IMG/VR virus record: IMGVR_UViG_3300021602_000003
Location: 32,001-96,000 of that record
From: a virus
Reading direction: 5' to 3' (one strand)
DNA: 64,000 nt
Part shown: positions 1-64,000 of the stretch, in pieces
Position numbering within the stretch: the stretch's first letter is position 1
How the letters are laid out: every line of letters starts with the position of its first letter
Position numbers and translations under genes: made by a program
The notes under the pieces: model-generated
The model's input: the letters and a program-made list of their open reading frames with translations, nothing else
Told to the model about the DNA's origin: nothing
Databases searched by the model: none

Positions 1-86
1 GTGAAAGAGAAGGGCTTGTATTTAACTGCAACGAATGTCATGCAAGTTTTAAAGTGGTATCAAATAGATATTTATTGAAGCAATAA
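1..86 (+). CDS. RNA ligase, C-terminal end only (ATP-dependent Rnl2/DRB0094-like), 5'-truncated by window
   Basis: Frame 3 reads EREGLVFNCNECHASFKVVSNRYLLKQ* (TAA 84-86), matching nucleotidyltransferase motifs IV (EGxVx) and V (SFKxxS..YLLK) at the C-terminus of this family; not in ORF track. Confidence 0.7.
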   Translation, partial: EREGLVFNCNECHASFKVVSNRYLLKQ

Positions 87-242
87 TTATTTCTTCTTGG
101 GTCCTGTTTTTGCCCTGTGAGGTATTATTTCTTTATTTTTTAATACAGACAATACTCCACTTCCATTTATTGCAAGTTCGTTCGCTATCTGAAAAGGGCC
201 CATACCCTTATTATGGAGATACAGAATCATATTTTCATTCAT
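87..242 (-). CDS. small HTH-like protein (51 aa)
   Basis: MNENMILYLHNKGMGPFQIANELAINGSGVLSVLKNKEIIPHRAKTGPKKK*; minus-strand GATAAATA at 248-255 just upstream. Confidence 0.6.
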   Translation of the reverse strand: MNENMILYLHNKGMGPFQIANELAINGSGVLSVLKNKEIIPHRAKTGPKKK

Positions 243-301
243 AATATTATTTATCTAATTGGCCACGATATACACGGTAATTATGAAAATATTTATTAGA
301 A

Positions 302-309
302 GATAAATA
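302..309 (+). promoter_or_regulatory. T4-like late promoter GATAAATA (representative copy)
   Basis: Same motif precedes many genes (~5093, 5526, 9497, 15687, 17942, 19210, 20083, 21610, 24293, 28350, 32246, 43288, 47394, 49332, 50081, 51923); analogous to T4 TATAAATA. Confidence 0.8.
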
Positions 310-329
310 GCGTATCGAAAGGATACGCT

Positions 330-926
330 ATGAGATTATCAGAAATACAATTAACGGAGAGTGTTACATTTGGTGTAGCAAGATTAGAAGATCATAACGG
401 TCAGCAAGTATACAGCGATCCATTTCAGAAAAAGACAATGGAAAAATGCTGGGTATGCCACGGCACAGGTAAAGAAAAATTTAGTGGTTATACCGATGAA
501 GGTGGGATAGAACATCCGGCAACCGAGCATACCTGCGGATATTGCAACGGCAAAGGTGAAAACGAGGAGTGGAATACAACTGCTTCCGAATTAAACGTCT
601 CAAATTCTAATGCAATGGAAATACAACGAATGTTAGGGCTAGATGCCGATTATTCCGGTGTTATAAAACAGAAAGATTTCCCATTAGTAAAACGAAAATT
701 GATTCGACTAAAGAACGGCGACATATCGGCTCACACCGAATTGCCAAATACCTCCGGCGGCCAAATGAAAAAATACAAGGATGATCGGGGCGTGACCGCA
801 ATAGGCCGAACTGCAACAATGCATGACGCTGGTCGGTCACATTCTCAAGTTGAAAGGTATATTGATACATTATTATCTCTTATTGATTTCGCTCAAAAGA
901 GTAATTGCGATGTGGTTTGGGGATAA
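330..926 (+). CDS. hypothetical protein with DnaJ-type CxxCxGxG zinc finger
   Basis: CWVCHGTG and CGYCNGKG; N-terminal MRLSEIQLTE leader; late promoter. Confidence 0.75.
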   Translation: MRLSEIQLTESVTFGVARLEDHNGQQVYSDPFQKKTMEKCWVCHGTGKEKFSGYTDEGGIEHPATEHTCGYCNGKGENEEWNTTASELNVSNSNAMEIQRMLGLDADYSGVIKQKDFPLVKRKLIRLKNGDISAHTELPNTSGGQMKKYKDDRGVTAIGRTATMHDAGRSHSQVERYIDTLLSLIDFAQKSNCDVVWG

Positions 927-928
927 TA

Positions 929-1696
929 GTGAGATTACAAGAACTTTTCGAAACGACAGAAGAAGACAGGGCATTAATTTCTCTGTCTTCCACCATTTAT
1001 GCACAATTGAAGCAATACATTAATGTAGATCAAGATTACACAGATGAAGATCAAGAATTAATATCGCTAGGAAAGATAGGTGATTTATTCGATACACCGA
1101 TCAGTGTATTAAACAATGTTAGTTTAGAATTACAGGGCGGACAACCGTTCTTAAGACGAGCCGAAGCAATGTCGGGTGAAGACGAATTAAGTTTTTCCGG
1201 TAAGATTATAATGGGTATATGGGATGAGAAAACTAGCACAATAGTTCTTAATTTAGATTATTTAGATTCCGATCGAATGAGGACTAGCATAACACACGAA
1301 TTACGCCATGCCCTGGACGAATATAAATCTGGATCATTCCCGCCTAGTCCTATGAACAAGGACGCTAGTAAAATAAATCGTTATTCTACACCGAAGAAGA
1401 AAGAACACAGGAAAGAAGATCCGTACAGCAATGTTTCGTATCGTGCTCAACCTGCAGAGATAAACGCAAGATTCACAGAAGTATTAGATACATTAGCAAC
1501 CAGGATTATTCCTAGAGCAATTAAGTCATCACCTGACCAAGCTCGGTCAACGATCATGCATGATCTCAATCATCTACTTACGAAGTATGAAATAGCAGAT
1601 TTGTTTCCAGAAAAAACACAATCGAGAGATTATAAAAGACTCTTAAAACGTGCTGTAGACTTCGTAGATAAAGAGTTAGCGCATCTAAACAGTTAA
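929..1696 (+). CDS. putative zincin-like metallopeptidase (HExxH), possibly virion-packaged
   Basis: THELRHALDE and downstream EINAR; likely GTG start at 929 giving MRLQELFE leader. Confidence 0.65.
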   Translation: MRLQELFETTEEDRALISLSSTIYAQLKQYINVDQDYTDEDQELISLGKIGDLFDTPISVLNNVSLELQGGQPFLRRAEAMSGEDELSFSGKIIMGIWDEKTSTIVLNLDYLDSDRMRTSITHELRHALDEYKSGSFPPSPMNKDASKINRYSTPKKKEHRKEDPYSNVSYRAQPAEINARFTEVLDTLATRIIPRAIKSSPDQARSTIMHDLNHLLTKYEIADLFPEKTQSRDYKRLLKRAVDFVDKELAHLNS

Positions 1697-1734
1697 ATAG
1701 GCGGTTTTTGGCCTATATTCGCAACGAATTCGGG

Positions 1735-1763
1735 TTGACTGCATAACTAAAACACTATATAAT
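1735..1763 (+). promoter_or_regulatory. sigma70-type promoter for ncRNA 1
   Basis: TTGACT-N17-TATAAT. Confidence 0.85.
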
Positions 1764-1782
1764 ACAACTTGTATAATTACAA

Positions 1783-2031
1783 AGAGTGGATCCAGCAAAC
1801 CAAAATACATCGAAAGATGACTATGTCGTTGCTTAAAATATATATAATGGAGGGGAAACCTAACATATGTATTAACGAACTCGGTGGAGCTATCTCGAAT
1901 GAGTAGCGTTGAAATCGAGTAAGTGTGTAACAAACCACACGGGCAGTGGTAAACACGTCCAAAACGGCGGTAAGGCTTCGTTAGCAATATATGGTTCTTC
2001 GGAACAGCAATATTGTCCCTTACACCACTCT
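1783..2031 (+). ncRNA. CAGCAA-stem RNA 1 (long, multi-hairpin; Y-RNA-like candidate)
   Basis: AGAGTGG(1783-89) pairs CCACTCT(2025-31); TCCAGCAA follows the 5' strand; internal CATC-GAAA-GATG and GTTC-TTCG-GAAC tetraloop hairpins; own promoter. Confidence 0.7.
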
Positions 2032-2055
2032 GTTTTCAATTAAGTATTGGTTTAG

Positions 2056-2084
2056 TTGACAAAGATAATTTGTTCAATTAAACT
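2056..2084 (+). promoter_or_regulatory. sigma70-type promoter for ncRNAs 2-4 and Ro-like gene
   Basis: TTGACA-N17-TAAACT. Confidence 0.75.
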
Positions 2085-2104
2085 AGCACACTTGTAGACA
2101 TTAA

Positions 2105-2199
2105 AGATTAGTTACAGCAATTAAAAAATACTGCACTAGGTAACGAAAGTTATCGAACCTTTCCGGAGGGGAAAGCAAAAACTCGCCAAAAGCTAATCT
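2105..2199 (+). ncRNA. CAGCAA-stem RNA 2
   Basis: AGATTAGTT pairs AGCTAATCT; ACAGCAA after 5' strand; internal GGTAAC-GAAA-GTTATC and CTTTCC..GGAAAG hairpins. Confidence 0.7.
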
Positions 2200-2215
2200 G
2201 TTTTTATAATTTTAA

Positions 2216-2319
2216 AAGATCGTTTCAGCAATAAAATCTTAAAGCCAAACCAGTGGACCGGTTCGATTCCGGGTTATTAGTGTAACGGTAGCACACAGGT
2301 AAAAAAGAAAAGCGATCTT
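2216..2319 (+). ncRNA. CAGCAA-stem RNA 3, circularly permuted tRNA mimic (YrlA-like)
   Basis: AAGATCGTT pairs AGCGATCTT; T-arm CCGG-TTCGATT-CCGG (2258-72) precedes D-arm TAGTGTAACGGTAGCAC (2278-94). Confidence 0.8.
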
Positions 2320-2325
2320 GATTAA

Positions 2326-2361
2326 AGAATTTGAACAGCAATCACGTAAATTAACAATTCT
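2326..2361 (+). promoter_or_regulatory. minimal CAGCAA-stem element in 5' UTR of Ro-like gene (putative operator)
   Basis: AGAATT..ACAGCAA..AATTCT directly before AAGGAG RBS (2363-68) and ATG 2377. Confidence 0.6.
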
Positions 2362-2376
2362 GAAGGAGAAAGTAAA

Positions 2377-3816
2377 ATGACAACATTATTTGAAGCAGTA
2401 AACACAACAGCAGTAACAGCCAATGGCGCCGTTACAAACGCATCCTCGTTAAACAAGAACGTGGACTTATTTTTCTTGGCCGGCGCAAGCCGTGGCAAGG
2501 ATATTACACCTACCTTCGTTGGTGCGATGGTAGAAGATTCCGAAGTGGCAATTCGTGTCCTTGAATGGGCACGTGATGCACGTGGCGGAGCAGGTGAACG
2601 TGAAACTTTCCGTAAGTTGTTCGCTTATGTTTTGAAGACTGAACCAGCATTGGCTACTCGCCTGTTGGCAAAGGTTCCGGAACTTGGTCGTTGGGACGAC
2701 TTGTTTGTTGTATTTGGTTCTCCGTTAGAGCGTGACGCTCTGCGCTTAATTGCTGCAGGATTGAAGGATGCAGCAACACAAGGCCTTTGCGCTAAGTGGT
2801 TGCCACGTCAAGGTGCAGAAGCGAACAAGATTCGCTCGTACTTGAAGTTGACTCCAAAGGAGTATCGTAAGTTACTCGTTGGTCTGTCCAACACAGTTGA
2901 ACAGAAGATGTGTGCCCGCGAATGGGATGGAATTGTGTACCCGCATGTTCCGTCTGTTGCAGCAGGTCGCTACCAGAAGGCTTTCTTGAAGCACGACCCG
3001 AAGGGTTATGCCGACTACAAGGCTAAGTTGGTTACAGGCGAAGCTAAGATCAACGCCGCTGCGGTTTACCCGTACGACGTTATCCGTTCGTTAAACAACG
3101 GAGATGCTACTGTTGCTAACGCACAGTGGAAGGCTTTGCCAAACTACTTAGAAGGTTCGGACGAAAACATCCTACCGGTTGTTGACGTTTCGGGTTCTAT
3201 GGGTGGTGTTGCTGTATCCGGTAGCGTAACTGCTATGGACGTTGCAATTTCTTTGGGATTGTACACATCCGAACGCATGGGTGGTGTGTTTAAGGACCAG
3301 TTCGTTACTTTCTCCGGTGCACCAGAAATGCTGCACTTGAAGGGTGACTTAGGTCAGCGTTACGCTCAGATGGCTCGTTCCGACTGGGGTATGAACACTG
3401 ACTTAGGTGCAGTATTCAAGTTAATCTTGAATGCAGCAGTGAAGAGCAAGGTTGACCAGAAGGAAATGCCGACAAAGATCTTGATCTTGTCTGACATGGA
3501 ATTCGACGCTTGTGTAACAACAGGTGGTAGCGGTGTGCGCCGAAGCTACAATTCGACAGGTGGATCTGCAGTGAGCGTAAGCGCAATGGAGTTCATCGAG
3601 AAGGAATATGCGGCAGCTGGTTACAAGGTTCCGCAGGTTGTGTTCTGGAACCTGAATGGGAGAAGTGGAAACTCGCCTGTCACTTATAATAAAATTGGGA
3701 CTGCATTAGTAAGTGGATTCTCCCCTTCTATTGTGAAAAGTGTATTAGGCGGCGAAGAAATGACACCCATTTCGATAATGTTAAAGACTGTAATGATAAA
3801 GAAATATGATTTCTAA
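2377..3816 (+). CDS. Ro60/TROVE-like protein with C-terminal vWA domain (DUF2828-type)
   Basis: RDARGGAGER, ELGRWDDL, AKWLPR, VPSVA motifs; vWA MIDAS DVSGS, TDLGAVF, ILSDMEFD, VFWNL; high-expression codon usage. Confidence 0.85.
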   Translation: MTTLFEAVNTTAVTANGAVTNASSLNKNVDLFFLAGASRGKDITPTFVGAMVEDSEVAIRVLEWARDARGGAGERETFRKLFAYVLKTEPALATRLLAKVPELGRWDDLFVVFGSPLERDALRLIAAGLKDAATQGLCAKWLPRQGAEANKIRSYLKLTPKEYRKLLVGLSNTVEQKMCAREWDGIVYPHVPSVAAGRYQKAFLKHDPKGYADYKAKLVTGEAKINAAAVYPYDVIRSLNNGDATVANAQWKALPNYLEGSDENILPVVDVSGSMGGVAVSGSVTAMDVAISLGLYTSERMGGVFKDQFVTFSGAPEMLHLKGDLGQRYAQMARSDWGMNTDLGAVFKLILNAAVKSKVDQKEMPTKILILSDMEFDACVTTGGSGVRRSYNSTGGSAVSVSAMEFIEKEYAAAGYKVPQVVFWNLNGRSGNSPVTYNKIGTALVSGFSPSIVKSVLGGEEMTPISIMLKTVMIKKYDF

Positions 3817-4592
3817 TCAGTAATCTTTTCTACACGCCATTGTTTCTTATGTGTCGACTTACTTCTTTCTGCTTCGTAAAGATTACCGGCACATAAGGAA
3901 TTATCCCTGGCGAATTCTAAAACAGATGATGGAAAATATTCGATATTATTAATTATATCGATTATTTTCCATTTCTTATTATTATAGCCCGGGTGGCCTT
4001 GCATTGTCAGGGATTGTTTATTGCATGATTCGGCAGATCGTATTTTCCCTAAATTTATATTACTAAGAAATTCTTTGGTCTTTTCTGTATGTGGTTTTCC
4101 TGGTTTGCCTTTATTTTGGCTGGGTCGTGATATGCCGGCCCGCCCTATTAATGCCTGAGATATTTTTTGTCTATGTTCTGTTGTTTTAGGTTTAGATACC
4201 CCTGTATGTAGATATTTCGCGGATTCTGCAGAAAATATTCTGCATATTTCAAATTGTCTTGCAGTTAATTTCCTGCATTGATTTGATGATTTTCGCATAA
4301 ATTGGGCCATGGCAGATTTCATTTTATATTGTATATCGGAATTAAAACATTTAGTCAATAGTAGATGTGCTATAAAATGCTCTCTAGCAGTTAAAATTAC
4401 AAAATTATTTTTATCTTTCTTTTGCTCGTTGGTACATATACATGCCGGTAATATATGATGTAATTCTGTATATCCATACTGGTTATGTAAAATTTTATAC
4501 TCCTTCTGTCTCTTGGTATATTGTCCCCTCTCTAAAATTTTATTATTACACAATTTTAAATACCATTTTAAATACTTATTTTGTATTGACAT
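3813..4592 (-). CDS. HNH homing endonuclease with NUMOD3 repeats
   Basis: ELHHILP..N.VILTAREHFIAHLLL; HTEKTKEFLS-type repeats. Confidence 0.85.
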   Translation of the reverse strand: MSIQNKYLKWYLKLCNNKILERGQYTKRQKEYKILHNQYGYTELHHILPACICTNEQKKDKNNFVILTAREHFIAHLLLTKCFNSDIQYKMKSAMAQFMRKSSNQCRKLTARQFEICRIFSAESAKYLHTGVSKPKTTEHRQKISQALIGRAGISRPSQNKGKPGKPHTEKTKEFLSNINLGKIRSAESCNKQSLTMQGHPGYNNKKWKIIDIINNIEYFPSSVLEFARDNSLCAGNLYEAERSKSTHKKQWRVEKITD

Positions 4593-4674
4593 ATTCGATT
4601 AAGTAATTCATTTATTTGCTCGCCCTTTTAACTTACAAATATTTATCTCTTTATTGATAATTTGTGTGGTTTAT

Positions 4675-4702
4675 TTGACATGCATATTGTTTATGTTATA
4701 AT
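4675..4702 (+). promoter_or_regulatory. sigma70-type promoter of ncRNA/tRNA cluster
   Basis: TTGACA-N16-TATAAT with extended -10 TG. Confidence 0.75.
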
Positions 4703-4725
4703 AAGACATAAATAGATACATATTA

Positions 4726-4806
4726 AGAATGGTTACTGCCTTCACTTAGATCAGACCCTTAGAAAAATAAATAATCGTGCATTGCTGTCCCTTTGCACAC
4801 CATTCT
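4726..4806 (+). ncRNA. variant stem RNA (CTGCC instead of CAGCA)
   Basis: AGAATGGT pairs ACCATTCT; 3' end TGTCCCTT..ACACCAYTCTG shared with RNA 1. Confidence 0.55.
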
Positions 4807-4816
4807 GTAAAGATAT

Positions 4817-4890
4817 GCCCTTGTAGTATAATGGTAGTACAACTGACTTGTAATCAGTTGGCGGAGGTTCGATTCCTTCCTGGGGCACCA
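4817..4890 (+). tRNA. tRNA-Thr(UGU)
   Basis: Cloverleaf; ACTGA-CT-TGT-AA-TCAGT; GGTTCGATTCC; CCA end. Confidence 0.95.
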
Positions 4891-5010
4891 AAATTTAGTT
4901 CTGCAGATAATACAACCGAATGACTTATTTGCAATAGAGAACGAGATGCCCTCCTTGATAGCTGCATTTGTGTGAATATAGATAATATCATAGGGTAACT
5001 TAAAGGACAT

Positions 5011-5084
5011 GCGGGATTAGTTTAGTGGTAAAACCAGTGCCTTCCAAGCATTAGTTAGGAGTTCGATTCTCCTATCCCGCTCCA
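5011..5084 (+). tRNA. tRNA-Gly(UCC)
   Basis: GCGGGA..TCCCGC-T-CCA; AGTGC-CT-TCC-AA-GCATT. Confidence 0.95.
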
Positions 5085-5122
5085 GTTATTGAGATAAATA
5101 ATAGTTTAGCCCGGGAGGTTAT

Positions 5123-5227
5123 ATGTTTAATTTAATTATAGGTATTGCAATTGGTGCAGCATTTGCTCCATTCTGGATGATGATGTGGAATCAGGTTAAA
5201 GCATGGTGGGCATCGAAGCAAAAGTAA
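5123..5227 (+). CDS. small membrane peptide (34 aa)
   Basis: MFNLIIGIAIGAAFAPFWMMMWNQVKAWWASKQK*; GGAGG RBS and late promoter upstream; below ORF-track cutoff. Confidence 0.7.
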   Translation: MFNLIIGIAIGAAFAPFWMMMWNQVKAWWASKQK

Positions 5228-5234
5228 AGAATTT

Positions 5235-5308
5235 ATCGGCGTAATTCAATGGTAGAATAGGCTCCTTATAAGGGCTCAACTCAGGTCCGATTCCTGACGT
5301 CGATACCA
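5235..5308 (+). tRNA. tRNA-Ile(UAU), atypical
   Basis: ATCGGCG/CGTCGAT-A-CCA; GGCTC-CT-TAT-AA-GGGCT; T-loop TCCGATT. Confidence 0.8.
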
Positions 5309-5316
5309 AATATTAA

Positions 5317-5428
5317 AGTATAGTTTCAGCAAAATAAAAATCTTTTCATAAAAGAACGGTCGCGGTTCGAATCCGTGGTTCCCCGAAAGAGGAATTAGTG
5401 TAATGGTAGCATGTTAAAAAGCTATACT
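5317..5428 (+). ncRNA. CAGCAA-stem RNA 5, circularly permuted tRNA mimic (YrlA-like)
   Basis: AGTATAGTT pairs AGCTATACT; T-arm CGCGG-TTCGAAT-CCGTG (5361-77), acceptor-like stem closed by GAAA (5378-95), then D-arm TAGTGTAATGGTAGCAT (5396-5412). Confidence 0.85.
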
Positions 5429-5433
5429 GAAAT

Positions 5434-5522
5434 GGAAGATGATTTATGCAGGTGTATAACACTGCTTCGAAAACAGTTGGGGTCGGCAACGGCCTGGGGT
5501 TCGATACCCCCATCTTCCTCCA
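5434..5522 (+). tRNA. tRNA-Ser(CGA)
   Basis: GGAAGAT/ATCTTCC-T-CCA; TT-CGA-AA loop; long variable arm GGTCG-GCAA-CGGCC. Confidence 0.85.
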
Positions 5523-5540
5523 AAAGATAAATATGGTATA

Positions 5541-5771
5541 ATGAAATTATTTGAACTATTATTAGAAAAAAAGGTAGAATCTACATGGATATCAGACCTT
5601 ACACATAATAGGCCGAATAAAGTATTGACAATGCGATTGTCAAACGGTAAATCGTTTTCGATTCCGGGTATAACACGTAGCATGTTTGAAAAATGGTCGA
5701 GATCCGGATCTAAAGGTAGATTTTGGCACCAGTTTATCAAAGGCAATTATAAAGCTACACGAATTAAGTAA
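5541..5771 (+). CDS. KTSC domain protein
   Basis: VESTWISDLTH..LTMRLSNGKSFSIPGI..SGSKGRFWHQFIKG pattern; MKLFELLLE leader. Confidence 0.75.
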   Translation: MKLFELLLEKKVESTWISDLTHNRPNKVLTMRLSNGKSFSIPGITRSMFEKWSRSGSKGRFWHQFIKGNYKATRIK

Positions 5772-5774
5772 TAT

Positions 5775-5849
5775 CTGGCGTTAGTATAGTGGAAAATACA
5801 GTTCTCTTCTAAAGAATAAACAGTGGTTCGATTCCACTACGCCGGACCA
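5775..5849 (+). tRNA. tRNA-Arg(UCU)
   Basis: CTGGCGT/ACGCCGG-A-CCA; GTTCT-CT-TCT-AA-AGAAT. Confidence 0.92.
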
Positions 5850-5871
5850 GCATTAACTAAGAAAGAAATAG

Positions 5872-6351
5872 ATGTCATACAATTTTACATTTTTTTGGCA
5901 GAATAGATCGCCATTTTCAAATTGGTATCCTAGCATTTTTACGCACAACGGTATTACTTTTTCACGAGGTGAGCAATACATGATGTACCAAAAAGCCATT
6001 ATGTTCGGCGACGTTAATACTGCTCACGCTATTTTATTGACCGGTAATCCTAAAGAACAAAAAGATTTAGGTAGAATGGTAGCTAACTATGATGAGGCAA
6101 CCTGGTCAGCAAAAAGGGTAGGCATAATGGTGGAAGGGTTATTTGAAAAATTTAATCAAAATCCTTTATTAAAAGAAGCATTATTGAATACAGGCGATAC
6201 TATTATTGTTGAAGCAAGCCCCGTTGATAGAATATGGGGTATTGGTCTTACCGAAGATGACCCACGTGCATTAGATCAAACAACTTGGCAAGGTCAGAAT
6301 TTACTAGGCATTACTTTAATGCAAGTTAGAGATGCAATCAGAAAACTTTAA
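5872..6351 (+). CDS. NADAR (YbiA-like) family protein
   Basis: PFSNWY, EQYMMYQKA, KFNQN..L..LLNTG, EASPVDRIWGIG, GQNLLG. Confidence 0.92.
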   Translation: MSYNFTFFWQNRSPFSNWYPSIFTHNGITFSRGEQYMMYQKAIMFGDVNTAHAILLTGNPKEQKDLGRMVANYDEATWSAKRVGIMVEGLFEKFNQNPLLKEALLNTGDTIIVEASPVDRIWGIGLTEDDPRALDQTTWQGQNLLGITLMQVRDAIRKL

Positions 6352-6805
6352 AGAAAAATTAGAGATGGGGATAGACGCAGAAAATCTGGTCTATCCATAC
6401 TTAGTAGCACATAACAGCTATGTAGAAGACCTTCGCCAGCAAAAACATGGTGAATTTGCGGGACCATGTTTATGTGGCACTGAAGGGCGATTAGTTCTGC
6501 CAGATTTTGCAGTCTATAACAAAAATCCTACCAAAGGTACATTTGCAGTAGATGTCAAATCTAAAAATTCTATATATACAATAAATGGAAAGAAATGTTT
6601 TACAGTAGATGACAAGTATGAGCAATATAAGAAAGCCACTGAGATTAAGCGTTTAGATTATTTGGCTATTATATTCCTGTACGAAAATAGAATGTATATG
6701 TATAAAGAATCCGAATGTGGCGGTATGCATCAGTATACCCCTAGCTCATATGGCAACGGCCGAGTATATTATTTCGAGTTTGATAAATCAAAGATGGTAT
6801 ATTGA
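6332..6805 (+). CDS. putative PD-(D/E)XK nuclease-fold protein
   Basis: G..AE..V, LPDF, VDVKSK. Confidence 0.55.
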   Translation: MQSENFKEKLEMGIDAENLVYPYLVAHNSYVEDLRQQKHGEFAGPCLCGTEGRLVLPDFAVYNKNPTKGTFAVDVKSKNSIYTINGKKCFTVDDKYEQYKKATEIKRLDYLAIIFLYENRMYMYKESECGGMHQYTPSSYGNGRVYYFEFDKSKMVY

Positions 6806-7491
6806 TGTCCGGGAATTTTTGTATATATCACTATTTAAGAAACGATAATACTCCATATTATGTTGGCCGGGGTTCTTATACTCGCCCGTACGAGAAACAT
6901 AATGGTACAGCATCGACACCAAAAGATAAATCTAAAATTCTTATTATTGCAACTGATATAGATTTCTTAACATCTAAAGCGATGGAAATATTTTGGATTG
7001 CAATATATGGAAGAAAAGATAACGGTACAGGTATATTAAATAATAAAACAGATGGAGGCGAAGGCGCCACCGGATACAAGCACACAGCCGAACATAAGAA
7101 ATATATAAGCGAATTGCAGGCAGGCTGCAAAGCATCTGATAAGACAAGAAAGAAGATATCATTATCGAAAATAGGATCGAATAATCCTATGTATGGAAAA
7201 ACTAGTCCAATGAAAGATAAACATCATACTCCTGAAGTATGTAAAAGATTGAGTGAAATTAATATAGGGAAACTGCAATCTGATGCAGCAAAACAGAAAA
7301 ATAGCGATGCACATATCGGGAAGAAGAAATCTGTAGAAACTAGATTAAGAATGAGCAAACCAAAATCGGTTATAACACGGCAACGGATGAGCAAACCAAA
7401 AGAAACCACGATATGTCCTCATTGTAATAAGATAGGTGGAAAACCTGCAATGGAAAGATGGCATCTCGATAAGTGTAAGGATAAAAAATGA
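6805..7491 (+). CDS. GIY-YIG-like homing endonuclease with NUMOD3 repeats
   Basis: IYHYLR..TPYYVGRG, YGRKD.GTGIL.NKTDGGEG, C-terminal CPHC..RWH. Confidence 0.85.
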   Translation: MSGNFCIYHYLRNDNTPYYVGRGSYTRPYEKHNGTASTPKDKSKILIIATDIDFLTSKAMEIFWIAIYGRKDNGTGILNNKTDGGEGATGYKHTAEHKKYISELQAGCKASDKTRKKISLSKIGSNNPMYGKTSPMKDKHHTPEVCKRLSEINIGKLQSDAAKQKNSDAHIGKKKSVETRLRMSKPKSVITRQRMSKPKETTICPHCNKIGGKPAMERWHLDKCKDKK

Positions 7492-7730
7492 GAAGTTATT
7501 TAAGTCCCGCACAATTCTTTAGGAAGATGAAACATAAATCCGATGTTAAAGAGGTATTAGACAACATCGCAAATTATACAGATGCAGACATTGATGCATT
7601 AACTGGTTCTCATTTTCCGCAGTGGATTAAAGACGAATTAAAAGAGTTGACCAAACGCGGCGGCAAAACTGCTGATGATATGGCAGAGGAAATTGCAGCA
7701 AAAATGATAGCAGCAAGTCAAAATAAATAA
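7488..7730 (+). CDS. hypothetical protein
   Basis: ORF coupled to neighbours by overlapping start/stop. Confidence 0.65.
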   Translation: MRSYLSPAQFFRKMKHKSDVKEVLDNIANYTDADIDALTGSHFPQWIKDELKELTKRGGKTADDMAEEIAAKMIAASQNK

Positions 7731-7939
7731 TGGCATCATACTATAAAGAAGGTAGTAAACTTCAGTTCGAAGGATATAAAGGTGAGGTTGTTAAGATAAC
7801 GGAAACCTATCGAAAAAACGTATTGGTTATTAAGATAACTGAATATCCTAAGAGTAGAAATCATCGAGAGAATACATCATTATTAGGGTTATTTGAGTAC
7901 CCAGATGGTCGGTTAGAATTTATGTCATTTATAGATTAA
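7730..7939 (+). CDS. hypothetical protein
   Basis: TAATG coupling. Confidence 0.6.
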   Translation: MASYYKEGSKLQFEGYKGEVVKITETYRKNVLVIKITEYPKSRNHRENTSLLGLFEYPDGRLEFMSFID

Positions 7940-7983
7940 CCTGCAAGTTTTTAGGTAAGTAAATAACTTAACGGAGACACAAT

Positions 7984-8217
7984 ATGCAGGTAGAGATTTA
8001 CGGCGCGGATTCATGTACCTATTGCACACAAGCAGTTCAATTATGTGAAACAAATGACATACAATACAACTATATAAATGTTAGAGAAGGTTCAAATCTT
8101 CAAACTTTAGAAGATAGAATCGGTACAAAAGTACGAACTGTGCCACAAATTTTTATAGATGGGTCTTTTGTTCCGGGCGGATATACAGGATTTCGACAGG
8201 CGTTAAGTGAAACATAA
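7984..8217 (+). CDS. glutaredoxin
   Basis: CTYC, RTVPQIFIDG, GGY. Confidence 0.92.
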   Translation: MQVEIYGADSCTYCTQAVQLCETNDIQYNYINVREGSNLQTLEDRIGTKVRTVPQIFIDGSFVPGGYTGFRQALSET

Positions 8218-8218
8218 A

Positions 8219-8293
8219 ATCGCTATAGTTCAATGGATAGAATAGGAGTTTCCTAAACTTTAGATGTAGGTTCGATTCCTACTAGCGGTACCA
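8219..8293 (+). tRNA. tRNA-Arg(CCU)
   Basis: ATCGCTA/TAGCGGT-A-CCA; GGAGT-TT-CCT-AA-ACTTT. Confidence 0.92.
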
Positions 8294-8295
8294 AT

Positions 8296-8323
8296 AAAAA
8301 AGCCCACATAAAGTGGGCTTTTT
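8296..8323. terminator. bidirectional intrinsic terminator
   Basis: AAAAAGCCCAC-ATAAA-GTGGGCTTTTT between convergent units. Confidence 0.85.
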
Positions 8324-8339
8324 GTTGAGCTAAATTTTC

Positions 8340-9452
8340 TTATACAGAGAATGTAGCAGTTAATGTAGCCTGAACAGGTGCAACATCTGGTGCAGCGACT
8401 GATACAGACGGCGCAACAAAATAACCTGAACCAGTAACACCGACAACCGATGTAACTCTATGAGCAGTGAGCACAGCAGTAGCAGCGCCGGCCACAGCAG
8501 CAGGGGCAGGATCTACTGTCACTGTCACTAAACCGACAAAGCCCGTTCCAGCACCAGTAACAGTAATTGTACTAACAGCACCATTGACAAGTGTTGCCAC
8601 AGCAACCGCATTGCCATTTCCGCCGCCTAATGTTACAGCAGGTACAGAAGTATAGAAACCGCCGCCTAATGTAACAACTAAAGCGCCGAGTGTCACACCG
8701 CCGCCGCCATTATTTAATGGGGGTGTAGCTGTAGCAGTTACAGCAGCAGGAGGTGCTGCGATTGTTATAGCAGGAACAGCATTATAATAGCCGTTCAGAG
8801 CAGCATTATTAACTGTCAATCCTAATACTCCATTTATTACTGTACGAGCAAGTGTAGCAGTGACGGAAGCAGGAGGTGCAGTGAGTGAAACACCCGAATA
8901 GCCCATTCCTGCGGTATCAATAACCGACGTTGCTACGTGGCCATCCGCACCAGCGATTGTTGTATGTGCAGCGCCTCCACTTCCACCACCTGTAAGTGTC
9001 ACAGCCGGCGCAGTAAAATATCCAGAACCGGCAACGTTGACAGCAAGTGTCAATAGGGCACCGACAGAACCTGTACCTGTAATTAGGTCAGCTTCGCCTG
9101 GTGCAGCAGCAGGAATTGTAGACCAACTATAACTAACAATCGAACCGTCTGCCTCAAATAAATCTACACGATATTGGGCAATCTTTGAACATGGTAACGC
9201 GGATCCGCCGAATGGTGTAGCAAGAATAAAACATTCTCCTGGATTTAAATTGACTACATCCGAAGCATTAACCATAAAGCATGTTTCGCTCTTTGTTCCA
9301 TTGCTGACAATATAGGCGTTAGAGCCTGTTTGTTTAACAATGTAATCGCTTGTTGCTGTAGTTCCGTCGGCCCATTTAACGCCGCTGACTACAATTTGTG
9401 AACCTGGTGTTGTGGCTGGTCCGAACCATGACTTTTTGATGGGTTTTCCCAT
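8340..9452 (-). CDS. virion structural protein with Gly/Ala/Thr-rich beta repeats
   Basis: MGKPIKK start; repeated GSGY/GGFY..AP.V units. Confidence 0.7.
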   Translation of the reverse strand: MGKPIKKSWFGPATTPGSQIVVSGVKWADGTTATSDYIVKQTGSNAYIVSNGTKSETCFMVNASDVVNLNPGECFILATPFGGSALPCSKIAQYRVDLFEADGSIVSYSWSTIPAAAPGEADLITGTGSVGALLTLAVNVAGSGYFTAPAVTLTGGGSGGAAHTTIAGADGHVATSVIDTAGMGYSGVSLTAPPASVTATLARTVINGVLGLTVNNAALNGYYNAVPAITIAAPPAAVTATATPPLNNGGGGVTLGALVVTLGGGFYTSVPAVTLGGGNGNAVAVATLVNGAVSTITVTGAGTGFVGLVTVTVDPAPAAVAGAATAVLTAHRVTSVVGVTGSGYFVAPSVSVAAPDVAPVQATLTATFSV

Positions 9453-9536
9453 AATAACTCTCCTAAATAGTTTATGTATCTATTTACCTAATTTTGATAA
9501 ATATACAAGAATACACTCTTAATAGGTCACCGGAAT

Positions 9537-10361
9537 ATGAACTACGAATTACATTATGATAGATTAATAGCAAGAGCAAGGAACAGGCAGTTAAAAGATA
9601 CTTATATAGAAAAACATCATATTATACCCAGGTGCATAGGCGGCACCGACGATGATGATAATTTAGTGAAACTAACCGCAGAAGAGCACTTTGTTGCACA
9701 TCAATTATTAATAAAATTATACCCCGATGATCGAAAATTAATATCTGCGTTAACAAAGATGTGTTCATCGAGTAAGAAAAATATACGAAATAATAAGGTA
9801 TATGGGTGGATAAGGAAAAAATGGTCTGAATCTTTTAGCGGAGAAAATAATCCAAGTGCTAAATTAACTAACAGTCAAGCCATCGATATATATTATTCTG
9901 CTGAAGATCCGGATACTTTATGTGAAAAATATAATATAAACAGATATAATATAACTTCTATAAAAAGAAAAATACATTATTATGACGCGACTAAAGGAAT
10001 ATCAGATAAACCGGGATTTTATTTTGGTGGGAAGACAACTAGATTACCACTACCTATAGATTTTATAGAGAAGATCTTTTATGATACAGGAGATTATACT
10101 TATTTTTGGGACAAATACAGCGCAACGGAAAGAGTAGTAAAATCGATAAAAGATAAGAAATGTTTTAAAAAAATTACTTCTAAATTAGGTACCCCGGGCC
10201 AAGTTAAGAGATACGGAATGACAAGAACTATGATTGAAAATATATTTAATGCTAAAGGGACAAATAAAGAGATAGCAGAAAGGTTTAATATACATTATAA
10301 TACAGTTAGAAATATAAAAGGAAAAAATTCCCGAGCATGGCACATGTGGGAGGAATATTAA
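9537..10361 (+). CDS. HNH homing endonuclease with C-terminal HTH
   Basis: EKHHIIPRCIGG.D..DNLVKLTAEEHFVAH; GENNPSAKLT; EIAERFNIH. Confidence 0.88.
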   Translation: MNYELHYDRLIARARNRQLKDTYIEKHHIIPRCIGGTDDDDNLVKLTAEEHFVAHQLLIKLYPDDRKLISALTKMCSSSKKNIRNNKVYGWIRKKWSESFSGENNPSAKLTNSQAIDIYYSAEDPDTLCEKYNINRYNITSIKRKIHYYDATKGISDKPGFYFGGKTTRLPLPIDFIEKIFYDTGDYTYFWDKYSATERVVKSIKDKKCFKKITSKLGTPGQVKRYGMTRTMIENIFNAKGTNKEIAERFNIHYNTVRNIKGKNSRAWHMWEEY

Positions 10362-10365
10362 CCAC

Positions 10366-10394
10366 TTGACTCAAACCGCTATTTAGTGCATAAT
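10366..10394 (+). promoter_or_regulatory. sigma70-type promoter of rIIA
   Basis: TTGACT-N17-CATAAT. Confidence 0.7.
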
Positions 10395-10429
10395 AGCTAC
10401 ATTGTTTAATTTATAGAAAGAACAACACA

Positions 10430-12562
10430 ATGCAACTTAGCAACGATGTAAATGTAGTTACACTAACTAACGTGGGTACAGTCGGCGAATTTAGAATTCG
10501 TAATTCAGCAAAAGCTTTTTCTATTCTTAGTTCCGGATTATATTCGAATAAGATTAAAGCTATCATTCGAGAGCTATCGTGCAATGCGGTAGATAGTCAT
10601 GTTGCAGCAGGCAAAACGGAAGTGCCGTTTGAAGTGCATTTGCCTTCTATGTTAGAACCTTGGTTTTCCGTACAAGATTTTGGTCTCGGGTTGGACGGCG
10701 ATCAAGTAACTAATATCTATACAACTTATTTCGAATCTACAAAAACAGATTCCAATGATTACATTGGTGCGCTGGGGCTTGGTTCTAAATCCCCGTTCAG
10801 CTATACAGAAAACTTTACCGTTACTGCTATCAAAGACGGTATTAAACGAATCTATAGTGCATTTATTAACGATATGGGCGTTCCTAGTATTGCAGAGATG
10901 AATACTGAATCGACTGAAGCAGGTAACGGTGTTGAAGTAAAATTCAGTGTTGTCAATAGACAAGATTATGATAGCTTTAGATACGAATCGGCCAATGTAT
11001 TTAAGTGGTTTAAGAATAAACCTAAGGTAATTGGCGCTCGATTCGAACATACGACTCCGAAATATATCGAGTCAGATATTGTGCCTGGTGTCCATACAAT
11101 GGATATAGGATATAGTTATAATTCCACTGCTATTGCATTAATGGGCAATATTTGTTATCCGTTGAATATTTCGGAACCAGAAAAGCACTTCCCGGATACA
11201 GCACAATTATTGTCTTGCGGATTAGTTCTTGAATTTAACATTGGCGAACTTGATTTTGCAGCATCTCGTGAAGTATTGAGCTATGTTCCTATCACTATCG
11301 CAAGCATTAAGCGTAAATTAGACTTACTGAATGCTAATTTGGCCAAGCACCTTGCTTTAAAGGCAGATGCACTTACAAGTGAATGGGAACGTGCATTTTA
11401 TCTGAATGAACAGTCAGGTTCCAAACTTTATGGCAGCGCAGTAAAGAAATATGCGGAAGATACGAAGTTTCCATTATACGATAAAGATCAATATAATGGA
11501 AAGAAGACATTCACATTTCCTGTTTCCACATTACTTACTCGCGGCCTTACTATTTCTGCTCGCTATGTTAGTTCGAGTAGATCCGGTCATAAGATTGGTG
11601 ACGGTACTGATCATATAAATGGTGTATATGTAAAAACTTCGCAGATTCCTGTCGATAAAGATGTCATCATTGTTTTGAACGATCTGAAAACTGGTGCAAT
11701 GGCAAGAGCTCAGTATCATTATTCTAATCTGCCTGGCTCTTCGGTTAATGTATATTGCGTATCGCATTCGTCACCGGACTTAGCCGTACGTCAAGTCGAA
11801 TACAATAAGTTCATTAAAGAATTACATAATCCGCCGATTGTGGTAATGGCAAGCACACTTAATAAAAAAGAAACAGTTAAACGCGAAGCATTATCTAATC
11901 AGGGTATTATGATCTTGACTAAAAAAGCTACATATGATAGATACGGTGGTGCCGATTGTAAATATATCTGGGCACCGTATCGTGAAGAATTGGATGAGAA
12001 GACAACATATAATTATGTATGTTTGACCAATACAACTTCAACGAAACTCGACAGTACACCATTTAACATTAAGCATGTCAAAGATTTAATCGATACAGCA
12101 AAAATCGATAGTCTAACTAAGATTAATATTATTGGTGTGCAGAAAAGCCGTATCAAAGATATTAAGAACTTAAAGAACTGGAAATGGGTAGAAGATATTT
12201 TGCATACAGAAACAGCTAAAATATCAGATGCTACAGTTTCGTCGATGGTTGCATCGTCTGTACTTACTCAGTATGGTCATGAAATATATACCAATAAAAA
12301 TATTGCCAGTAAAGTATTACCAACATCCGATTATGCTATGTTTGTTAATAAATATGGTAATATAAAGAAACAAGAAGTTGGTTTAGATGCAATTGTTTCT
12401 TTATCGGGCACATACGGTAAGGCAATTAGTGTGGATCTGATTCGTCAGCAAATTGCCGACGAAAAGAAGAAGATTAAGAATAAGTATCCTTTGTTAGACC
12501 ATATTTCCAGTGCTGATGCAGGTCACGTAGCACATTACATTAACATGGTCGATAAAGGGTAA
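10430..12562 (+). CDS. rIIA: RIIA lysis inhibitor (GHKL ATPase fold)
   Basis: LYSNKIKAIIRELSCNAVDSH, DFGLGL, STKTDSND.IG.LGLGSKSPFSY. Confidence 0.92.
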   Translation: MQLSNDVNVVTLTNVGTVGEFRIRNSAKAFSILSSGLYSNKIKAIIRELSCNAVDSHVAAGKTEVPFEVHLPSMLEPWFSVQDFGLGLDGDQVTNIYTTYFESTKTDSNDYIGALGLGSKSPFSYTENFTVTAIKDGIKRIYSAFINDMGVPSIAEMNTESTEAGNGVEVKFSVVNRQDYDSFRYESANVFKWFKNKPKVIGARFEHTTPKYIESDIVPGVHTMDIGYSYNSTAIALMGNICYPLNISEPEKHFPDTAQLLSCGLVLEFNIGELDFAASREVLSYVPITIASIKRKLDLLNANLAKHLALKADALTSEWERAFYLNEQSGSKLYGSAVKKYAEDTKFPLYDKDQYNGKKTFTFPVSTLLTRGLTISARYVSSSRSGHKIGDGTDHINGVYVKTSQIPVDKDVIIVLNDLKTGAMARAQYHYSNLPGSSVNVYCVSHSSPDLAVRQVEYNKFIKELHNPPIVVMASTLNKKETVKREALSNQGIMILTKKATYDRYGGADCKYIWAPYREELDEKTTYNYVCLTNTTSTKLDSTPFNIKHVKDLIDTAKIDSLTKINIIGVQKSRIKDIKNLKNWKWVEDILHTETAKISDATVSSMVASSVLTQYGHEIYTNKNIASKVLPTSDYAMFVNKYGNIKKQEVGLDAIVSLSGTYGKAISVDLIRQQIADEKKKIKNKYPLLDHISSADAGHVAHYINMVDKG

Positions 12563-12576
12563 ATATACAACCATAT

Positions 12577-12605
12577 TTGACATTGTAGATTTTTCAGTAT
12601 ATAAT
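12577..12605 (+). promoter_or_regulatory. sigma70-type promoter of rIIB
   Basis: TTGACA-N17-TATAAT. Confidence 0.85.
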
Positions 12606-12630
12606 TTAACATTACACAGAAAGGCATTTT

Positions 12631-13692
12631 ATGAACTCAGCACCCGCTTATCTTTTGCAAGGTAAAAATATTATTTTGGTATTGGACGGTAAAAGTCATA
12701 CCATTAGTCGCGACACTCATATGAATTATGAGAAGATTGTCGAAGCATTGAAGGACTCAGATTGGGACGAATTGCGTGATTTAGTCGAACCTAAGAAGGC
12801 AATCATCAATTTTGGTCGCGGTTTTGTTACAGTAGAAGACGGCATTGTTATGTGGAAGGATGAACCATTCCATAATGCATTGTCTGTGCGTATGTTGGAA
12901 ATGTATCAGGAAGGTTTTCCTGTTGATCCTATGATTAATTTTATGGAAAACTTGATGGATAATCCATCTAAACGTTCTGTAGAACAAGTATATGGGTTCT
13001 TGGAAAAGAATAGTTTGCCTATCACGGAAGATGGCTATTTCCTTGCATTTAAGAAGGTGAACACTAATTATAAAGATCTTCACACAAGGACTATCGATAA
13101 CAGTATCGGACAAATTGTAGAAATGGAACGAAATTTGGTTGACGATAACCCTGATTCTTACTGTTCGTCAGGTCTACACTTCTGTAGCGAAAGCTATTTG
13201 GCCGGTTTCGGCTGCGCTGACGACCCCGTTATGATCTTGAAGATCAATCCAGCCGATGTTGTTAGTATTCCTACCGATTACGACGGTGCAAAAGGTCGTT
13301 GCTGCAGATACGAAGTTGTGGGCCAGGTCGGTGGCGATCCTAAGGAAGCATTCAATGAAGTAGTCAATCGCGAATACTCGCCCAAGACAAAGACGACATT
13401 AAATCCGCAATCTGCATGGCCGTTCACTACATCGCCGGATGTTCCTAGTGGCAGCTGGCCCTTCCCTAAAGACGATTGTTCGGACGATTGCGGAGGTTGT
13501 ACATGCGTACATGAGGACGGCGACTTCGAAGACGAAGATCAATTATATGACTTGGTCCGTGTATACGGCGGCTGGGTTGAATACACTGATATGACGTTGG
13601 AAGAAGCTACAGATCGCGTCGAGAAGAATAGTCAGCAAAAGAAGGCTATGTTGAAGATTGTTCTTGCCGGAACGGACGAAGAACTGGAGTAA
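12631..13692 (+). CDS. rIIB: RIIB protein
   Basis: NPSKRSVEQVYGFL, ITEDGYFLAFKKV, CSSGLH, INPADVVSIP.DY..KGRCCRYEV; follows rIIA. Confidence 0.92.
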   Translation: MNSAPAYLLQGKNIILVLDGKSHTISRDTHMNYEKIVEALKDSDWDELRDLVEPKKAIINFGRGFVTVEDGIVMWKDEPFHNALSVRMLEMYQEGFPVDPMINFMENLMDNPSKRSVEQVYGFLEKNSLPITEDGYFLAFKKVNTNYKDLHTRTIDNSIGQIVEMERNLVDDNPDSYCSSGLHFCSESYLAGFGCADDPVMILKINPADVVSIPTDYDGAKGRCCRYEVVGQVGGDPKEAFNEVVNREYSPKTKTTLNPQSAWPFTTSPDVPSGSWPFPKDDCSDDCGGCTCVHEDGDFEDEDQLYDLVRVYGGWVEYTDMTLEEATDRVEKNSQQKKAMLKIVLAGTDEELE

Positions 13693-13697
13693 ATCCA

Positions 13698-14063
13698 GTG
13701 AAGAAATTATGCCTCCGAGTAGGCATAATTACTGTGTTATTTTTGGTATGTATGTTGCCGGTGAGCAGTATAGCAAAAGCAAATGATATATTTCCAGAAA
13801 TAACACCTCCAGTAGAACAGGTAGATCTAATCAAAGAAGCGAAAATTGCAACGTGCATTGAAGAGTATATAAAGAAACAGTCTACTTCGTATACCAAAAT
13901 TGTACAGAACAATTTATATGATTTGATACATAATTTTAATAATGTAGTTTCTAAGATATACGGAAAGAAAAAGTTAATAGATGAAACACCGTACGAAGAT
14001 AAAATAGTAGCTCTTGCAGCATCGCAATGCGAGACGTATTATAATTTAGGTGTTTTAAAATGA
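13698..14063 (+). CDS. hypothetical exported/membrane protein
   Basis: Signal-peptide-like N-terminus (KK + hydrophobic + AKA). Confidence 0.6.
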   Translation: MKKLCLRVGIITVLFLVCMLPVSSIAKANDIFPEITPPVEQVDLIKEAKIATCIEEYIKKQSTSYTKIVQNNLYDLIHNFNNVVSKIYGKKKLIDETPYEDKIVALAASQCETYYNLGVLK

Positions 14064-14271
14064 GTGTGTGGCTATGTAGAGCCGGTTTGTGTACCTATGA
14101 TTGATTGATAGCGCCTATGTGTAAAGATACCGTGCATGGTATACATGCGTTTTATTTATTGATGGAGCGGCACTTTTTCCTACAAGAGAAATGTAACCGC
14201 GGAGGTTCCTTAATATAGGACGGGGAACTGGGGTTAGATGTAAAAGTTTAACAGGGGAATCCAGTACACAC
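14064..14271 (+). ncRNA. candidate structured ncRNA
   Basis: Non-coding, relatively GC-rich; TGTGTAC/GTACACA long-range stem, several internal hairpins, followed by terminator. Confidence 0.4.
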
Positions 14272-14300
14272 AGAATAGGGCTTAACGGCCCTATTCTTTT
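14272..14300 (+). terminator. intrinsic terminator
   Basis: AGAATAGGGC-TTAACG-GCCCTATTCT-TTT. Confidence 0.8.
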
Positions 14301-14314
14301 GATAAAAGGGAAAT

Positions 14315-15175
14315 ATGTTAAAAAGCATTGCATTTATAGGATACGGATTTGTAGGCAAAGCATGTCATAAGGCATTCGAGCATAATACGGAAGCGATTAT
14401 AATCGATCCGCGACATTCGACAACAGTAATAACAGATTTACGAATAAGTGACCCGCCGCTTGTTTTTGTTTCGATAAATGCCCCTACCTTAGATGATAGA
14501 TCGGTTGATGCATCGGTAATTTATAGCATATTCGAACAATTAGTAAATATAGAATATAAAGGTATTGTTGTATTAAAGAGTACATTACCTCCAACCATAG
14601 TTGACGATCTTTATATTAGATTTGGTAGAGATAAGGTAATGAATAAAGAGGGGCCTTTACGATATATCTATTCTCCCGAATTTATAAGAGAAAGAGATTG
14701 GGAAAAAGATGCTCTAACACCTTATCAGATAATTATGGCAGGAAGTTTTTTTGATTGCAAGCTCTTACAATCAATATATGAAAATCATTCTAATATTAAT
14801 TGTACGGATGTTATATTTAATATTGTTGATTATAGAGCAGCAGCATTAGCCAAATATGCTATAAATTCTTATCTTGCAAGCAAAGTCGTATTTATGAATC
14901 AACTTTATCAGTTGTATAAAGATACATACAATGACTACGATCATGTATCTGGCATGGATTGGTCTGAATTCATAGATCTGCTAGACACTGATTTAAGGAT
15001 CGGTCATTCTCATCTGGATGTGCCTGGACCGGATGGGCAATTCGGGTATGGAGGCACCTGCTTCCCTAAGGATGTTAAGGCGATGATTGGATTCGATAAA
15101 GAAAATAGATTAACTGTATTAAGAGAAACAGAATTAGTCAATACAGTAATTAGATTAACCGGTAGTAAAGAATGA
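14315..15175 (+). CDS. UDP-glucose/GDP-mannose dehydrogenase family protein (short form)
   Basis: IGYGFVG Rossmann motif, KSTLPP, SPEF.RE, KYAINSYLASKVVF.N, YGGTCFPKD. Confidence 0.88.
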   Translation: MLKSIAFIGYGFVGKACHKAFEHNTEAIIIDPRHSTTVITDLRISDPPLVFVSINAPTLDDRSVDASVIYSIFEQLVNIEYKGIVVLKSTLPPTIVDDLYIRFGRDKVMNKEGPLRYIYSPEFIRERDWEKDALTPYQIIMAGSFFDCKLLQSIYENHSNINCTDVIFNIVDYRAAALAKYAINSYLASKVVFMNQLYQLYKDTYNDYDHVSGMDWSEFIDLLDTDLRIGHSHLDVPGPDGQFGYGGTCFPKDVKAMIGFDKENRLTVLRETELVNTVIRLTGSKE

Positions 15176-15540
15176 AATATTTATTTTTAGATGATGAAAG
15201 AATGCCTGCAGATGTTAAGTGGCTGCTTATCGGCGGCGTTGGCTCACGGGGTGCAGATTGGCAAATTGTTAGGTCTTACGATGAAGCAATTAAATGGGTC
15301 CAAGATAACGGATTTCCAGACGTAATATCGTTTGACCATGATTTGGGATTGATGCATTATGCAAACGACTATTCCGACGGAAAGACGGGGTATGATTTTG
15401 CTAAATGGTTGGTGGAATATGACATGGATACAAATTCTATGCCCGTTAAATTCTCATTTACTGTGCATAGTAAGAACCCAACCGGGACGATAAATATAGA
15501 ATCAATATTAGATAATTATATAAGGTATAAAAGAAAATGA
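15172..15540 (+). CDS. cyclic-phosphate-processing receiver domain protein
   Basis: LFLDDER.P, ISFDHDLG, TGYDFAKWL, VHSKNPTG. Confidence 0.8.
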   Translation: MKYLFLDDERMPADVKWLLIGGVGSRGADWQIVRSYDEAIKWVQDNGFPDVISFDHDLGLMHYANDYSDGKTGYDFAKWLVEYDMDTNSMPVKFSFTVHSKNPTGTINIESILDNYIRYKRK

Positions 15541-15701
15541 GTGCTGGAATAATGAGATCTTGGCAAACTTCTAAATTAATAAAGTCTAAAACTCCTGTGG
15601 AATATTTTTTCGCAATACAGGAGTATATGCTGTACGAGTACAGTGTTGCTAAGTTTAACACAATGGAAAAATTTAAAGAATTTTTTGATAAATATAATTA
15701 A
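15537..15701 (+). CDS. small hypothetical protein (54 aa)
   Basis: ATGA overlap with upstream stop; open to TAA 15699-15701. Confidence 0.5.
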   Translation: MSAGIMRSWQTSKLIKSKTPVEYFFAIQEYMLYEYSVAKFNTMEKFKEFFDKYN

Positions 15702-15776
15702 CAACTACCTCTAGGACCGTTGTGGCTACTGCTAACGCAGGCGTCGATAAGGAACGATTCGCTACCGTTCCTTATC
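15701..15776 (+). ncRNA. candidate late-expressed structured RNA / leader
   Basis: After TGATAAATA (15686-94): ACAAC/GTTGT, CTGC-TAAC-GCAG and perfect 11-bp GATAAGGAACG/CGTTCCTTATC stems. Confidence 0.5.
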
Positions 15777-15798
15777 TTTATATTTGGGGTATACTATT

Positions 15799-16167
15799 AT
15801 GGGCGTATTAGGAAAAATTAGTGATCTTGCCAAAGGCAAAGTTCAGCTCTCGACACCGGCTAGATCATCACAATGGCCTACCGCTCGTGCCAATTATTTA
15901 AAAATAAATGGCAAGTGTGCTGTATGCGGTTCTACCAAAAAGTTAGAAGTACATCATAAACAGCCATTTCATGTTCATCCCGAATTAGAATTAGATCCAA
16001 CAAATTTTATTACATTATGTGAAACAGACGACAACGGCATTAATTGCCATTTATTGGTCGGCCATCTAGGTAATTTTAAGAGCGTAAATGTTAATGTAGA
16101 AGCAGACGCCGCATCCTGGAATCAAAAATTAGCAAATCGGCCAGCTGACGCCAACTTGGTAAAATGA
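15799..16167 (+). CDS. small HNH nuclease
   Basis: CAVCG..LEVHH..P..ELDPTNFITLC..CHLLVGH. Confidence 0.82.
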   Translation: MGVLGKISDLAKGKVQLSTPARSSQWPTARANYLKINGKCAVCGSTKKLEVHHKQPFHVHPELELDPTNFITLCETDDNGINCHLLVGHLGNFKSVNVNVEADAASWNQKLANRPADANLVK

Positions 16168-16168
16168 T

Positions 16169-16660
16169 ATGAGACTGTTTGAATTTTTTAATGGCATAAA
16201 TAAACCACCGGGGAATGATCGCGAACCCGGAGAGTCGATGGCCGAAGTCTTAGCCGACTTACTTTTACAAGTTTCAAATAATATACAGAGTTCGGCTGCA
16301 GAATATGATGACGATGAAGAATATAAACAACAGTTAGAAGAGAGGGCTATGTATTTGCTATCTTTATCTACTATATTTGATTTAGATGGAATGAATGCCG
16401 GATTAAATGCATTATATAACAAATATCTTTCTATTGCTGATTATGCAGAAGAAGTTGCAAGAGACCATATGAATATTAATCTACACGATATGTATAATAA
16501 TACATTATCGGAAGCAAAAACTGATAAGAAGAAAGTACCTGCCACCACACCCCGCAATTTTGTAGCGAAAGCAGTTACCAGAAAGACAGGTGGCGGCCCC
16601 CATTCTGAAAATAAATTCACACGTAAAGAAAAGCATAAAAAGCCTGAATCCGGCCAATAA
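16169..16660 (+). CDS. hypothetical protein, likely virion internal
   Basis: MRLFEFF leader; basic C-terminal PRNFVAK..GGGPH..RKEKHK. Confidence 0.65.
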   Translation: MRLFEFFNGINKPPGNDREPGESMAEVLADLLLQVSNNIQSSAAEYDDDEEYKQQLEERAMYLLSLSTIFDLDGMNAGLNALYNKYLSIADYAEEVARDHMNINLHDMYNNTLSEAKTDKKKVPATTPRNFVAKAVTRKTGGGPHSENKFTRKEKHKKPESGQ

Positions 16661-16759
16661 GATACCCGATCGTATAAATATCCTCTGAGCAGCTAACCAA
16701 GATTAGTTGCGATTATTTTTGGCTGATGCTAAAATAATCTTATATCATAAGGATAAGAA

Positions 16760-17908
16760 ATGGCAACAAAGAGTTCAGCAGGTGTATTTGTTAGTTGGCC
16801 CAAACCCGATTTCGAATATACAGTAAAAACAAATAAGCACTTCGTGAGGAATTTTCACGGTGCCATGCTGTATGCTCATTATGAACTTTCGGCAACAGAG
16901 TTGAAGAAAGAAGTAATAAAGTATTTGAAATCTATCAATCTAAAACATCCATTACTGGATCGTATTAAAGATATGCACGAAAATAGATTTGCTACTGTGG
17001 GAAAGTATATGTATCTATTAAACCACGGATGCGATATACCCGATAGCGTTTTTCCTAAATTAATGCCCGCCTTGGAGAAAGTAATATATGAAGAAGAAAA
17101 AAGGCTTGCGGCAGTTGAAAAAGAATCACAGGATAGATCCGTTCTCAAAGTTCAAGAGCCTGTTAAAGCAGTTATCTCTATTCAGGACAGGTTGCGTGAA
17201 AAATCGTGTCAGATTGCGGGAGAAATAGAAGGATGGATAGACGACTTCTGTATGGATAAAAAACTTCCTGTAAAGTCGGTGGAGGATTTTGTGAATTTAT
17301 TTAAATCAAATGAATTAAAAGCACCGCATATGAAGTTCATACAAGCAGAGTTTGAAGGTCGACTAAAGGAGATGGCCGAAGCACTACAAGGTAAAGATAA
17401 AGAATTGGTAGAAGCATATTCTAATTATACTAATGCAGAATTGAAGAAGGCAGATTTATTTAATAGAAACTTATTCAAGGCATGCGCCATGATGCAAGAA
17501 TCAGCAAAGGTAGAAAGAGCACCCCGTAAAAAGAAACTTGTTTCTGCCGATAAAGTTGTATCTAAATTAAAATATAAGAAGGATGATAAAACACTGGGTA
17601 TTGTTAGTTTGAATCCTACACAAATAATTGGTGCTAAGGAAGTATGGACTTACAATGTTAGAACACGCAAATTATCTCAGTACAAAGCAGTTGACGCAGG
17701 AGGACTCGGTGTTAAAGGCGCAAGTTTACTGAATTATTCGTCTGATTCTTTAGAAAAAACACTGCGTAAGCCTGTCGAGACGCTCGCAGACTTCAAGAAG
17801 GCAAGTAAGGTCAAACTTCGCACTTTTTTGAAGGATTTAACAACACTCGATATTCCGTGCGGCGGCAAACTTAACGAGAATCATGTTATTCTGAGGATTG
17901 ATAAATGA
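16760..17908 (+). CDS. conserved hypothetical phage protein
   Basis: Long ORF with AAGGA RBS. Confidence 0.75.
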   Translation: MATKSSAGVFVSWPKPDFEYTVKTNKHFVRNFHGAMLYAHYELSATELKKEVIKYLKSINLKHPLLDRIKDMHENRFATVGKYMYLLNHGCDIPDSVFPKLMPALEKVIYEEEKRLAAVEKESQDRSVLKVQEPVKAVISIQDRLREKSCQIAGEIEGWIDDFCMDKKLPVKSVEDFVNLFKSNELKAPHMKFIQAEFEGRLKEMAEALQGKDKELVEAYSNYTNAELKKADLFNRNLFKACAMMQESAKVERAPRKKKLVSADKVVSKLKYKKDDKTLGIVSLNPTQIIGAKEVWTYNVRTRKLSQYKAVDAGGLGVKGASLLNYSSDSLEKTLRKPVETLADFKKASKVKLRTFLKDLTTLDIPCGGKLNENHVILRIDK

Positions 17909-17937
17909 GATTATTTTTAGACACAGAATCGGCTTGA
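17905..17937 (+). pseudogene. orphaned original 5' end of exonuclease gene (MRLFLDTESA*)
   Basis: First 8 aa identical to the ORF at 18759 (MRLFLDTE) but with different codons; ATGA-coupled to upstream gene. Confidence 0.8.
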
Positions 17938-17967
17938 AAATGATAAATACTCTTATATAGGAGTATT

Positions 17968-18759
17968 ATGGCATATAATAAAATAGTGTATAGGGTTAAT
18001 TATTTAGGTGAGAAGATATATTGTAATGTTGACGAGACACCCAAGACTGCTTACACAATAGAACTTACTTGCGATAAATGTGGCCATATATGGGATGCAT
18101 CAACAAGTAACTGGTTGAATATAAAAAAACGATCTACATATAATGGTGAGATGTGTATAAGATGTAGTAGAACAGGGGAGGGTAATCCAGCATTCGGGAA
18201 GAACCCTCACAGAAATATGTCAGAAAGTGAACTACAGAATCTTAAAGATAATTTAAGTAAGTCTTTAACTGGTAAGAATAATCCAATGTACGGAAAACAT
18301 CATTCCGCGACAACCAGAGCATTACAGTCTAATAGTAAGGTGGATTTAATTGCAGAAGGAAAATTCAATATAAAAAGTTGTAATAGAGGTAGAAAAGCCT
18401 ACTATGTTTCTACTAAATCTAATACACAATTTCACGCAGACTCTATCTTAGAATTAGCAAGAATGATTGAATTAGACAATGATATAAATGTTATATCTTG
18501 GACAAAACATCACGGAATAAGAATTCCTTATATATTTGAAGGAAAGAATCATAATTATGTTCCTGATTTTTTAATAGAATTTAAATCTGGTAAAAAAATG
18601 ATAGAGGAAGTTAAGGGTAGAATAGATCCTATTGATATTGAAAAGGAAAAGCGAGCAATAGCGTTTTGTGAAGAAAAAGATTATACATATAGAATGATTA
18701 TGGGCAAGGATTTATCGGATTTAGCAAATTATAAAAGATTATTGAAGGAGACAAAATAA
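17968..18759 (+). CDS. homing endonuclease, NUMOD3 + TnsA-like PD-(D/E)XK domain
   Basis: GKNNPMYGKHHS; DSILEL, IPY..HNYVPDFLI, EEVKG. Confidence 0.82.
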   Translation: MAYNKIVYRVNYLGEKIYCNVDETPKTAYTIELTCDKCGHIWDASTSNWLNIKKRSTYNGEMCIRCSRTGEGNPAFGKNPHRNMSESELQNLKDNLSKSLTGKNNPMYGKHHSATTRALQSNSKVDLIAEGKFNIKSCNRGRKAYYVSTKSNTQFHADSILELARMIELDNDINVISWTKHHGIRIPYIFEGKNHNYVPDFLIEFKSGKKMIEEVKGRIDPIDIEKEKRAIAFCEEKDYTYRMIMGKDLSDLANYKRLLKETK

Positions 18760-19211
18760 TGCGTTTATTTTTGGATACGGAGTTTGTGGATTTAGTGCCT
18801 AATGCAAAACTAATCAGCATTGCTTTGGTCGATGAGGACGAAAACTATTTTTATGCTGAATTAACTGATACATACGAACTGAAAGACTGTTCGGATTTTG
18901 TTAGAGCAAATGTATTACCTTTATTGCGCGGTAAGAATAAAATGACACACTATGATTGCTCATTAGCAATTGCTAATTGGATTGAAGCAAGAAATGTCCC
19001 CTGTGTTATTGCTTCTGATAATCCATCCTGGGATATTCCGCATTTAAATAAATTGATATCACCTTTATGGCCAGACAACTTAGAAAAAATATGTATACCG
19101 ATCAGGGTGTCGGATCTTGTAGAAGAAGCACTATTGGTTAAATTTGGGTATGATGCACATAATGCATTGGATGACGCCTTTGTGATGAAGAAGGCAACCT
19201 TAGGATATTGA
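18759..19211 (+). CDS. DEDDh 3'-5' exo(ribo)nuclease
   Basis: LFLDTEF, LISIALV, FYAEL, WD, HNALDDA. Confidence 0.85.
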   Translation: MRLFLDTEFVDLVPNAKLISIALVDEDENYFYAELTDTYELKDCSDFVRANVLPLLRGKNKMTHYDCSLAIANWIEARNVPCVIASDNPSWDIPHLNKLISPLWPDNLEKICIPIRVSDLVEEALLVKFGYDAHNALDDAFVMKKATLGY

Positions 19212-19222
19212 TAAATACGGGT

Positions 19223-20080
19223 ATGAAAATATCTGAAATTATCACAGAAGGCTATCCCCCTATCCCGGTAGAATTAATAAATCGGATAGAACAACTATAT
19301 AATAGCCATATGCCTATAAAAGATGTTGCTATAGAAATGAATATGCCACTTCATAAAATCAGTAATATATTGTCTAAGCAATTAAAAAACCGTCAATTAC
19401 GTCGTAATATTACGTTTTCTCCGGAGGAGGTATCGCTGGTTAAGCAATTGTATGATGAAGGACTGCCGTTTAATGCTATTGCTGATAAAGCAGGCATGAG
19501 TAATGAGCGGGTGGTATCTCTACTAAAATATAATTATAAAGAACGGAAACCTCGTTGGAAAGGACACACCCCGACTACACCTATCAATACTCACAAATTA
19601 ATTTCATCGGAACAAAAACAGCAAATGATACAGATGTATATTGCTGGTAAAACATTAAAATCTATTTCTTCGGAAATTAAGGTATCTCCTTCGGCCGTCC
19701 AACATTATTTGACTAAATTGCCAAATTATAGTGAATTAAGGCAACAAAGTATGTCAGCAGCAGGTGATTCATTCACCCCTGGTAAGAAAGGTACGACTAA
19801 GGAAGAGGTAAGTCGGATGTCTCGACTATTCGTCGATGGATTAAGTATTGAGAGCATAGGAAAAGTGTTTGATTTAAATCGTAAGGTAATAGAATATCAT
19901 TTAAAAAGATTATCTAACTACCCAGAATTAAAACAACAGCGCACTGCATCAATAGATGCTCATAAAGACGACCTTGCAAGACAAGCGGTTACTAATATAT
20001 ATCGTGCTGGTTCGATTGGTAATGATCGATTACAAGGACCGGGCGGTCGAAGTAATCGCGGTCGAACTGCCGGTAGATAA
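19223..20080 (+). CDS. multi-HTH DNA-binding protein with capsid-targeting-like leader
   Basis: Four repeats of helix + LY..G....IA..; MKISEIITE start 5 nt after late promoter. Confidence 0.7.
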   Translation: MKISEIITEGYPPIPVELINRIEQLYNSHMPIKDVAIEMNMPLHKISNILSKQLKNRQLRRNITFSPEEVSLVKQLYDEGLPFNAIADKAGMSNERVVSLLKYNYKERKPRWKGHTPTTPINTHKLISSEQKQQMIQMYIAGKTLKSISSEIKVSPSAVQHYLTKLPNYSELRQQSMSAAGDSFTPGKKGTTKEEVSRMSRLFVDGLSIESIGKVFDLNRKVIEYHLKRLSNYPELKQQRTASIDAHKDDLARQAVTNIYRAGSIGNDRLQGPGGRSNRGRTAGR

Positions 20081-20114
20081 TTGATAAATAGTGTATCACT
20101 GGAGTTGATACACT

Positions 20115-20867
20115 ATGTCTGCACAATATACACCGAGATCCCTGCTAATTCGCCAAATAGAGCTTTTGCTCGGTTCTCAGATGGTGGACGTCGAACTCGA
20201 CCAGGAGCACATAAATTTAGGTATCACGATTGGTATTCAAAAGTTGCGTCAACAATCGGATGGCGCTAATCTTGAGAAAGATATCTTTTTACATATTACA
20301 CGAGATATAACAGAATATACATTACCGGACGAAGTTCAGGAAGTTAGAAGACTATATCGCCGGGGCGTCGGTGCATATACAAACGGCGGTATCAATTTTG
20401 ATCCAGTAGATGCTGCATTCTATAATATCTATATGTTGCAACCAAATAGGTCCGGCGGATTGGCTACATGGGATATGTATAATCAATTCTTGGAAACAAC
20501 CGAACGATTATTTGCAAGTCAGATGAATTTCACATGGGACGTAAATTCTCATACATTGAAAATTATTCGCCGACCGACAGCAGACGAAGAGGTAGCGGTG
20601 CGCGTTTATGCAAGCAAATCGGAAGATGATATCATTAACGATCCTTATACGGGGCCTTGGTTACGTTCTTATTCTACAGCATATTCTAAGTATATGTTAG
20701 GCGAAGCAAGAGATAAGTTTCCGGGGGGTTTTCCGGGACCGAATGGCAATGTTACTCTTAATGGTGCTACTATTAAGCAAGAAGCTCAGGTAGAGATGGA
20801 TAAGTTAGAATTACAACTACAAAATCTCGTAACTGCTTCGGATGGATATAGCTTTGTAATCGGTTAA
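20115..20867 (+). CDS. neck protein (T4 gp13-like)
   Basis: LG..MVDVELD.EH; LGEARDKF..GP.G.VTLNG. Confidence 0.85.
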   Translation: MSAQYTPRSLLIRQIELLLGSQMVDVELDQEHINLGITIGIQKLRQQSDGANLEKDIFLHITRDITEYTLPDEVQEVRRLYRRGVGAYTNGGINFDPVDAAFYNIYMLQPNRSGGLATWDMYNQFLETTERLFASQMNFTWDVNSHTLKIIRRPTADEEVAVRVYASKSEDDIINDPYTGPWLRSYSTAYSKYMLGEARDKFPGGFPGPNGNVTLNGATIKQEAQVEMDKLELQLQNLVTASDGYSFVIG

Positions 20868-20936
20868 AATAACAAAATTATTCAACCCCTGAGCGGTTTG
20901 TGTATAACTACATAAACATTAACTTAGGGGTTTCTT

Positions 20937-21569
20937 ATGATTGTAGGCCTACTCGGATTCATTAATAGCGGTAAAGGTACTGTTGCATCGCAACTTGTCA
21001 ATAGATATGATTTTAGGCAAGATAGTTTTGCAGCAGGTTTGAAAGATGCTTGTGCCGTTATGTTTGATTGGCCCAGGCATATGCTCGAAGGCGATACAAA
21101 GGAGTCTCGGGAATGGCGTGAAATTGTAGACCCGTGGTGGGCCGAACAATTGAACATGCCTAATTTTAGTCCCAGACTTGCCTTGCAAGTAATTGGTACA
21201 GATGTTATGCGTAATAACTTCCATCAAGATATGTGGTTCTTAACACTTCGAAACAGAATTCGTAAAAATCCTGATCAGAATGTAGTTATTAGTGATGTTC
21301 GTTTTCCTAACGAAATAAAATTTATTCAAGAGCAAGGCGGCACGTTAATTAAGGTAAATCGTGGCCCTGCACCCATTTGGTATGAGACAGCTATCTTAGC
21401 AAATAGGGGTAATTCCATTGCTAAAGCAGTGATGACTGAAACATATTCTGCTGCTCATTTAAGTGAATGGGCATGGGTGGGGTCAAAAATTGATTATGAG
21501 CTAAATAATGATAGTACATTAGAAAGTCTAGAAGGTCAGGTCCAGAAAATATTCTCCAATAAATTATAA
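20937..21569 (+). CDS. deoxynucleoside monophosphate kinase (T4 gp1-like)
   Basis: GFINSGKGT, SFA..LKD, PR..LQ..GTD, ISDVRFPNE, HLSE. Confidence 0.92.
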   Translation: MIVGLLGFINSGKGTVASQLVNRYDFRQDSFAAGLKDACAVMFDWPRHMLEGDTKESREWREIVDPWWAEQLNMPNFSPRLALQVIGTDVMRNNFHQDMWFLTLRNRIRKNPDQNVVISDVRFPNEIKFIQEQGGTLIKVNRGPAPIWYETAILANRGNSIAKAVMTETYSAAHLSEWAWVGSKIDYELNNDSTLESLEGQVQKIFSNKL

Positions 21570-21656
21570 GATTGGTGCTTTATTTGCAGCATATTTAACA
21601 CCCTTCCTGATAAATACTAGCAACAAGAAGAAACATCTTCAATAGGAGTTAAATAT

Positions 21657-24203
21657 ATGGCAGTTTTAGTATCCCCAGGCGTAAGTATTTCAGTTATCGA
21701 CCAAAGCATCAATGTTGGCGCAGGTCCAGGAACAGTTCCACTTATTTTTATCGCCACACAACAAGATAAAACCATTCCAGACGGAACAACTGTTGCAGTT
21801 GGTACAACAAAAGCTAATGCTGGTATTGTATGGTCTATCACATCTCAACGTGATTTGGTACAAACTTTCGGCGATCCTACTTTCTACTCAGTAAGTGGTA
21901 CATCGTTGAACGGGTATCCATTAAATGAATACGGACTTTTAGCAGCTTATTCCTATTTGGGAATTTCCAATCTGTGCAGAGTTGTTAGAGCAGATGTGGA
22001 TACAGCTCAGTTAGAGCCTACACCGATTGCGCCAACAAGTCCTGCAGCGGCAGGAACATATTGGTTAGACGAATCTGTATCTTCGTATGGTTTATTCATA
22101 CGCACAGGCGCACCCGGTTCTGAAATATGGTCACCGGTTACACCAAGATATGTATATAATTTTGCAACAGGTACAGCTAATGAACCAACGGCATCTACCT
22201 CCGAAGCAGATATTGCAGTGGTGTTTGAAACAGAACCAGGCGAATTATCTTATTGGGCATATTTAGAAGGTGGTTGGGTAAAATTACAAGATCCTACAGG
22301 TGGTACGAGCGTAGTTATCCAGTCTGTATGGCCTGATTTAACAGATGTGTTAGTTACTCAGACGTACTGGATTAAGACAGGTTCGGCAGCACAAGGTGCA
22401 GATCTTGTTTTAAGAAAGATGAGCGCATCGACAGGATCTTTCTTGCAAGTCGAGGCTCCGATACTTGTAGATGATGCAGCAGCAGATACTTATTATGCCG
22501 CAAATCCTGCAGGATCTAATGGCCAGGTATATATTAAGATTGCACAAGGTGCAGAATCTACCACACCAAATTTATTCAGATTTATGTTATGTACAGACGG
22601 TGTCTGGGCAGCACTGACCACTATTGTCGGTTCAGCCACAGCACCTACGGCAGGTCCGGTAAATGGTCAGTCGTGGTTTAATGCATTATTAGGATTAAAT
22701 AGTGCTGGAGAATCTACGGTAGATATTATGATTGCTGATGGCGCAGGCGCATGGCAAAATATCAATCTCCCGGGCTTTACTTATACAGTATTACCGGGCG
22801 CACCAACTTTATATCCACAACCTGCCGATCCACAAGATAATGTTCCTACTCCGGCATTAGATACAGGCGATATTTGGGTTAACACCGATGCAGTTCCTTA
22901 TCCTGTTATTAATCGATGGAGTGGTACTGCTTGGGTACTAGTTGACAATACAGACCAAACAACACCTAACGGCATTATCTTCCAAGATGCTCGTCCTAAT
23001 CCTTTATATCATGACGGTGCATATACAGGTGAGAATAATGAAGGTGGTACAAATCCCGACTTAGATCCTGATGCACCACAAGCTGCATTATACCCGAATG
23101 GGTTCTTATTATGGAATACACGCTATTCTACAAATAATGTTAAGTCTTGGGAAGCACCGTATGTATTTGACGGCGTAACAGCGCAGCCAGATGATACCAA
23201 TAACGACTCGTTAGGTCGTTGGGTAACTATATCGGGCAATAATCCAGGCGGCGTACCTTATATGGGTGCAGCAGCACAGCAAATTGTCATCGTAAAAGCA
23301 ATTCAGTCTGTTATTTCTTCTAACGAAGATATTCGTGCAGAAGATTTATATTTTAACTTAATTGCTGCACCTGGCTATGTAGAAGCCATTGACGAGATGC
23401 TTGTGTTGAACGACGATCGTAAAGACACCGCATTCGTGGTAGGCGATACACCGTTTACATTAAGTGCAACAGGCACATCTTTACAGAATTGGGCAACAAA
23501 TCATAGTGTTGCTTACGGTAATGGAGCAGATGGCCTTGTTTCTGCAAGCAAATATTTTGCTGCATGGTATCCAAGCGGATTAAGTACAAATGTTGATGGT
23601 ACAGACGTAGTTGTTCCATCATCCCATATGGCTTTACGTACAATTGCTTATAATGATCAAGTTGCTTATCCTTGGTTCGCACCGGCTGGATTACAACGCG
23701 GTGTTGTAAACAATGCAGGGGCAGTCGGATATGTTAATTCGTCCGGACAATTTGTTACAGTTAAGCTGAATGAAGGCCAACGCGATATTTTATATCAAAA
23801 CGGCATTAATCCAATTCGCGTTATGCCACAAGGCGGTATTGTTGTGTTTGGACAAAAGACACGTCAGCCATATTCGAGTGCAACAGATCGTATCAACGTA
23901 GTTCGTTTAGAAAACTATCTACGTTATCAACTGAACAATCTTGCACAACCGTTCTTATTTGAGCCTAATGATACAACAACACGTAAATCCGTGTTAGATG
24001 CATTCAACAGATTCTTATCTGAACTTATTACATTGCGTGGTTTATATGACTTCTTGGTTGTTTGCGACTTGAGCAACAACACACCTGCTCGTATAGATAG
24101 AAACGAATTGTGGATTGACGTTGCAATTCAACCTGTTAAGGCAATTGAGTTTATTTATATTCCTATCAGAATTAAAAATACTGGTGCTAGTTTAACAGTA
24201 TAA
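21657..24203 (+). CDS. tail sheath protein (gp18-like)
   Basis: LVSPGV, PWFAPAG..RG, INPI, RINVVRL, LFEPND, NNTPARIDRNEL, PVKAIEFIYI. Confidence 0.96.
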   Translation: MAVLVSPGVSISVIDQSINVGAGPGTVPLIFIATQQDKTIPDGTTVAVGTTKANAGIVWSITSQRDLVQTFGDPTFYSVSGTSLNGYPLNEYGLLAAYSYLGISNLCRVVRADVDTAQLEPTPIAPTSPAAAGTYWLDESVSSYGLFIRTGAPGSEIWSPVTPRYVYNFATGTANEPTASTSEADIAVVFETEPGELSYWAYLEGGWVKLQDPTGGTSVVIQSVWPDLTDVLVTQTYWIKTGSAAQGADLVLRKMSASTGSFLQVEAPILVDDAAADTYYAANPAGSNGQVYIKIAQGAESTTPNLFRFMLCTDGVWAALTTIVGSATAPTAGPVNGQSWFNALLGLNSAGESTVDIMIADGAGAWQNINLPGFTYTVLPGAPTLYPQPADPQDNVPTPALDTGDIWVNTDAVPYPVINRWSGTAWVLVDNTDQTTPNGIIFQDARPNPLYHDGAYTGENNEGGTNPDLDPDAPQAALYPNGFLLWNTRYSTNNVKSWEAPYVFDGVTAQPDDTNNDSLGRWVTISGNNPGGVPYMGAAAQQIVIVKAIQSVISSNEDIRAEDLYFNLIAAPGYVEAIDEMLVLNDDRKDTAFVVGDTPFTLSATGTSLQNWATNHSVAYGNGADGLVSASKYFAAWYPSGLSTNVDGTDVVVPSSHMALRTIAYNDQVAYPWFAPAGLQRGVVNNAGAVGYVNSSGQFVTVKLNEGQRDILYQNGINPIRVMPQGGIVVFGQKTRQPYSSATDRINVVRLENYLRYQLNNLAQPFLFEPNDTTTRKSVLDAFNRFLSELITLRGLYDFLVVCDLSNNTPARIDRNELWIDVAIQPVKAIEFIYIPIRIKNTGASLTV

Positions 24204-24215
24204 GTGAAATCACTT

Positions 24216-24251
24216 AATAAAAGGGCAGAATAAAATTTGCCCTTTTATTTT
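24216..24251 (+). terminator. intrinsic terminator
   Basis: AATAAAAGGGCA..TGCCCTTTTATTTT. Confidence 0.75.
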
Positions 24252-24328
24252 GGCAATTTTAAATACCTCTCGAAGAAAAATTCGACAGATTTGATAAATA
24301 GTATTAGCTTTTATAGCAGGAGAATAAG

Positions 24329-24946
24329 ATGGCACAGAGTTTTTCAACATTATCCAAATTCGGGGTTCCGATTGACGGACAAAATCAGGGTATTTTACAC
24401 CCTAAACAAAAGTATCGCTTTAGAGTTATGTGGTATGGATTTGGCGATGGAGTCGGTGCAAACACAATGACAGCAAATGTTATGACATGCAGCCGTCCTA
24501 AAGTTACATACGAAGAAGTGAAGTTAGATTCATATAATTCCGTAGCATGGATTGCAGGCAAACACAGCTTTGATCCTCTCGAAATTAAATTGCGTGATGA
24601 TATAACTAATTCAATTGTAGCTAGTGTAGGTGCTCAGGTACAGAAGCAAATGAATCACTTCGAGCAGACAAGCGCATCCGCAGGCATAAATTATAAATTT
24701 TCTATGGAAGTTCATTCGTTGGATGGAACAACAAATGAAGAAATAGAATCCTGGTTCTTAGAAGGTTGCTGGATTAATGCAGCAACATATTCCGAAGCAG
24801 ATTATGCTAGTGGTGATCCACAAGAAGTTACATTAACAATTAGATTTGATAATGCTACAAACTTAGCAGGGAATAATCCTAACTACAATGGACCTGATCC
24901 GTATCCGAACATTCCTAGCCCAACTGGCGGCACAACGTTCGCTTAA
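24329..24946 (+). CDS. tail tube protein (gp19-like)
   Basis: PKQKYRFRV, AGKH.F.P, W.LEGCW, LTIRFDNA; follows sheath. Confidence 0.9.
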   Translation: MAQSFSTLSKFGVPIDGQNQGILHPKQKYRFRVMWYGFGDGVGANTMTANVMTCSRPKVTYEEVKLDSYNSVAWIAGKHSFDPLEIKLRDDITNSIVASVGAQVQKQMNHFEQTSASAGINYKFSMEVHSLDGTTNEEIESWFLEGCWINAATYSEADYASGDPQEVTLTIRFDNATNLAGNNPNYNGPDPYPNIPSPTGGTTFA

Positions 24947-24962
24947 AATTTTTATCTACTTT

Positions 24963-24994
24963 AATATAGGGGCATTTAGCCCCTATATTTTTTT
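24963..24994 (+). terminator. intrinsic terminator
   Basis: AATATAGGGGC-ATTTA-GCCCCTATATTTTTTT. Confidence 0.8.
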
Positions 24995-25031
24995 AATTTT
25001 CTATAAATGAAAAGAAGGTAAATAGTACATT

Positions 25032-26267
25032 ATGTCAATTTCCTCTAAATTTTATTATGAGAAATCTTCTCATCATGCTGCGTATAATTTTAATCAGCAA
25101 TCTCCGTCCTTATTTAGAAACCAACCAAGATTTCCGTTTGAGTACTATATTAATATTAATTTAAATAATGTAAGTACAGCACAGTTCTTTATCTCTCAAT
25201 TTTTTAATGGGCCCGACTTAGAGCAGATTATGCCTTTAGTGAAAACAGTTGATATGCCGGCCTTTAAAATTGAAACTGCACCGCTCAATCAATATAATAG
25301 AAAAAGATTAAGTCAGACAAAGATAGCATTCGAACCCATCAAGATGGTATTTCACGATGTGGCTGATGGAAAAACATTAAAGTTTTGGGAAATGTATTAC
25401 AGATATTATTTTATGGATGGTAGCGAACCGGGTAAGAATATAGATAAAGGCAGGAGTAGTTATATACAATCTTTCGGCGGAACCTATTATCAAGATGGCG
25501 GTGGCGCGGGCGCAGGCCGAGGATCGCAAGGTCAGGCATTAGCAAATAGTATATCTTCTTCTACTAATACAGACGGCGAGAAGCAAGGTATACAAAACAT
25601 TGTATCAGATACCCTGGATAATCATAATTTTGGATTTAATTTACCCACAATTCAAAATATAAGAAATTTAATTCAAACAATAGATATATACCAGGTACAT
25701 GGTGGAAGATTTAATCAAGTAACATTAGTAAATCCCAGAATTTCAGCGTTTACTCATGATGTGCTAAGTTATGCGACAAGTGATAAGACACTCGAACTTA
25801 CGTTTACATGGGAATATGAATATGCATACTATACAATACAGAACATGAAGTTGGGTGCGGGAGAGCCAAACAATAATTCTACGATAGATCAATTTAAACA
25901 TGGCGACTTTCTGGAATTGACAAATCTTTCATTTACTCAATATGATCCGGATTTTATAGAAACACCGAACCAACAACCAGATGCACAATTTGTGGCTCGA
26001 GAAAATAACAACCTTCAGGTAGATATCGGAGATGTAACTGATGCAGGCGCCGGCCAGAGTACTTCGCCGTTTGCGGCATCGGACCCGAGACGATTAGATA
26101 TATCCGGAGTTAGAACTAGTTCTAGCGCAATTGCCGGAAGTGTAGATATATCTCCAGCACCAGTTAATATAAAAGATTCTCCCTTAATTCAGACAAGGCC
26201 TTTTAATTCTACTGCAACACCCGACTCGGCGATGTATCCTGATATGAATAGGGCGAGTGGTTCATAA
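25032..26267 (+). CDS. tail-tube-like baseplate protein (gp48/gp54-like)
   Basis: LVKTVDMP, NQYNRKR, FHD, LVNP.IS.F.HD tube-fold pattern. Confidence 0.65.
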   Translation: MSISSKFYYEKSSHHAAYNFNQQSPSLFRNQPRFPFEYYININLNNVSTAQFFISQFFNGPDLEQIMPLVKTVDMPAFKIETAPLNQYNRKRLSQTKIAFEPIKMVFHDVADGKTLKFWEMYYRYYFMDGSEPGKNIDKGRSSYIQSFGGTYYQDGGGAGAGRGSQGQALANSISSSTNTDGEKQGIQNIVSDTLDNHNFGFNLPTIQNIRNLIQTIDIYQVHGGRFNQVTLVNPRISAFTHDVLSYATSDKTLELTFTWEYEYAYYTIQNMKLGAGEPNNNSTIDQFKHGDFLELTNLSFTQYDPDFIETPNQQPDAQFVARENNNLQVDIGDVTDAGAGQSTSPFAASDPRRLDISGVRTSSSAIAGSVDISPAPVNIKDSPLIQTRPFNSTATPDSAMYPDMNRASGS

Positions 26268-26740
26268 TGGCTAATTCTAATATCTCTTCAATCGGTCGCT
26301 TTAGTTCTCAGATGCTAACGTATCTGGGTACACAAAGAACTGTTAAGAATGTATTCGGCGGAGTAGGTAATACATATAAGTATGCAACTGGAACGACAGT
26401 ATTTCCGAGTCCCGGTAGTATTTCTCAGGCTGCGTTAGGTGCCGGCGTACCGGGTAGTTATTCTTTATCCGACTATAATTCGGTATTATGTTATTTTATG
26501 TCAAGAGGTGGCACTAAAGTCTATTCCGAGACAATGACTGGTCTAGCAATAGATATAGCAATTATACTCGGGATATCTCCTGCAGAATTATTAGTTAAAT
26601 CAGAGATTAACGGCCAAACAGTTCTTACGCCCGATGCATATAGGGCATTTAATCTGCTAAGAGATACCGGCAATCAAGTTGGCAAAGCCACCAGCGTCGA
26701 TAATAGATACAGTCTTCAGTCTAGACAGATAAGGTCCTAG
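26267..26740 (+). CDS. hypothetical virion protein
   Basis: Coupled ORF in tail module. Confidence 0.65.
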   Translation: MANSNISSIGRFSSQMLTYLGTQRTVKNVFGGVGNTYKYATGTTVFPSPGSISQAALGAGVPGSYSLSDYNSVLCYFMSRGGTKVYSETMTGLAIDIAIILGISPAELLVKSEINGQTVLTPDAYRAFNLLRDTGNQVGKATSVDNRYSLQSRQIRS

Positions 26741-27178
26741 ATGCGATCTTATGTACAAGGCCAGTATAAACCCATAAATCCAAGTAAATATGTGGGTACT
26801 TATCCCATAATATTTCGCTCATCATGGGAACATAAAGTAATGGTTATGTTCGATACTAATCCTAATATACTAACCTGGGCCAGCGAATCCCTTAAAATAC
26901 CCTATCAGAATCCCTTTACAGGTAAGTATACTGTGTATGTGCCTGATTTTGTGGTTACTTATGTAGACGCTAAAGGTAGTCAGAGAGCAGAGATTATTGA
27001 AGTAAAGCCAGCTAAAGAAACTTTCTTAGAACAAGCAAAGTCTCAAAAGGCTAAGGCAGCAGTCGCATTGAATACATTCAAATGGGCAGCAGCACAAGCA
27101 TTTGCGAAGGCGCATGGGTTGCAATTTCGTGTGATGAATGAAGGTAATATTTTTAATAATCCTAAAGGAAAGGGCTAA
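26741..27178 (+). CDS. head completion nuclease (T4 gp4-like)
   Basis: NPSKYVG, RSSWE, WASE..IPY, YVPDF, EVKP, KWAAA. Confidence 0.92.
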   Translation: MRSYVQGQYKPINPSKYVGTYPIIFRSSWEHKVMVMFDTNPNILTWASESLKIPYQNPFTGKYTVYVPDFVVTYVDAKGSQRAEIIEVKPAKETFLEQAKSQKAKAAVALNTFKWAAAQAFAKAHGLQFRVMNEGNIFNNPKGKG

Positions 27179-27181
27179 GTT

Positions 27182-27868
27182 TTGACACGCAAAATGGAGT
27201 TATTTTTAGAAAACAAGTATTCTAAATATTATTTTAATATTATAGAGAATGCCAAACATCGAAAACTCGATAATATTTATGTCGAGAAGCATCATATTTT
27301 TCCAAAATCTTTAGGGGGCAAAAATTCTAAAGAAAATTTAGTTATATTAACTGCTAAAGAGCATTTTATTTGTCATTTATTATTAGTTAAGGCAGTGACA
27401 TACGAATATAGAAAGAAAATGAATTATGCATTCTGGAGAATGTGTAATGTATCGGAGAACCGTTATAAACCAACATCACGTTTTTATGAGATGGGTAGAA
27501 GCGGATTTGTAGAATCACAAAAAGGACATCTCCCATATCTTCTTTCACATACGGAATATACAAAATATAAGATAGGAAAAAGCATGTCTATCACATTATC
27601 TAAGTTATCAGTAGAAGAGATGAAAGAGAGAATGATAAATTCTTGTTGTCGGGCCGATGTATATACTGAAGAACGGGCTGCAAAGATTAGTCTGTCGACT
27701 ACTGGTGTAAAGAAAACAAAAACACCACTATTATTAAAAGCAGAGGATGATCGTAGAGACAGGTGCACACTACAAATGCTCCGATGTGCTGCATTAAATA
27801 AAGGAAGAACGTGGCAACTAATCGAAGGTAAGCGTGTCTGGATGGATAGGGTGGCCCAAAATCACTAA
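27182..27868 (+). CDS. HNH homing endonuclease
   Basis: NKYSKYY, EKHHIFPKSLGG.N..ENLV.LTAKEHFICHLLL. Confidence 0.88.
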   Translation: MTRKMELFLENKYSKYYFNIIENAKHRKLDNIYVEKHHIFPKSLGGKNSKENLVILTAKEHFICHLLLVKAVTYEYRKKMNYAFWRMCNVSENRYKPTSRFYEMGRSGFVESQKGHLPYLLSHTEYTKYKIGKSMSITLSKLSVEEMKERMINSCCRADVYTEERAAKISLSTTGVKKTKTPLLLKAEDDRRDRCTLQMLRCAALNKGRTWQLIEGKRVWMDRVAQNH

Positions 27869-28358
27869 ACGTATGGAAGATTTTTTTAATCTGCCACCCG
27901 TTGAATCGGTGGTAGAAGAAGCGCCACCTGGTAAATCTAGGGAAGAACTTATGGTAGAAGCAAGAGAAATTTACTCTTCATTAACAACAGCAGAAAAGGT
28001 GAATTACGCATTACCTACGGTTATCGGTTTAGATACACACGATAATGAAATGGATGATATTTCCCAGAAGGCAATTAAGACATTTGAAGATCTGATTGCA
28101 CTCGGTGGAAATGTGCCCGATATGCACGCCGGTAAGATTTACGAAGTTGGCGCACAAATGCTTAAGATTGCCCTTGAAGCTAAAAATGCAAAGGCAGAAA
28201 GAAAATTAAAGATGATAGATTTGCAACTTAAGAAAGTGCGATCCGAGCAAATAGACTTAGATCAGGGCAATGGCGATAAGCGAGCACCGGGCGGCGCAGA
28301 ATTTGACAGGAATGAGCTACTTAGATATATAGTTAATTCTCAGAAGACCGATAAATAG
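27861..28358 (+). CDS. probable terminase small subunit (start uncertain: ATC 27861 or ATG 27873)
   Basis: Helical protein, F.DL..LG.NV..AG.I.E.., C-terminal DRNELL; located upstream of terL. Confidence 0.55.
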   Translation: MTKRMEDFFNLPPVESVVEEAPPGKSREELMVEAREIYSSLTTAEKVNYALPTVIGLDTHDNEMDDISQKAIKTFEDLIALGGNVPDMHAGKIYEVGAQMLKIALEAKNAKAERKLKMIDLQLKKVRSEQIDLDQGNGDKRAPGGAEFDRNELLRYIVNSQKTDK

Positions 28359-28379
28359 TAGCAATATTGGAGTTATCAT

Positions 28380-29051
28380 ATGGCAGAAGAAAAAAAGAAA
28401 TCATTCGCTTCTTACGTTGCTGAAGTTAAGACAGAATACAAGTATGTTTTAAAGTTCGCCGTAAATGAAATGACTGATAATATGGTCGATCAACTCGAGA
28501 CCAGTTTAACAAAATACGATCTTAAGAAAGCATCATCGTTCAGAAAAACACCTATTCAAGAAAGTCCTTTAGATTTTCCTAATATAAAGAATACGGCAGT
28601 TTTTATTTGCGATTTAACGTTGGGTTATCCAGGCTCATTGGATTTTCTAAGAACATACATATGCAATAATTTAGGAATTTCTCCTAGCCAACTTGCCGTA
28701 TATTCCGAAAATGATCCTCGCCAAATAGAAACAGATTTATATTTAGATAGAAATTCTCCAGAATATAAAAAATCTTATAAGGCACGCCTAGGAAGTGAAC
28801 CGGATAATGCAGAAGATGTGCCTTATGGCGCAGCATACAATACAGAATTTCTGAAGGCATTAGATAAAGTAACAAAAGAGAGAAATATTACTATTGTTAC
28901 TAACGCTTTAAGTCCAGCAGCCTCAACAGATCATTCTACCTTAACAAAGAATTATGATAGTTTTAACGATCCAAAGAATTTAAAGAAAGACGACCTAGGA
29001 CTTTTCGGTCGCGTCAAAAAGCCTAGTTTATCTAGAGCAGGAGTTGTATAA
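28380..29051 (+). CDS. hypothetical head-associated protein
   Basis: KSFASYVAE leader, TPIQESPLDFP; late promoter. Confidence 0.7.
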   Translation: MAEEKKKSFASYVAEVKTEYKYVLKFAVNEMTDNMVDQLETSLTKYDLKKASSFRKTPIQESPLDFPNIKNTAVFICDLTLGYPGSLDFLRTYICNNLGISPSQLAVYSENDPRQIETDLYLDRNSPEYKKSYKARLGSEPDNAEDVPYGAAYNTEFLKALDKVTKERNITIVTNALSPAASTDHSTLTKNYDSFNDPKNLKKDDLGLFGRVKKPSLSRAGVV

Positions 29052-30649
29052 TGAATTTACAAAGAATGAAACAATTAGCAGGTATTAAGCTTACAGAGGG
29101 TGTTATGGCGATTCCGGGTATTGGAACGAATAGTGAGTCTGACATGCAAGCCGCCGGGACAGTAGGCCGCAATCAAGACTATGCAGCGTATGATGCATCA
29201 CAGCAACCTGCAACAGAGAGCAAAACACTAGATGAGCTAGTACGAGTAGGCTCAAATATAGATCCGAAGTCCGGTCGTGTTGTCCCCAACAATGAATATG
29301 GAGAACAACATCTGTATAGAAAAACTAAAGGAACTCAAGACTCCAAGACTTGGCGCGATTCTACAGCAAGTGCTTTGCAGGCCGCTCGAAAAAATCCTGC
29401 AAATAAAGGGGCAAAAGCAGATCAAGAAGGCTATACTGCTATGCGGTCGGGACAGGATGCTCTAGGAAATTCAAGGAGATTTTCTGACTCGCCTGAAGTA
29501 GAACTGTCGGTACATCGACGCCCGAGTAAGGAGAGCAAAACACTAGATGAAAAATCTACCTCCGAAAAACAAGCTCGTACAATGGCTGCTGCCGCACATA
29601 ATCCGGAATTTGCTAAAAAAGTAGGCATAAAGCAGGGCGTAGCCAAGGAATTTAATAAAGCAGATACTGGCACTAAACAACTTAGTAATGCTATGAAGGA
29701 AGAAGTAAAGAAAAGCGAAATCCCAGCAGTTCAGCGTAAAGCTGCACAACCGCATGGTGACTGGAAAGTATCGACAGGCGATTTAAAGAAAGAGAACCCA
29801 ACAAATAAAGAATGGTTAGCAAATCGCGCAAAGGAAGTTGGCCTTACAGAACAATCATTTTCGAATTATTCCGACGTAGATGCCGAAATTATGAATATGC
29901 TACAGAGTTCTAGCGATGCCTTTGGCGATCAAGAAGAAACTTTAGTAGAAATATCTCGTTATTTACTAGACCAGGGACTTGATAATGACGAAGTACGTAG
30001 TATAATGGATAGCATAGAAAATTATTTACATGATGAAGATATGCGCGATAACATGGGTGGTGAACAGGATGATTATGATACGGATCCTCGCGAGCCGGAT
30101 GATTATACGAGCGACGGAGAAGCCTTAGCAAGTGCAGGTCACGGTTCAGATGAAGATTATTACAGTGACCCGATGGATGAAAATAATGACGGTATTATTG
30201 ATAAAGCAAAGAATGATGTAGGCATAGATGATCTATTTGATGAAGTAGACGAGATAGTTGACGACGAAGACTACGATGATACGTGCAGAACCTGCGATGG
30301 TACAGGAGAAGGTATGTATGATGGAGCGAGTTGTAGATCTTGTGGCGGTTCGGGTGTGGAAAAAAGAGAAAGAGATCCTGACGATTTTGATGAACCGGAT
30401 GACTATTTTGAGCCATATGATGGCCCTTTTGAAGAGGCAATAGACTTAAATAATGGTTATGGCGGCACTAAGGCAGATGGTCAGGATTATTTCCCTGACG
30501 GTGCAGATGGCCCTGTTGTGAAAAATGCCGGTCCGTCGGGTGCCCGTTATGGTGATAATCCGGAACAGAAAAAAATGCAGGTAGCAGAAGTTCACAAAGA
30601 ACTGGTATATGGCTATAGAGATTATTTAAAAGAGTCGTCTAAGAAATAA
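29051..30649 (+). CDS. acidic modular head/internal protein with CxxCxGxG finger
   Basis: MNLQRMKQLAGI start; short modules separated by LxE-type sites; CRTCDGTG..CRSCGGSG. Confidence 0.7.
   Translation: MNLQRMKQLAGIKLTEGVMAIPGIGTNSESDMQAAGTVGRNQDYAAYDASQQPATESKTLDELVRVGSNIDPKSGRVVPNNEYGEQHLYRKTKGTQDSKTWRDSTASALQAARKNPANKGAKADQEGYTAMRSGQDALGNSRRFSDSPEVELSVHRRPSKESKTLDEKSTSEKQARTMAAAAHNPEFAKKVGIKQGVAKEFNKADTGTKQLSNAMKEEVKKSEIPAVQRKAAQPHGDWKVSTGDLKKENPTNKEWLANRAKEVGLTEQSFSNYSDVDAEIMNMLQSSSDAFGDQEETLVEISRYLLDQGLDNDEVRSIMDSIENYLHDEDMRDNMGGEQDDYDTDPREPDDYTSDGEALASAGHGSDEDYYSDPMDENNDGIIDKAKNDVGIDDLFDEVDEIVDDEDYDDTCRTCDGTGEGMYDGASCRSCGGSGVEKRERDPDDFDEPDDYFEPYDGPFEEAIDLNNGYGGTKADGQDYFPDGADGPVVKNAGPSGARYGDNPEQKKMQVAEVHKELVYGYRDYLKESSKK
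29216..29550 (+). repeat. 20-bp direct repeat GAGAGCAAAACACTAGATGA (29216-35, 29531-50) flanking an in-frame 315-bp module
   Basis: Exact repeat encoding ESKTLDE. Confidence 0.9.
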
Positions 30650-30650
30650 T

Positions 30651-32225
30651 ATGGCAATTTATCAAGACGACTCACTTGTAAAACGAGCAAATAAAAAGAC
30701 AGATTACACACAGCAACAATTAGATGAGTTAGCGGCATGTTTGCACCCCGAAACAGGCCCCATCTATTTCATGAGCAACTTCATGTATATACAGCATCCT
30801 ACACAAGGACGCCAGAAGTTATCGCTGTACTCTTTTCAAGTAGATCTAATAAACACATATCATAAGTATAGAAAATCTGTTAATATGGTATCCAGACAGA
30901 TGGGTAAAACCACTGTTGCAGCAGGTTATCTGTTATGGTATGCGATGTTTAACGAAGATTCTACAATACTGATTGCATCAAACAAATATGACGGCGCACA
31001 GGAAATTATGCATAGAGTACGGTATGCATACGAATCCATACCGGATCATATTCGGGCAGGTGTAAAGACTTATAATAAACGTTCCATCGATTTTGATAAT
31101 AATTCACGTATTGTGGCAACTACCACCACGGAAAATACAGGTCGAGGTATGTCATTATCATTAGTTTATTTAGACGAATTTGCATTCGTAGAACCAAACA
31201 TAGCTAAAGAATTTTGGACATCATTATCTCCTACCTTGTCTACAGGTGGTAAGTGTATTATTACATCGACACCTAATACTGACGAAGATCAGTTTGCAGA
31301 TATATGGTTCGGAGCAAATAAATTAGTTGATGCAAACGGAAATGAAACAAACATTGGCGTAAATGGGTTCAGACCTTATATGTCTACGTGGGAAGTTCAC
31401 CCTGATAGAGATCAGGCCTGGGCAGATGCGGAACTTGCTGCTTTAGGAGAAGATAGATTCTTGCGTGAACATAAGTGTCAGTTCATTACTTTTGAAGAAA
31501 CACTTATTAATCCCGTTAAGCTTGCTCAGTTGGAACCTACGCAACCTATACGTAAATCAGGACAAGTTAGGTGGTATGCCGATATTAAGCCACATATGAC
31601 ATATGTTGTTTCCTTAGACCCGTCTATGGGGACAGGTGGCGACAATGCAGCAATTCAGGTGTTAGAATTACCTACCCTAGTACAAGTAGCAGAGTGGAGT
31701 AGCAATAAAACACCTATTGAAGAACAAGTAAGAACAATGAAGAAAATCTTACAAGAACTATATGATTTAGCCAAGCCTGAAATGTATTGGTCTGTAGAAA
31801 GCAATTCTTTAGGTGAAGCCGCATTAGTTGTTATCAGGGATACAGGCGAAGAAAACTTCCGCGGTACTATGCTGCACGATCCTAAAAATAGATTACAAGG
31901 TAGATCTGGCCGCAGAGCAGGATTTGTAACTACGAATAAATCAAAATTAGAAGCCTGTGCTAAATTGAAATTCTTAATTGAGTCTGGTAAGTTAACTATA
32001 AATTCGCGTGGACTATTATCAGAACTTAAAGTATTTGTTTCTAGAGGTAATACATATGAGGCCAGAATAGGTCAGACAGACGACTTAATTATGGCAATGA
32101 TTCTTGCAATAAGAATGACAGATTATATTTCTACATGGGACGATAAATCTCAGGCAGCGATTAATAGCAATGTAGGCTCCAGTGAAGAATCAGATTCTTC
32201 GGCACCAATGCCTATGTGTATTTGA
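30651..32225 (+). CDS. terL: terminase large subunit (gp17-like)
   Basis: SRQMGKTT Walker A, LVYLDEFAFV Walker B, ITSTPN, SLDPSMGTGGD, DDLIMA. Confidence 0.96.
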   Translation: MAIYQDDSLVKRANKKTDYTQQQLDELAACLHPETGPIYFMSNFMYIQHPTQGRQKLSLYSFQVDLINTYHKYRKSVNMVSRQMGKTTVAAGYLLWYAMFNEDSTILIASNKYDGAQEIMHRVRYAYESIPDHIRAGVKTYNKRSIDFDNNSRIVATTTTENTGRGMSLSLVYLDEFAFVEPNIAKEFWTSLSPTLSTGGKCIITSTPNTDEDQFADIWFGANKLVDANGNETNIGVNGFRPYMSTWEVHPDRDQAWADAELAALGEDRFLREHKCQFITFEETLINPVKLAQLEPTQPIRKSGQVRWYADIKPHMTYVVSLDPSMGTGGDNAAIQVLELPTLVQVAEWSSNKTPIEEQVRTMKKILQELYDLAKPEMYWSVESNSLGEAALVVIRDTGEENFRGTMLHDPKNRLQGRSGRRAGFVTTNKSKLEACAKLKFLIESGKLTINSRGLLSELKVFVSRGNTYEARIGQTDDLIMAMILAIRMTDYISTWDDKSQAAINSNVGSSEESDSSAPMPMCI

Positions 32226-32262
32226 CCCTTACATAGATAAATAAGAGAACAAGGAAGTTATC

Positions 32263-33777
32263 ATGGAAGAAATGAATGATTTAGCAGGCAAAATATTTTC
32301 TCTGCTAAAAGGGAATGGTTTAAAGATAAAAATTTTCGATGTTGAAGGAGCGGATACAACTGATCCAGAAACTGGACGCCGATTCTTCGTACTTAATCCT
32401 AATGTAATGATTACTATCAATGAGCCTTCTGATAAAAATAATGGTAACGTAGAATTTAGCAAAGGTGCTACAGTGGGCGATTCAACGAAGTCTATAGAAG
32501 GACTAGTAAGAGATCTAGCAGATACCAATGTACCTCCTTTGAATTTTAGATTAACCGTATTTGGCAAGACAATTCAGCCAAGAGATTATGCATATCAGGC
32601 AAAAATAAAAAAAGGCGAGGCAATGATGGAAAATAACTTAGTTCAACCATACAATCATCAATTAATGGGCAAGGTATCCCATAGAGTTAAATATTTTGGC
32701 ACCGCTGCTGCACATACATTAGCTGACGACCTAGGAATAGACCTTAGTGAAATTCAGCCTATATTGAACAGATTAGTTCAGAATGGTAAAATAACAGCAC
32801 AGCCTGATGACCATGGAGATATTATGTATTCGATGACAGTCGACGAAGCAATAGTAGAAAGTTTCAGTAAGATGTTCGGCTCGATGAAAACATCGCAGCA
32901 GACTTTAGAGAATGTCAGAATTTTGGTAAGACATAAAACCCCTGTCGACGAAAATGTTCGCGGATCTCGTTCACGCCACATTAGCGCAATTTTCTTAGAA
33001 TGCAATGGTGAAAGAGTTCGTTTTCAATCTAATTATCTCCCCGGTGCCCGCGCTATGGCCCAACATATGTCACACGGTGGAACAATGCACGATAAAGTCG
33101 GGCAATATATTAGCGAAAGCACAACTAATTTATTAAAATTGCAGTCTTTTAACAGATATGTAACGACAAATAAGTTAATAAATGAGGATAGTTCCGGTAT
33201 TATTGAAACAGTTAAGGAAAACATCGAAACTATCCGTACTGAATTGAAGAAACTGACAGGTTCTAAGACATATGAAACAGTAAAAGCTCGTTTAGAAACA
33301 TTTGAAAGAGAACCTTTAGCAGAAGATGATACTACTCAGTTGAAAGATTTGTTCACCATTCGAAGATTCGACGAAAAGTTCGAAGAAGTTTTGCCTATCG
33401 TTAAACAACTGGTGCAAGAAAAGGACACTTTCCATAAAAGAATCGAGGAAGCAGCAGCAACAACAATTATTTTACGCAGAGAATCGCTGAGTACCACACC
33501 TATATTCGAGTTTGCAAGCGAAAATGCTCGTTTAGGATTTAAATTAAACGAGTTTGCATTGCGTATCATGGAAAACGACGAATTATCTTCTTTTGTTAAT
33601 AAAATTGGCACAAAATTATGTAAAGAAGGTACAGTAAACGACTTCGAGCGTGCTGTACTCAAACAAGTTTTAGAAAACGCTAAGGTAGAAGAAAAAGTTG
33701 CTAAAGATAAGCAAGAAATTAAAGAATCTTCCGATTTCGAACTGTATTATGAAAGATTCAACAATATATTCTTTTGA
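32263..33777 (+). CDS. conserved late protein with internal winged-helix-like segment
   Basis: Late promoter; LADDLGI..SEIQPILNRLVQNGKI segment. Confidence 0.7.
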   Translation: MEEMNDLAGKIFSLLKGNGLKIKIFDVEGADTTDPETGRRFFVLNPNVMITINEPSDKNNGNVEFSKGATVGDSTKSIEGLVRDLADTNVPPLNFRLTVFGKTIQPRDYAYQAKIKKGEAMMENNLVQPYNHQLMGKVSHRVKYFGTAAAHTLADDLGIDLSEIQPILNRLVQNGKITAQPDDHGDIMYSMTVDEAIVESFSKMFGSMKTSQQTLENVRILVRHKTPVDENVRGSRSRHISAIFLECNGERVRFQSNYLPGARAMAQHMSHGGTMHDKVGQYISESTTNLLKLQSFNRYVTTNKLINEDSSGIIETVKENIETIRTELKKLTGSKTYETVKARLETFEREPLAEDDTTQLKDLFTIRRFDEKFEEVLPIVKQLVQEKDTFHKRIEEAAATTIILRRESLSTTPIFEFASENARLGFKLNEFALRIMENDELSSFVNKIGTKLCKEGTVNDFERAVLKQVLENAKVEEKVAKDKQEIKESSDFELYYERFNNIFF

Positions 33778-33820
33778 TTTAGAAACAGATAAATAACATA
33801 CAAGAACTTCATAGGAGTTC

Positions 33821-33849
33821 TTGACAAACACACAAGAATTTCGTATACT
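33821..33849 (+). promoter_or_regulatory. sigma70-type promoter of SSB gene
   Basis: TTGACA-N17-TATACT. Confidence 0.8.
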
Positions 33850-33963
33850 AACTGCATACGAAGACATTCACAGAAGACGCGAAAAGGCATAACGCTGCCT
33901 TAGTAGGTTGCAGTTCAATTAATAAGCGTTCAATTTAACTTTAAAGCATAGGAAATAAAAATC

Positions 33964-34986
33964 ATGTCAAAGACACTCGAAGAAATCCGTAAGAAATTAC
34001 AAGCATTAGATAACCGCAAGGGCGGTACAGGAGATAAGGCAACTTATCCACACTGGAATATTCCAGAAGGCACTTCAACAACACTCCGCTTTTTACCAGA
34101 CGCAAACGAAGATAACACTTTCTTTTGGGTAGAACGTCAACTTATTAAACTCCCATTCGCAGGTATCAAAGGACAAGACGAGCGTAAGCCAGTTGTTGTT
34201 CAAGTACCTTGTATCGAAATGTGGGACGGTAAGATGACTTGCCCTATCTTAAACGAAGTTCGCCCATGGTGGAAGGATAAGTCGTTGGAAGATAGAGCAC
34301 GTAAATATTGGGCAAAGCGCACATATTACATGCAAGGTTTTGTTAAGCAAGATCCGATGAATGAAAGCGAACCGCCTGAAAATCCGATTCGTAAGTTTAT
34401 TATCGGTCCGCAACTTTTTGCAATCATTAAGGCTGCATTAATGGATCCCGATATGGCATATAGTCCAGTTGACTTTGTCAACGGTACAGACTTTATTGTA
34501 TCTAAGACAAGCAAGGGCGGATATGCAGATTATGGCACATCTAAATGGGCTAGAAAAGAATCTAGTTTGACGGAAGACATGCAAGACGCAATTGCACAAT
34601 TCAGTCCGGTTGATTTGTCAACATATTTGCCTAAGCGTCCAACGCCCGAACAATTGTCAATCATCTTTGAAATGTTCCAGGAATCGTTAGACGGTGAACT
34701 GTATGATCCAGCTCGTTGGGGTCAGCATTACAAGCCGTTTGGCTTTGATGCAGGCCCGGATGATGCAGATGGCGGTGAAGGTAAGTCAGTAACACGTACT
34801 ACTTTCACTCAACGCCCAACAGCACCGGTTGTGACACCAAAGGCAGCGCCCATCGTTGTGCCCGAAGACAACGAAGAAGACTTTGAAGCAGATCCTCCAA
34901 AGGCCGAAGTCAAAGAAACCGTTTCTGCTACAGCAGGCAAGTCTCCCCAAGAGATTCTAGCCATGCTCAGAAACAGAAATAAATGA
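33964..34986 (+). CDS. single-stranded DNA-binding protein (gp32-like)
   Basis: LRFLPD, PCIEMW..CPI, GTDF..KTSKGGYADY..S.W; acidic tail. Confidence 0.9.
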   Translation: MSKTLEEIRKKLQALDNRKGGTGDKATYPHWNIPEGTSTTLRFLPDANEDNTFFWVERQLIKLPFAGIKGQDERKPVVVQVPCIEMWDGKMTCPILNEVRPWWKDKSLEDRARKYWAKRTYYMQGFVKQDPMNESEPPENPIRKFIIGPQLFAIIKAALMDPDMAYSPVDFVNGTDFIVSKTSKGGYADYGTSKWARKESSLTEDMQDAIAQFSPVDLSTYLPKRPTPEQLSIIFEMFQESLDGELYDPARWGQHYKPFGFDAGPDDADGGEGKSVTRTTFTQRPTAPVVTPKAAPIVVPEDNEEDFEADPPKAEVKETVSATAGKSPQEILAMLRNRNK

Positions 34987-35017
34987 GATAAGTGGGGAGA
35001 AATCCCCACTTACGATT

Positions 35018-35519
35018 TATGAAGAAGATTACACCAAGGCAATTTGCATTGCAAAATAATCTGCCTACCTACGTCTCTGATAAACCATGTAAAAACGGAC
35101 ATTTTTCTGAGAGGAGTATAAAAGATTCTGCGTGCAAGGTGTGTGAAAAAGAACGAAGGGCATCTAGTTATTATGATACATACAAAACAGACGAAGCAGC
35201 GTTTCGAAAACAATTCACAGATCTTCGTGGACGAGCAAGGAAGAATAAAATTCCGTTTGAGATTAGGCTCGAGGATATAGAGCAGCCGGAGTTTTGTCCA
35301 GTGCTAGGAGTTAGACTTCAATACGGTATAAATCATAACACGGAAGAAACAAAATGGAAAAAGCATCCCGATAGAGCAAGTTTTGATAAGCTTGTTCCTA
35401 AATTGGGATATATTCCGGGGAATGTTTTTATAATCAGTCTTGAGGCAAACAGGTTAAAGAGTAACGCAACTGTTGAACAGATAGAATCGTTACTCAAATA
35501 TATGAAGAGGGAAAAATAA
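35018..35519 (+). CDS. putative HNH-type homing endonuclease
   Basis: KPCKNGH..R..C..C; CPVLG..SFDK..P.LGY..GNV.IIS..AN..K. Confidence 0.75.
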
Positions 35520-35521
35520 AT

Positions 35522-36616
35522 ATGGCTAAGCCATTCGATATATCAAAGTTTCGTAAAAACTTAACAAAAAACATTACAGGTATTTCAACAGGATTCAATG
35601 ATCCGGACACATGGATCAGCACAGGATCTTATGGGTTAAACTATCTTATTAGTGGAGACTTCTATAAAGGAGTACCTATGGGTAAGGTGACAGTATTTGC
35701 AGGCGAATCCGGTGCCGGTAAATCTTATATTGTTTCCGGGAATATTGCGAAAGCAGCACAAGAACAAAACATTTTTGTGGTTATGATTGACACGGAAAAT
35801 GCTTTAGATGAAAAATGGCTAAAGAATTTAAGTGTAGAAACATCTGAAGATAAGATGCTTCGCATTAGCGCATCTATGATAGATGAAGTAGCAAAGATTG
35901 TACATGACTTTGTTACAGAGTATAAAACAAACTATCTAGATATTCCAAAAGACCAACGTCCTAAAATTCTATTCATTGTAGACTCTTTAGGTATGTTATT
36001 AACACCTACCGAAGTAAATCAATTCCAGGCAGGAGATATGAAGGGCGATATGGGTCGTAAAGCTAAACAGCTTAAGGCGTTCGTATCAAACTGCGTTAAT
36101 ATGTTTGGCGATTTGAATATAGGTATGGTTGTAACTAATCACACATATGCAAGTCAGGATATGTTTGATCCAGATGATAAAATTTCTGGAGGATCTGGAT
36201 TTATGTTTGCTTCTAGCATTATTGTTGCTATGAAGAAATATAAGTTAAAGGAAGATGAGGACGGTAACAAGGTTACAGATGTAAAAGGTATTCGTGCAAC
36301 TTGTAAAGTTGTTAAAACACGATATTCTAAGCCGTTCGAGTCTATCAAATTAGATATACCGTGGGAATCAGGTATGAATCCAATTTCCGGATTGTTTGAC
36401 TTATTTGAAAAGTCTGGTGTGTTAATAAAAGAGGGTAATAGATATAAATATGTTTCCAAGAAAACTAAAGAAGAGATGAAATACTTCAGAAAAGACTGGA
36501 ATGATATTAATAAAATGAAAGTAATCATGGATGAATTCACACAGGATGATCTGCGTGTTGTTATTCCTGATAGCGAAGAAGAGAAAATTGCAATTGTTGT
36601 ACAAACAGGAGAATAA
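35522..36616 (+). CDS. uvsX: RecA-like recombinase UvsX
   Basis: AGESGAGKS, IDTENALD, VDSLGML, DMGRKAK, TNHTY. Confidence 0.95.
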   Translation: MAKPFDISKFRKNLTKNITGISTGFNDPDTWISTGSYGLNYLISGDFYKGVPMGKVTVFAGESGAGKSYIVSGNIAKAAQEQNIFVVMIDTENALDEKWLKNLSVETSEDKMLRISASMIDEVAKIVHDFVTEYKTNYLDIPKDQRPKILFIVDSLGMLLTPTEVNQFQAGDMKGDMGRKAKQLKAFVSNCVNMFGDLNIGMVVTNHTYASQDMFDPDDKISGGSGFMFASSIIVAMKKYKLKEDEDGNKVTDVKGIRATCKVVKTRYSKPFESIKLDIPWESGMNPISGLFDLFEKSGVLIKEGNRYKYVSKKTKEEMKYFRKDWNDINKMKVIMDEFTQDDLRVVIPDSEEEKIAIVVQTGE

Positions 36617-36618
36617 TT

Positions 36619-36858
36619 ATGGTTAATGAAAATCATGAATTGATTATGGAATTATGGGCCCGTATCAAATCCCATATTCAGCCTAAAGAAAGATTGGAAG
36701 TAGCAGACATTCTGATGGTAGTATTTGACGAATTCAGTTTAGTTGATGAAGAACTATTAGACGAAGACCTTGATAAAGAACTCAGGGCCGCTGCAAGAAG
36801 TCACTTATCGGAATATACAGAAGACGAAGATGACGAAGATGACTACTCCAGCGATTGA
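36619..36858 (+). CDS. hypothetical acidic protein
   Basis: GGAG RBS; D/E-rich tail. Confidence 0.7.
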   Translation: MVNENHELIMELWARIKSHIQPKERLEVADILMVVFDEFSLVDEELLDEDLDKELRAAARSHLSEYTEDEDDEDDYSSD

Positions 36859-37147
36859 GTTCGGCGAGGCCATGCTCTCGACCATTAATAGTAAGGATGT
36901 TCTGAAATCCGTAACGCAGATCCAACAGTTTAGAGAAAGTATGAAAGATCCTGCTGTAGGTGCGGATTACGTTGTGTGGATTTCAGAACCAGTGAATTTG
37001 ACTAGGGTACATAAGGCCCTAGCAGAAGACTTGAATGTCCCTCCCAGAGCTATGATGATAAAAAGAGTATTGATGTCAAGAACGCAAAAAGCTGTATTAT
37101 TAGTGCAGGCAATGGAAATAGCTGTGAAAAGGGTACATGGATTATGA
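36839..37147 (+). CDS. hypothetical protein
   Basis: ATG 36839 within the 36770 ORF frame. Confidence 0.6.
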   Translation: MTTPAIEFGEAMLSTINSKDVLKSVTQIQQFRESMKDPAVGADYVVWISEPVNLTRVHKALAEDLNVPPRAMMIKRVLMSRTQKAVLLVQAMEIAVKRVHGL

Positions 37148-37323
37148 GCAAAGAAATACTTTTAGAAATTGAAGCACGCAGAGACGAGATAAATGCATCT
37201 ATTAAAGAAATTTTTAAATTAGGTCCGTCAGCCGATAATCAACTCCTTATTTCTGGTTTAATGAAACAAGTAGTTATATTAAATGCAGAATGGGCATCTA
37301 CATTCAAGCAAATGACACAATGA
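37144..37323 (+). CDS. small hypothetical protein (59 aa)
   Basis: ATGA-coupled at both ends; MSKEILLEIEARRDEINAS...; below ORF-track cutoff. Confidence 0.6.
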   Translation: MSKEILLEIEARRDEINASIKEIFKLGPSADNQLLISGLMKQVVILNAEWASTFKQMTQ

Positions 37324-37781
37324 GCCTCTGGTACCACAAAGTAACAAAAGATCTTAGCGTAATACCCGACTTTATTGATCACTTCGAAAAAGAATTAGAA
37401 GATGCACGTACAGAATTATCTTTAAAGGGTAAATCGTTGGAAAAACATGCAGCCGAGTTACCCGGGCTTGTTGAACAACGGTTTACCCAATTACAAGAGA
37501 TAGAAGCAGTACTGGAGTATCTCAACATTCAATTGCGTAAAGATAGGTCGGCAGAATTTAAGAAGTTTCTAGAAGCATATCAGAAAAGTCTTAGTTCTCG
37601 AGATGCAGAAAAATATGTAGATGGTGTGGCAAGTATAGTGGATACCACATTACTAATAAACGAAGTAGCATTATTAAGAAACAAGTATTTGTCTATTAGT
37701 AAAGGTTTTGAAGCTAAAAACTTCATGACAGGGCATATTATTAAATTACGGGTTGCAGGACTCGACGATGCGAGTATTTAA
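37320..37781 (+). CDS. uvsY: recombination mediator UvsY-like
   Basis: Coiled-coil, LQEIEAVLEYL, LSSRDAEKYVDG; between uvsX and uvsW. Confidence 0.75.
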   Translation: MSLWYHKVTKDLSVIPDFIDHFEKELEDARTELSLKGKSLEKHAAELPGLVEQRFTQLQEIEAVLEYLNIQLRKDRSAEFKKFLEAYQKSLSSRDAEKYVDGVASIVDTTLLINEVALLRNKYLSISKGFEAKNFMTGHIIKLRVAGLDDASI

Positions 37782-39241
37782 TGGCAACAACAACATTACA
37801 AATATTAGATGAAGTAAACATAAAGTTTACGGACTTATCTCCCGAATGTCGCCGTAAGATGACATCGTCTCTCGAATTTTATGTACCGGGCGCCCAATAT
37901 ACTCCCGCAGTCAGATTGGGCAGATGGAATGGTAAGATGAGTTACTGTGATATAGGCGCACGATCATATCTGAATTTATTAGATAAACTGCTACCTATCG
38001 TTCAGCACTTTGGATATGATGTAGAAATCGACGATCAACGTCAGGTAAATGAGAATTTTGAATTTGAATTAGTTAAAGAAGATAGTTATAGTCATTTATG
38101 CTGGCCGCACGGGCATACATATGCAGGCGACCCTATCTTAATTAAGGAACATCAGTTAGAAGTAATCAATTCCTATCTAACTAACATAACCGGGATTAAT
38201 ATCGCCCCAACAGGCTCGGGAAAAACCCTAATAACGGCGATTCTTAGCCACAAAGTGCAGCCATATGGTCGCAGCATAGTAATTGTGCCAACTAAGGATT
38301 TAGTAACACAAACTGAAGAAGATTATATTAATATGGGATTAGATGTGGGTGTATTCTTCGGTGATAGGAAAGAGTATTTAAAGACCCACACAATATGCAC
38401 ATGGCAAAGCTTAGAAAGCCTGGCAAAGAAATCAAAAGAACACAATTTAGAGATAGATATAAACGCTTTCTTCAAAGGAGTAGTCTGCGTTATCGTAGAC
38501 GAAGTACACAAAGCAAAAGCCGATGTATTGAGACGTTTATTATCGACCTATTTAAATAATGCACCTATTAGGTGGGGATTAACTGGCACAATGCCCGAAG
38601 AAGAGGGCGATAAAGTTGGTGTGGTTGCATGTATTGGGCCACTACTAGGCAAGATCAACACCAAAGATCTGCAGGATAAAGGAATACTGGCTCAGTTACA
38701 CGTAAATGTGTTACAAATGCAAGATGTCGGAGCCGCTGCATCAGGTAACTACCAAACAGAACTTAAATGGCTGACAACAAATGAGCCAAGATTAAAATTT
38801 GTGGCTGGTAAAGTACAAGAGATATCAGAAACCGGCAATACTCTTATATTGGTTGATCGCATAGAGACGGGAGAGATGTTACAATCACTTATACCGGATT
38901 CAATATTTGTTTCTGGCAGAATGAAGTCGAAAGATCGAAAAGCAGAGTATAAAGAAGTTCAAGAAGTTGACGGAAAAGTTATTATAGCAACATATGGCGT
39001 AGCATCGACCGGTATTAATATTGTTAGAATATATAATTTAATACTATTTGAAGCAGGAAAGAGTTTTGTTCGTGTTATTCAGAGTATTGGACGCGGCATC
39101 CGTGTAGCACCCGACAAAGATTTTGTTAATGTGTATGATATATGTTCTAATTGTAAGTTTTCTAAGAGACATTTGACAAAAAGAAAGAAGTTTTACACAG
39201 AACAGGAGTATCCGTTCTCTGTTGCAAAGATAATATATTAA
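37781..39241 (+). CDS. uvsW: SF2 DNA helicase UvsW
   Basis: PTGSGKT, DEVH, GLTGT, QSIGRG.R. Confidence 0.93.
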   Translation: MATTTLQILDEVNIKFTDLSPECRRKMTSSLEFYVPGAQYTPAVRLGRWNGKMSYCDIGARSYLNLLDKLLPIVQHFGYDVEIDDQRQVNENFEFELVKEDSYSHLCWPHGHTYAGDPILIKEHQLEVINSYLTNITGINIAPTGSGKTLITAILSHKVQPYGRSIVIVPTKDLVTQTEEDYINMGLDVGVFFGDRKEYLKTHTICTWQSLESLAKKSKEHNLEIDINAFFKGVVCVIVDEVHKAKADVLRRLLSTYLNNAPIRWGLTGTMPEEEGDKVGVVACIGPLLGKINTKDLQDKGILAQLHVNVLQMQDVGAAASGNYQTELKWLTTNEPRLKFVAGKVQEISETGNTLILVDRIETGEMLQSLIPDSIFVSGRMKSKDRKAEYKEVQEVDGKVIIATYGVASTGINIVRIYNLILFEAGKSFVRVIQSIGRGIRVAPDKDFVNVYDICSNCKFSKRHLTKRKKFYTEQEYPFSVAKIIY

Positions 39242-39251
39242 AAGGTGTCTA

Positions 39252-39614
39252 ATGAAAACATTATTAGTGGATATATCCGAAGGATATATGTCTTTAATTA
39301 AGACATTCTGTGAAGCCAATGAATTAGATATAGAATTAGGATCTGTAAAGACAGATAAATTTTCAAATCCCTCTATACCTAAGATAACACTATCATATGA
39401 CGAGACTACAGACACAGCATCTGCCTTAGCATTTTTGGCAATACGACATAGTGGTATCGATAATATGTTATCTGACTACTTAATGAGATGCGGGATAAAT
39501 CCCGATGCTATTACTATCGGTAAGACGCCGACAAGGTCTGCCACCGATGCAGATTACGAAGAATATAAAAAGTTGAAGAGAGCTGAAAAAGGCTGGACAG
39601 GAATATTGAATTAA
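39252..39614 (+). CDS. hypothetical protein
   Basis: AAGGTG RBS. Confidence 0.65.
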   Translation: MKTLLVDISEGYMSLIKTFCEANELDIELGSVKTDKFSNPSIPKITLSYDETTDTASALAFLAIRHSGIDNMLSDYLMRCGINPDAITIGKTPTRSATDADYEEYKKLKRAEKGWTGILN

Positions 39615-40459
39615 TTGTGCATTAATTTGCAATTATTTCCGTGCCATCTTTTATAATTCGATGGAGAACATTCTTTCCCGCATTTGCATTTTAATTTAGT
39701 TCTATTTTTTGCAGACATGGACATTTTTATTCTGGTTTCGTCTTCATTCTTATAATAGCCATTTTCTTTTCTAGAAGATATTCTTTTAGAAATATGTTCT
39801 TGTGACTGGGTTGTGCCGATAAATTGCGCCGATATTTGTAATTTTCTCCCTTCAGTCATCGATGGTTTCTTTATGCCCATATTACTTTCTGAAATTTTTA
39901 ATTTTGTTTCTTCGGAGTGCGTTTTATTTTGCATACCGCCGATTCGACCAATTTGTCCTTTAGAGATCTTTTCTTTTGTTTCGGCAGATAGGATTCTACC
40001 GACCGGATTTATTCTTGCTTTATGTTCTTCGGATAATTTTTTACCTGTGTGAGCGAAGGATAGTTTATCTTTTGTTTCTTGTGATAATATTTTTCCTTTA
40101 TGCAGTATCGACATCTCCGTAGAAAAGTTTTCTTTAGCAAGTTCATAGAACCGAGAATTTACAACAAAATCATAGGCATCCGGGTTGTTTGTATGTTTCA
40201 TTTTATTAGATAGAGCCCAGAATGCAAAATGCATATTTCTCTTATATTTTCCATATGTCATTTTTGTAAGTAGTAAATGGCAAACAAAATGCTCTCGGGC
40301 AGTTAATTTAGCTAAATTATTTTTATCGTTATTTCCGCCCATTGATTTAGGAACAATATGATGAATTTCTATATAATCTTCGCCCGTCGAAGCTCTTGAC
40401 TTAGCATTAGCAATTATCTTATAATAGCATTTAGTATATTTGTTATCAATAAATACCAT
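39611..40459 (-). CDS. HNH homing endonuclease with NUMOD3 repeats
   Basis: EIHHIVPKSMGG.N..NNLAKLTAREHFVCHLLL; SQETKDKLS-type repeats. Confidence 0.9.
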   Translation of the reverse strand: MVFIDNKYTKCYYKIIANAKSRASTGEDYIEIHHIVPKSMGGNNDKNNLAKLTAREHFVCHLLLTKMTYGKYKRNMHFAFWALSNKMKHTNNPDAYDFVVNSRFYELAKENFSTEMSILHKGKILSQETKDKLSFAHTGKKLSEEHKARINPVGRILSAETKEKISKGQIGRIGGMQNKTHSEETKLKISESNMGIKKPSMTEGRKLQISAQFIGTTQSQEHISKRISSRKENGYYKNEDETRIKMSMSAKNRTKLKCKCGKECSPSNYKRWHGNNCKLMHN

Positions 40460-40517
40460 ATAGATCCTTAGACATTATGTTTATTTATCTAATTCGTAAG
40501 TAAACTGGAGAAATAAT

Positions 40518-41021
40518 CTGAACATCCTAACCAACGACAATGTAGCATACAATTTAGACAGAATCCCACCAGAGGATCAAGATATCAGATACTGTGTATT
40601 AGACTATTCGGATCCTAAAAATCCTGATTACTTTTTTATACCACTTATCTTTTTAGAAAGTTTCTATGCACCTGCTGTAGTTCTTAATATAGGAAAATTT
40701 ACAGTACAAATGCCTTTGGATTGGTCTATACTTGTTTGTGACTCAGACTATAGTGACTTAGAGATTATGCCATTAACGAGTTTAAATGATAGAGGTTTTC
40801 ATACCATGGCATTTAATCCTTTGCGTCATATGGTGCCCAGACCGCAGGAAGTCGTCATTACAAATGTGTATGCAGAATTAAAATGGTTCTTTCCTAAATT
40901 AAAAAACGGAAATATCCTTGTTGTACCCGTAGAAGATAAACCATTTCCAAACTGTGTACTATTTGTTAAAGAAGTAAGTAAATTACCGGATGTTATAGAT
41001 ATTGGAGCACTCTTTGAGTAA
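40518..41021 (+). CDS. conserved hypothetical protein, probable CTG start
   Basis: Frame of 40710 ORF is open back to TAA 40497-99 with no earlier ATG/GTG/TTG; GGAG RBS 7 nt before CTG 40518. Confidence 0.7.
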   Translation: MNILTNDNVAYNLDRIPPEDQDIRYCVLDYSDPKNPDYFFIPLIFLESFYAPAVVLNIGKFTVQMPLDWSILVCDSDYSDLEIMPLTSLNDRGFHTMAFNPLRHMVPRPQEVVITNVYAELKWFFPKLKNGNILVVPVEDKPFPNCVLFVKEVSKLPDVIDIGALFE

Positions 41022-41610
41022 CGAAATAGGAGATTGGTTATCGGGATTTCATGAATTAAATCCCGATGCTGCACCAATCGAGGAAGAAGTTACAATAAAA
41101 GAATACAAGAACGATTTATTCGCGGATGTATTGCCTGCGCTCGACAGAAATAATAAGAACTATTATTCGACCTTAACAGATGTCCAAAAGAAAGAAATAT
41201 CTATTTGGCAATTGACGAGATGGATGAGTTCTGTATCGAGTTGCTATGCAGACCAAATATATACGGTAAATGAGACTGTGAATAAACGTTCCAGTCTGTT
41301 TAGTTCTAAGAAAACAGAGAATTCTTTAGAGACAGGCAAACATAAAGAACTGGAATGGATGCTTCTTGCTATTACAGGTACAGGTAGAAAAGAACGACAT
41401 GAATGGCCTGGCGCACCAAAGGGTGTAAAGAAAAGTCCGTTAATAGCAGCTCTTATTTCTCATTTCCCTTTAATGAAAGATGACGATATAGAACTCTTGT
41501 TACACTTGAATACTCAAGTCGACCTTAAGATGTTTTTTAAGGATCACGGGTACGACGATAAGACTATAAAAGAAATGTTTAAAGGTGAGACTAAGAGTAA
41601 AGCGAAATGA
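41014..41610 (+). CDS. possible clamp-loader small subunit (gp62-like)
   Basis: DVLPALD..NKNYY, RWMSSV, HKELEWMLL; replication module. Confidence 0.45.
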   Translation: MSNEIGDWLSGFHELNPDAAPIEEEVTIKEYKNDLFADVLPALDRNNKNYYSTLTDVQKKEISIWQLTRWMSSVSSCYADQIYTVNETVNKRSSLFSSKKTENSLETGKHKELEWMLLAITGTGRKERHEWPGAPKGVKKSPLIAALISHFPLMKDDDIELLLHLNTQVDLKMFFKDHGYDDKTIKEMFKGETKSKAK

Positions 41611-42278
41611 ATATTTGTAAATATTGCAGCAAATCATTCCTTCATATGAAGACTTTGTCGACACATGTCTGCGTGAAAAAACAAAGATTTATGGATATAG
41701 AGACCGCAGGTTCTCGTTTTGGTCTAAGAGCATTTCAACGATTCTACGAATTAACAACACAATGCAAAAAAGTAAAATCTGTAGAAGATTTTATCAACAG
41801 TCCATATTATATAGATTTTGCTAAGTTTGGAAACCATTTGGCATTATTAAAACCTATCTATATTGAAAAATATATAGATTTTGTTATCTCAAATGGTATA
41901 AAGCTGAAAGACTGGTCTAAAGATTTTGTATATGAAACGTATGTAATAGATCTTATAAAGAAAGAGCCTGCTGTAAGTGCTACAGAGAGAACAATCATCG
42001 AAATAATGGATTGGAGTAGTAAGAATAATGTGCAGTTTGAAGATTTCTTCCGAGATGTACCTGCAAACGAGGCGGCTTATCTTATAAAGACTGGTAGAAT
42101 TAGCCCGTGGGTACTATACCTTGCCAATAAAGGTGACGATCTGTTATCCCGTTTCAATGAAGATCATTCAAAAATAATAGGTGACATAATCGATCCAGGC
42201 GGTTGGATGAAGAAATTTAAGAAGTCCGGAGACGATGTCGAATATATCAGAGAATTATTAGAGCAGGCAAGGTTATGA
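41607..42278 (+). CDS. zinc-finger protein
   Basis: CKYCSKSF..LSTHVC; GRISPW. Confidence 0.7.
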   Translation: MNICKYCSKSFLHMKTLSTHVCVKKQRFMDIETAGSRFGLRAFQRFYELTTQCKKVKSVEDFINSPYYIDFAKFGNHLALLKPIYIEKYIDFVISNGIKLKDWSKDFVYETYVIDLIKKEPAVSATERTIIEIMDWSSKNNVQFEDFFRDVPANEAAYLIKTGRISPWVLYLANKGDDLLSRFNEDHSKIIGDIIDPGGWMKKFKKSGDDVEYIRELLEQARL

Positions 42279-42865
42279 AGTCAGTTTCGACAGACGTAGA
42301 CATCGATGTATTTGGACGCGAAGATATATTACGCGGCTTAGAATGTATATACGGCTCTATCAGTCGTGCAGACAATAAGGTGGAAAAACATCCTACCGGT
42401 GTATATTTCCAAAATATACCGAGAGATCCGACAACAAATATGTCGACTGTGGATCACAGGGTAGCCAACGAGTACGGATACTTTAAGGTAGACTTTCTCA
42501 ATGTCAATATGTATGAGTCTGTGCGTGATGAAGACCACTTATTAGAACTTATTGATAAAGAGCCGCCGTGGGACTTCTTCGAATATGAAGAAATAACTGA
42601 GCAGTTATTCCATTTAAAAGGACATAGTGACTTATTACAGAAATATAAACCTAAGTCTATAGAAGATTTAGCAACGATACTTGCTATCATCAGACCAGCC
42701 AAGGCTTATTTACAGCATAGTTCCTGGGATAAGATTAAAGCAGAGGTGTGGATTAAGGTACCGGGTGATGAAACCTATCAATTCAAACGCTGTCACTCTC
42801 TTAGCTATGCGTTAGCTATTATAGTAAATTTAAATTTATTGATTGAGAAAATATCGAAAGATTAA
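42275..42865 (+). CDS. miniature DNA polymerase III alpha (DnaE)-like catalytic domain
   Basis: TDVDID, HPTGVY, GYFKVDFL, P.SIEDL..LAIIRP, YQFKRCHSLSYA parallel DnaE motifs PDIDxD, HAAG, GLxKxDFL, RPG, YxFNKSHxxxY. Confidence 0.8.
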   Translation: MKSVSTDVDIDVFGREDILRGLECIYGSISRADNKVEKHPTGVYFQNIPRDPTTNMSTVDHRVANEYGYFKVDFLNVNMYESVRDEDHLLELIDKEPPWDFFEYEEITEQLFHLKGHSDLLQKYKPKSIEDLATILAIIRPAKAYLQHSSWDKIKAEVWIKVPGDETYQFKRCHSLSYALAIIVNLNLLIEKISKD

Positions 42866-43233
42866 TCAGCATTTCTGATTAACTGTATCTGACGCTTCTT
42901 AATGCGTTTCTTCATTATATTATTTAGACTAGTCAATGTGCCAAACATAACTTCTATGTCTTTATTAACTACAGTCTTCATACAATAACGAAACGGGTTC
43001 ATTTGGCCTTGTAAGAATATATTAATAGGTAGCAACCTATTACTTTCCCACCACCATATTTCGCCTAACTCTAAGAAAAGTATCTTTTCTTGCGGAGTAT
43101 GTATGGCTTCATAATCATAGAAGCTTATTATTCTGTCATCGGAGTTTTGAATAATACCTATATATTCATAGGTAGGCGATTTTAGTCCACTTAAGAACGG
43201 AAATTTATCTTTTATCTCTAGAATATTTGTCAT
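42862..43233 (-). CDS. conserved hypothetical protein
   Basis: FPFLS, YIGIIQN, WWWESNR.LPINIFL; TATAAATA upstream. Confidence 0.75.
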   Translation of the reverse strand: MTNILEIKDKFPFLSGLKSPTYEYIGIIQNSDDRIISFYDYEAIHTPQEKILFLELGEIWWWESNRLLPINIFLQGQMNPFRYCMKTVVNKDIEVMFGTLTSLNNIMKKRIKKRQIQLIRNAD

Positions 43234-43301
43234 ACCAGTTATTTATACGTTTTAGAATCAGCTGAAACTTTTTTCGATGTTCTTACTGATAAATATATAA
43301 T

Positions 43302-43970
43302 ATGTTCTACGTTTACGCTTATTTAAGAAAATCCGATAATACACCTTATTATATCGGTAAGGGCAAGGATGGCAGAGTATATGAAAAACATAAAGTTAAT
43401 GTGCCGAAGAATCGGTCAAGAATAGTTTTTTTAGAGACTAACTTGTCTGATGTGGGTGCATTGGCGTTGGAGAGAAGAATGATCCGGTGGTACGGTAGAA
43501 AAGACCTTGGTACAGGTATTCTACGAAACAGGACAGATGGTGGAGAAGGTTCGGCAGGTCGTGTTGTTTCTGAAGAATCTAAGAAGAAGCAAGTAGCTAC
43601 TCGCCGTGCCAATGGTAATTATATTATGTCAGACGAACAAAAATTAAAGATTTCCGAAGGATTAAAGGGTCTTAATAAAGGCAAACCATTATCGGATAAG
43701 CAAAAGCATGATTTGAGTGTCGGCAGGATGGGCGACAAGAATCCTATGTTTGGTAGACCGGCATGGAACAAAGGATTAAGATATGAGATGCCTTCACGAA
43801 GAAAAGAAAAAATTATTCCAGAGAAGAAGCCACACGCAGGTTTAGGTAAAGAATCTCACTTCAAAGGTAAGCGAAAAGAGGTAATGATTTGTCCACACTG
43901 TGATAAATCTGGTGGAAAAGGTGCTATGCAACGATGGCACTTTAACAATTGTAAATTAAAGGAAGCCTAA
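43302..43970 (+). CDS. GIY-YIG-like homing endonuclease with NUMOD3
   Basis: [36 protein letters not shown]; paralog of 6805 ORF. Confidence 0.88.
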
Positions 43971-44849
43971 ATGGATATAAGTTATCACAAAGTGTATCTA
44001 TATTCGCATATCCGTCAATTATTGGCGGTTGATGGTAATTCTTGTTTTAGTAAAGGGGACAATGGTCCAATGTCAAAAAATACAATTTTAGCACACAGGG
44101 GGATAGATAATCGGATTATCTTTAGAGCATTAGGGCCCGATAGAATACCTGCCGATGTTTCCTGTAATCAGCAAGTATATGCAAGAATAATTAACACTGA
44201 TAATAATACGATTGTGTTAGAAAAATTATGCCGATTAGGTCCGGCAAAAGGATTAATCACGTTAGAATTGGATAGCGGCGACATATCCGATGTGGCACCT
44301 GCAATATATAACATGGTTCTGATAAGGACGGAAAATTTTGTGGAAAATTTTCCCGGATATTACGTAGAGAAACCTTTGTATAGCGATATGTACGATAACA
44401 TTTCTATGCAGATAGAAATTACAAATCAGGCATTTAAGTCGCCACAACCAGGCATAACATTAAATACTGAAGATTGGACACCTGATATATTGGTTTCAGT
44501 AAATGGGGGTGGTGCGCCGCGCCCTTGTTTCTATAGTAGCAGAATACCGGGTGGAAGAGTATTAAATCATAAAGACTCTGTTCAATCATTCTCGACCTAT
44601 ACAGAAAACTTCACAGGTATTCTCGAAATATGGGGAACACTAGAAGAAACGCCCGATCCATACCTGCAAGATACAAGATGGTTCAAGATTTATCCGTCAA
44701 CTATGTCGGTCGATATAGAATATATGCAATATACAGGAACGCAGGCCTGGACATTTCAGGCTAACGTACTATTTCTGAAGTTTAGATACTTTCCGAGCAC
44801 ACAAGTATTAGATCCGGGTATCTTTAAGAAGCTGATTGTAAGAACATAA
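43971..44849 (+). CDS. hypothetical virion structural protein
   Basis: Beta-rich; HRGIDN.I.F, NFTG.LEIWGTLE. Confidence 0.6.
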   Translation: MDISYHKVYLYSHIRQLLAVDGNSCFSKGDNGPMSKNTILAHRGIDNRIIFRALGPDRIPADVSCNQQVYARIINTDNNTIVLEKLCRLGPAKGLITLELDSGDISDVAPAIYNMVLIRTENFVENFPGYYVEKPLYSDMYDNISMQIEITNQAFKSPQPGITLNTEDWTPDILVSVNGGGAPRPCFYSSRIPGGRVLNHKDSVQSFSTYTENFTGILEIWGTLEETPDPYLQDTRWFKIYPSTMSVDIEYMQYTGTQAWTFQANVLFLKFRYFPSTQVLDPGIFKKLIVRT

Positions 44850-44862
44850 CTACATAACCTAA

Positions 44863-44891
44863 TTGACTTTCGTTAGGTTATCTGTTATACT
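44863..44891 (+). promoter_or_regulatory. sigma70-type promoter giving leaderless primase mRNA
   Basis: TTGACT-N17-TATACT, ATG 6 nt downstream, no SD. Confidence 0.7.
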
Positions 44892-44897
44892 TACTGA

Positions 44898-45959
44898 ATG
44901 ATTATAGATGTCTTAAAAGACGCAATACTTTCGAATATAGGCCCGCTCAAACAAGCACCTAAGGGCTGGAATAAGCGCAATTGCCCACTCTGTCACACAC
45001 AGGGCCACGGTAGAGATACTCGTTTCCGTTTCGGAATACAATTTAATCCTAATTCCATTGCTATGAATTGCTTTAACTGTGGATTCTCGTCGGGATATAC
45101 GGAAGGTAAGGAGTTATCTAAGTCTTTTAAGTTTTTCTTGAATCAACTACATATAGATGAAAAATTTATCGAGCAAATGGAGTTTGAAATATTCAAGCAA
45201 AAGAATCAAATCCATTCCGTTAGAGAAGGTGCAGTAGTAGAAGATCCTGAGAGTAAATTTAAAGCATTATTCCAGAAATGGAAGCCCATGGAGTTACCCG
45301 AAGATGCTTGCACTGTATCTACCTGGTTAGAAAACGGATTAACAGACAGAAATTTCTTAAGAGTAGTCAATTATGCGATAGATAGGAAGATATTTGATTT
45401 ACAGAATTTTTATTGGTCACCTTCTAAGATGCATAATATGCATCAACGACTTATCATACCATATTTCTATAAGGATAACATAGTAGGATATACGGGCAGG
45501 TTATGTTACGATGTACCCGATAAATCAATACCTAAATACTTTCAACAGTCTCCTACGGACTTTGTCTATAACTTGGATCATCAGCAAGGGTGGTCACGTA
45601 AATACACTATAGCCACTGAGGGTGTACTGGATGCCTGGGTAACAGATGGCATAAGTATATTAGGCGAGATAGGACAATCTAAAGTTGATATAATCAACAG
45701 ATTACAGAAGAATATTATAGTATGCCCCGACAGAGATAAGAAAGGTGGCGATCTAGTCGACGCCGCTATCGAAAATAATTGGGCAGTATCCTTCCCTAAG
45801 TGGGAGGTAGATATAAAAGATGCCGCAGCCGCAGCGGCAAGATATGGTAGATTATTAACTACACATTCCATAATTTCTTCAGCAGTATCCGGTAAAGTCA
45901 AGATTAAAGTGGCATGGGAATTAGAACAAAACGAGAGACAACGAAAATATGAGCGATGA
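44898..45959 (+). CDS. DNA primase (gp61/DnaG-like)
   Basis: CPLC..NCFNCG Zn finger, RLIIP, TOPRIM TEGVLDA and PDRD, KDA. Confidence 0.88.
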   Translation: MIIDVLKDAILSNIGPLKQAPKGWNKRNCPLCHTQGHGRDTRFRFGIQFNPNSIAMNCFNCGFSSGYTEGKELSKSFKFFLNQLHIDEKFIEQMEFEIFKQKNQIHSVREGAVVEDPESKFKALFQKWKPMELPEDACTVSTWLENGLTDRNFLRVVNYAIDRKIFDLQNFYWSPSKMHNMHQRLIIPYFYKDNIVGYTGRLCYDVPDKSIPKYFQQSPTDFVYNLDHQQGWSRKYTIATEGVLDAWVTDGISILGEIGQSKVDIINRLQKNIIVCPDRDKKGGDLVDAAIENNWAVSFPKWEVDIKDAAAAAARYGRLLTTHSIISSAVSGKVKIKVAWELEQNERQRKYER

Positions 45960-47388
45960 TGCCAGCGAAATTAATGACTATAGTAAAGATATAGAGGATA
46001 TATTCATCAGTTTTATGATGAGTAATAAAGATCTGTTTGTTAGATGTAAGGGAATTATAAAATCTGCTTATTTTGACGATAGGCAGAACCGTGACACAGT
46101 TGCATTCATAGAAGGATATAGCAGTTCCTTCTCTATTATACCGTCCTTAGATGAAATCCGGGCAGTAACAAAAAAAGAAATCAAAATAATGGAAGAAGAA
46201 GCAGCCGTACACGATGGCTGGTTCTTAAGAGAGTTTGAAAAGTTCTGCCAACACAAAGCATTGCGTGATGCAATTCTGGCATCACCGGAAAGATTAGATG
46301 AGGGCAGATATGGTGAGGTATTGGCCGATATTAAAGCTGCGGTGGAAATTGCATTGGTTAAGGACCTCGGACTCGATTATTATGCTGACCCGAGGGCACG
46401 ATTAGAAGCTTTAAGAGAAAATAAGGGACAAGTATCTACCGGATGGAAAACAGTCGATGATAAATTGTTCGGCGGACTGAACAAGGGTGAATTAACTATT
46501 TTTGCAGGACAATCCGGTGCAGGTAAGTCTTTATTCTTACAGAATTTAGCAGTTAATTGGGCACAAGCGGGATTTAACGTAGTATATCTATCTTTAGAGT
46601 TAAGTGAAAAGCTTAGTGCTATGCGTATCGATGCAATGCACACGAATTATGAAACAAGAGAAGTTATGCGTAATATTGATGATGTACATATGCGTATTCG
46701 TGCATCTCAACAGAAAAGTCAAGGCTCGTTACGTATTAAACAAATGCCGAATGGTTGTACGACCAATGATATTAGAGCATATATTAAAGAATATGAAATT
46801 AGTTGTGGTAAAAAAGTAGATGCAATCTTAGTTGACTACTTAGATCTTATGTCTCCTATGAGCAAGAAGATTTCTGCAGAGAATTTATTCGTTAAAGACA
46901 AGTATGTTACAGAAGAATTACGAAATTTAGCGGTAGAACTTGATATAGTGACAGTATCTGCATCGCAATTGAATCGCGGTTCGTATGAAGAGATAGAATA
47001 TGACCCTAGTCATATTGCAGGAGGTATTTCTAAGGTGAACACAGCTGATAATGTTATAGGCATTTTTACAAGTGCTGCTATGAAGGAAAGCGGCCGTTAT
47101 CAGATTCAATTTATTAAGACACGATCGAGTTCGGGTGTTGGATCTAAGATAGATTTAGCATTCAATAATAAGAGTTTGCGTATATCAGACTTAGAAGAGG
47201 GTGATGAAGGTGCAGTTGCAGCAACTTCTAAGAGTGTGATGGAGCAATTGAAGCGGAACAGTGTTGTCAGATCGAGTGAAAAAGTTGATGCAAAAACGGG
47301 CGAGATTACTAGTTTCACACAAAATAAATCTACAGTAGACCCATTAGAAGGTGCAGCTGGTGTTCGAGCATTTCTTAAGAAAAGATAA
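45949..47388 (+). CDS. replicative DNA helicase (gp41/DnaB-like)
   Basis: AGQSGAGKS, SLELSE, VDYLDL, ASQLNR. Confidence 0.95.
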   Translation: MSDDASEINDYSKDIEDIFISFMMSNKDLFVRCKGIIKSAYFDDRQNRDTVAFIEGYSSSFSIIPSLDEIRAVTKKEIKIMEEEAAVHDGWFLREFEKFCQHKALRDAILASPERLDEGRYGEVLADIKAAVEIALVKDLGLDYYADPRARLEALRENKGQVSTGWKTVDDKLFGGLNKGELTIFAGQSGAGKSLFLQNLAVNWAQAGFNVVYLSLELSEKLSAMRIDAMHTNYETREVMRNIDDVHMRIRASQQKSQGSLRIKQMPNGCTTNDIRAYIKEYEISCGKKVDAILVDYLDLMSPMSKKISAENLFVKDKYVTEELRNLAVELDIVTVSASQLNRGSYEEIEYDPSHIAGGISKVNTADNVIGIFTSAAMKESGRYQIQFIKTRSSSGVGSKIDLAFNNKSLRISDLEEGDEGAVAATSKSVMEQLKRNSVVRSSEKVDAKTGEITSFTQNKSTVDPLEGAAGVRAFLKKR

Positions 47389-47426
47389 AAGACGATAAAT
47401 AATTAAAAGTTATTGGAGACTATAAA

Positions 47427-47696
47427 TTGTCTATTAATCGCAGAAGCAGATCTATTTTAGAAGAAATTAGCGCCTATGTACCTCAGAAGAGTAAAGAAGA
47501 TCTGATTGAGGCACGAGCGCAACATATTATAGTATCAGCAATAAATTTACTTGAATCGATAGATGATTCATTCTCGCCCGCCGCGGCTGAAGCATTAAAG
47601 AAACGCTTTGTCTCGAGTATCAGAGGATCAGATCCAGCCAGATTTACTCGAATGGTAAATCGAATAAAAGATGGTGATGAGATCGACAGAGATTAG
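47427..47696 (+). CDS. hypothetical late protein
   Basis: Late promoter, GGAG RBS, TTG start. Confidence 0.7.
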   Translation: MSINRRSRSILEEISAYVPQKSKEDLIEARAQHIIVSAINLLESIDDSFSPAAAEALKKRFVSSIRGSDPARFTRMVNRIKDGDEIDRD

Positions 47697-47704
47697 TTAA
47701 TAAT

Positions 47705-49309
47705 ATGAACTTAACTGAATTATCCCGTTCACCTAAACGTCCATCGGGCGGTGCTAACGCATTTGGACAGATGAGTAACACACTAAGTGGCGAAAATAAG
47801 TCTAAATCTAGTACGGGCGGTACAATTACGAAGACTCCGACTGGATTAGTACATACAGCCAAGCCAAAAGCAGCAAAGCCAAAAGCAGCCAATCCGGCAG
47901 CACCTGCTCCAAAAGCAGCCAATCCGGCAGCACCTGCTCCAAAAGCATCGAACCCGGCAGCACCTGCCGCAGGTGCGCCATCTAAAGAATTAACAAAAGC
48001 ATGGATTCAGTTCTTAAAAAATAATCAAGTAGTTGCTACTCAATCTGACCCAAAGACTGGTAAACTTTCGTATAAGAAGAAAGTAACTACTGATATGCTC
48101 ACAAAATTCTTAAAGACTAATACTCATTTAGATGATGAAACTATTAATAGTGCAATAGAGTCCGTTATTTCTAAAAAATCGGGTAACGTACCCGATGCAC
48201 AAAAAGCGCACGGCGGAAAGAAGCCTGGAGAAATTAGTCAGACACCCAACGCTATAAGAAAACGTAATGCAAGAGCAAAACCAGGCGATCAGATGCAACT
48301 GGTCGAGGAATTTATAGATAAACCGACAGAAATAGATGAAAAAGGTGTCGAAAAAGTCTTTACTTTATTACAATCAAAGATATCTGACGCAGAGATTAAT
48401 ACGGGAACAGATGTGGCACCTACGGCAGAAGTAGAACCGGAAGAACAGTTAGATAAGATAAAGAATATAATTAAACGTATGTCACCCGAACAAAGAAAGT
48501 CGTTGTGGCAAGCATTAAATGATACCACTTTAACGGAACAGGCATTAGATAAGGATGATATAAGAGACGTATTTATACAGGCATCTAAGCCGGGATTTTC
48601 TAGGAAAAGAGTAGATATAAAAGATCTTCAACAGGCTTGGAAAGATACGGGTTATACAGATGATTCGGAAAAGATAGTTAGAATTCTGAAAAGCTTCGGG
48701 TATGATAGCGATGCCCGTGATAAAGTCTTTTCTACCGTCTTTGGTAGTGGCGAAAATGATAGAGATTCCGGTGAATCAAATTCGGGGTCTGCGAGTAAAG
48801 CTATCGATATTATAATGGATCATGTTAATAAGAGCGGTCTAAAGAAAGATTTAATTGCATTTATGCAAAAAGAATATGGGGAAGAATTAAGTAAAGAAGA
48901 AGAACCGGAAGACCGGGGCTGGCTAGGCAAAGCAGCCGATTTAGGTAAGAAGATATTTGGTAGGAAAGTTACTACTGAAGAAGTAAGACAAATCTTCTCA
49001 GCTATAGTTTTAGAAAAGAGAACTATGCAGAATGAGGTTATTAGAGAGCACGAATATAACTCTTTGGGTCGTAACAAGAAAGTCAACGATGCCATTATAG
49101 ATGAAAGTGTAACATTAAGCGATGTACTAAAATCAGATCAATACATTAAAATATTACGTCACATGAAAACAAAAACTGGTACTGATATAAATGTAACTCG
49201 TATAAAGAACCAGATTATACAGTCGTGGAAGAGCGGTAAAAAGCATAGTAAACATTATGCAGGACTATTATCTCAAATTCATTTAAATATACACGATTTA
49301 ATTAAATAA
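47705..49309 (+). CDS. hypothetical virion protein with Pro/Ala repeats
   Basis: MNLTEL leader; PKAANPAAPA repeats. Confidence 0.7.
   Translation: MNLTELSRSPKRPSGGANAFGQMSNTLSGENKSKSSTGGTITKTPTGLVHTAKPKAAKPKAANPAAPAPKAANPAAPAPKASNPAAPAAGAPSKELTKAWIQFLKNNQVVATQSDPKTGKLSYKKKVTTDMLTKFLKTNTHLDDETINSAIESVISKKSGNVPDAQKAHGGKKPGEISQTPNAIRKRNARAKPGDQMQLVEEFIDKPTEIDEKGVEKVFTLLQSKISDAEINTGTDVAPTAEVEPEEQLDKIKNIIKRMSPEQRKSLWQALNDTTLTEQALDKDDIRDVFIQASKPGFSRKRVDIKDLQQAWKDTGYTDDSEKIVRILKSFGYDSDARDKVFSTVFGSGENDRDSGESNSGSASKAIDIIMDHVNKSGLKKDLIAFMQKEYGEELSKEEEPEDRGWLGKAADLGKKIFGRKVTTEEVRQIFSAIVLEKRTMQNEVIREHEYNSLGRNKKVNDAIIDESVTLSDVLKSDQYIKILRHMKTKTGTDINVTRIKNQIIQSWKSGKKHSKHYAGLLSQIHLNIHDLIK
47879..47968 (+). 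repeat. 30-bp tandem repeat x3 (coding)
   Basis: CCAAAAGCAGCCAATCCGGCAGCACCTGCT, third copy degenerate. Confidence 0.9.
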
Positions 49310-49385
49310 GGAAACTATTTTATCTCAAAATGATAAATAAGTTTATGTATAGGACTATCCTATCAAAAAATAAGGAGATTTTATT

Positions 49386-49979
49386 ATGACACAAAAAATT
49401 AATGGCGCAGCCTATCCAGGTATCTGGGTTGAAAAACAAGTAGCTTTCATCAAGCTTACATTTAATCACAGTCTTCTGGCTATTCCTGCAGCAAGCATGT
49501 TTTTAACTGGAACAAATACAGCAACAACAACAACTTCCGAAGGTGATACTTCTTTTGGTGTGGTTGAGTCTGCAGTTGTTCAGGCTTTGAAGAACTTAGA
49601 GTTGAAGGCAACAGTATTAGGTATTTCTGCTTTGAGCGCAGCAGGTACAGTAGTTGACGTGATGGTTGGATGTTCGGAAGGTTACTTCTCAGATAACGTC
49701 GGCGCTATTTCTACTGGCAATACAGTGGTTGGTGCTAAAGCAGTTATTACAACAGCAGGCGGAAACACTGTGCTTGGACAATTAGTTGATGTTAGCGATT
49801 CGTATTTGACATACACTATGTATTTCGCAGCGTTCGACGGCACAATGCCAGTTGCTACAGTGGCTAACGGTGATTTGGAAACTGGCGTGGGTTCAACACC
49901 TGGTTCTACAACATATCCAAACGGAGCCCCAATTGGCTCTGCAAACAGCTACCAACCAGTAGCTTTAATTACAACTTAA
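49386..49979 (+). CDS. virion structural protein (highly expressed)
   Basis: Late promoter, TAAGGAG RBS, own terminator; MTQKING N-terminus shared with 50362 ORF (MVQKIHG). Confidence 0.7.
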   Translation: MTQKINGAAYPGIWVEKQVAFIKLTFNHSLLAIPAASMFLTGTNTATTTTSEGDTSFGVVESAVVQALKNLELKATVLGISALSAAGTVVDVMVGCSEGYFSDNVGAISTGNTVVGAKAVITTAGGNTVLGQLVDVSDSYLTYTMYFAAFDGTMPVATVANGDLETGVGSTPGSTTYPNGAPIGSANSYQPVALITT

Positions 49980-49996
49980 TTGTTGTTTTTAAAATG

Positions 49997-50020
49997 AAAA
50001 GGCTCTTCGGAGCCTTTTTT
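49997..50020 (+). terminator. intrinsic terminator
   Basis: AAAAGGCTC-TTCG-GAGCCTTTTTT. Confidence 0.9.
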
Positions 50021-50101
50021 AACGAATAAAATTTCTTTATATCAAAATTTCTACATATAACACAATACTAGATAAATAATGTAAAATGATAAGGAATAGA
50101 A

Positions 50102-50341
50102 ATGTCTACACCGCCACCAGTACCGCCGGGATATACAAGTTGGAATGATTATATAGATTATCAAGGCAGTATATCGCCCGACCCAGCCTTGACTAAGAGA
50201 AATATTAAGTTGGGTATGATAGCACAAGTGGAACGTCAAGCCGGCGGTGATACTTCGAGTCCTAGTTATCGTCCATATAATGTATATACGTCACCGGGTA
50301 CAGTTAGCCCCGCTGAAGGCCATCCCTGGACTTTAACATAA
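50102..50341 (+). CDS. hypothetical late protein
   Basis: Late promoter, AAGGA RBS. Confidence 0.65.
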   Translation: MSTPPPVPPGYTSWNDYIDYQGSISPDPALTKRNIKLGMIAQVERQAGGDTSSPSYRPYNVYTSPGTVSPAEGHPWTLT

Positions 50342-50361
50342 ATAACGGATAAGGATAAGAA

Positions 50362-50862
50362 ATGGTACAAAAAATACATGGCGCGGCCACAGCAATGCAA
50401 AATCTGACAGCAGATTTGGCATTCTATGTTTGCTATGCGTCTTCTCCAGGTGCCTTTACTGATCCTAATCCCAATCCGCCTCCATCTGAAGAATTAGCAC
50501 GTTTAATAAACATTCAAGTTACAGGTAGTCCTTTAGATCAGAGTCAAAAGAATTTCGAAGTATTTTTGATGAGCATTGGACTAAGAGCCATGCCTGTTGT
50601 TCTATCAGATCCTGCAGCAGTCTTACAATTAGCCGATTATACTCCGGAATTATCTGGAGAAGGTTTTGTATGGAAATTTGCTGTAGAACGAGGTGTTCAA
50701 TTTTATAATTTTACTCCCTATGGTACACCCGGCCCGGTCGGTTTACTGGTAGACGATTTAAATGGTGTCATTATTCCGAGTGGTGTCAGAATTACTACAG
50801 TAACAGGAAGCCCGTCGGGTTGGTTAAAGAATATAGCATTTTCAAGGATGGCTACGATATGA
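50362..50862 (+). CDS. virion structural protein, distant paralog of 49386 ORF
   Basis: MVQKIHGAA N-terminus. Confidence 0.65.
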   Translation: MVQKIHGAATAMQNLTADLAFYVCYASSPGAFTDPNPNPPPSEELARLINIQVTGSPLDQSQKNFEVFLMSIGLRAMPVVLSDPAAVLQLADYTPELSGEGFVWKFAVERGVQFYNFTPYGTPGPVGLLVDDLNGVIIPSGVRITTVTGSPSGWLKNIAFSRMATI

Positions 50863-51461
50863 TTAAACATGATAAAATTATTAATTCGCTTATGCATGGT
50901 GAACCAAGAGAAATGATTTCGAGTATGTCATTTAAAGACTACTATGCGTTAGATGAAGCAAGTGCCGATATTGTGCCACCATCGGGGAAACCAATATCAC
51001 CTACAGCACCAGCCGCGACACAGCCAGCGGCAGGCCAACAAAGTCGACCTGCCGCTACAGCACCTGCACCATTGAAACCGGAAGCTGACCCGCGTGGTGT
51101 TCAAGTTAAAAATCCGCAGACAGGTAAAATGGAATGGATGAAACCGTCTGTTGATCAATCTGGAAAACCTGTGGTCGAAGATAAGGCCCTTGCTAGAATG
51201 AAACAATTGGCCGGTATTGTAGAAGATGGTAGCTGTGGTGGCATAAGCGCCAGCGGTATCGCTGTAGCACCTAAGTCGATGGGCTCTATGAATCGTCGTC
51301 AACCAACTGACGAAAAAATAAAGAAAGAATATACTCCGAAAGTAGCAAAAACTGTTGTGGGTGACACTAAACCAGCACAAGCATCGGGCGAATTGTCCGC
51401 TACCCTCGCAGCAAACAATAAAAAGACGGCAAGTAGAACAAATAATGGGTTTAAAAGGTGA
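50859..51461 (+). CDS. hypothetical head-associated protein
   Basis: LARMKQLAGIVE motif shared with 29051 ORF. Confidence 0.65.
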   Translation: MIKHDKIINSLMHGEPREMISSMSFKDYYALDEASADIVPPSGKPISPTAPAATQPAAGQQSRPAATAPAPLKPEADPRGVQVKNPQTGKMEWMKPSVDQSGKPVVEDKALARMKQLAGIVEDGSCGGISASGIAVAPKSMGSMNRRQPTDEKIKKEYTPKVAKTVVGDTKPAQASGELSATLAANNKKTASRTNNGFKR

Positions 51462-51913
51462 AAACTAGTAGATCTGCTTTAATAGATAAGCTAGATAAGG
51501 CTACAACTCGTGGTGCTCGTCTGGCCTTTACTAAAGGGTACCCTATGAAAATGTCTAATAGTATTACTCTTGTCGGTAATACATTAGTAGAAAAGAATTC
51601 ATCGGGATTATACAATGTTGTAACCACCGATAAAGAGATAATTTATGAAAATATATCTATATTTGATATCGCGGTAATAATTGCTCAGAGATATAATTCG
51701 GGTGAATCCGGTATTATAAAGAAAGTATTATCTTTAGAGGAAAAATTCTCAAAATACCATACAGATATGATTCATTATTTAAATTGTCTTAAAGGTGCCA
51801 AGCAAAAGCATGATATAGAGCGAATGGCCATATTAGAAGACAAATTTCAAGTTGCAGAGACTTACGCTAAAGGAACTAAGGACAGTATCTTTATTTTCAA
51901 GAGAGTAAAATAG
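51458..51913 (+). CDS. hypothetical protein
   Basis: GTGA overlap. Confidence 0.65.
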   Translation: MKTSRSALIDKLDKATTRGARLAFTKGYPMKMSNSITLVGNTLVEKNSSGLYNVVTTDKEIIYENISIFDIAVIIAQRYNSGESGIIKKVLSLEEKFSKYHTDMIHYLNCLKGAKQKHDIERMAILEDKFQVAETYAKGTKDSIFIFKRVK

Positions 51914-51962
51914 TAAGTAGAATGATAAATAATACAAATAAAACTTAACAGGAACGGTTTAT

Positions 51963-53222
51963 ATGCTTTTAAACGATATTGGTAAATCACCAGACACCAC
52001 ATTCAGAAGGATAAATCAGTACCTCGAAACTAACTACGGTTTTAAGATTTCTGAGAATATTAGCGATAAAGATTTAGTCTTTATAACAGAACAGATAGAA
52101 GAAGAAATTGCCGACTTAAAGGTTAAGGGTGATGATGCAAGAAGCTCTTCAGAAGTATCTAAGAGATTATTAGTTTTGGAAGGTATAAGAAGTCTTAAAG
52201 AATATGGAATGATTCAGAAGCAATTTCAGTCGAGTCAGTTAAAACCTCTTATCGACGGCATGGTATCTGCGGTGGTTGATCATTTCGAAGGCGCCGGAGT
52301 GAGTATGTCCGACTTCGAGAAGGCTATCGAACACACTATGAGAGAATATCGTAAAAGTGATAAAGATTTTCCTAACGACCTCATCGAGGAAAAAGTTCGG
52401 GCTGGTGCAATGTCTGCACTTATAGCATTATCTCAACTTAATGCAGATTCTGCACATGTAGAATCGCAAATTTCTGTAATGGAAGAGACAGACGGCGAAG
52501 CAGCCCAAGAAGACAGCGAAGCAACTGTAGGAATTGAAGAAGAGGAAGAACAGACGCCAATGATTCGCGATAAGAGCGGTCGTATGGTACCAGACCCATT
52601 TGCTGCACAAGCAGACGCAAGAAGTAAAGGAATAGCAATGAAAGAACACGCAAATTTAGTAAAAAACCTAAGACGTCTTTTGGAAACAGAAGTTAGTCAA
52701 GCAGAGGTTATGATGGCAGCTAAAGGCTTCTCAGGCGAGCTGCAAGAAATGGTAGAAAAGATCGGTCGCTTACAAAACGAAGATCTGCCTCCTGTTACTG
52801 ATCAGATGAGAGAAACATATGGTATGGAATCAGCTTCGGCCTTCCAAACACAAATATATGGTGCACTACAAAGTGTTATGGATGCTCTTTATACAGCCAA
52901 AGGACAAGTCGATGATGCAGTCGGTAACATGGCCGCAACTGGACAAGTGGGTGCCGAGACTGATATGGATAAAGATATTGGCATGGATACTGGGATGGAC
53001 GGCATGGACGGCATGGACGGCGTACCTCCGGAAGATGACGGCATGGGGGACGATGCCGATTTAGATAATATTGGTGCTGAACTTGGCGAACCCGAAGACG
53101 ATTTCGGCAGTGAAGAAGCATTGGGTCGTTCTAAGAAAATGGAATCAGTATTACAGCATAAAGTTATGGAAATGAAGAAGCTTATTGCTAAAGCTAAGAA
53201 GCTTAAAGAAGCAAAGAAGTAA
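51963..53222 (+). CDS. putative prohead core/scaffold-like protein
   Basis: Acidic coiled-coil, LLETEVSQAEVMMAAK, GMD repeats; late promoter. Confidence 0.55.
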   Translation: MLLNDIGKSPDTTFRRINQYLETNYGFKISENISDKDLVFITEQIEEEIADLKVKGDDARSSSEVSKRLLVLEGIRSLKEYGMIQKQFQSSQLKPLIDGMVSAVVDHFEGAGVSMSDFEKAIEHTMREYRKSDKDFPNDLIEEKVRAGAMSALIALSQLNADSAHVESQISVMEETDGEAAQEDSEATVGIEEEEEQTPMIRDKSGRMVPDPFAAQADARSKGIAMKEHANLVKNLRRLLETEVSQAEVMMAAKGFSGELQEMVEKIGRLQNEDLPPVTDQMRETYGMESASAFQTQIYGALQSVMDALYTAKGQVDDAVGNMAATGQVGAETDMDKDIGMDTGMDGMDGMDGVPPEDDGMGDDADLDNIGAELGEPEDDFGSEEALGRSKKMESVLQHKVMEMKKLIAKAKKLKEAKK

Positions 53223-53226
53223 TTTA

Positions 53227-53550
53227 ATGAGAGCAAGAGAAATACTTGAAGAAGATTATAATGAGAACTTAGAATCGGATCTCAGTAATCTCCTTATCGG
53301 GGCTAAAGGTTCCGGATCTTTGGAAATCAATACTCAGGATCTTGTTTCACAATTACAGGGTATGGGTTATTCAGTAGACGAGAATAGTTTAATGTTATTG
53401 TTAAGTCGAAATCCTGCAGTGCTTAATGCAACACCCACACTTGTTCGCATGACAGATGCAGAAGGTTCGGCACAGGGCGGTAGTGACCCTGGAGAGGACG
53501 CAGCAGCCAGAGTTGGCGATATGGCACAAAAAGCCACAAAAATAAAATAG
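53227..53550 (+). CDS. hypothetical late protein
   Basis: MRAREILEE leader. Confidence 0.65.
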   Translation: MRAREILEEDYNENLESDLSNLLIGAKGSGSLEINTQDLVSQLQGMGYSVDENSLMLLLSRNPAVLNATPTLVRMTDAEGSAQGGSDPGEDAAARVGDMAQKATKIK

Positions 53551-53560
53551 GATAATAGAG

Positions 53561-54727
53561 ATGTCTTGTGATACAACTACTGGTTTCCCGAATGCCGCCC
53601 AAATGGAAGGCCTTGCAACAAATCTACCAGTAGTCTGGGAAGAAATATGTGCAATTCAACAAGCTGTTCTTGCAGCATCTAGTCAGTGCCAACCCGGCGG
53701 CGGCCAAATGTGCACCACAGTGGTAGGAAATACTCCTATGACATTTGTTACTGGTATAACATCAATAACAGTGGTAGATGGTGGCGCCGATTATTATGAG
53801 GATAGCCCAGCAGTTGTTTTTATACCACCTGTTGGGTCCACACCTTCGTCGACAGCATCGGCAACAGTTACAACAAATGGTGGAAGTATCTTATCTATCA
53901 ATATGGTATCGGGTGGATTAGATTATCAACCCGTACCAGCAACTATGGACGTAAGTTCTTTAGCTGGCATAAACGCAAATTTAACACCTCTTGTTAACGC
54001 AACAGGTAATATAGTAGGTATCAGTATTGTTTCAGGAGGTAGTGGCTACACAACACTCGATTCAGTTGTTGCTACCCGCGCAGTGTTACCAAATGCCGGG
54101 TATGTTGATGCAAGATTTGCGATTACAGCAGTCAGTATAACAGGTGAAATTCTATCGATTGCTATTTTAAATCCAGGATCAGGTTATCAGCCTAGCCTTG
54201 CGGAAGTACAGATTGTTTCCTCTATAAATCCTTTATTGCCTTACCCATTAGGCGCAGGTTTCTCAGCATATGTGAATACTAATATACTAGGAACAATTAC
54301 ACAAGTAATCATAGAAAATATAGGAGCAGGATACGCTGTATTTCCGCCTTATGTAATTATAACAGACCCTGGTACCGGCGCTACCACATCTGTTGTATTA
54401 ACTGCTGACGCCGTTTCGGCAATTAATGTACTTACACCCGGATCACAATACACCAGTTCTGCCACAGGTGCTGTATTAAATCCTGTCACAGCACCTTTGC
54501 CTAATCCACCCGCATCGCCGGCTGTAATTACCATAAATTCGGCGAATAATACGTTCGGAACGGACCCTCACTTATATTGGGAAGTCTGGGCCGGCACAAC
54601 TACTAATAAACCGATTCAAATGCAATTAAATGCCGTATTGTCTTATTTTGCTGGGTTAGGATATACTATTTTAATACAAGTAAATCCTCAAACCGGCAGT
54701 ACGATACAGTGGAAAATCTGCTGGTAA
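53561..54727 (+). CDS. virion structural protein with GSGY beta repeats
   Basis: Repeated I.V..GG.GY units like the 8340 ORF. Confidence 0.7.
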   Translation: MSCDTTTGFPNAAQMEGLATNLPVVWEEICAIQQAVLAASSQCQPGGGQMCTTVVGNTPMTFVTGITSITVVDGGADYYEDSPAVVFIPPVGSTPSSTASATVTTNGGSILSINMVSGGLDYQPVPATMDVSSLAGINANLTPLVNATGNIVGISIVSGGSGYTTLDSVVATRAVLPNAGYVDARFAITAVSITGEILSIAILNPGSGYQPSLAEVQIVSSINPLLPYPLGAGFSAYVNTNILGTITQVIIENIGAGYAVFPPYVIITDPGTGATTSVVLTADAVSAINVLTPGSQYTSSATGAVLNPVTAPLPNPPASPAVITINSANNTFGTDPHLYWEVWAGTTTNKPIQMQLNAVLSYFAGLGYTILIQVNPQTGSTIQWKICW

Positions 54728-54767
54728 AACATTGACTTAGTGATACTCTTTGTGTTACACTTTATCA

Positions 54768-55433
54768 ATGATAATAACAAATAAATTCGACTATAAACCC
54801 TTAAAACGAGTAGATACAGGAAACGGTAGACGATATATAGTCGGTGAAGGCAGACCACTCCCGTCTGTAACAGCAATCCTTAGCAAAACGCAAGATATGA
54901 CACACCTATTAGAGTGGCGTGCTAACGTGGGCGAAAAGGAAGCCACAAGAATTACCACAGAAGCCAGCGGTCTTGGTACAGGCATGCATAATAATATAGA
55001 AAATTACATATTAGACAAGCCTATGACCGGATCTTTCATGGCAAAATCTTTAGCAAATTTGATAATTAAAAAAGGTATCTCTAAAGTAAGTGAAGTCTGG
55101 GGTACAGAAGTATCTTTATATTCGACGGGTCTTTATGCAGGAACAACAGACTTGGTAGGCTTGCACGACGGTATACCATCTATTATGGATTATAAGAATA
55201 GCTTGAAGGAAAAGAAGAGGGAATGGATTGAGGGGTATTTTATGCAATTATGTGCTTATGCCCTTTCCCATAATGAGATGTTTGGCACAGATATTCATCG
55301 TGGTGTCATAATGATTGCCACACGGGACGCTAAATACCAGGAATTTGTGATAGAAGGTGACGAATTTACCCACTACGAAACTAAGTGGGCGAACACCGTG
55401 TGTGATTATTATGATCGGTTCGGTATCTGCTAA
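54768..55433 (+). CDS. PD-(D/E)XK (Cas4/RecB-like) exonuclease
   Basis: LPSVTAIL, GTGMH, YAGTTDL, IMDYK, QLCAYA. Confidence 0.88.
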   Translation: MIITNKFDYKPLKRVDTGNGRRYIVGEGRPLPSVTAILSKTQDMTHLLEWRANVGEKEATRITTEASGLGTGMHNNIENYILDKPMTGSFMAKSLANLIIKKGISKVSEVWGTEVSLYSTGLYAGTTDLVGLHDGIPSIMDYKNSLKEKKREWIEGYFMQLCAYALSHNEMFGTDIHRGVIMIATRDAKYQEFVIEGDEFTHYETKWANTVCDYYDRFGIC

Positions 55434-55460
55434 ATACATCACACAAAGGAATTTATAAAA

Positions 55461-56180
55461 ATGGCAACACCTGTAATAGTTTCAAGAATACAAAATAGAC
55501 GTGGTACGCAAGACCAGTTCGATGGTTATGTCTATAATCCCGCTGGGCCGAATAGTGTATACCCTTTTGGGTATACTGGTACAGGAGGATATGGTAGCTA
55601 CCCTGACTTTAATTCGATAAATTATCCTAATGTACTTTTAGCTGGAGAATTAGCACTATGTACTGATTCCGGTAATGTCTATATGGGGAACTCGAACGGC
55701 GAATACATAATAGTTGACACTGGTGCAAATGGTGCGACAGTACTTGATAGATTAGAACCCTATATGTGGGTTTTACCACCATCGGGTACTTATGTCAATA
55801 TAACAAGAGTAGGACCTGGACCTAACACATTAGAGTATCCATCGACACCGTTCATTAATATATTGTATGGAGTCACTAATTCATCATTAGAAGAGAGTAA
55901 TGTGGTAGGTACCACGTTTTCTAGAAATGGCCAGTTACAGATTACTGCCGTAGAGTATTTTTCTCCCGATATTCCTAATCCTCCATATCCAGATACTACT
56001 CCTGCATCACTAAGTGATGTACATACAGAAATTAATTTATCACCCACAGATGTATGCAATTTGAGTCTTATTGCACAATATGATACCGTTACCAATACAA
56101 TGATACAGATATTATATAAACACGATTTTCCTACTGATTTGATGTTTAGCACAAGCACAATCAAGTGGGTTTCTCTTTAA
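55461..56180 (+). CDS. tail/baseplate structural protein
   Basis: SRIQNRRG..LLAGELALCTDSG.VYMGN fibre-type N-terminus. Confidence 0.65.
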   Translation: MATPVIVSRIQNRRGTQDQFDGYVYNPAGPNSVYPFGYTGTGGYGSYPDFNSINYPNVLLAGELALCTDSGNVYMGNSNGEYIIVDTGANGATVLDRLEPYMWVLPPSGTYVNITRVGPGPNTLEYPSTPFINILYGVTNSSLEESNVVGTTFSRNGQLQITAVEYFSPDIPNPPYPDTTPASLSDVHTEINLSPTDVCNLSLIAQYDTVTNTMIQILYKHDFPTDLMFSTSTIKWVSL

Positions 56181-56190
56181 ATAATTAATC

Positions 56191-56628
56191 ATGATTTGGC
56201 ACACAATCTCTAATGACGAGCGACTCCGTCTTTGGAAAAATTTAAGAGTAGAAATACAAGAGAAATCTTTAGAGGAACAATTAGAACAAATTGCAAAATT
56301 TTGTTCTACAATCCCTTTTGGAGCCAGGACACTGGACTATTATAGTCCTATGGAATGGCCGACGCCATGGGAAATATTATTTCATGGTTCTTTCTGCACA
56401 AGTTCCATTAGTTTACTAATGTTTTATACATTAGATCTCTTAAATATACAAAATACAGTAGAATTATATCTTGTAGAAGATAACGAAGGCATTTATTTGT
56501 TGCCTGTGATCGATAATCAATTTGTTTTAAATTTTGAACTTTCTGCGGTAAATAATTACTCAGAAATTGAAGAAAAATTTAAGATATTAGACAAATATCG
56601 AAAAGAACAAATCAAAAAAATAAAATAA
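56191..56628 (+). CDS. conserved hypothetical protein
   Basis: RLRLWK.LR, WPTPWEIL..FC. Confidence 0.7.
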   Translation: MIWHTISNDERLRLWKNLRVEIQEKSLEEQLEQIAKFCSTIPFGARTLDYYSPMEWPTPWEILFHGSFCTSSISLLMFYTLDLLNIQNTVELYLVEDNEGIYLLPVIDNQFVLNFELSAVNNYSEIEEKFKILDKYRKEQIKKIK

Positions 56629-56687
56629 TACAACAACTAAAAAGATAATCGCCACAGATTAATCATTATACAATCACCGGAGAAAAC

Positions 56688-58580
56688 ATGATATACGAAA
56701 CCTATATTGCAAAAAGTCGCTACGCCAGATACATCGATTCTAAGAAACGTCGAGAGAATTGGGATGAAACTGTAGTACGATATTTTGACTTTATGACAGA
56801 CCATTTGAAAGAACAATGTAACTATACTCTAACAAAAGAATTAAGATCGGAATTACAGAGTGCAGTTACTAATTTCGAAGTCATGCCTTCTATGCGAGCC
56901 TTAATGACAGCAGGTAAAGCATTAGGTAGAGATAATACTTCCGGTTATAACTGTTCTTACTTGCCTATCGACGATCCAAAAGCATTCGATGAAGCGATGT
57001 TTATTTTATTATGTGGCACCGGTGTGGGATTTAGTGTAGAAAGACAATATATAGCAAAATTACCAGAAGTACCAGAAAGAATTTTTGATAGTGAATCTGT
57101 TATCGTTGTATCAGATAGTAAAGAAGGTTGGGCAAAGTCTTTGCGTCAGGTCATTGCAATGTTATATTCGGGTGAAGCACCTAGATGGGACACAAGTAAG
57201 GTTCGCCCAGCAGGCGCTAGATTAAAAACTTTTGGCGGTCGAGCATCTGGCCCGGAACCATTGGTAGAATTATTCAAGTTTGTTGTTAAGATTTTTAAGA
57301 ATGCTCAAGGACGTAAATTAAATAGTATCGAATGTCACGATATTATGTGTAAGGTAGGTGAAGTGGTTGTTGTAGGCGGTGTACGTAGATCGGCAATGAT
57401 TTCTTTATCGAATCTTTCTGATGACCGTATGCGTAATGCTAAGACAGGTTCTTGGTGGGAGACACAAGGCCAGCGTGCCTTAGCTAATAATAGTGCTTGC
57501 CATACAGAACGACCTGATGTGGGTATTTTTATGCAAGAGTGGTTATCACTATATGAATCTAAATCGGGCGAGCGTGGGATATTTAATAGAGAAGCAGCAA
57601 AGAATATTGTTAAGATGAACGGTCGTCGTAACCCGGACTTCGAGTTTGGTACAAATCCATGTGCAGAGATCATTTTACGTCCATACCAATTCTGTAATTT
57701 GACCGAAATTATTGTTCGATCTACAGATACATTAGATGATTTATTGAGAAAAGCCCGTATTGCAACAATAATGGGTACATTCCAGTCGACAATGACTCAT
57801 TTTCCTTACCTTCGTAAGATTTGGCGCGACAATACCGAACAAGAACGCTTATTAGGTGTGTCTATGACCGGTATATTAGATAATCATCTGTTAAATGACC
57901 CGTCCGATAAAGAATTACCTGCACGTCTTGAAGCAATTAAGGCATTAACGGTAGATGTAAATACTAAATTAGCATCATCGTTGGGAATACAGGCAGCAGC
58001 AGCCATTACCGCAGTTAAGCCTTCCGGTACAGTATCTCAATTAACAAATACTGCAAGTGGTATTCATCCACGTCATGCTGCTTATTACTATAGACGTATC
58101 CGTGGTGATATTAAAGATCCTCTTACGAAGGCTATGATGGCAGCAGGAGTACCTTGCGAGCCTGATGTAATGAAACCAGGTAGTACGATGGTATTTACTT
58201 TCCCGAAGAAAGCACCTGACGGGGCAGTATTACGTTGCCAATTAGATGCTATAAAGCATTTGAATCTGTGGCTTGTTTATCAGCGACACTATTGCGAGCA
58301 TAAACCGTCAGTAACTATCTCCGTTAGTGAAAAAGAATGGCCGGCAGTGGGTGCATTTGTCTGGGATCATTTTGATGAGATGTCAGGTGTCTCTTTCTTG
58401 CCATATGACGGTGGCAATTATAAACAAGCACCATACGAAGATTGTACTAAAGAAGAATTCGAAGCATTATCGGCTAAGATGCCTAAGGATATTGATTGGG
58501 ATAATATTGTAGAATTAGATGATAATGTGGAAGGTGCACAAATGTTGGCTTGCACTGCAGGAGGCGGGTGCGAGATCTAA
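56688..58580 (+). CDS. nrdJ: class II (B12-dependent) ribonucleotide reductase
   Basis: PSMRALMTAG, YNC, GTGVGFSVE, GGVRRSA, TNPCAEI, FCNL, KPSGTVSQL, C-terminal C..G.C; no adjacent nrdB. Confidence 0.92.
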   Translation: MIYETYIAKSRYARYIDSKKRRENWDETVVRYFDFMTDHLKEQCNYTLTKELRSELQSAVTNFEVMPSMRALMTAGKALGRDNTSGYNCSYLPIDDPKAFDEAMFILLCGTGVGFSVERQYIAKLPEVPERIFDSESVIVVSDSKEGWAKSLRQVIAMLYSGEAPRWDTSKVRPAGARLKTFGGRASGPEPLVELFKFVVKIFKNAQGRKLNSIECHDIMCKVGEVVVVGGVRRSAMISLSNLSDDRMRNAKTGSWWETQGQRALANNSACHTERPDVGIFMQEWLSLYESKSGERGIFNREAAKNIVKMNGRRNPDFEFGTNPCAEIILRPYQFCNLTEIIVRSTDTLDDLLRKARIATIMGTFQSTMTHFPYLRKIWRDNTEQERLLGVSMTGILDNHLLNDPSDKELPARLEAIKALTVDVNTKLASSLGIQAAAAITAVKPSGTVSQLTNTASGIHPRHAAYYYRRIRGDIKDPLTKAMMAAGVPCEPDVMKPGSTMVFTFPKKAPDGAVLRCQLDAIKHLNLWLVYQRHYCEHKPSVTISVSEKEWPAVGAFVWDHFDEMSGVSFLPYDGGNYKQAPYEDCTKEEFEALSAKMPKDIDWDNIVELDDNVEGAQMLACTAGGGCEI

Positions 58581-58581
58581 T

Positions 58582-59268
58582 ATGAATTATTATCTTTATA
58601 AGATAATTAACACGATTTCCGGCAAGATATACATAGGTGTACGCAAAAGTGTCGTTCTGCCGGAAATCGATTCATACATGGGTTCGGGTATAGCCATAAA
58701 ATCTGCCATAAAGAAACACGGATTAAAAAATTTTACAAAAAATATATTAGAAGTATTTGAAACAGAATTACAGATGTATGGCAGGGAGGCAGATATAGTA
58801 AATACAGATTTTATACTCAGGGAAGATACATATAATATAGCATTAGGCGGCCAAGGCGGTGACCGATGGACAAACGACCCTAACAGAGATATTAGGAGTA
58901 AGAATTTATCCAAATCGTTATTGGCTAGATATGAATCTATGACCGCCGAAGATCGTAAATTAATATATGGTTTAAAAGGTACAAAAAATCCGTTTAGTGC
59001 ATATAATAAGACTCTTACCAGAGAAGATAGGCAGGCCAAAACTGCAAAATATAATTATACATTAATATCCCCAAACAGAGAGTTATTTAATACAAATAGT
59101 CTTAAGGATTTCTGTTTAACACACGGATTAAATAGAGACACATTTATATATTTTATGGATAAGGGATTGATACCGGAGTACAGCAGAACTGGGAAGAAAG
59201 ATTCGGGAAATATATCAAGGATACGGACAACCGGATGGTCTGTAACACGGTTACTCATATTAAGATAG
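58582..59268 (+). CDS. GIY-YIG homing endonuclease (Seg-like)
   Basis: YLYKIIN..SGKIYIG, YMGSG..IK.AIKKHG, YNIALGG. Confidence 0.9.
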   Translation: MNYYLYKIINTISGKIYIGVRKSVVLPEIDSYMGSGIAIKSAIKKHGLKNFTKNILEVFETELQMYGREADIVNTDFILREDTYNIALGGQGGDRWTNDPNRDIRSKNLSKSLLARYESMTAEDRKLIYGLKGTKNPFSAYNKTLTREDRQAKTAKYNYTLISPNRELFNTNSLKDFCLTHGLNRDTFIYFMDKGLIPEYSRTGKKDSGNISRIRTTGWSVTRLLILR

Positions 59269-59338
59269 AAATATTAACCGAATGTTTGCTTTTTAAACAC
59301 ATAACATATACAATAACACAATAATATTAAGGGATAAT

Positions 59339-59638
59339 ATGCTAAAAGACACATCATACATAAAAGTATTTAAATTATCGACAGGGGAAGAAATTATAGC
59401 AAGTGTTGCTGAAGAAACAACGACTGCTATTATGATTAAGAATCCTTTGCAAATGGTAATGGGTCAACGTGGTCCACAATTTGGCCCATTTATGGTGATG
59501 GCAGATCCGGGAAAAACAATTTCGTTGAACAGATCGCTAATTGTTGCTACGACTACACCTTTGGTAGAGTTGGAAGGTCAATATGAAAGTATTACAACAG
59601 GAATTGCATTGCCACAAAAAAGCTCTATCATCACCTAA
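59339..59638 (+). CDS. Sm-like fold phage protein
   Basis: FKLSTGEEIIA, IKNPL, Y..ITTGI.LP. Confidence 0.55.
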   Translation: MLKDTSYIKVFKLSTGEEIIASVAEETTTAIMIKNPLQMVMGQRGPQFGPFMVMADPGKTISLNRSLIVATTTPLVELEGQYESITTGIALPQKSSIIT

Positions 59639-59647
59639 AGGATAATC

Positions 59648-59860
59648 ATGAACATGAGAACTACACCCAAGACACCGTATGAAATTAGATTAGAGCTATT
59701 GCAACTCGCCCAGATAATTCTCAACGGGAAACATGCAGCAGATGCTGCCGCAGCAAATTCGACCAGACCTGCAGCTACAACAGCACCTACCACAGAAGAA
59801 ATTATTACAGAAGCCGAAAAAATGAATGCATTTATTTCTAAAGCTAATCTATCGCATTAA
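59648..59860 (+). CDS. hypothetical protein
   Basis: KTPYEIRLELL..A; PTTEEIITEAEKMNAFIS. Confidence 0.7.
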   Translation: MNMRTTPKTPYEIRLELLQLAQIILNGKHAADAAAANSTRPAATTAPTTEEIITEAEKMNAFISKANLSH

Positions 59861-59898
59861 ATTTGACAACATGGGGAAAATACTGTATTATATTCTCT

Positions 59899-60678
59899 AT
59901 GTACAAAAATATTAAATTAGCTATAAGGAAATTTAAACATTGGTTTAAATTTCAACCTCCTGGGTCAATGACTTCGAAAGGGTGGCGTCTTTTTGAAAAA
60001 GAATTTAGCGAAAAGGCGCCAATCCGATATTGGTTTAAAACAAAGTTTAGAAGAAATATCGTACTACCAATAATATGGAAGTATGAAGCTATCGATCAAT
60101 GGATCCGACATCGTACATATGACAAATATCATGTCGTTAAAACAGGACTGAAGCCTGGATATTACGATATAGATACACTAATGTTACATTCTAACTTCAA
60201 CATGTTGAAAGACTTTGTTGAAGTCGAGCAAGCAATACACACATATTGGTGGTCGGATGAGTGTAAGAATGCAAGTTGGTTTGAAAAGCATATGCCATTT
60301 TATCGAACATTTTATCCTTTCCGACGACCCGAGTTAGGTATCAAACATCTAGAATGGGCGGCTACACTCGACGATCCATCTTTACCAGTGCATGAAAGGT
60401 GTGACAGCCAGGCCGTTTTTGCTAGAGAAACTCTATTATTGTATAGATGGTGGGTGAATGAACGACCAGCAAGAGAAAAAGAAAAATATGTCGAATATAA
60501 TGATCAAGGTCTGGGTTCATTGGGTTGTTTTGATGATGATTTCGACAGAGAAGCCGATGACTATAAAGATCATATAAAATCTATGACATCACGTCAGAAT
60601 AAAGAAGAAGAGTGGCAACAAGAAGACGACGACATGCTTGTTCGCCTTGTTAAGGTGCGCCGCGGATTATGGACTTAA
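59899..60678 (+). CDS. hypothetical protein (likely leaderless)
   Basis: The track's TTG start is the -35 box (TTGACA-N17-TATTAT); ATG 59899 in frame. Confidence 0.7.
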   Translation: MYKNIKLAIRKFKHWFKFQPPGSMTSKGWRLFEKEFSEKAPIRYWFKTKFRRNIVLPIIWKYEAIDQWIRHRTYDKYHVVKTGLKPGYYDIDTLMLHSNFNMLKDFVEVEQAIHTYWWSDECKNASWFEKHMPFYRTFYPFRRPELGIKHLEWAATLDDPSLPVHERCDSQAVFARETLLLYRWWVNERPAREKEKYVEYNDQGLGSLGCFDDDFDREADDYKDHIKSMTSRQNKEEEWQQEDDDMLVRLVKVRRGLWT

Positions 60679-61040
60679 TGCCTGATTTAGAGCGTGATAT
60701 GATTGCCGACCCAATCATAATTACACATTTGGAAAATAAAGAACTTGCGAGAGAATTCTATGCCGCAATGTGTAATATGAGATGGGAAAAGATAGATGAG
60801 CGCGATCGCGATCAACAAATTATCGATAAGCTAAAGGGCATAAATCCCAATATATGGTCGATTTCGTGGAGAGGCTCCGGCGGAGTTATTGCGGGCCTAC
60901 GTAATATGTTTTATAATACAACAGAAGATTACATAGACTTTTATTGCGGTGGTAATGAAGGTTTAGTAAGTCCCTTAGTAGAAGAATGTTTTAATAGATT
61001 AGGATGGAAACAGTGTCCTTGGGAAGAAGAAATTGTATAA
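60669..61040 (+). CDS. hypothetical protein
   Basis: FYAAMCN, SISWRGSGG.IA, DYIDFYC. Confidence 0.7.
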   Translation: MDLMPDLERDMIADPIIITHLENKELAREFYAAMCNMRWEKIDERDRDQQIIDKLKGINPNIWSISWRGSGGVIAGLRNMFYNTTEDYIDFYCGGNEGLVSPLVEECFNRLGWKQCPWEEEIV

Positions 61041-61800
61041 TAGTTTAGAAAATTATGTGAAGAATAGTTTTGATGGAATGTTAGTATTCGGAGATACCCA
61101 CGGAGATTACAATTTATTCGAAAAAGCATATAATTTTGCTAAGAGTGAAAACTTTTTCTTTATGTCTATGGGAGACTTAGTAGACCGTGGCCATCAACCG
61201 TTTGAAGTAGTAAAAGCAATGTACGAAGCAATGTACGAAGGTCGTGCAGGTTTGGTGATAGGAAATCACGATGATAAATTTCGTAGATATGCTGATGGTG
61301 CAAAAGTAAGCTTTTCTACAGATGCCAAGCGTACATTAGACGATGTCGGCCCAGATAAAATGGAAGATTTCTTAAAAATGTATGTCTCTATGATAGATGA
61401 CAAGATGTTTTCTGGATTCTTTCATAAATTCGACGAGTTTACCTTAGTACATGCAGGATGCCACAAGCGTATGTGGGAATCCGGTTTCGTTATGAGTAAG
61501 ACAGAGAAGGCTAGGTTCTTAGTAGGCGAAACAAACGGTCAAAAATATGATGATGGATATCCTGTTAGGCTATATAACTGGATAGAGGATGTTCCTATGG
61601 GGAAGACGGTTATGGTAGGGCATGATAAAATGCCTATTCATAATGTTAATATAACTGAGCCGATGACCGTTTCTAATAAGAATGGTGGCAAGGTGATATT
61701 TTTAGATACTGGTTGCGGTAAAGGCGGATTCTTATCTGGTGCAGTAATGTTATCGGGTAAGAAGGGCTTTGTAGTTGACAGATTTGTCGAGTTTAAATGA
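61033..61800 (+). CDS. calcineurin-like metallophosphoesterase resembling the bacterial Pnkp phosphatase module
   Basis: GDTHG, GDLVDRG, GNHD, VHAG, GH, LDTGC; GETNG..DDGYPVR.YNW resembles Pnkp/PrpE. Confidence 0.8.
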   Translation: MYNSLENYVKNSFDGMLVFGDTHGDYNLFEKAYNFAKSENFFFMSMGDLVDRGHQPFEVVKAMYEAMYEGRAGLVIGNHDDKFRRYADGAKVSFSTDAKRTLDDVGPDKMEDFLKMYVSMIDDKMFSGFFHKFDEFTLVHAGCHKRMWESGFVMSKTEKARFLVGETNGQKYDDGYPVRLYNWIEDVPMGKTVMVGHDKMPIHNVNITEPMTVSNKNGGKVIFLDTGCGKGGFLSGAVMLSGKKGFVVDRFVEFK

Positions 61801-61885
61801 AAAATTTGACAAAAGCGCCGCAGACTAGTAATATTACAACTGTTGCAGCCATACTGGCTTAACAAAATTTTAACTTGGAGAATTT

Positions 61886-62140
61886 ATGACAAACACAAAC
61901 GCAAAGAAATTGGTAAAGATTGATAAAGCTGCAAAATTTGTTCCCGTTGAAGGAAGTTCGCTTGTTGCTTCTTATGCACGTACAGGTAATGATCTTGCAT
62001 TGAAGTTTAATAACGGCGGTACTTATTTGTATAAGGCTGTTGACGAAAAGACAATGGAGAGCTTTGTTGCAGCGGCTTCTAAAGGCAAGTTCTTTGCTTC
62101 GAGCATCAGAAATAAGTTTATTGCTGAACAAGCAGAATAA
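61886..62140 (+). CDS. KTSC domain protein
   Basis: VEGSSLV..Y..L.LKFNNGGTYLY..V..F..A.SKGKFF..IR. Confidence 0.85.
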   Translation: MTNTNAKKLVKIDKAAKFVPVEGSSLVASYARTGNDLALKFNNGGTYLYKAVDEKTMESFVAAASKGKFFASSIRNKFIAEQAE

Positions 62141-62158
62141 TTTATAAATAGGTCCACA

Positions 62159-62419
62159 ATGGCAGAATTATTAAAATGGAATATAAGTGTCGAATGCGGA
62201 CCTACTGCATCAGATGTACATCATATCATAATTAATGCAACTTCTTCGGAAGATGCATTGGTTAAAGCTAAACAGTGGGCGGAAGACAATAATGTAAAAA
62301 ACCCTACGTTTAGCGAACCGTATGAAGACATATACGATGAGTTTTTAGAATGGACACCCGAAGAAGAGGAAGAGTTCCTGCACATAGTTAATAACTCGGG
62401 TAATATTGGCGAAGATTGA
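62159..62419 (+). CDS. hypothetical acidic protein
   Basis: TATAAATA upstream. Confidence 0.6.
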   Translation: MAELLKWNISVECGPTASDVHHIIINATSSEDALVKAKQWAEDNNVKNPTFSEPYEDIYDEFLEWTPEEEEEFLHIVNNSGNIGED

Positions 62420-62510
62420 CCAAGATTATGCCGTTATTGTATAATAAAGGCTAAATAACAATAGTAGAGATAGACTTTACTATATCATTAAACAACATAG
62501 GATTTATGTT

Positions 62511-63542
62511 ATGACAAAACAGTATCATACACTCGTATTCATCGGTCGGTTTCAACCGGTGCACAATGCTCACACAGAAATCATCCGTAGAGCAAGTAAA
62601 CTTTCCAAACAAATTATTATCATTGTCGGCAGTGCTAATCAACCACGGACCTATAAGAATCCGTGGACAAGCAAAGACCGCCAAAACATGCTCGAAAATA
62701 TTCTGAACTATATAGTTCCAGAGACAGAGTGTGCGGTTCGTATCGAGCACAATACAGACACAATCTATAATGATACAGCATGGGCCGGCCGTGTCCAGTC
62801 TATTGTAGCAAAACATACACAACCGGGTGATAAGATTGGTGTAATCGGGCATAAGAAAGATAGCACCTGCTTTTATCTTGATATGTTTCCGCAATGGGAA
62901 CAAGTTGAAGTTCCACTACTGGAACCTCTCAACGCTACGAATATTCGTGATCTTTATTTTCGCCGAGATGCTAATATGCACTTTATTCATGGTGTTGTTC
63001 CACAACCTGTATTTAGATTGCTAGAAGGTTGGAAAGATACACCAGAATACGAACAAATTATTCGTGAACGAGAATTTGTTGAAATGTATAAAAAACAATA
63101 TTCGAGTTTACCATATGAACCAGTATTTGTAACAACCGATGCTGTAGTAATATGCTCTGGACATGTGGCAATGATCAAACGCCGCAGCGAACCAGGTAAA
63201 GGTCTGTGGGCATTACCCGGCGGATTCTTAAATGCTGCTACAGATAAGAGTGTTGTAGATGCAATGATTCGCGAATTACGTGAAGAGACAGGTATTAAGG
63301 TACCTGCCCCTGTACTTTTAGGTAGCATTAAGGATTCGCGTGTTTTTGACGCAATAAACCGTAGTGCCAGAGGCAGAACAATAACGCACGCCTTTAAGAT
63401 TCTATTGCCAGATGGTCCACTACCGAAAATTAAAGGTATGGATGATGCAGTTAAGGCAGAATGGATCCCGATTAGCGAAATAGACAGTAATGTATGTTTT
63501 GAAGATCATTTCGAAATTATTAATCACTTTTTGGGGAACTAA
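62511..63542 (+). CDS. nadM: bifunctional NMN adenylyltransferase / ADP-ribose pyrophosphatase (NadM-Nudix)
   Basis: FIGRFQPVHNAH, GSAN, KNPW; Nudix box GG..RELREETG, DDA, FEDH. Confidence 0.93.
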   Translation: MTKQYHTLVFIGRFQPVHNAHTEIIRRASKLSKQIIIIVGSANQPRTYKNPWTSKDRQNMLENILNYIVPETECAVRIEHNTDTIYNDTAWAGRVQSIVAKHTQPGDKIGVIGHKKDSTCFYLDMFPQWEQVEVPLLEPLNATNIRDLYFRRDANMHFIHGVVPQPVFRLLEGWKDTPEYEQIIREREFVEMYKKQYSSLPYEPVFVTTDAVVICSGHVAMIKRRSEPGKGLWALPGGFLNAATDKSVVDAMIRELREETGIKVPAPVLLGSIKDSRVFDAINRSARGRTITHAFKILLPDGPLPKIKGMDDAVKAEWIPISEIDSNVCFEDHFEIINHFLGN

Positions 63543-63543
63543 A

Positions 63544-64000
63544 ATGAGAAATAAGATACCAACTGGCTACCTCTTTACAGTCGATGGATTACGTGGCGAA
63601 CTCGAAACATTATCTATCGGAGACTACGGAAAATCACGAAACATAAAAGCTGATTTTCTCGGATTTCCAAATGAAATCAACGGAGTTGCAAATGGCAATT
63701 GTTTGCCCTTATCTGAAAAATGGGTGATCACACTCTCAACGCAATATGGTTGTATCCAAAACTGCCGATTTTGCGATGTGCCAAAGATTCCATTTAAGGG
63801 TAATGCATCCTTCGACGATCTTAAGTTACAGTTTTATGAGGCAGTAAAATGTTTTCCCGAAGTTCATTATACTGACCGGTTGAATATTCATTTTGCTCGG
63901 ATGGGCGAACCTATTGTTAATGATCATGTTTTCAACTTCGCAAGATGGTTATTTACTAACAAACATATTATTCAGCAAGAGTTAAATCTCCGTACCGAAG
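63544..64000 (+). CDS. RlmN/Cfr-like radical SAM protein, 3'-truncated by window
   Basis: LSTQYGCIQNCRFCD (CxxxCxxC) and ARMGEP; not in ORF track. Confidence 0.8.
   Translation, partial: MRNKIPTGYLFTVDGLRGELETLSIGDYGKSRNIKADFLGFPNEINGVANGNCLPLSEKWVITLSTQYGCIQNCRFCDVPKIPFKGNASFDDLKLQFYEAVKCFPEVHYTDRLNIHFARMGEPIVNDHVFNFARWLFTNKHIIQQELNLRTE

What the first reader, a model, noticed from the sequence alone, without database searches (positions are those of the whole stretch)
2216..2319. Second permuted tRNA mimic with collapsed acceptor stem and a Gly-like GCC-AA remnant
Seen in sequence: GCCAA-ACCAG-TGGA-CCGGTTCGATTCCGG, then only GTTAT before the D-arm TAGTGTAACGGTAGCAC-A-CAGGT. CAGGT can pair with ACCAG (4/5) as an anticodon stem opened at the loop. 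Inference: it derives from a tRNA (possibly Gly-GCC) permuted at the anticodon loop and resembles an anticodon-cleaved tRNA. It is distinct from the 5317 copy in sequence and acceptor length.
Basis: partly seen in the sequence, partly recalled or inferred. Interest (0 to 1): 0.75.

Follow-up and report, generated by a model that had tools for sequence, protein, structure and literature searches.

The report
Acceptor-less tRNA-mimic partner RNA of phage Ro60-like protein
This 104-base stretch is a small non-coding RNA gene of a large phage: a conserved "handle" that most likely binds the Ro60-like protein encoded just downstream, carrying only the elbow (T and D arms) of a tRNA. It belongs to a widespread RNA family that I found in neither Rfam nor the papers searched.

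Summary
Window 2216-2319 (+) holds a 7-bp closing stem, an unpaired TTTCAGCAAT motif, a 5-position anticodon-stem-like helix, a T arm, a 4-nt linker where the acceptor stem would be, and a D arm. A covariance model built from related loci finds 24 strong copies (53-113 bits). All lie on the strand of a DUF2828/DUF7788 gene, and 16 of 21 base pairs show compensatory changes. The acceptor hairpin ranges from 0 to about 8 bp across copies, so "collapsed acceptor" is a real natural variant.

The downstream gene (2377-3816) folds as Ro60 (TROVE + vWA). The element is therefore best read as a YrlA-like Y RNA: the handle binds the Ro-like protein and the tRNA elbow acts as an adaptor. It is one of six handle RNAs in this locus. 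One of them is a cargo-less hairpin next to the gene's ribosome-binding site.

It is not a member of Rfam YrlA (RF02553, no hit) and it lacks the YrlA CGAA motif. The "Gly-GCC remnant" and "cleaved tRNA" readings are not supported.

This scan has already noted the same RNA family on other DNA (at least 154 genomes). I found no published description. Binding and function are inferred, not shown.

The parts
2216..2222 (+). P1, 5' strand of the closing stem (AAGATCG)
   Evidence: Pairs perfectly with 2313-2319. Six of seven P1 pairs covary in relatives, with 98% of cells paired.
2223..2232 (+). Handle motif TTTCAGCAAT, unpaired (core CAGCAA at 2226-2231)
   Evidence: The core C-[A/C]-G-C-A is invariant or nearly so in all aligned copies. 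The same motif follows a 7-bp stem in five other elements of this locus.
2233..2248 (+). A/U-rich 5' linker ending in a conserved AA (2247-2248).
   Evidence: AA directly 5' of P2 is present in 20 of 23 distinct copies. The three bases before it vary.
2249..2253 (+). P2, 5' strand (ACCAG), equivalent to tRNA positions 39-43
   Evidence: Pairs with 2296-2300 at 4 of 5 positions. All five positions show compensatory changes in relatives.
2254..2257 (+). Variable-loop equivalent (TGG, plus A2257 if the T stem is read as 4 bp)
   Evidence: Length is 3-6 nt in relatives. The 15/48 Levitt-type combination is G-C or A-U in 11 of 23 copies, but A/G in this copy.
2257..2273 (+). T arm: stem (A)CCGG/CCGG(G), loop TTCGATT (2262-2268)
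   Evidence: GGTTCGAnTCC is invariant in A1. Three of five stem pairs covary.
2274..2277 (+). TTAT linker in place of the acceptor stem
   Evidence: In relatives this segment is 3-6 nt (L001, L002, L004, L005, L007, L009, L019), a 3-bp hairpin (L013), or a 6-8 bp capped hairpin (L006, L008, L010, L015, L017, L020, L026, L027, window 5317 copy).
2278..2295 (+). U8-A9 equivalent (TA), D arm GTGT-AACGGTA-GCAC, and A26 equivalent
   Evidence: TAGT, the D-loop AA, GG and the final A are invariant in A1. D-stem pairs covary.
2296..2300 (+). P2, 3' strand (CAGGT), equivalent to tRNA positions 27-31
2301..2312 (+). A-rich 3' linker (AAAAAAGAAAAG)
   Evidence: An A-rich run of 6-14 nt is present in all copies, usually starting with CAA.
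2313..2319 (+). P1, 3' strand (CGATCTT), followed by conserved GA (2320-2321)
   Evidence: The 3' flank (C)TGA is conserved in A1.
2377..3816 (+). Ro60-like protein gene (479 aa; Pfam DUF2828 + DUF7788; MIDAS motif DxSxS..T..D conserved), the inferred protein partner
   Evidence: Pfam hits 3e-26 and 2.5e-50; phrog_850. The AF2 model (pLDDT 80) gives Ro60/TROVE structures as all top 13 Foldseek PDB hits. D270, S272, S274, T341 and D373 are invariant.
2326..2361 (+). Cargo-less handle hairpin (AGAATT..GAACAGCAAT..AATTCT), ending 2 nt before the AGGAG ribosome-binding site. Inferred autoregulatory operator.
   Evidence: In related loci, either a mini-hairpin with a covarying stem or the tRNA-like RNA itself abuts the ribosome-binding site. 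Its own fold is weak, -1.3 kcal/mol.
2105..2199 (+). Sister handle RNA B (AGATTAG / TTACAGCAA / CTAATCT) with two-hairpin cargo
   Evidence: R1 38.4 bits; strict handle scan; fold z = -2.5; weak full-length match to RF01414.
1783..2031 (+). Sister handle RNA A (AGAGTGG / ATCCAGCAA / CCACTCT), about 250 nt, behind promoter-like TTGACT-17-TATAAT at 1735-1763
5317..5428 (+). Second tRNA-like handle RNA, with a V hairpin and a GAAA-capped acceptor hairpin, inside the tRNA cluster
   Evidence: R1 96.7 bits. The MFE fold shows P1, V, T, AS and D.
4726..4806 (+). Variant handle RNA (AGAATGG / TTACTGCCT / CCATTCT) behind a 12-of-12 consensus promoter at 4675-4702
   Evidence: It is not found by the strict CAGCAA scan, so membership is tentative.

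Best explanation
The element is a small non-coding RNA of the Y-RNA kind, closest to bacterial YrlA.

Its two ends pair into a 7-bp stem. This stem, the adjacent unpaired YYHC(A/C)GCAA motif and an A-rich 3' strand form a 'handle'. The handle most likely binds the Ro60-like (TROVE + vWA) protein encoded 58 nt downstream.

The handle carries a tRNA-like module as cargo: an anticodon-stem-like helix, a T arm and a D arm that should dock into a tRNA elbow. In this copy the acceptor stem is replaced by a 4-nt linker, so only the elbow and the anticodon-like stem are presented.

By analogy with Ro60/Y RNA particles, the RNA would tether the Ro-like ring to a protein that recognises the tRNA elbow. 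That protein is most likely a tRNA processing, repair or decay enzyme. The RNA may also gate the ring's access to other RNAs.

Several handle RNAs with different cargos (1783-2031, 2105-2199, 5317-5428) would compete for the same protein. A cargo-less handle abutting the ribosome-binding site would let free protein repress its own translation.

Shown here: the structure, its conservation, its genomic linkage to the protein gene, and the Ro60 fold of the protein.
Inferred: RNA expression and ends, protein binding, elbow formation, the identity of the tethered factor, and autoregulation.
For: 1. Structure under selection.
- 24 strong model hits of 53-113 bits.
- 94% of cells paired against 33-40% in slid controls, with 16 of 21 pairs compensatory.
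- The same picture holds on a structure-blind alignment.

2. tRNA signature nucleotides are invariant: U8, A14, G18-G19, A21, G53, T54, T55, C56, A58, C61. The 15/48 pair is G-C or A-U in 11 of 23 copies.

3. Linkage to the protein gene.
- All 75 model hits in the 32 protein-anchored loci and the window lie on the gene's strand.
- In mycobacteriophage Lumos and coliphage HY02 the only genome-wide hit lies 0.1 and 0.9 kb downstream of the homologous gene on the same strand. These proteins are 33% and 43% identical to the window's.
- In a protein-blind DNA-pattern scan, 6 of 7 contigs with a model-confirmed RNA also carry the gene. The background rate is 695 of 50,697 phage records.

4. The protein has a Ro60 fold. 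The top 13 PDB matches are all Ro60/TROVE, E from 8e-9 to 6e-5, and the MIDAS residues are invariant.

5. The handle is shared. A strict stem-plus-CAGCAA scan finds 5 sites in the 166-kb record against 0.53 in shuffles, and 4 of them cluster around the gene on one strand.

6. A handle, either as a mini-hairpin or as the tRNA-like RNA itself, directly abuts the ribosome-binding site in 18 of the 25 gene starts inspected, the window and relatives down to 71% protein identity.

7. Published precedent. YrlA has the same T-AS-D order, a closed acceptor stem of variable length, and the Ro-binding stem in place of the anticodon loop. Its effector is proposed to recognise the elbow (PMC4201824; bioRxiv 10.1101/312249). 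Phage Ro60 binds phage-encoded Yrl RNAs and host PNPase (PMC12135203).

8. RNA-repair context. An RNA ligase gene (PF09414) ends at window position 86. The same ligase type sits directly upstream of the homologue in phage GAP32, and an RtcB-type ligase lies nearby in Listeria phage LMSP-25.
Against: - There are no expression, end-mapping or binding data.
- No terminator-like site lies nearby, and only a weak own promoter-like site is present (2183-2210). The mature RNA would therefore have to be processed from a longer transcript.
- The Rfam YrlA model does not match, and the YrlA GNCGAAN0-1G/CGAA motif is absent. Ro binding cannot be transferred from YrlA by homology of the binding site.
- This copy folds no better than shuffled sequence. 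Its T stem has an A-G end pair and its 15/48 combination is not canonical.
- Strong tRNA-like hits are missing within 4 kb of the gene in L018, L021, L024, L025 and L028-L032 (8 of the 32 related loci), and in Listeria phage LMSP-25 genome-wide. The cargo is therefore not obligatory.
- Without an acceptor stem, many tRNA enzymes (CCA-adding enzyme, aminoacyl-tRNA synthetases, and RNase P cleavage) cannot act. This narrows the set of candidate effectors but does not identify one.
Confidence: 0.7

Rival explanations
1. Purely cis-acting leader. The element is part of the 5' untranslated region of the Ro60-like mRNA and only regulates that gene. It would act as an operator or sensor, for example by binding a tRNA-recognising factor, and would not be a stable trans-acting RNA.
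For: - It lies 58 nt upstream of the start codon with no terminator between.
- In L005, L006, L009, L010 and L013 the 3' strand of the tRNA-like RNA's closing stem directly abuts the ribosome-binding site.
Against: - In this window a separate mini-hairpin occupies the position next to the ribosome-binding site.
- Sister copies lie 3 kb away in the tRNA cluster (5317-5428; L003:8362, L004:6839, L007:6739).
- In Lumos and HY02 the RNA lies downstream of the gene.
- Closing stems with conserved flanks (TAAAG...CTGA) look like discrete processed units.
Confidence: 0.1
2. Free-standing decoy or sponge. The tRNA elbow titrates or inhibits a host tRNA-binding protein on its own. Candidates are a tRNA-targeting defence nuclease, a modification enzyme or RNase P. 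The Ro-like protein would serve only as a stabiliser, or not at all.
For: - The phage context includes tRNA genes and RNA-repair genes.
- The mimic has no anticodon loop and no 3' end, so it could bind elbow readers without being processed.
- YrlA is a substrate of TruB and DusA (PMC4201824).
Against: - Anticodon nucleases need the anticodon loop, which is absent here.
- The handle is as conserved as the tRNA-like part, and it occurs with quite different cargos and with no cargo. This points to the handle-binding protein as the common denominator.
- The RNA co-occurs with the Ro-like gene in 6 of 7 contigs found by a protein-blind scan.
Confidence: 0.12
3. tRNA relic or permuted tRNA precursor. 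The element is either a decaying or rearranged tRNA gene with no function of its own, or a circularly permuted pre-tRNA that is processed into a working tRNA.
For: - The T and D arms carry tRNA signature nucleotides.
- tRNA genes lie nearby.
- M. smegmatis YrlA, which has a 7-bp acceptor stem, is cut by RNase P and receives CCA (PMC4201824).
Against: - This copy has no acceptor stem and no anticodon loop, so no tRNA can be made from it.
- A pseudogene would not keep compensatory changes in four helices, including P1, which no tRNA has. These are kept between phages whose Ro-like proteins are only 47-52% identical to the window's, and P1 still closes perfectly in Lumos and HY02 at 33-43%.
Confidence: 0.03

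Closest known systems
Bacterial and mycobacteriophage YrlA Y RNAs bound by Ro60/Rsr (Chen et al. 2014, PMC4201824; structure in bioRxiv 10.1101/312249; Rfam RF02553)
   Same: - A non-coding RNA encoded next to, and on the strand of, a Ro60-fold gene.
- The 5' and 3' ends pair into a stem.
- A conserved single-stranded motif sits on the 5' side just above that stem.
- The tRNA-like module has T arm, acceptor segment and D arm in that order.
- The anticodon loop is replaced by the protein-binding stem.
- Acceptor-stem and variable-region lengths vary between species.
- Several Y-like RNAs occur per locus, sometimes beside tRNA genes.
   Different: - The partner protein matches Pfam DUF2828/DUF7788, not TROVE. 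The Ro60 fold is seen only by structure.
- The motif is YYHC(A/C)GCAA rather than GNCGAAN0-1G/CGAA.
- RF02553 gives no hit at E <= 10.
- In this copy the acceptor stem is absent altogether (4-nt linker). The papers I read describe stems of 6 bp or more, of variable length.
- A cargo-less handle sits at the gene's ribosome-binding site.
Thermus phage phiLo Ro60 with Yrl1/Yrl2 (PMC12135203; PDB 9KOP, 9L5Y)
   Same: - A phage-encoded Ro60-fold protein with two Y-like RNAs encoded directly upstream of its gene.
- It is the top structural match of the window's protein.
   Different: - The phiLo RNAs were identified by a stem-bulge-stem shape and the CGAA motif.
- No tRNA-like module is reported in the text I read.
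- Sequence identity of the proteins in the structural alignment is about 16-17%.
Dictyostelium Class I RNAs (Rfam RF01414; Kjellin et al. 2021, PMC7919456)
   Same: - A short stem joins the 5' and 3' ends.
- A conserved unpaired motif directly follows the 5' strand.
[quoted passage not shown]
- The Rfam consensus GaUcuC-CUUACAGCAAU...GagAuC-UG matches the handle of sister RNA 2105-2199 (AGAUUAG-UUACAGCAAU...CUAAUCU-G) over the full model length.
   Different: - The score is 18.9 bits against a gathering score of 41.5, and only the sister RNA is hit, not 2216-2319.
- Class I RNAs are 42-65 nt, eukaryotic, and reported as unique to Dictyostelia.
- Their known direct binder is the RRM protein Rnp1A/CIBP.
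- Whether any Dictyostelium DUF2828 protein binds them was not testable here.
Circularly permuted tRNA genes (for example Cyanidioschyzon merolae; cited in bioRxiv 10.1101/312249)
   Same: The 3' half (T arm) precedes the 5' half (D arm) on the DNA.
   Different: Permuted tRNA genes keep a full acceptor stem and an anticodon arm and mature into functional tRNAs. This element has neither.

Membership tests
YrlA (Y RNA-like A; Rfam RF02553) | Encoded within a few kb of a Ro60 orthologue, on the same strand | tested here: met
   The element lies 58 nt upstream of a Ro60-fold gene on the + strand. The same linkage is seen in the related IMG/VR loci, Lumos and HY02. However, the protein matches Pfam DUF2828/DUF7788 and not TROVE.
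YrlA (Y RNA-like A; Rfam RF02553) | tRNA-like domain in the order T arm, acceptor stem-loop, D arm, with tRNA signature nucleotides | tested here: met
   The T and D arms carry invariant tRNA signature nucleotides and covarying stems. In this copy the acceptor stem-loop is reduced to a 4-nt linker. It is present in the sister copy and in many relatives.
YrlA (Y RNA-like A; Rfam RF02553) | 5'/3' terminal stem in place of the anticodon loop | tested here: met
   P1 (2216-2222 with 2313-2319) has six of seven pairs covarying. P2 is equivalent to the anticodon stem.
YrlA (Y RNA-like A; Rfam RF02553) | GNCGAAN0-1G (CGAA) motif in the 5' strand of the Ro-binding module | tested here: not met
   There is no CGAA between P1 and P2. 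The conserved motif at that position is TTTCAGCAAT, with family consensus YYHC(A/C)GCAA.
YrlA (Y RNA-like A; Rfam RF02553) | Match to the curated covariance model at or above 69 bits | tested here: not met
   RF02553 finds nothing in the whole 166-kb record at E <= 10. It also does not appear in all-Rfam searches of the region at E <= 10.
YrlA (Y RNA-like A; Rfam RF02553) | Physical binding to Ro60/Rsr, and modification by tRNA enzymes (TruB, DusA) | not testable with these tools
   This needs immunoprecipitation, gel shifts and modification mapping.
Transfer RNA (Rfam RF00005) | Cloverleaf with a 7-bp acceptor stem, an anticodon arm, and the 5'-D-anticodon-T-3' order | tested here: not met
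   There is no ARAGORN call and no RF00005 hit, even at E <= 10. The acceptor stem and anticodon loop are absent and the order is permuted.
Dictyostelium Class I RNA (Rfam RF01414) | Match to the curated model at or above 41.5 bits; short terminal stem plus an 11-nt motif | tested here: not met
   There is no hit on 2216-2319. Sister RNA 2106-2200 scores 18.9 bits over the full model. The handle architecture and the ACAGCAA core are shared, so this is a resemblance and not membership.
Ro60 / TROVE + vWA proteins (for the partner gene) | HEAT-repeat ring plus a vWA domain with a MIDAS motif | tested here: met
   The AF2 model (pLDDT 80, pTM 0.75) matches Ro60 structures over its full length, with TM about 0.5 and E from 8e-9 to 6e-5. 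DxSxS, T and D are invariant. Sequence-level searches do not reach TROVE.

The most novel reading that the evidence does not exclude
The handle (a 7-bp stem plus unpaired ...ACAGCAA) marks a large, undescribed branch of Ro60/Y-RNA particles. The branch is built around DUF2828 proteins and spans very different phages. It may extend to eukaryotes, where Dictyostelium Class I RNAs carry the same handle and still have an uncharacterised pull-down partner. Within this branch, acceptor-less elbow-only cargos like this one would direct the Ro-like ring to an enzyme that reads the tRNA elbow. This could let the phage repair or clear tRNAs damaged by host defences.
Probability: 0.3. Interest if true: 0.85.

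Novelty: new variant of a known kind. Interest (0 to 1): 0.62.

Why it matters
Ro60 and its Y RNAs are an old puzzle. The ring protein is conserved from bacteria to humans, where it is a lupus and Sjogren autoantigen, yet the effector that the tRNA-like YrlA domain recruits is still unknown.

This locus makes three points.
- A very large phage protein family filed as 'unknown function' (DUF2828/DUF7788; homologues in 695 of 50,697 phage records) has the Ro60 fold and its own conserved partner RNAs.
- Nature has trimmed the tRNA mimic down to the elbow plus the anticodon-like stem. This says which part of the mimic is needed and narrows the list of possible effectors to elbow readers.
- Homologous systems exist in culturable phages of laboratory hosts: Felix O1-type coliphages such as HY02, and mycobacteriophage Lumos. 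The question is therefore directly testable.

The handle's likeness to the Class I RNAs of social amoebae, if it reflects homology, would give those RNAs a candidate protein partner.

Tried and rejected
- Rfam at gathering thresholds and at E <= 10 found no family at 2216-2319. RF02553 YrlA found nothing in the whole record.
- ARAGORN made no call here.
- A single-sequence fold was not informative. The z-score is -1.35, and the MFE pairs the D-arm region differently.
- A sequence search of the protein against PDB found nothing. NCBIfam found nothing. Only the fold search identified Ro60.
- My first loose regular-expression scan for stem-plus-motif in the genome was swamped by chance matches. 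I replaced it with a strict scan with shuffle controls.
Only 3 of 80 loci held the gene inside the stored flank. It became informative only after filtering with the covariance model and searching whole contigs.
- The T4 stable RNAs rnaC and rnaD, which also sit in a tRNA cluster, are not members. They give only a T-arm-sized match of 12.5 bits.
- The hits in Aeh1 (41.7 bits) and Citrobacter phage Ci1 (42.9 bits) overlap oddly long annotated tRNA features and have mismatched P1 and P2. I do not count them as secure members. The Campylobacter CP30A hit looks like two adjacent tRNAs.
- I could not test whether the Dictyostelium pull-down protein DDB_G0281243 is a DUF2828 protein. My one 'longer proteins' search returned plant and fungal DUF2828 proteins only.
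Full report
**What is there**

Window 2216-2319 (+ strand) reads as follows:
- AAGATCG (2216-2222).
- TTTCAGCAAT (2223-2232).
- An A/U-rich linker ending in GCCAA (to 2248).
- ACCAG (2249-2253).
- TGG(A).
- A T arm, (A)CCGG-TTCGATT-CCGG(G) (2257-2273).
- TTAT (2274-2277).
- TA plus a D arm, GTGT-AACGGTA-GCAC (2278-2294).
- A (2295).
- CAGGT (2296-2300).
- AAAAAAGAAAAG (2301-2312).
- CGATCTT (2313-2319).

The coordinates it gave also happen to be the two ends of a perfect 7-bp closing stem that its text does not mention. ARAGORN and Rfam's tRNA model do not call the element, which is expected because the T arm precedes the D arm. Folding this copy alone is uninformative (z = -1.35). The cloverleaf-like pairing costs 3-10 kcal/mol relative to the MFE.

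**Is it more than chance?**

The ORF 58 nt downstream (2377-3816, 479 aa) served as an anchor. It recovered 32 related IMG/VR loci with 40-95% protein identity.

A simple T-loop-then-D-arm expression already found look-alike elements just upstream of the gene in many of them.

I aligned ten of these (A1). RNAalifold recovered the closing stem, T stem and D stem with compensatory changes. I added the anticodon-stem-like helix by hand and built covariance model R1.

R1 finds 24 strong matches of 53-113 bits. They include this element (112.5 bits) and the 5317 copy (96.7 bits). All are on the strand of the gene.
- On 23 distinct model-aligned sequences, 94.2% of cells form standard pairs, against 33-40% when the 3' partners are slid.
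- 16 of 21 pairs show changes on both sides, in 117 cells.
- No shuffle out of 500 reaches these values.

That alignment is fitted to the model, so I repeated the count on the structure-blind MAFFT alignment. There, 89.6% of cells pair against 31-40% slid, and 13 of 21 pairs are compensatory.

It covaries at all five positions elsewhere, for example CCGGC/GCCGG, ACCGC/GCGGT and ACCGA/TTGGT.

The tRNA signature nucleotides are invariant: U8, A14, G18-G19, A21, G53, T54, T55, C56, A58 and C61. The 15/48 combination is G-C or A-U in 11 of 23 copies, though not in this one.

**The collapsed acceptor**

The segment between the T stem and U8 takes three forms across the family:
- 3-6 nt in this copy and in L001, L002, L004, L005, L007, L009 and L019.
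- A 3-bp hairpin in L013.
- A 6-8 bp capped hairpin in L006, L008, L010, L015, L017, L020, L026, L027, Lumos and the window's own 5317 copy (TTCCCC-GAAA-GAGGAA).

The acceptor arm is therefore dispensable, while the elbow-forming arms and the anticodon-like stem are kept. A 4-nt bridge from the end of the T stem to U8 seems geometrically plausible, because in tRNA those two points flank a single base-pair step. This is my inference and was not modelled.

**What the flanks say**

The feature shared by every copy is not the tRNA part. It is the 'handle': a 7-bp stem, 2-4 nt, unpaired C(A/C)GCA(A/T), and on the return strand an A-rich run, the stem, and G(A).

A strict scan for this handle finds 5 sites in the 166-kb record against 0.53 in shuffles. 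Four of them lie on the + strand at window 1783-2031, 2105-2199, 2216-2319 and 5317-5428.

Two looser members complete a set of six:
- 2326-2361, a cargo-less hairpin with a 6-bp stem.
- 4726-4806, with the variant motif CTGCCT.

Sibling first-stage notes on this window list the same six.

Promoter-like sites precede the arrays: 1735-1763 matches 11 of 12 positions and 4675-4702 matches 12 of 12. No terminator-like site separates the RNAs from the gene. A processed polycistronic transcript is therefore likely, as reported for M. smegmatis YrlA/YrlB (PMC4201824).

**The partner protein**

The ORF matches Pfam DUF2828 and DUF7788 and phrog_850 'RNA-binding protein', but not TROVE. A sequence search of PDB finds nothing.

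An AlphaFold2 model built from 19 homologues (pLDDT 80, pTM 0.75) gives Ro60/TROVE structures as its 13 best Foldseek matches. They include Thermus phage phiLo Ro60, D. radiodurans Rsr, and Xenopus and human Ro60, with E from 8e-9 to 6e-5 over the full length. The vWA MIDAS residues (D270, S272, S274, T341, D373) are invariant.

Homologues occur in 695 of 50,697 phage records from very different groups. Some mycobacteriophage entries are already labelled 'Ro-like RNA binding protein'. A survey of jumbo phages noted ROT/TROVE proteins 'with a tRNA-like partner' in cellular systems (PMC7824862).

**Linkage of RNA and protein**

- All 75 model hits in the 32 protein-anchored loci and the window are on the gene's strand.
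- In whole-genome searches, mycobacteriophage Lumos has a single hit of 68.5 bits, 100 nt downstream of its homologue. Its handle is GGACCCC/CACAGCAAT/GGGGTCC.
- Coliphage HY02 also has a single hit, 54.9 bits, 0.9 kb downstream. Its handle is AGACCGT/TTACAGCAAA/ACGGTCT.
- KVP40 has weaker copies 7-11 kb away on the same strand.
- As a protein-blind test, I scanned IMG/VR for a bare DNA pattern and kept only loci that R1 confirmed, which left seven contigs. Six of them carry the gene. The seventh is a 23-kb fragment estimated to be 7% complete.

**A likely operator**

Directly upstream of the ribosome-binding site, relatives down to 71% protein identity (18 of the 25 gene starts inspected, the window included) have one of two things:
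- a cargo-less handle hairpin with covarying stems (AGAATT/AATTCT, AGATTTA/TAAATCT, AGAATTA/TAATTCT, AGAATCA/TGATTCT), or
- the 3' end of the tRNA-like RNA itself.

In both cases ...TCTGA is followed by the AGGAG-type site. The hairpin is barely stable on its own, at -1.3 kcal/mol. This fits a site that a protein must hold closed. Independently of synteny, it ties the handle to this gene's product and suggests translational feedback. This is an inference.

**Most likely mechanism**

The architecture is that of bacterial YrlA:
- a T arm, an acceptor segment of variable length closed by a loop, and a D arm;
- the Ro-binding stem where the anticodon loop would be;
- an effector proposed to read the elbow (PMC4201824; bioRxiv 10.1101/312249).

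Phage phiLo Ro60 binds two upstream-encoded Yrl RNAs and host PNPase (PMC12135203).

I therefore read 2216-2319 as a partner RNA of the Ro60-like protein. The handle anchors the protein. The elbow-only tRNA mimic docks a protein that recognises the tRNA elbow and may gate the ring.

The RNA-repair context is suggestive. An RNA ligase (PF09414 plus a PHA02142 OB fold) ends at window 86. The same ligase type is the immediate upstream neighbour of the homologue in GAP32, and an RtcB-type ligase lies nearby in Listeria phage LMSP-25.

Expression, binding, elbow formation and the effector are all untested.

**What it is not**

- It is not a tRNA or a tRNA precursor, because it has no acceptor stem and no anticodon loop.
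- It is not a decaying pseudogene, because four helices covary across phages whose Ro-like proteins are only about 50% identical to the window's.
- The 'Gly-GCC remnant' is not supported. Only the AA next to the helix is conserved, and the preceding triplet varies freely.
- The 'cleaved tRNA' picture is replaced by continuity into the handle.
- It is not a member of Rfam YrlA. RF02553 finds nothing in the record at E <= 10, and the CGAA motif is absent.
- The T4 RNAs rnaC and rnaD are unrelated.

**A resemblance worth recording**

The only Rfam model that touches this locus is RF01414, the Dictyostelium Class I RNA. It aligns over its full length to sister RNA 2106-2200 at 18.9 bits, below its 41.5-bit threshold.

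Its consensus GaUcuC-CUUACAGCAAU...GagAuC-UG is the same handle. Class I RNAs are described as a short terminal stem, an 11-nt motif next to its 5' strand and a variable remainder. They are thought to be unique to dictyostelids (PMC7919456). One of their pull-down partners, DDB_G0281243, has no known function (bioRxiv 10.1101/2020.04.05.026054).

DUF2828/DUF7788 proteins do exist in plants and fungi. Earlier notes of this scan made the same link. I could verify the motif match but not homology or a dictyostelid DUF2828 partner.

**Novelty and score**

The kind of system is known: a Ro60-fold protein with Y RNAs that mimic tRNA. New relative to what I could find in Rfam and in the searched literature are:
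- the DUF2828-linked handle family;
- its CAGCAA motif;
- the operator-like mini-handle;
- the acceptor-less elbow-only cargo that this finding describes.

This scan has already reported the same family on other DNA (208 notes in at least 154 genomes). The present element is therefore a further, structurally minimal member and not a first sighting. I rate it a new variant of a known kind, with interest 0.62.

Noticed in passing
window 5434-5518 (+): An 85-nt tRNA-like gene that ARAGORN misses. It scores 45.2 bits against Rfam tRNA-Sec, just under the 47-bit threshold. It has an 8-bp acceptor stem and a long variable arm, and its anticodon loop reads UUCGAAA, so it may be a class II tRNA with anticodon CGA. 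It folds with z = -3.4.
   Followed up: partly
window 1783-2031 (+), promoter-like site 1735-1763: A handle RNA of about 250 nt (AGAGTGG / ATCCAGCAA / CCACTCT) with a large multi-hairpin cargo, behind TTGACT-17-TATAAT. No Rfam family matches it.
   Followed up: partly
window 2105-2199 (+): A handle RNA with two hairpins as cargo (fold z = -2.5). It is the only element of the locus touched by an Rfam model, the Dictyostelium Class I RNA RF01414, at 18.9 bits over the full model length. The two share the stem, UUACAGCAAU and the terminal CUG.
   Followed up: partly
window 2326-2361 (+) and the 75 nt before the gene start in L001-L021: A cargo-less handle hairpin sits directly before the ribosome-binding site of the Ro60-like gene. 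It is conserved with covarying stems. In some loci its place is taken by the 3' end of the tRNA-like RNA. It looks like an autoregulatory operator.
   Followed up: partly
window 4726-4806 (+), promoter-like site 4675-4702: A handle-like RNA with the variant motif TTACTGCCT in place of CAGCAA, just before the first tRNA gene and behind a perfect TTGACA-16-TATAAT with an extended -10 TG.
   Followed up: no
window 3813-4592 (-): A homing-endonuclease-like ORF (phrog_655, HNH type; no Pfam hit) converges on the Ro60-like gene and overlaps its stop codon. A NUMOD3 protein (6802-7491) lies nearby, so homing endonucleases are dense around the tRNA/Y-RNA region.
   Followed up: no
L005:1652-3687: In this relative the match to the Ro60-like protein spans 2036 nt instead of about 1437. 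The gene therefore carries an insertion of about 600 nt, possibly an intron, an intein or a mobile endonuclease.
   Followed up: no
L001:2666-2776 and L003:3842-3952: In the closest relatives (92-93% protein identity) the upstream tRNA-like copy has T loop TGCGATT and D loop AACAGCA. U55 and G18, which pair in tRNA, have thus both changed. This could be a tertiary co-variation or the start of decay (79 bits against 112 here).
   Followed up: no
genome 31067-32086 (ends at window 86), + strand: An RNA ligase gene (Pfam RNA_ligase PF09414 plus a PHA02142 OB-fold domain) lies 1.7 kb upstream of the RNA array. The same ligase type directly precedes the DUF2828 gene in Cronobacter phage GAP32.
   Followed up: partly
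L040:8227-8348 (Aeromonas phage Aeh1) and L033:5512-5625 (Citrobacter phage Ci1): Oddly long annotated tRNA features (a 122-nt 'tRNA-Val' and a 114-nt 'tRNA-Pseudo') overlap weak hits of the handle/tRNA-like model. They may be misread handle RNAs or handle-tRNA composites.
   Followed up: no
window 60457-60521 (+): This is the fifth match of the strict handle scan (AATGAAC / GACCAGCAA / GTTCATT), far from the Ro-like locus. It is probably a chance match, given 0.5 expected per genome.
   Followed up: no
window 5872-6351 (+): A NADAR-domain protein (3e-52) lies directly after the tRNA/handle-RNA cluster.
   Followed up: no
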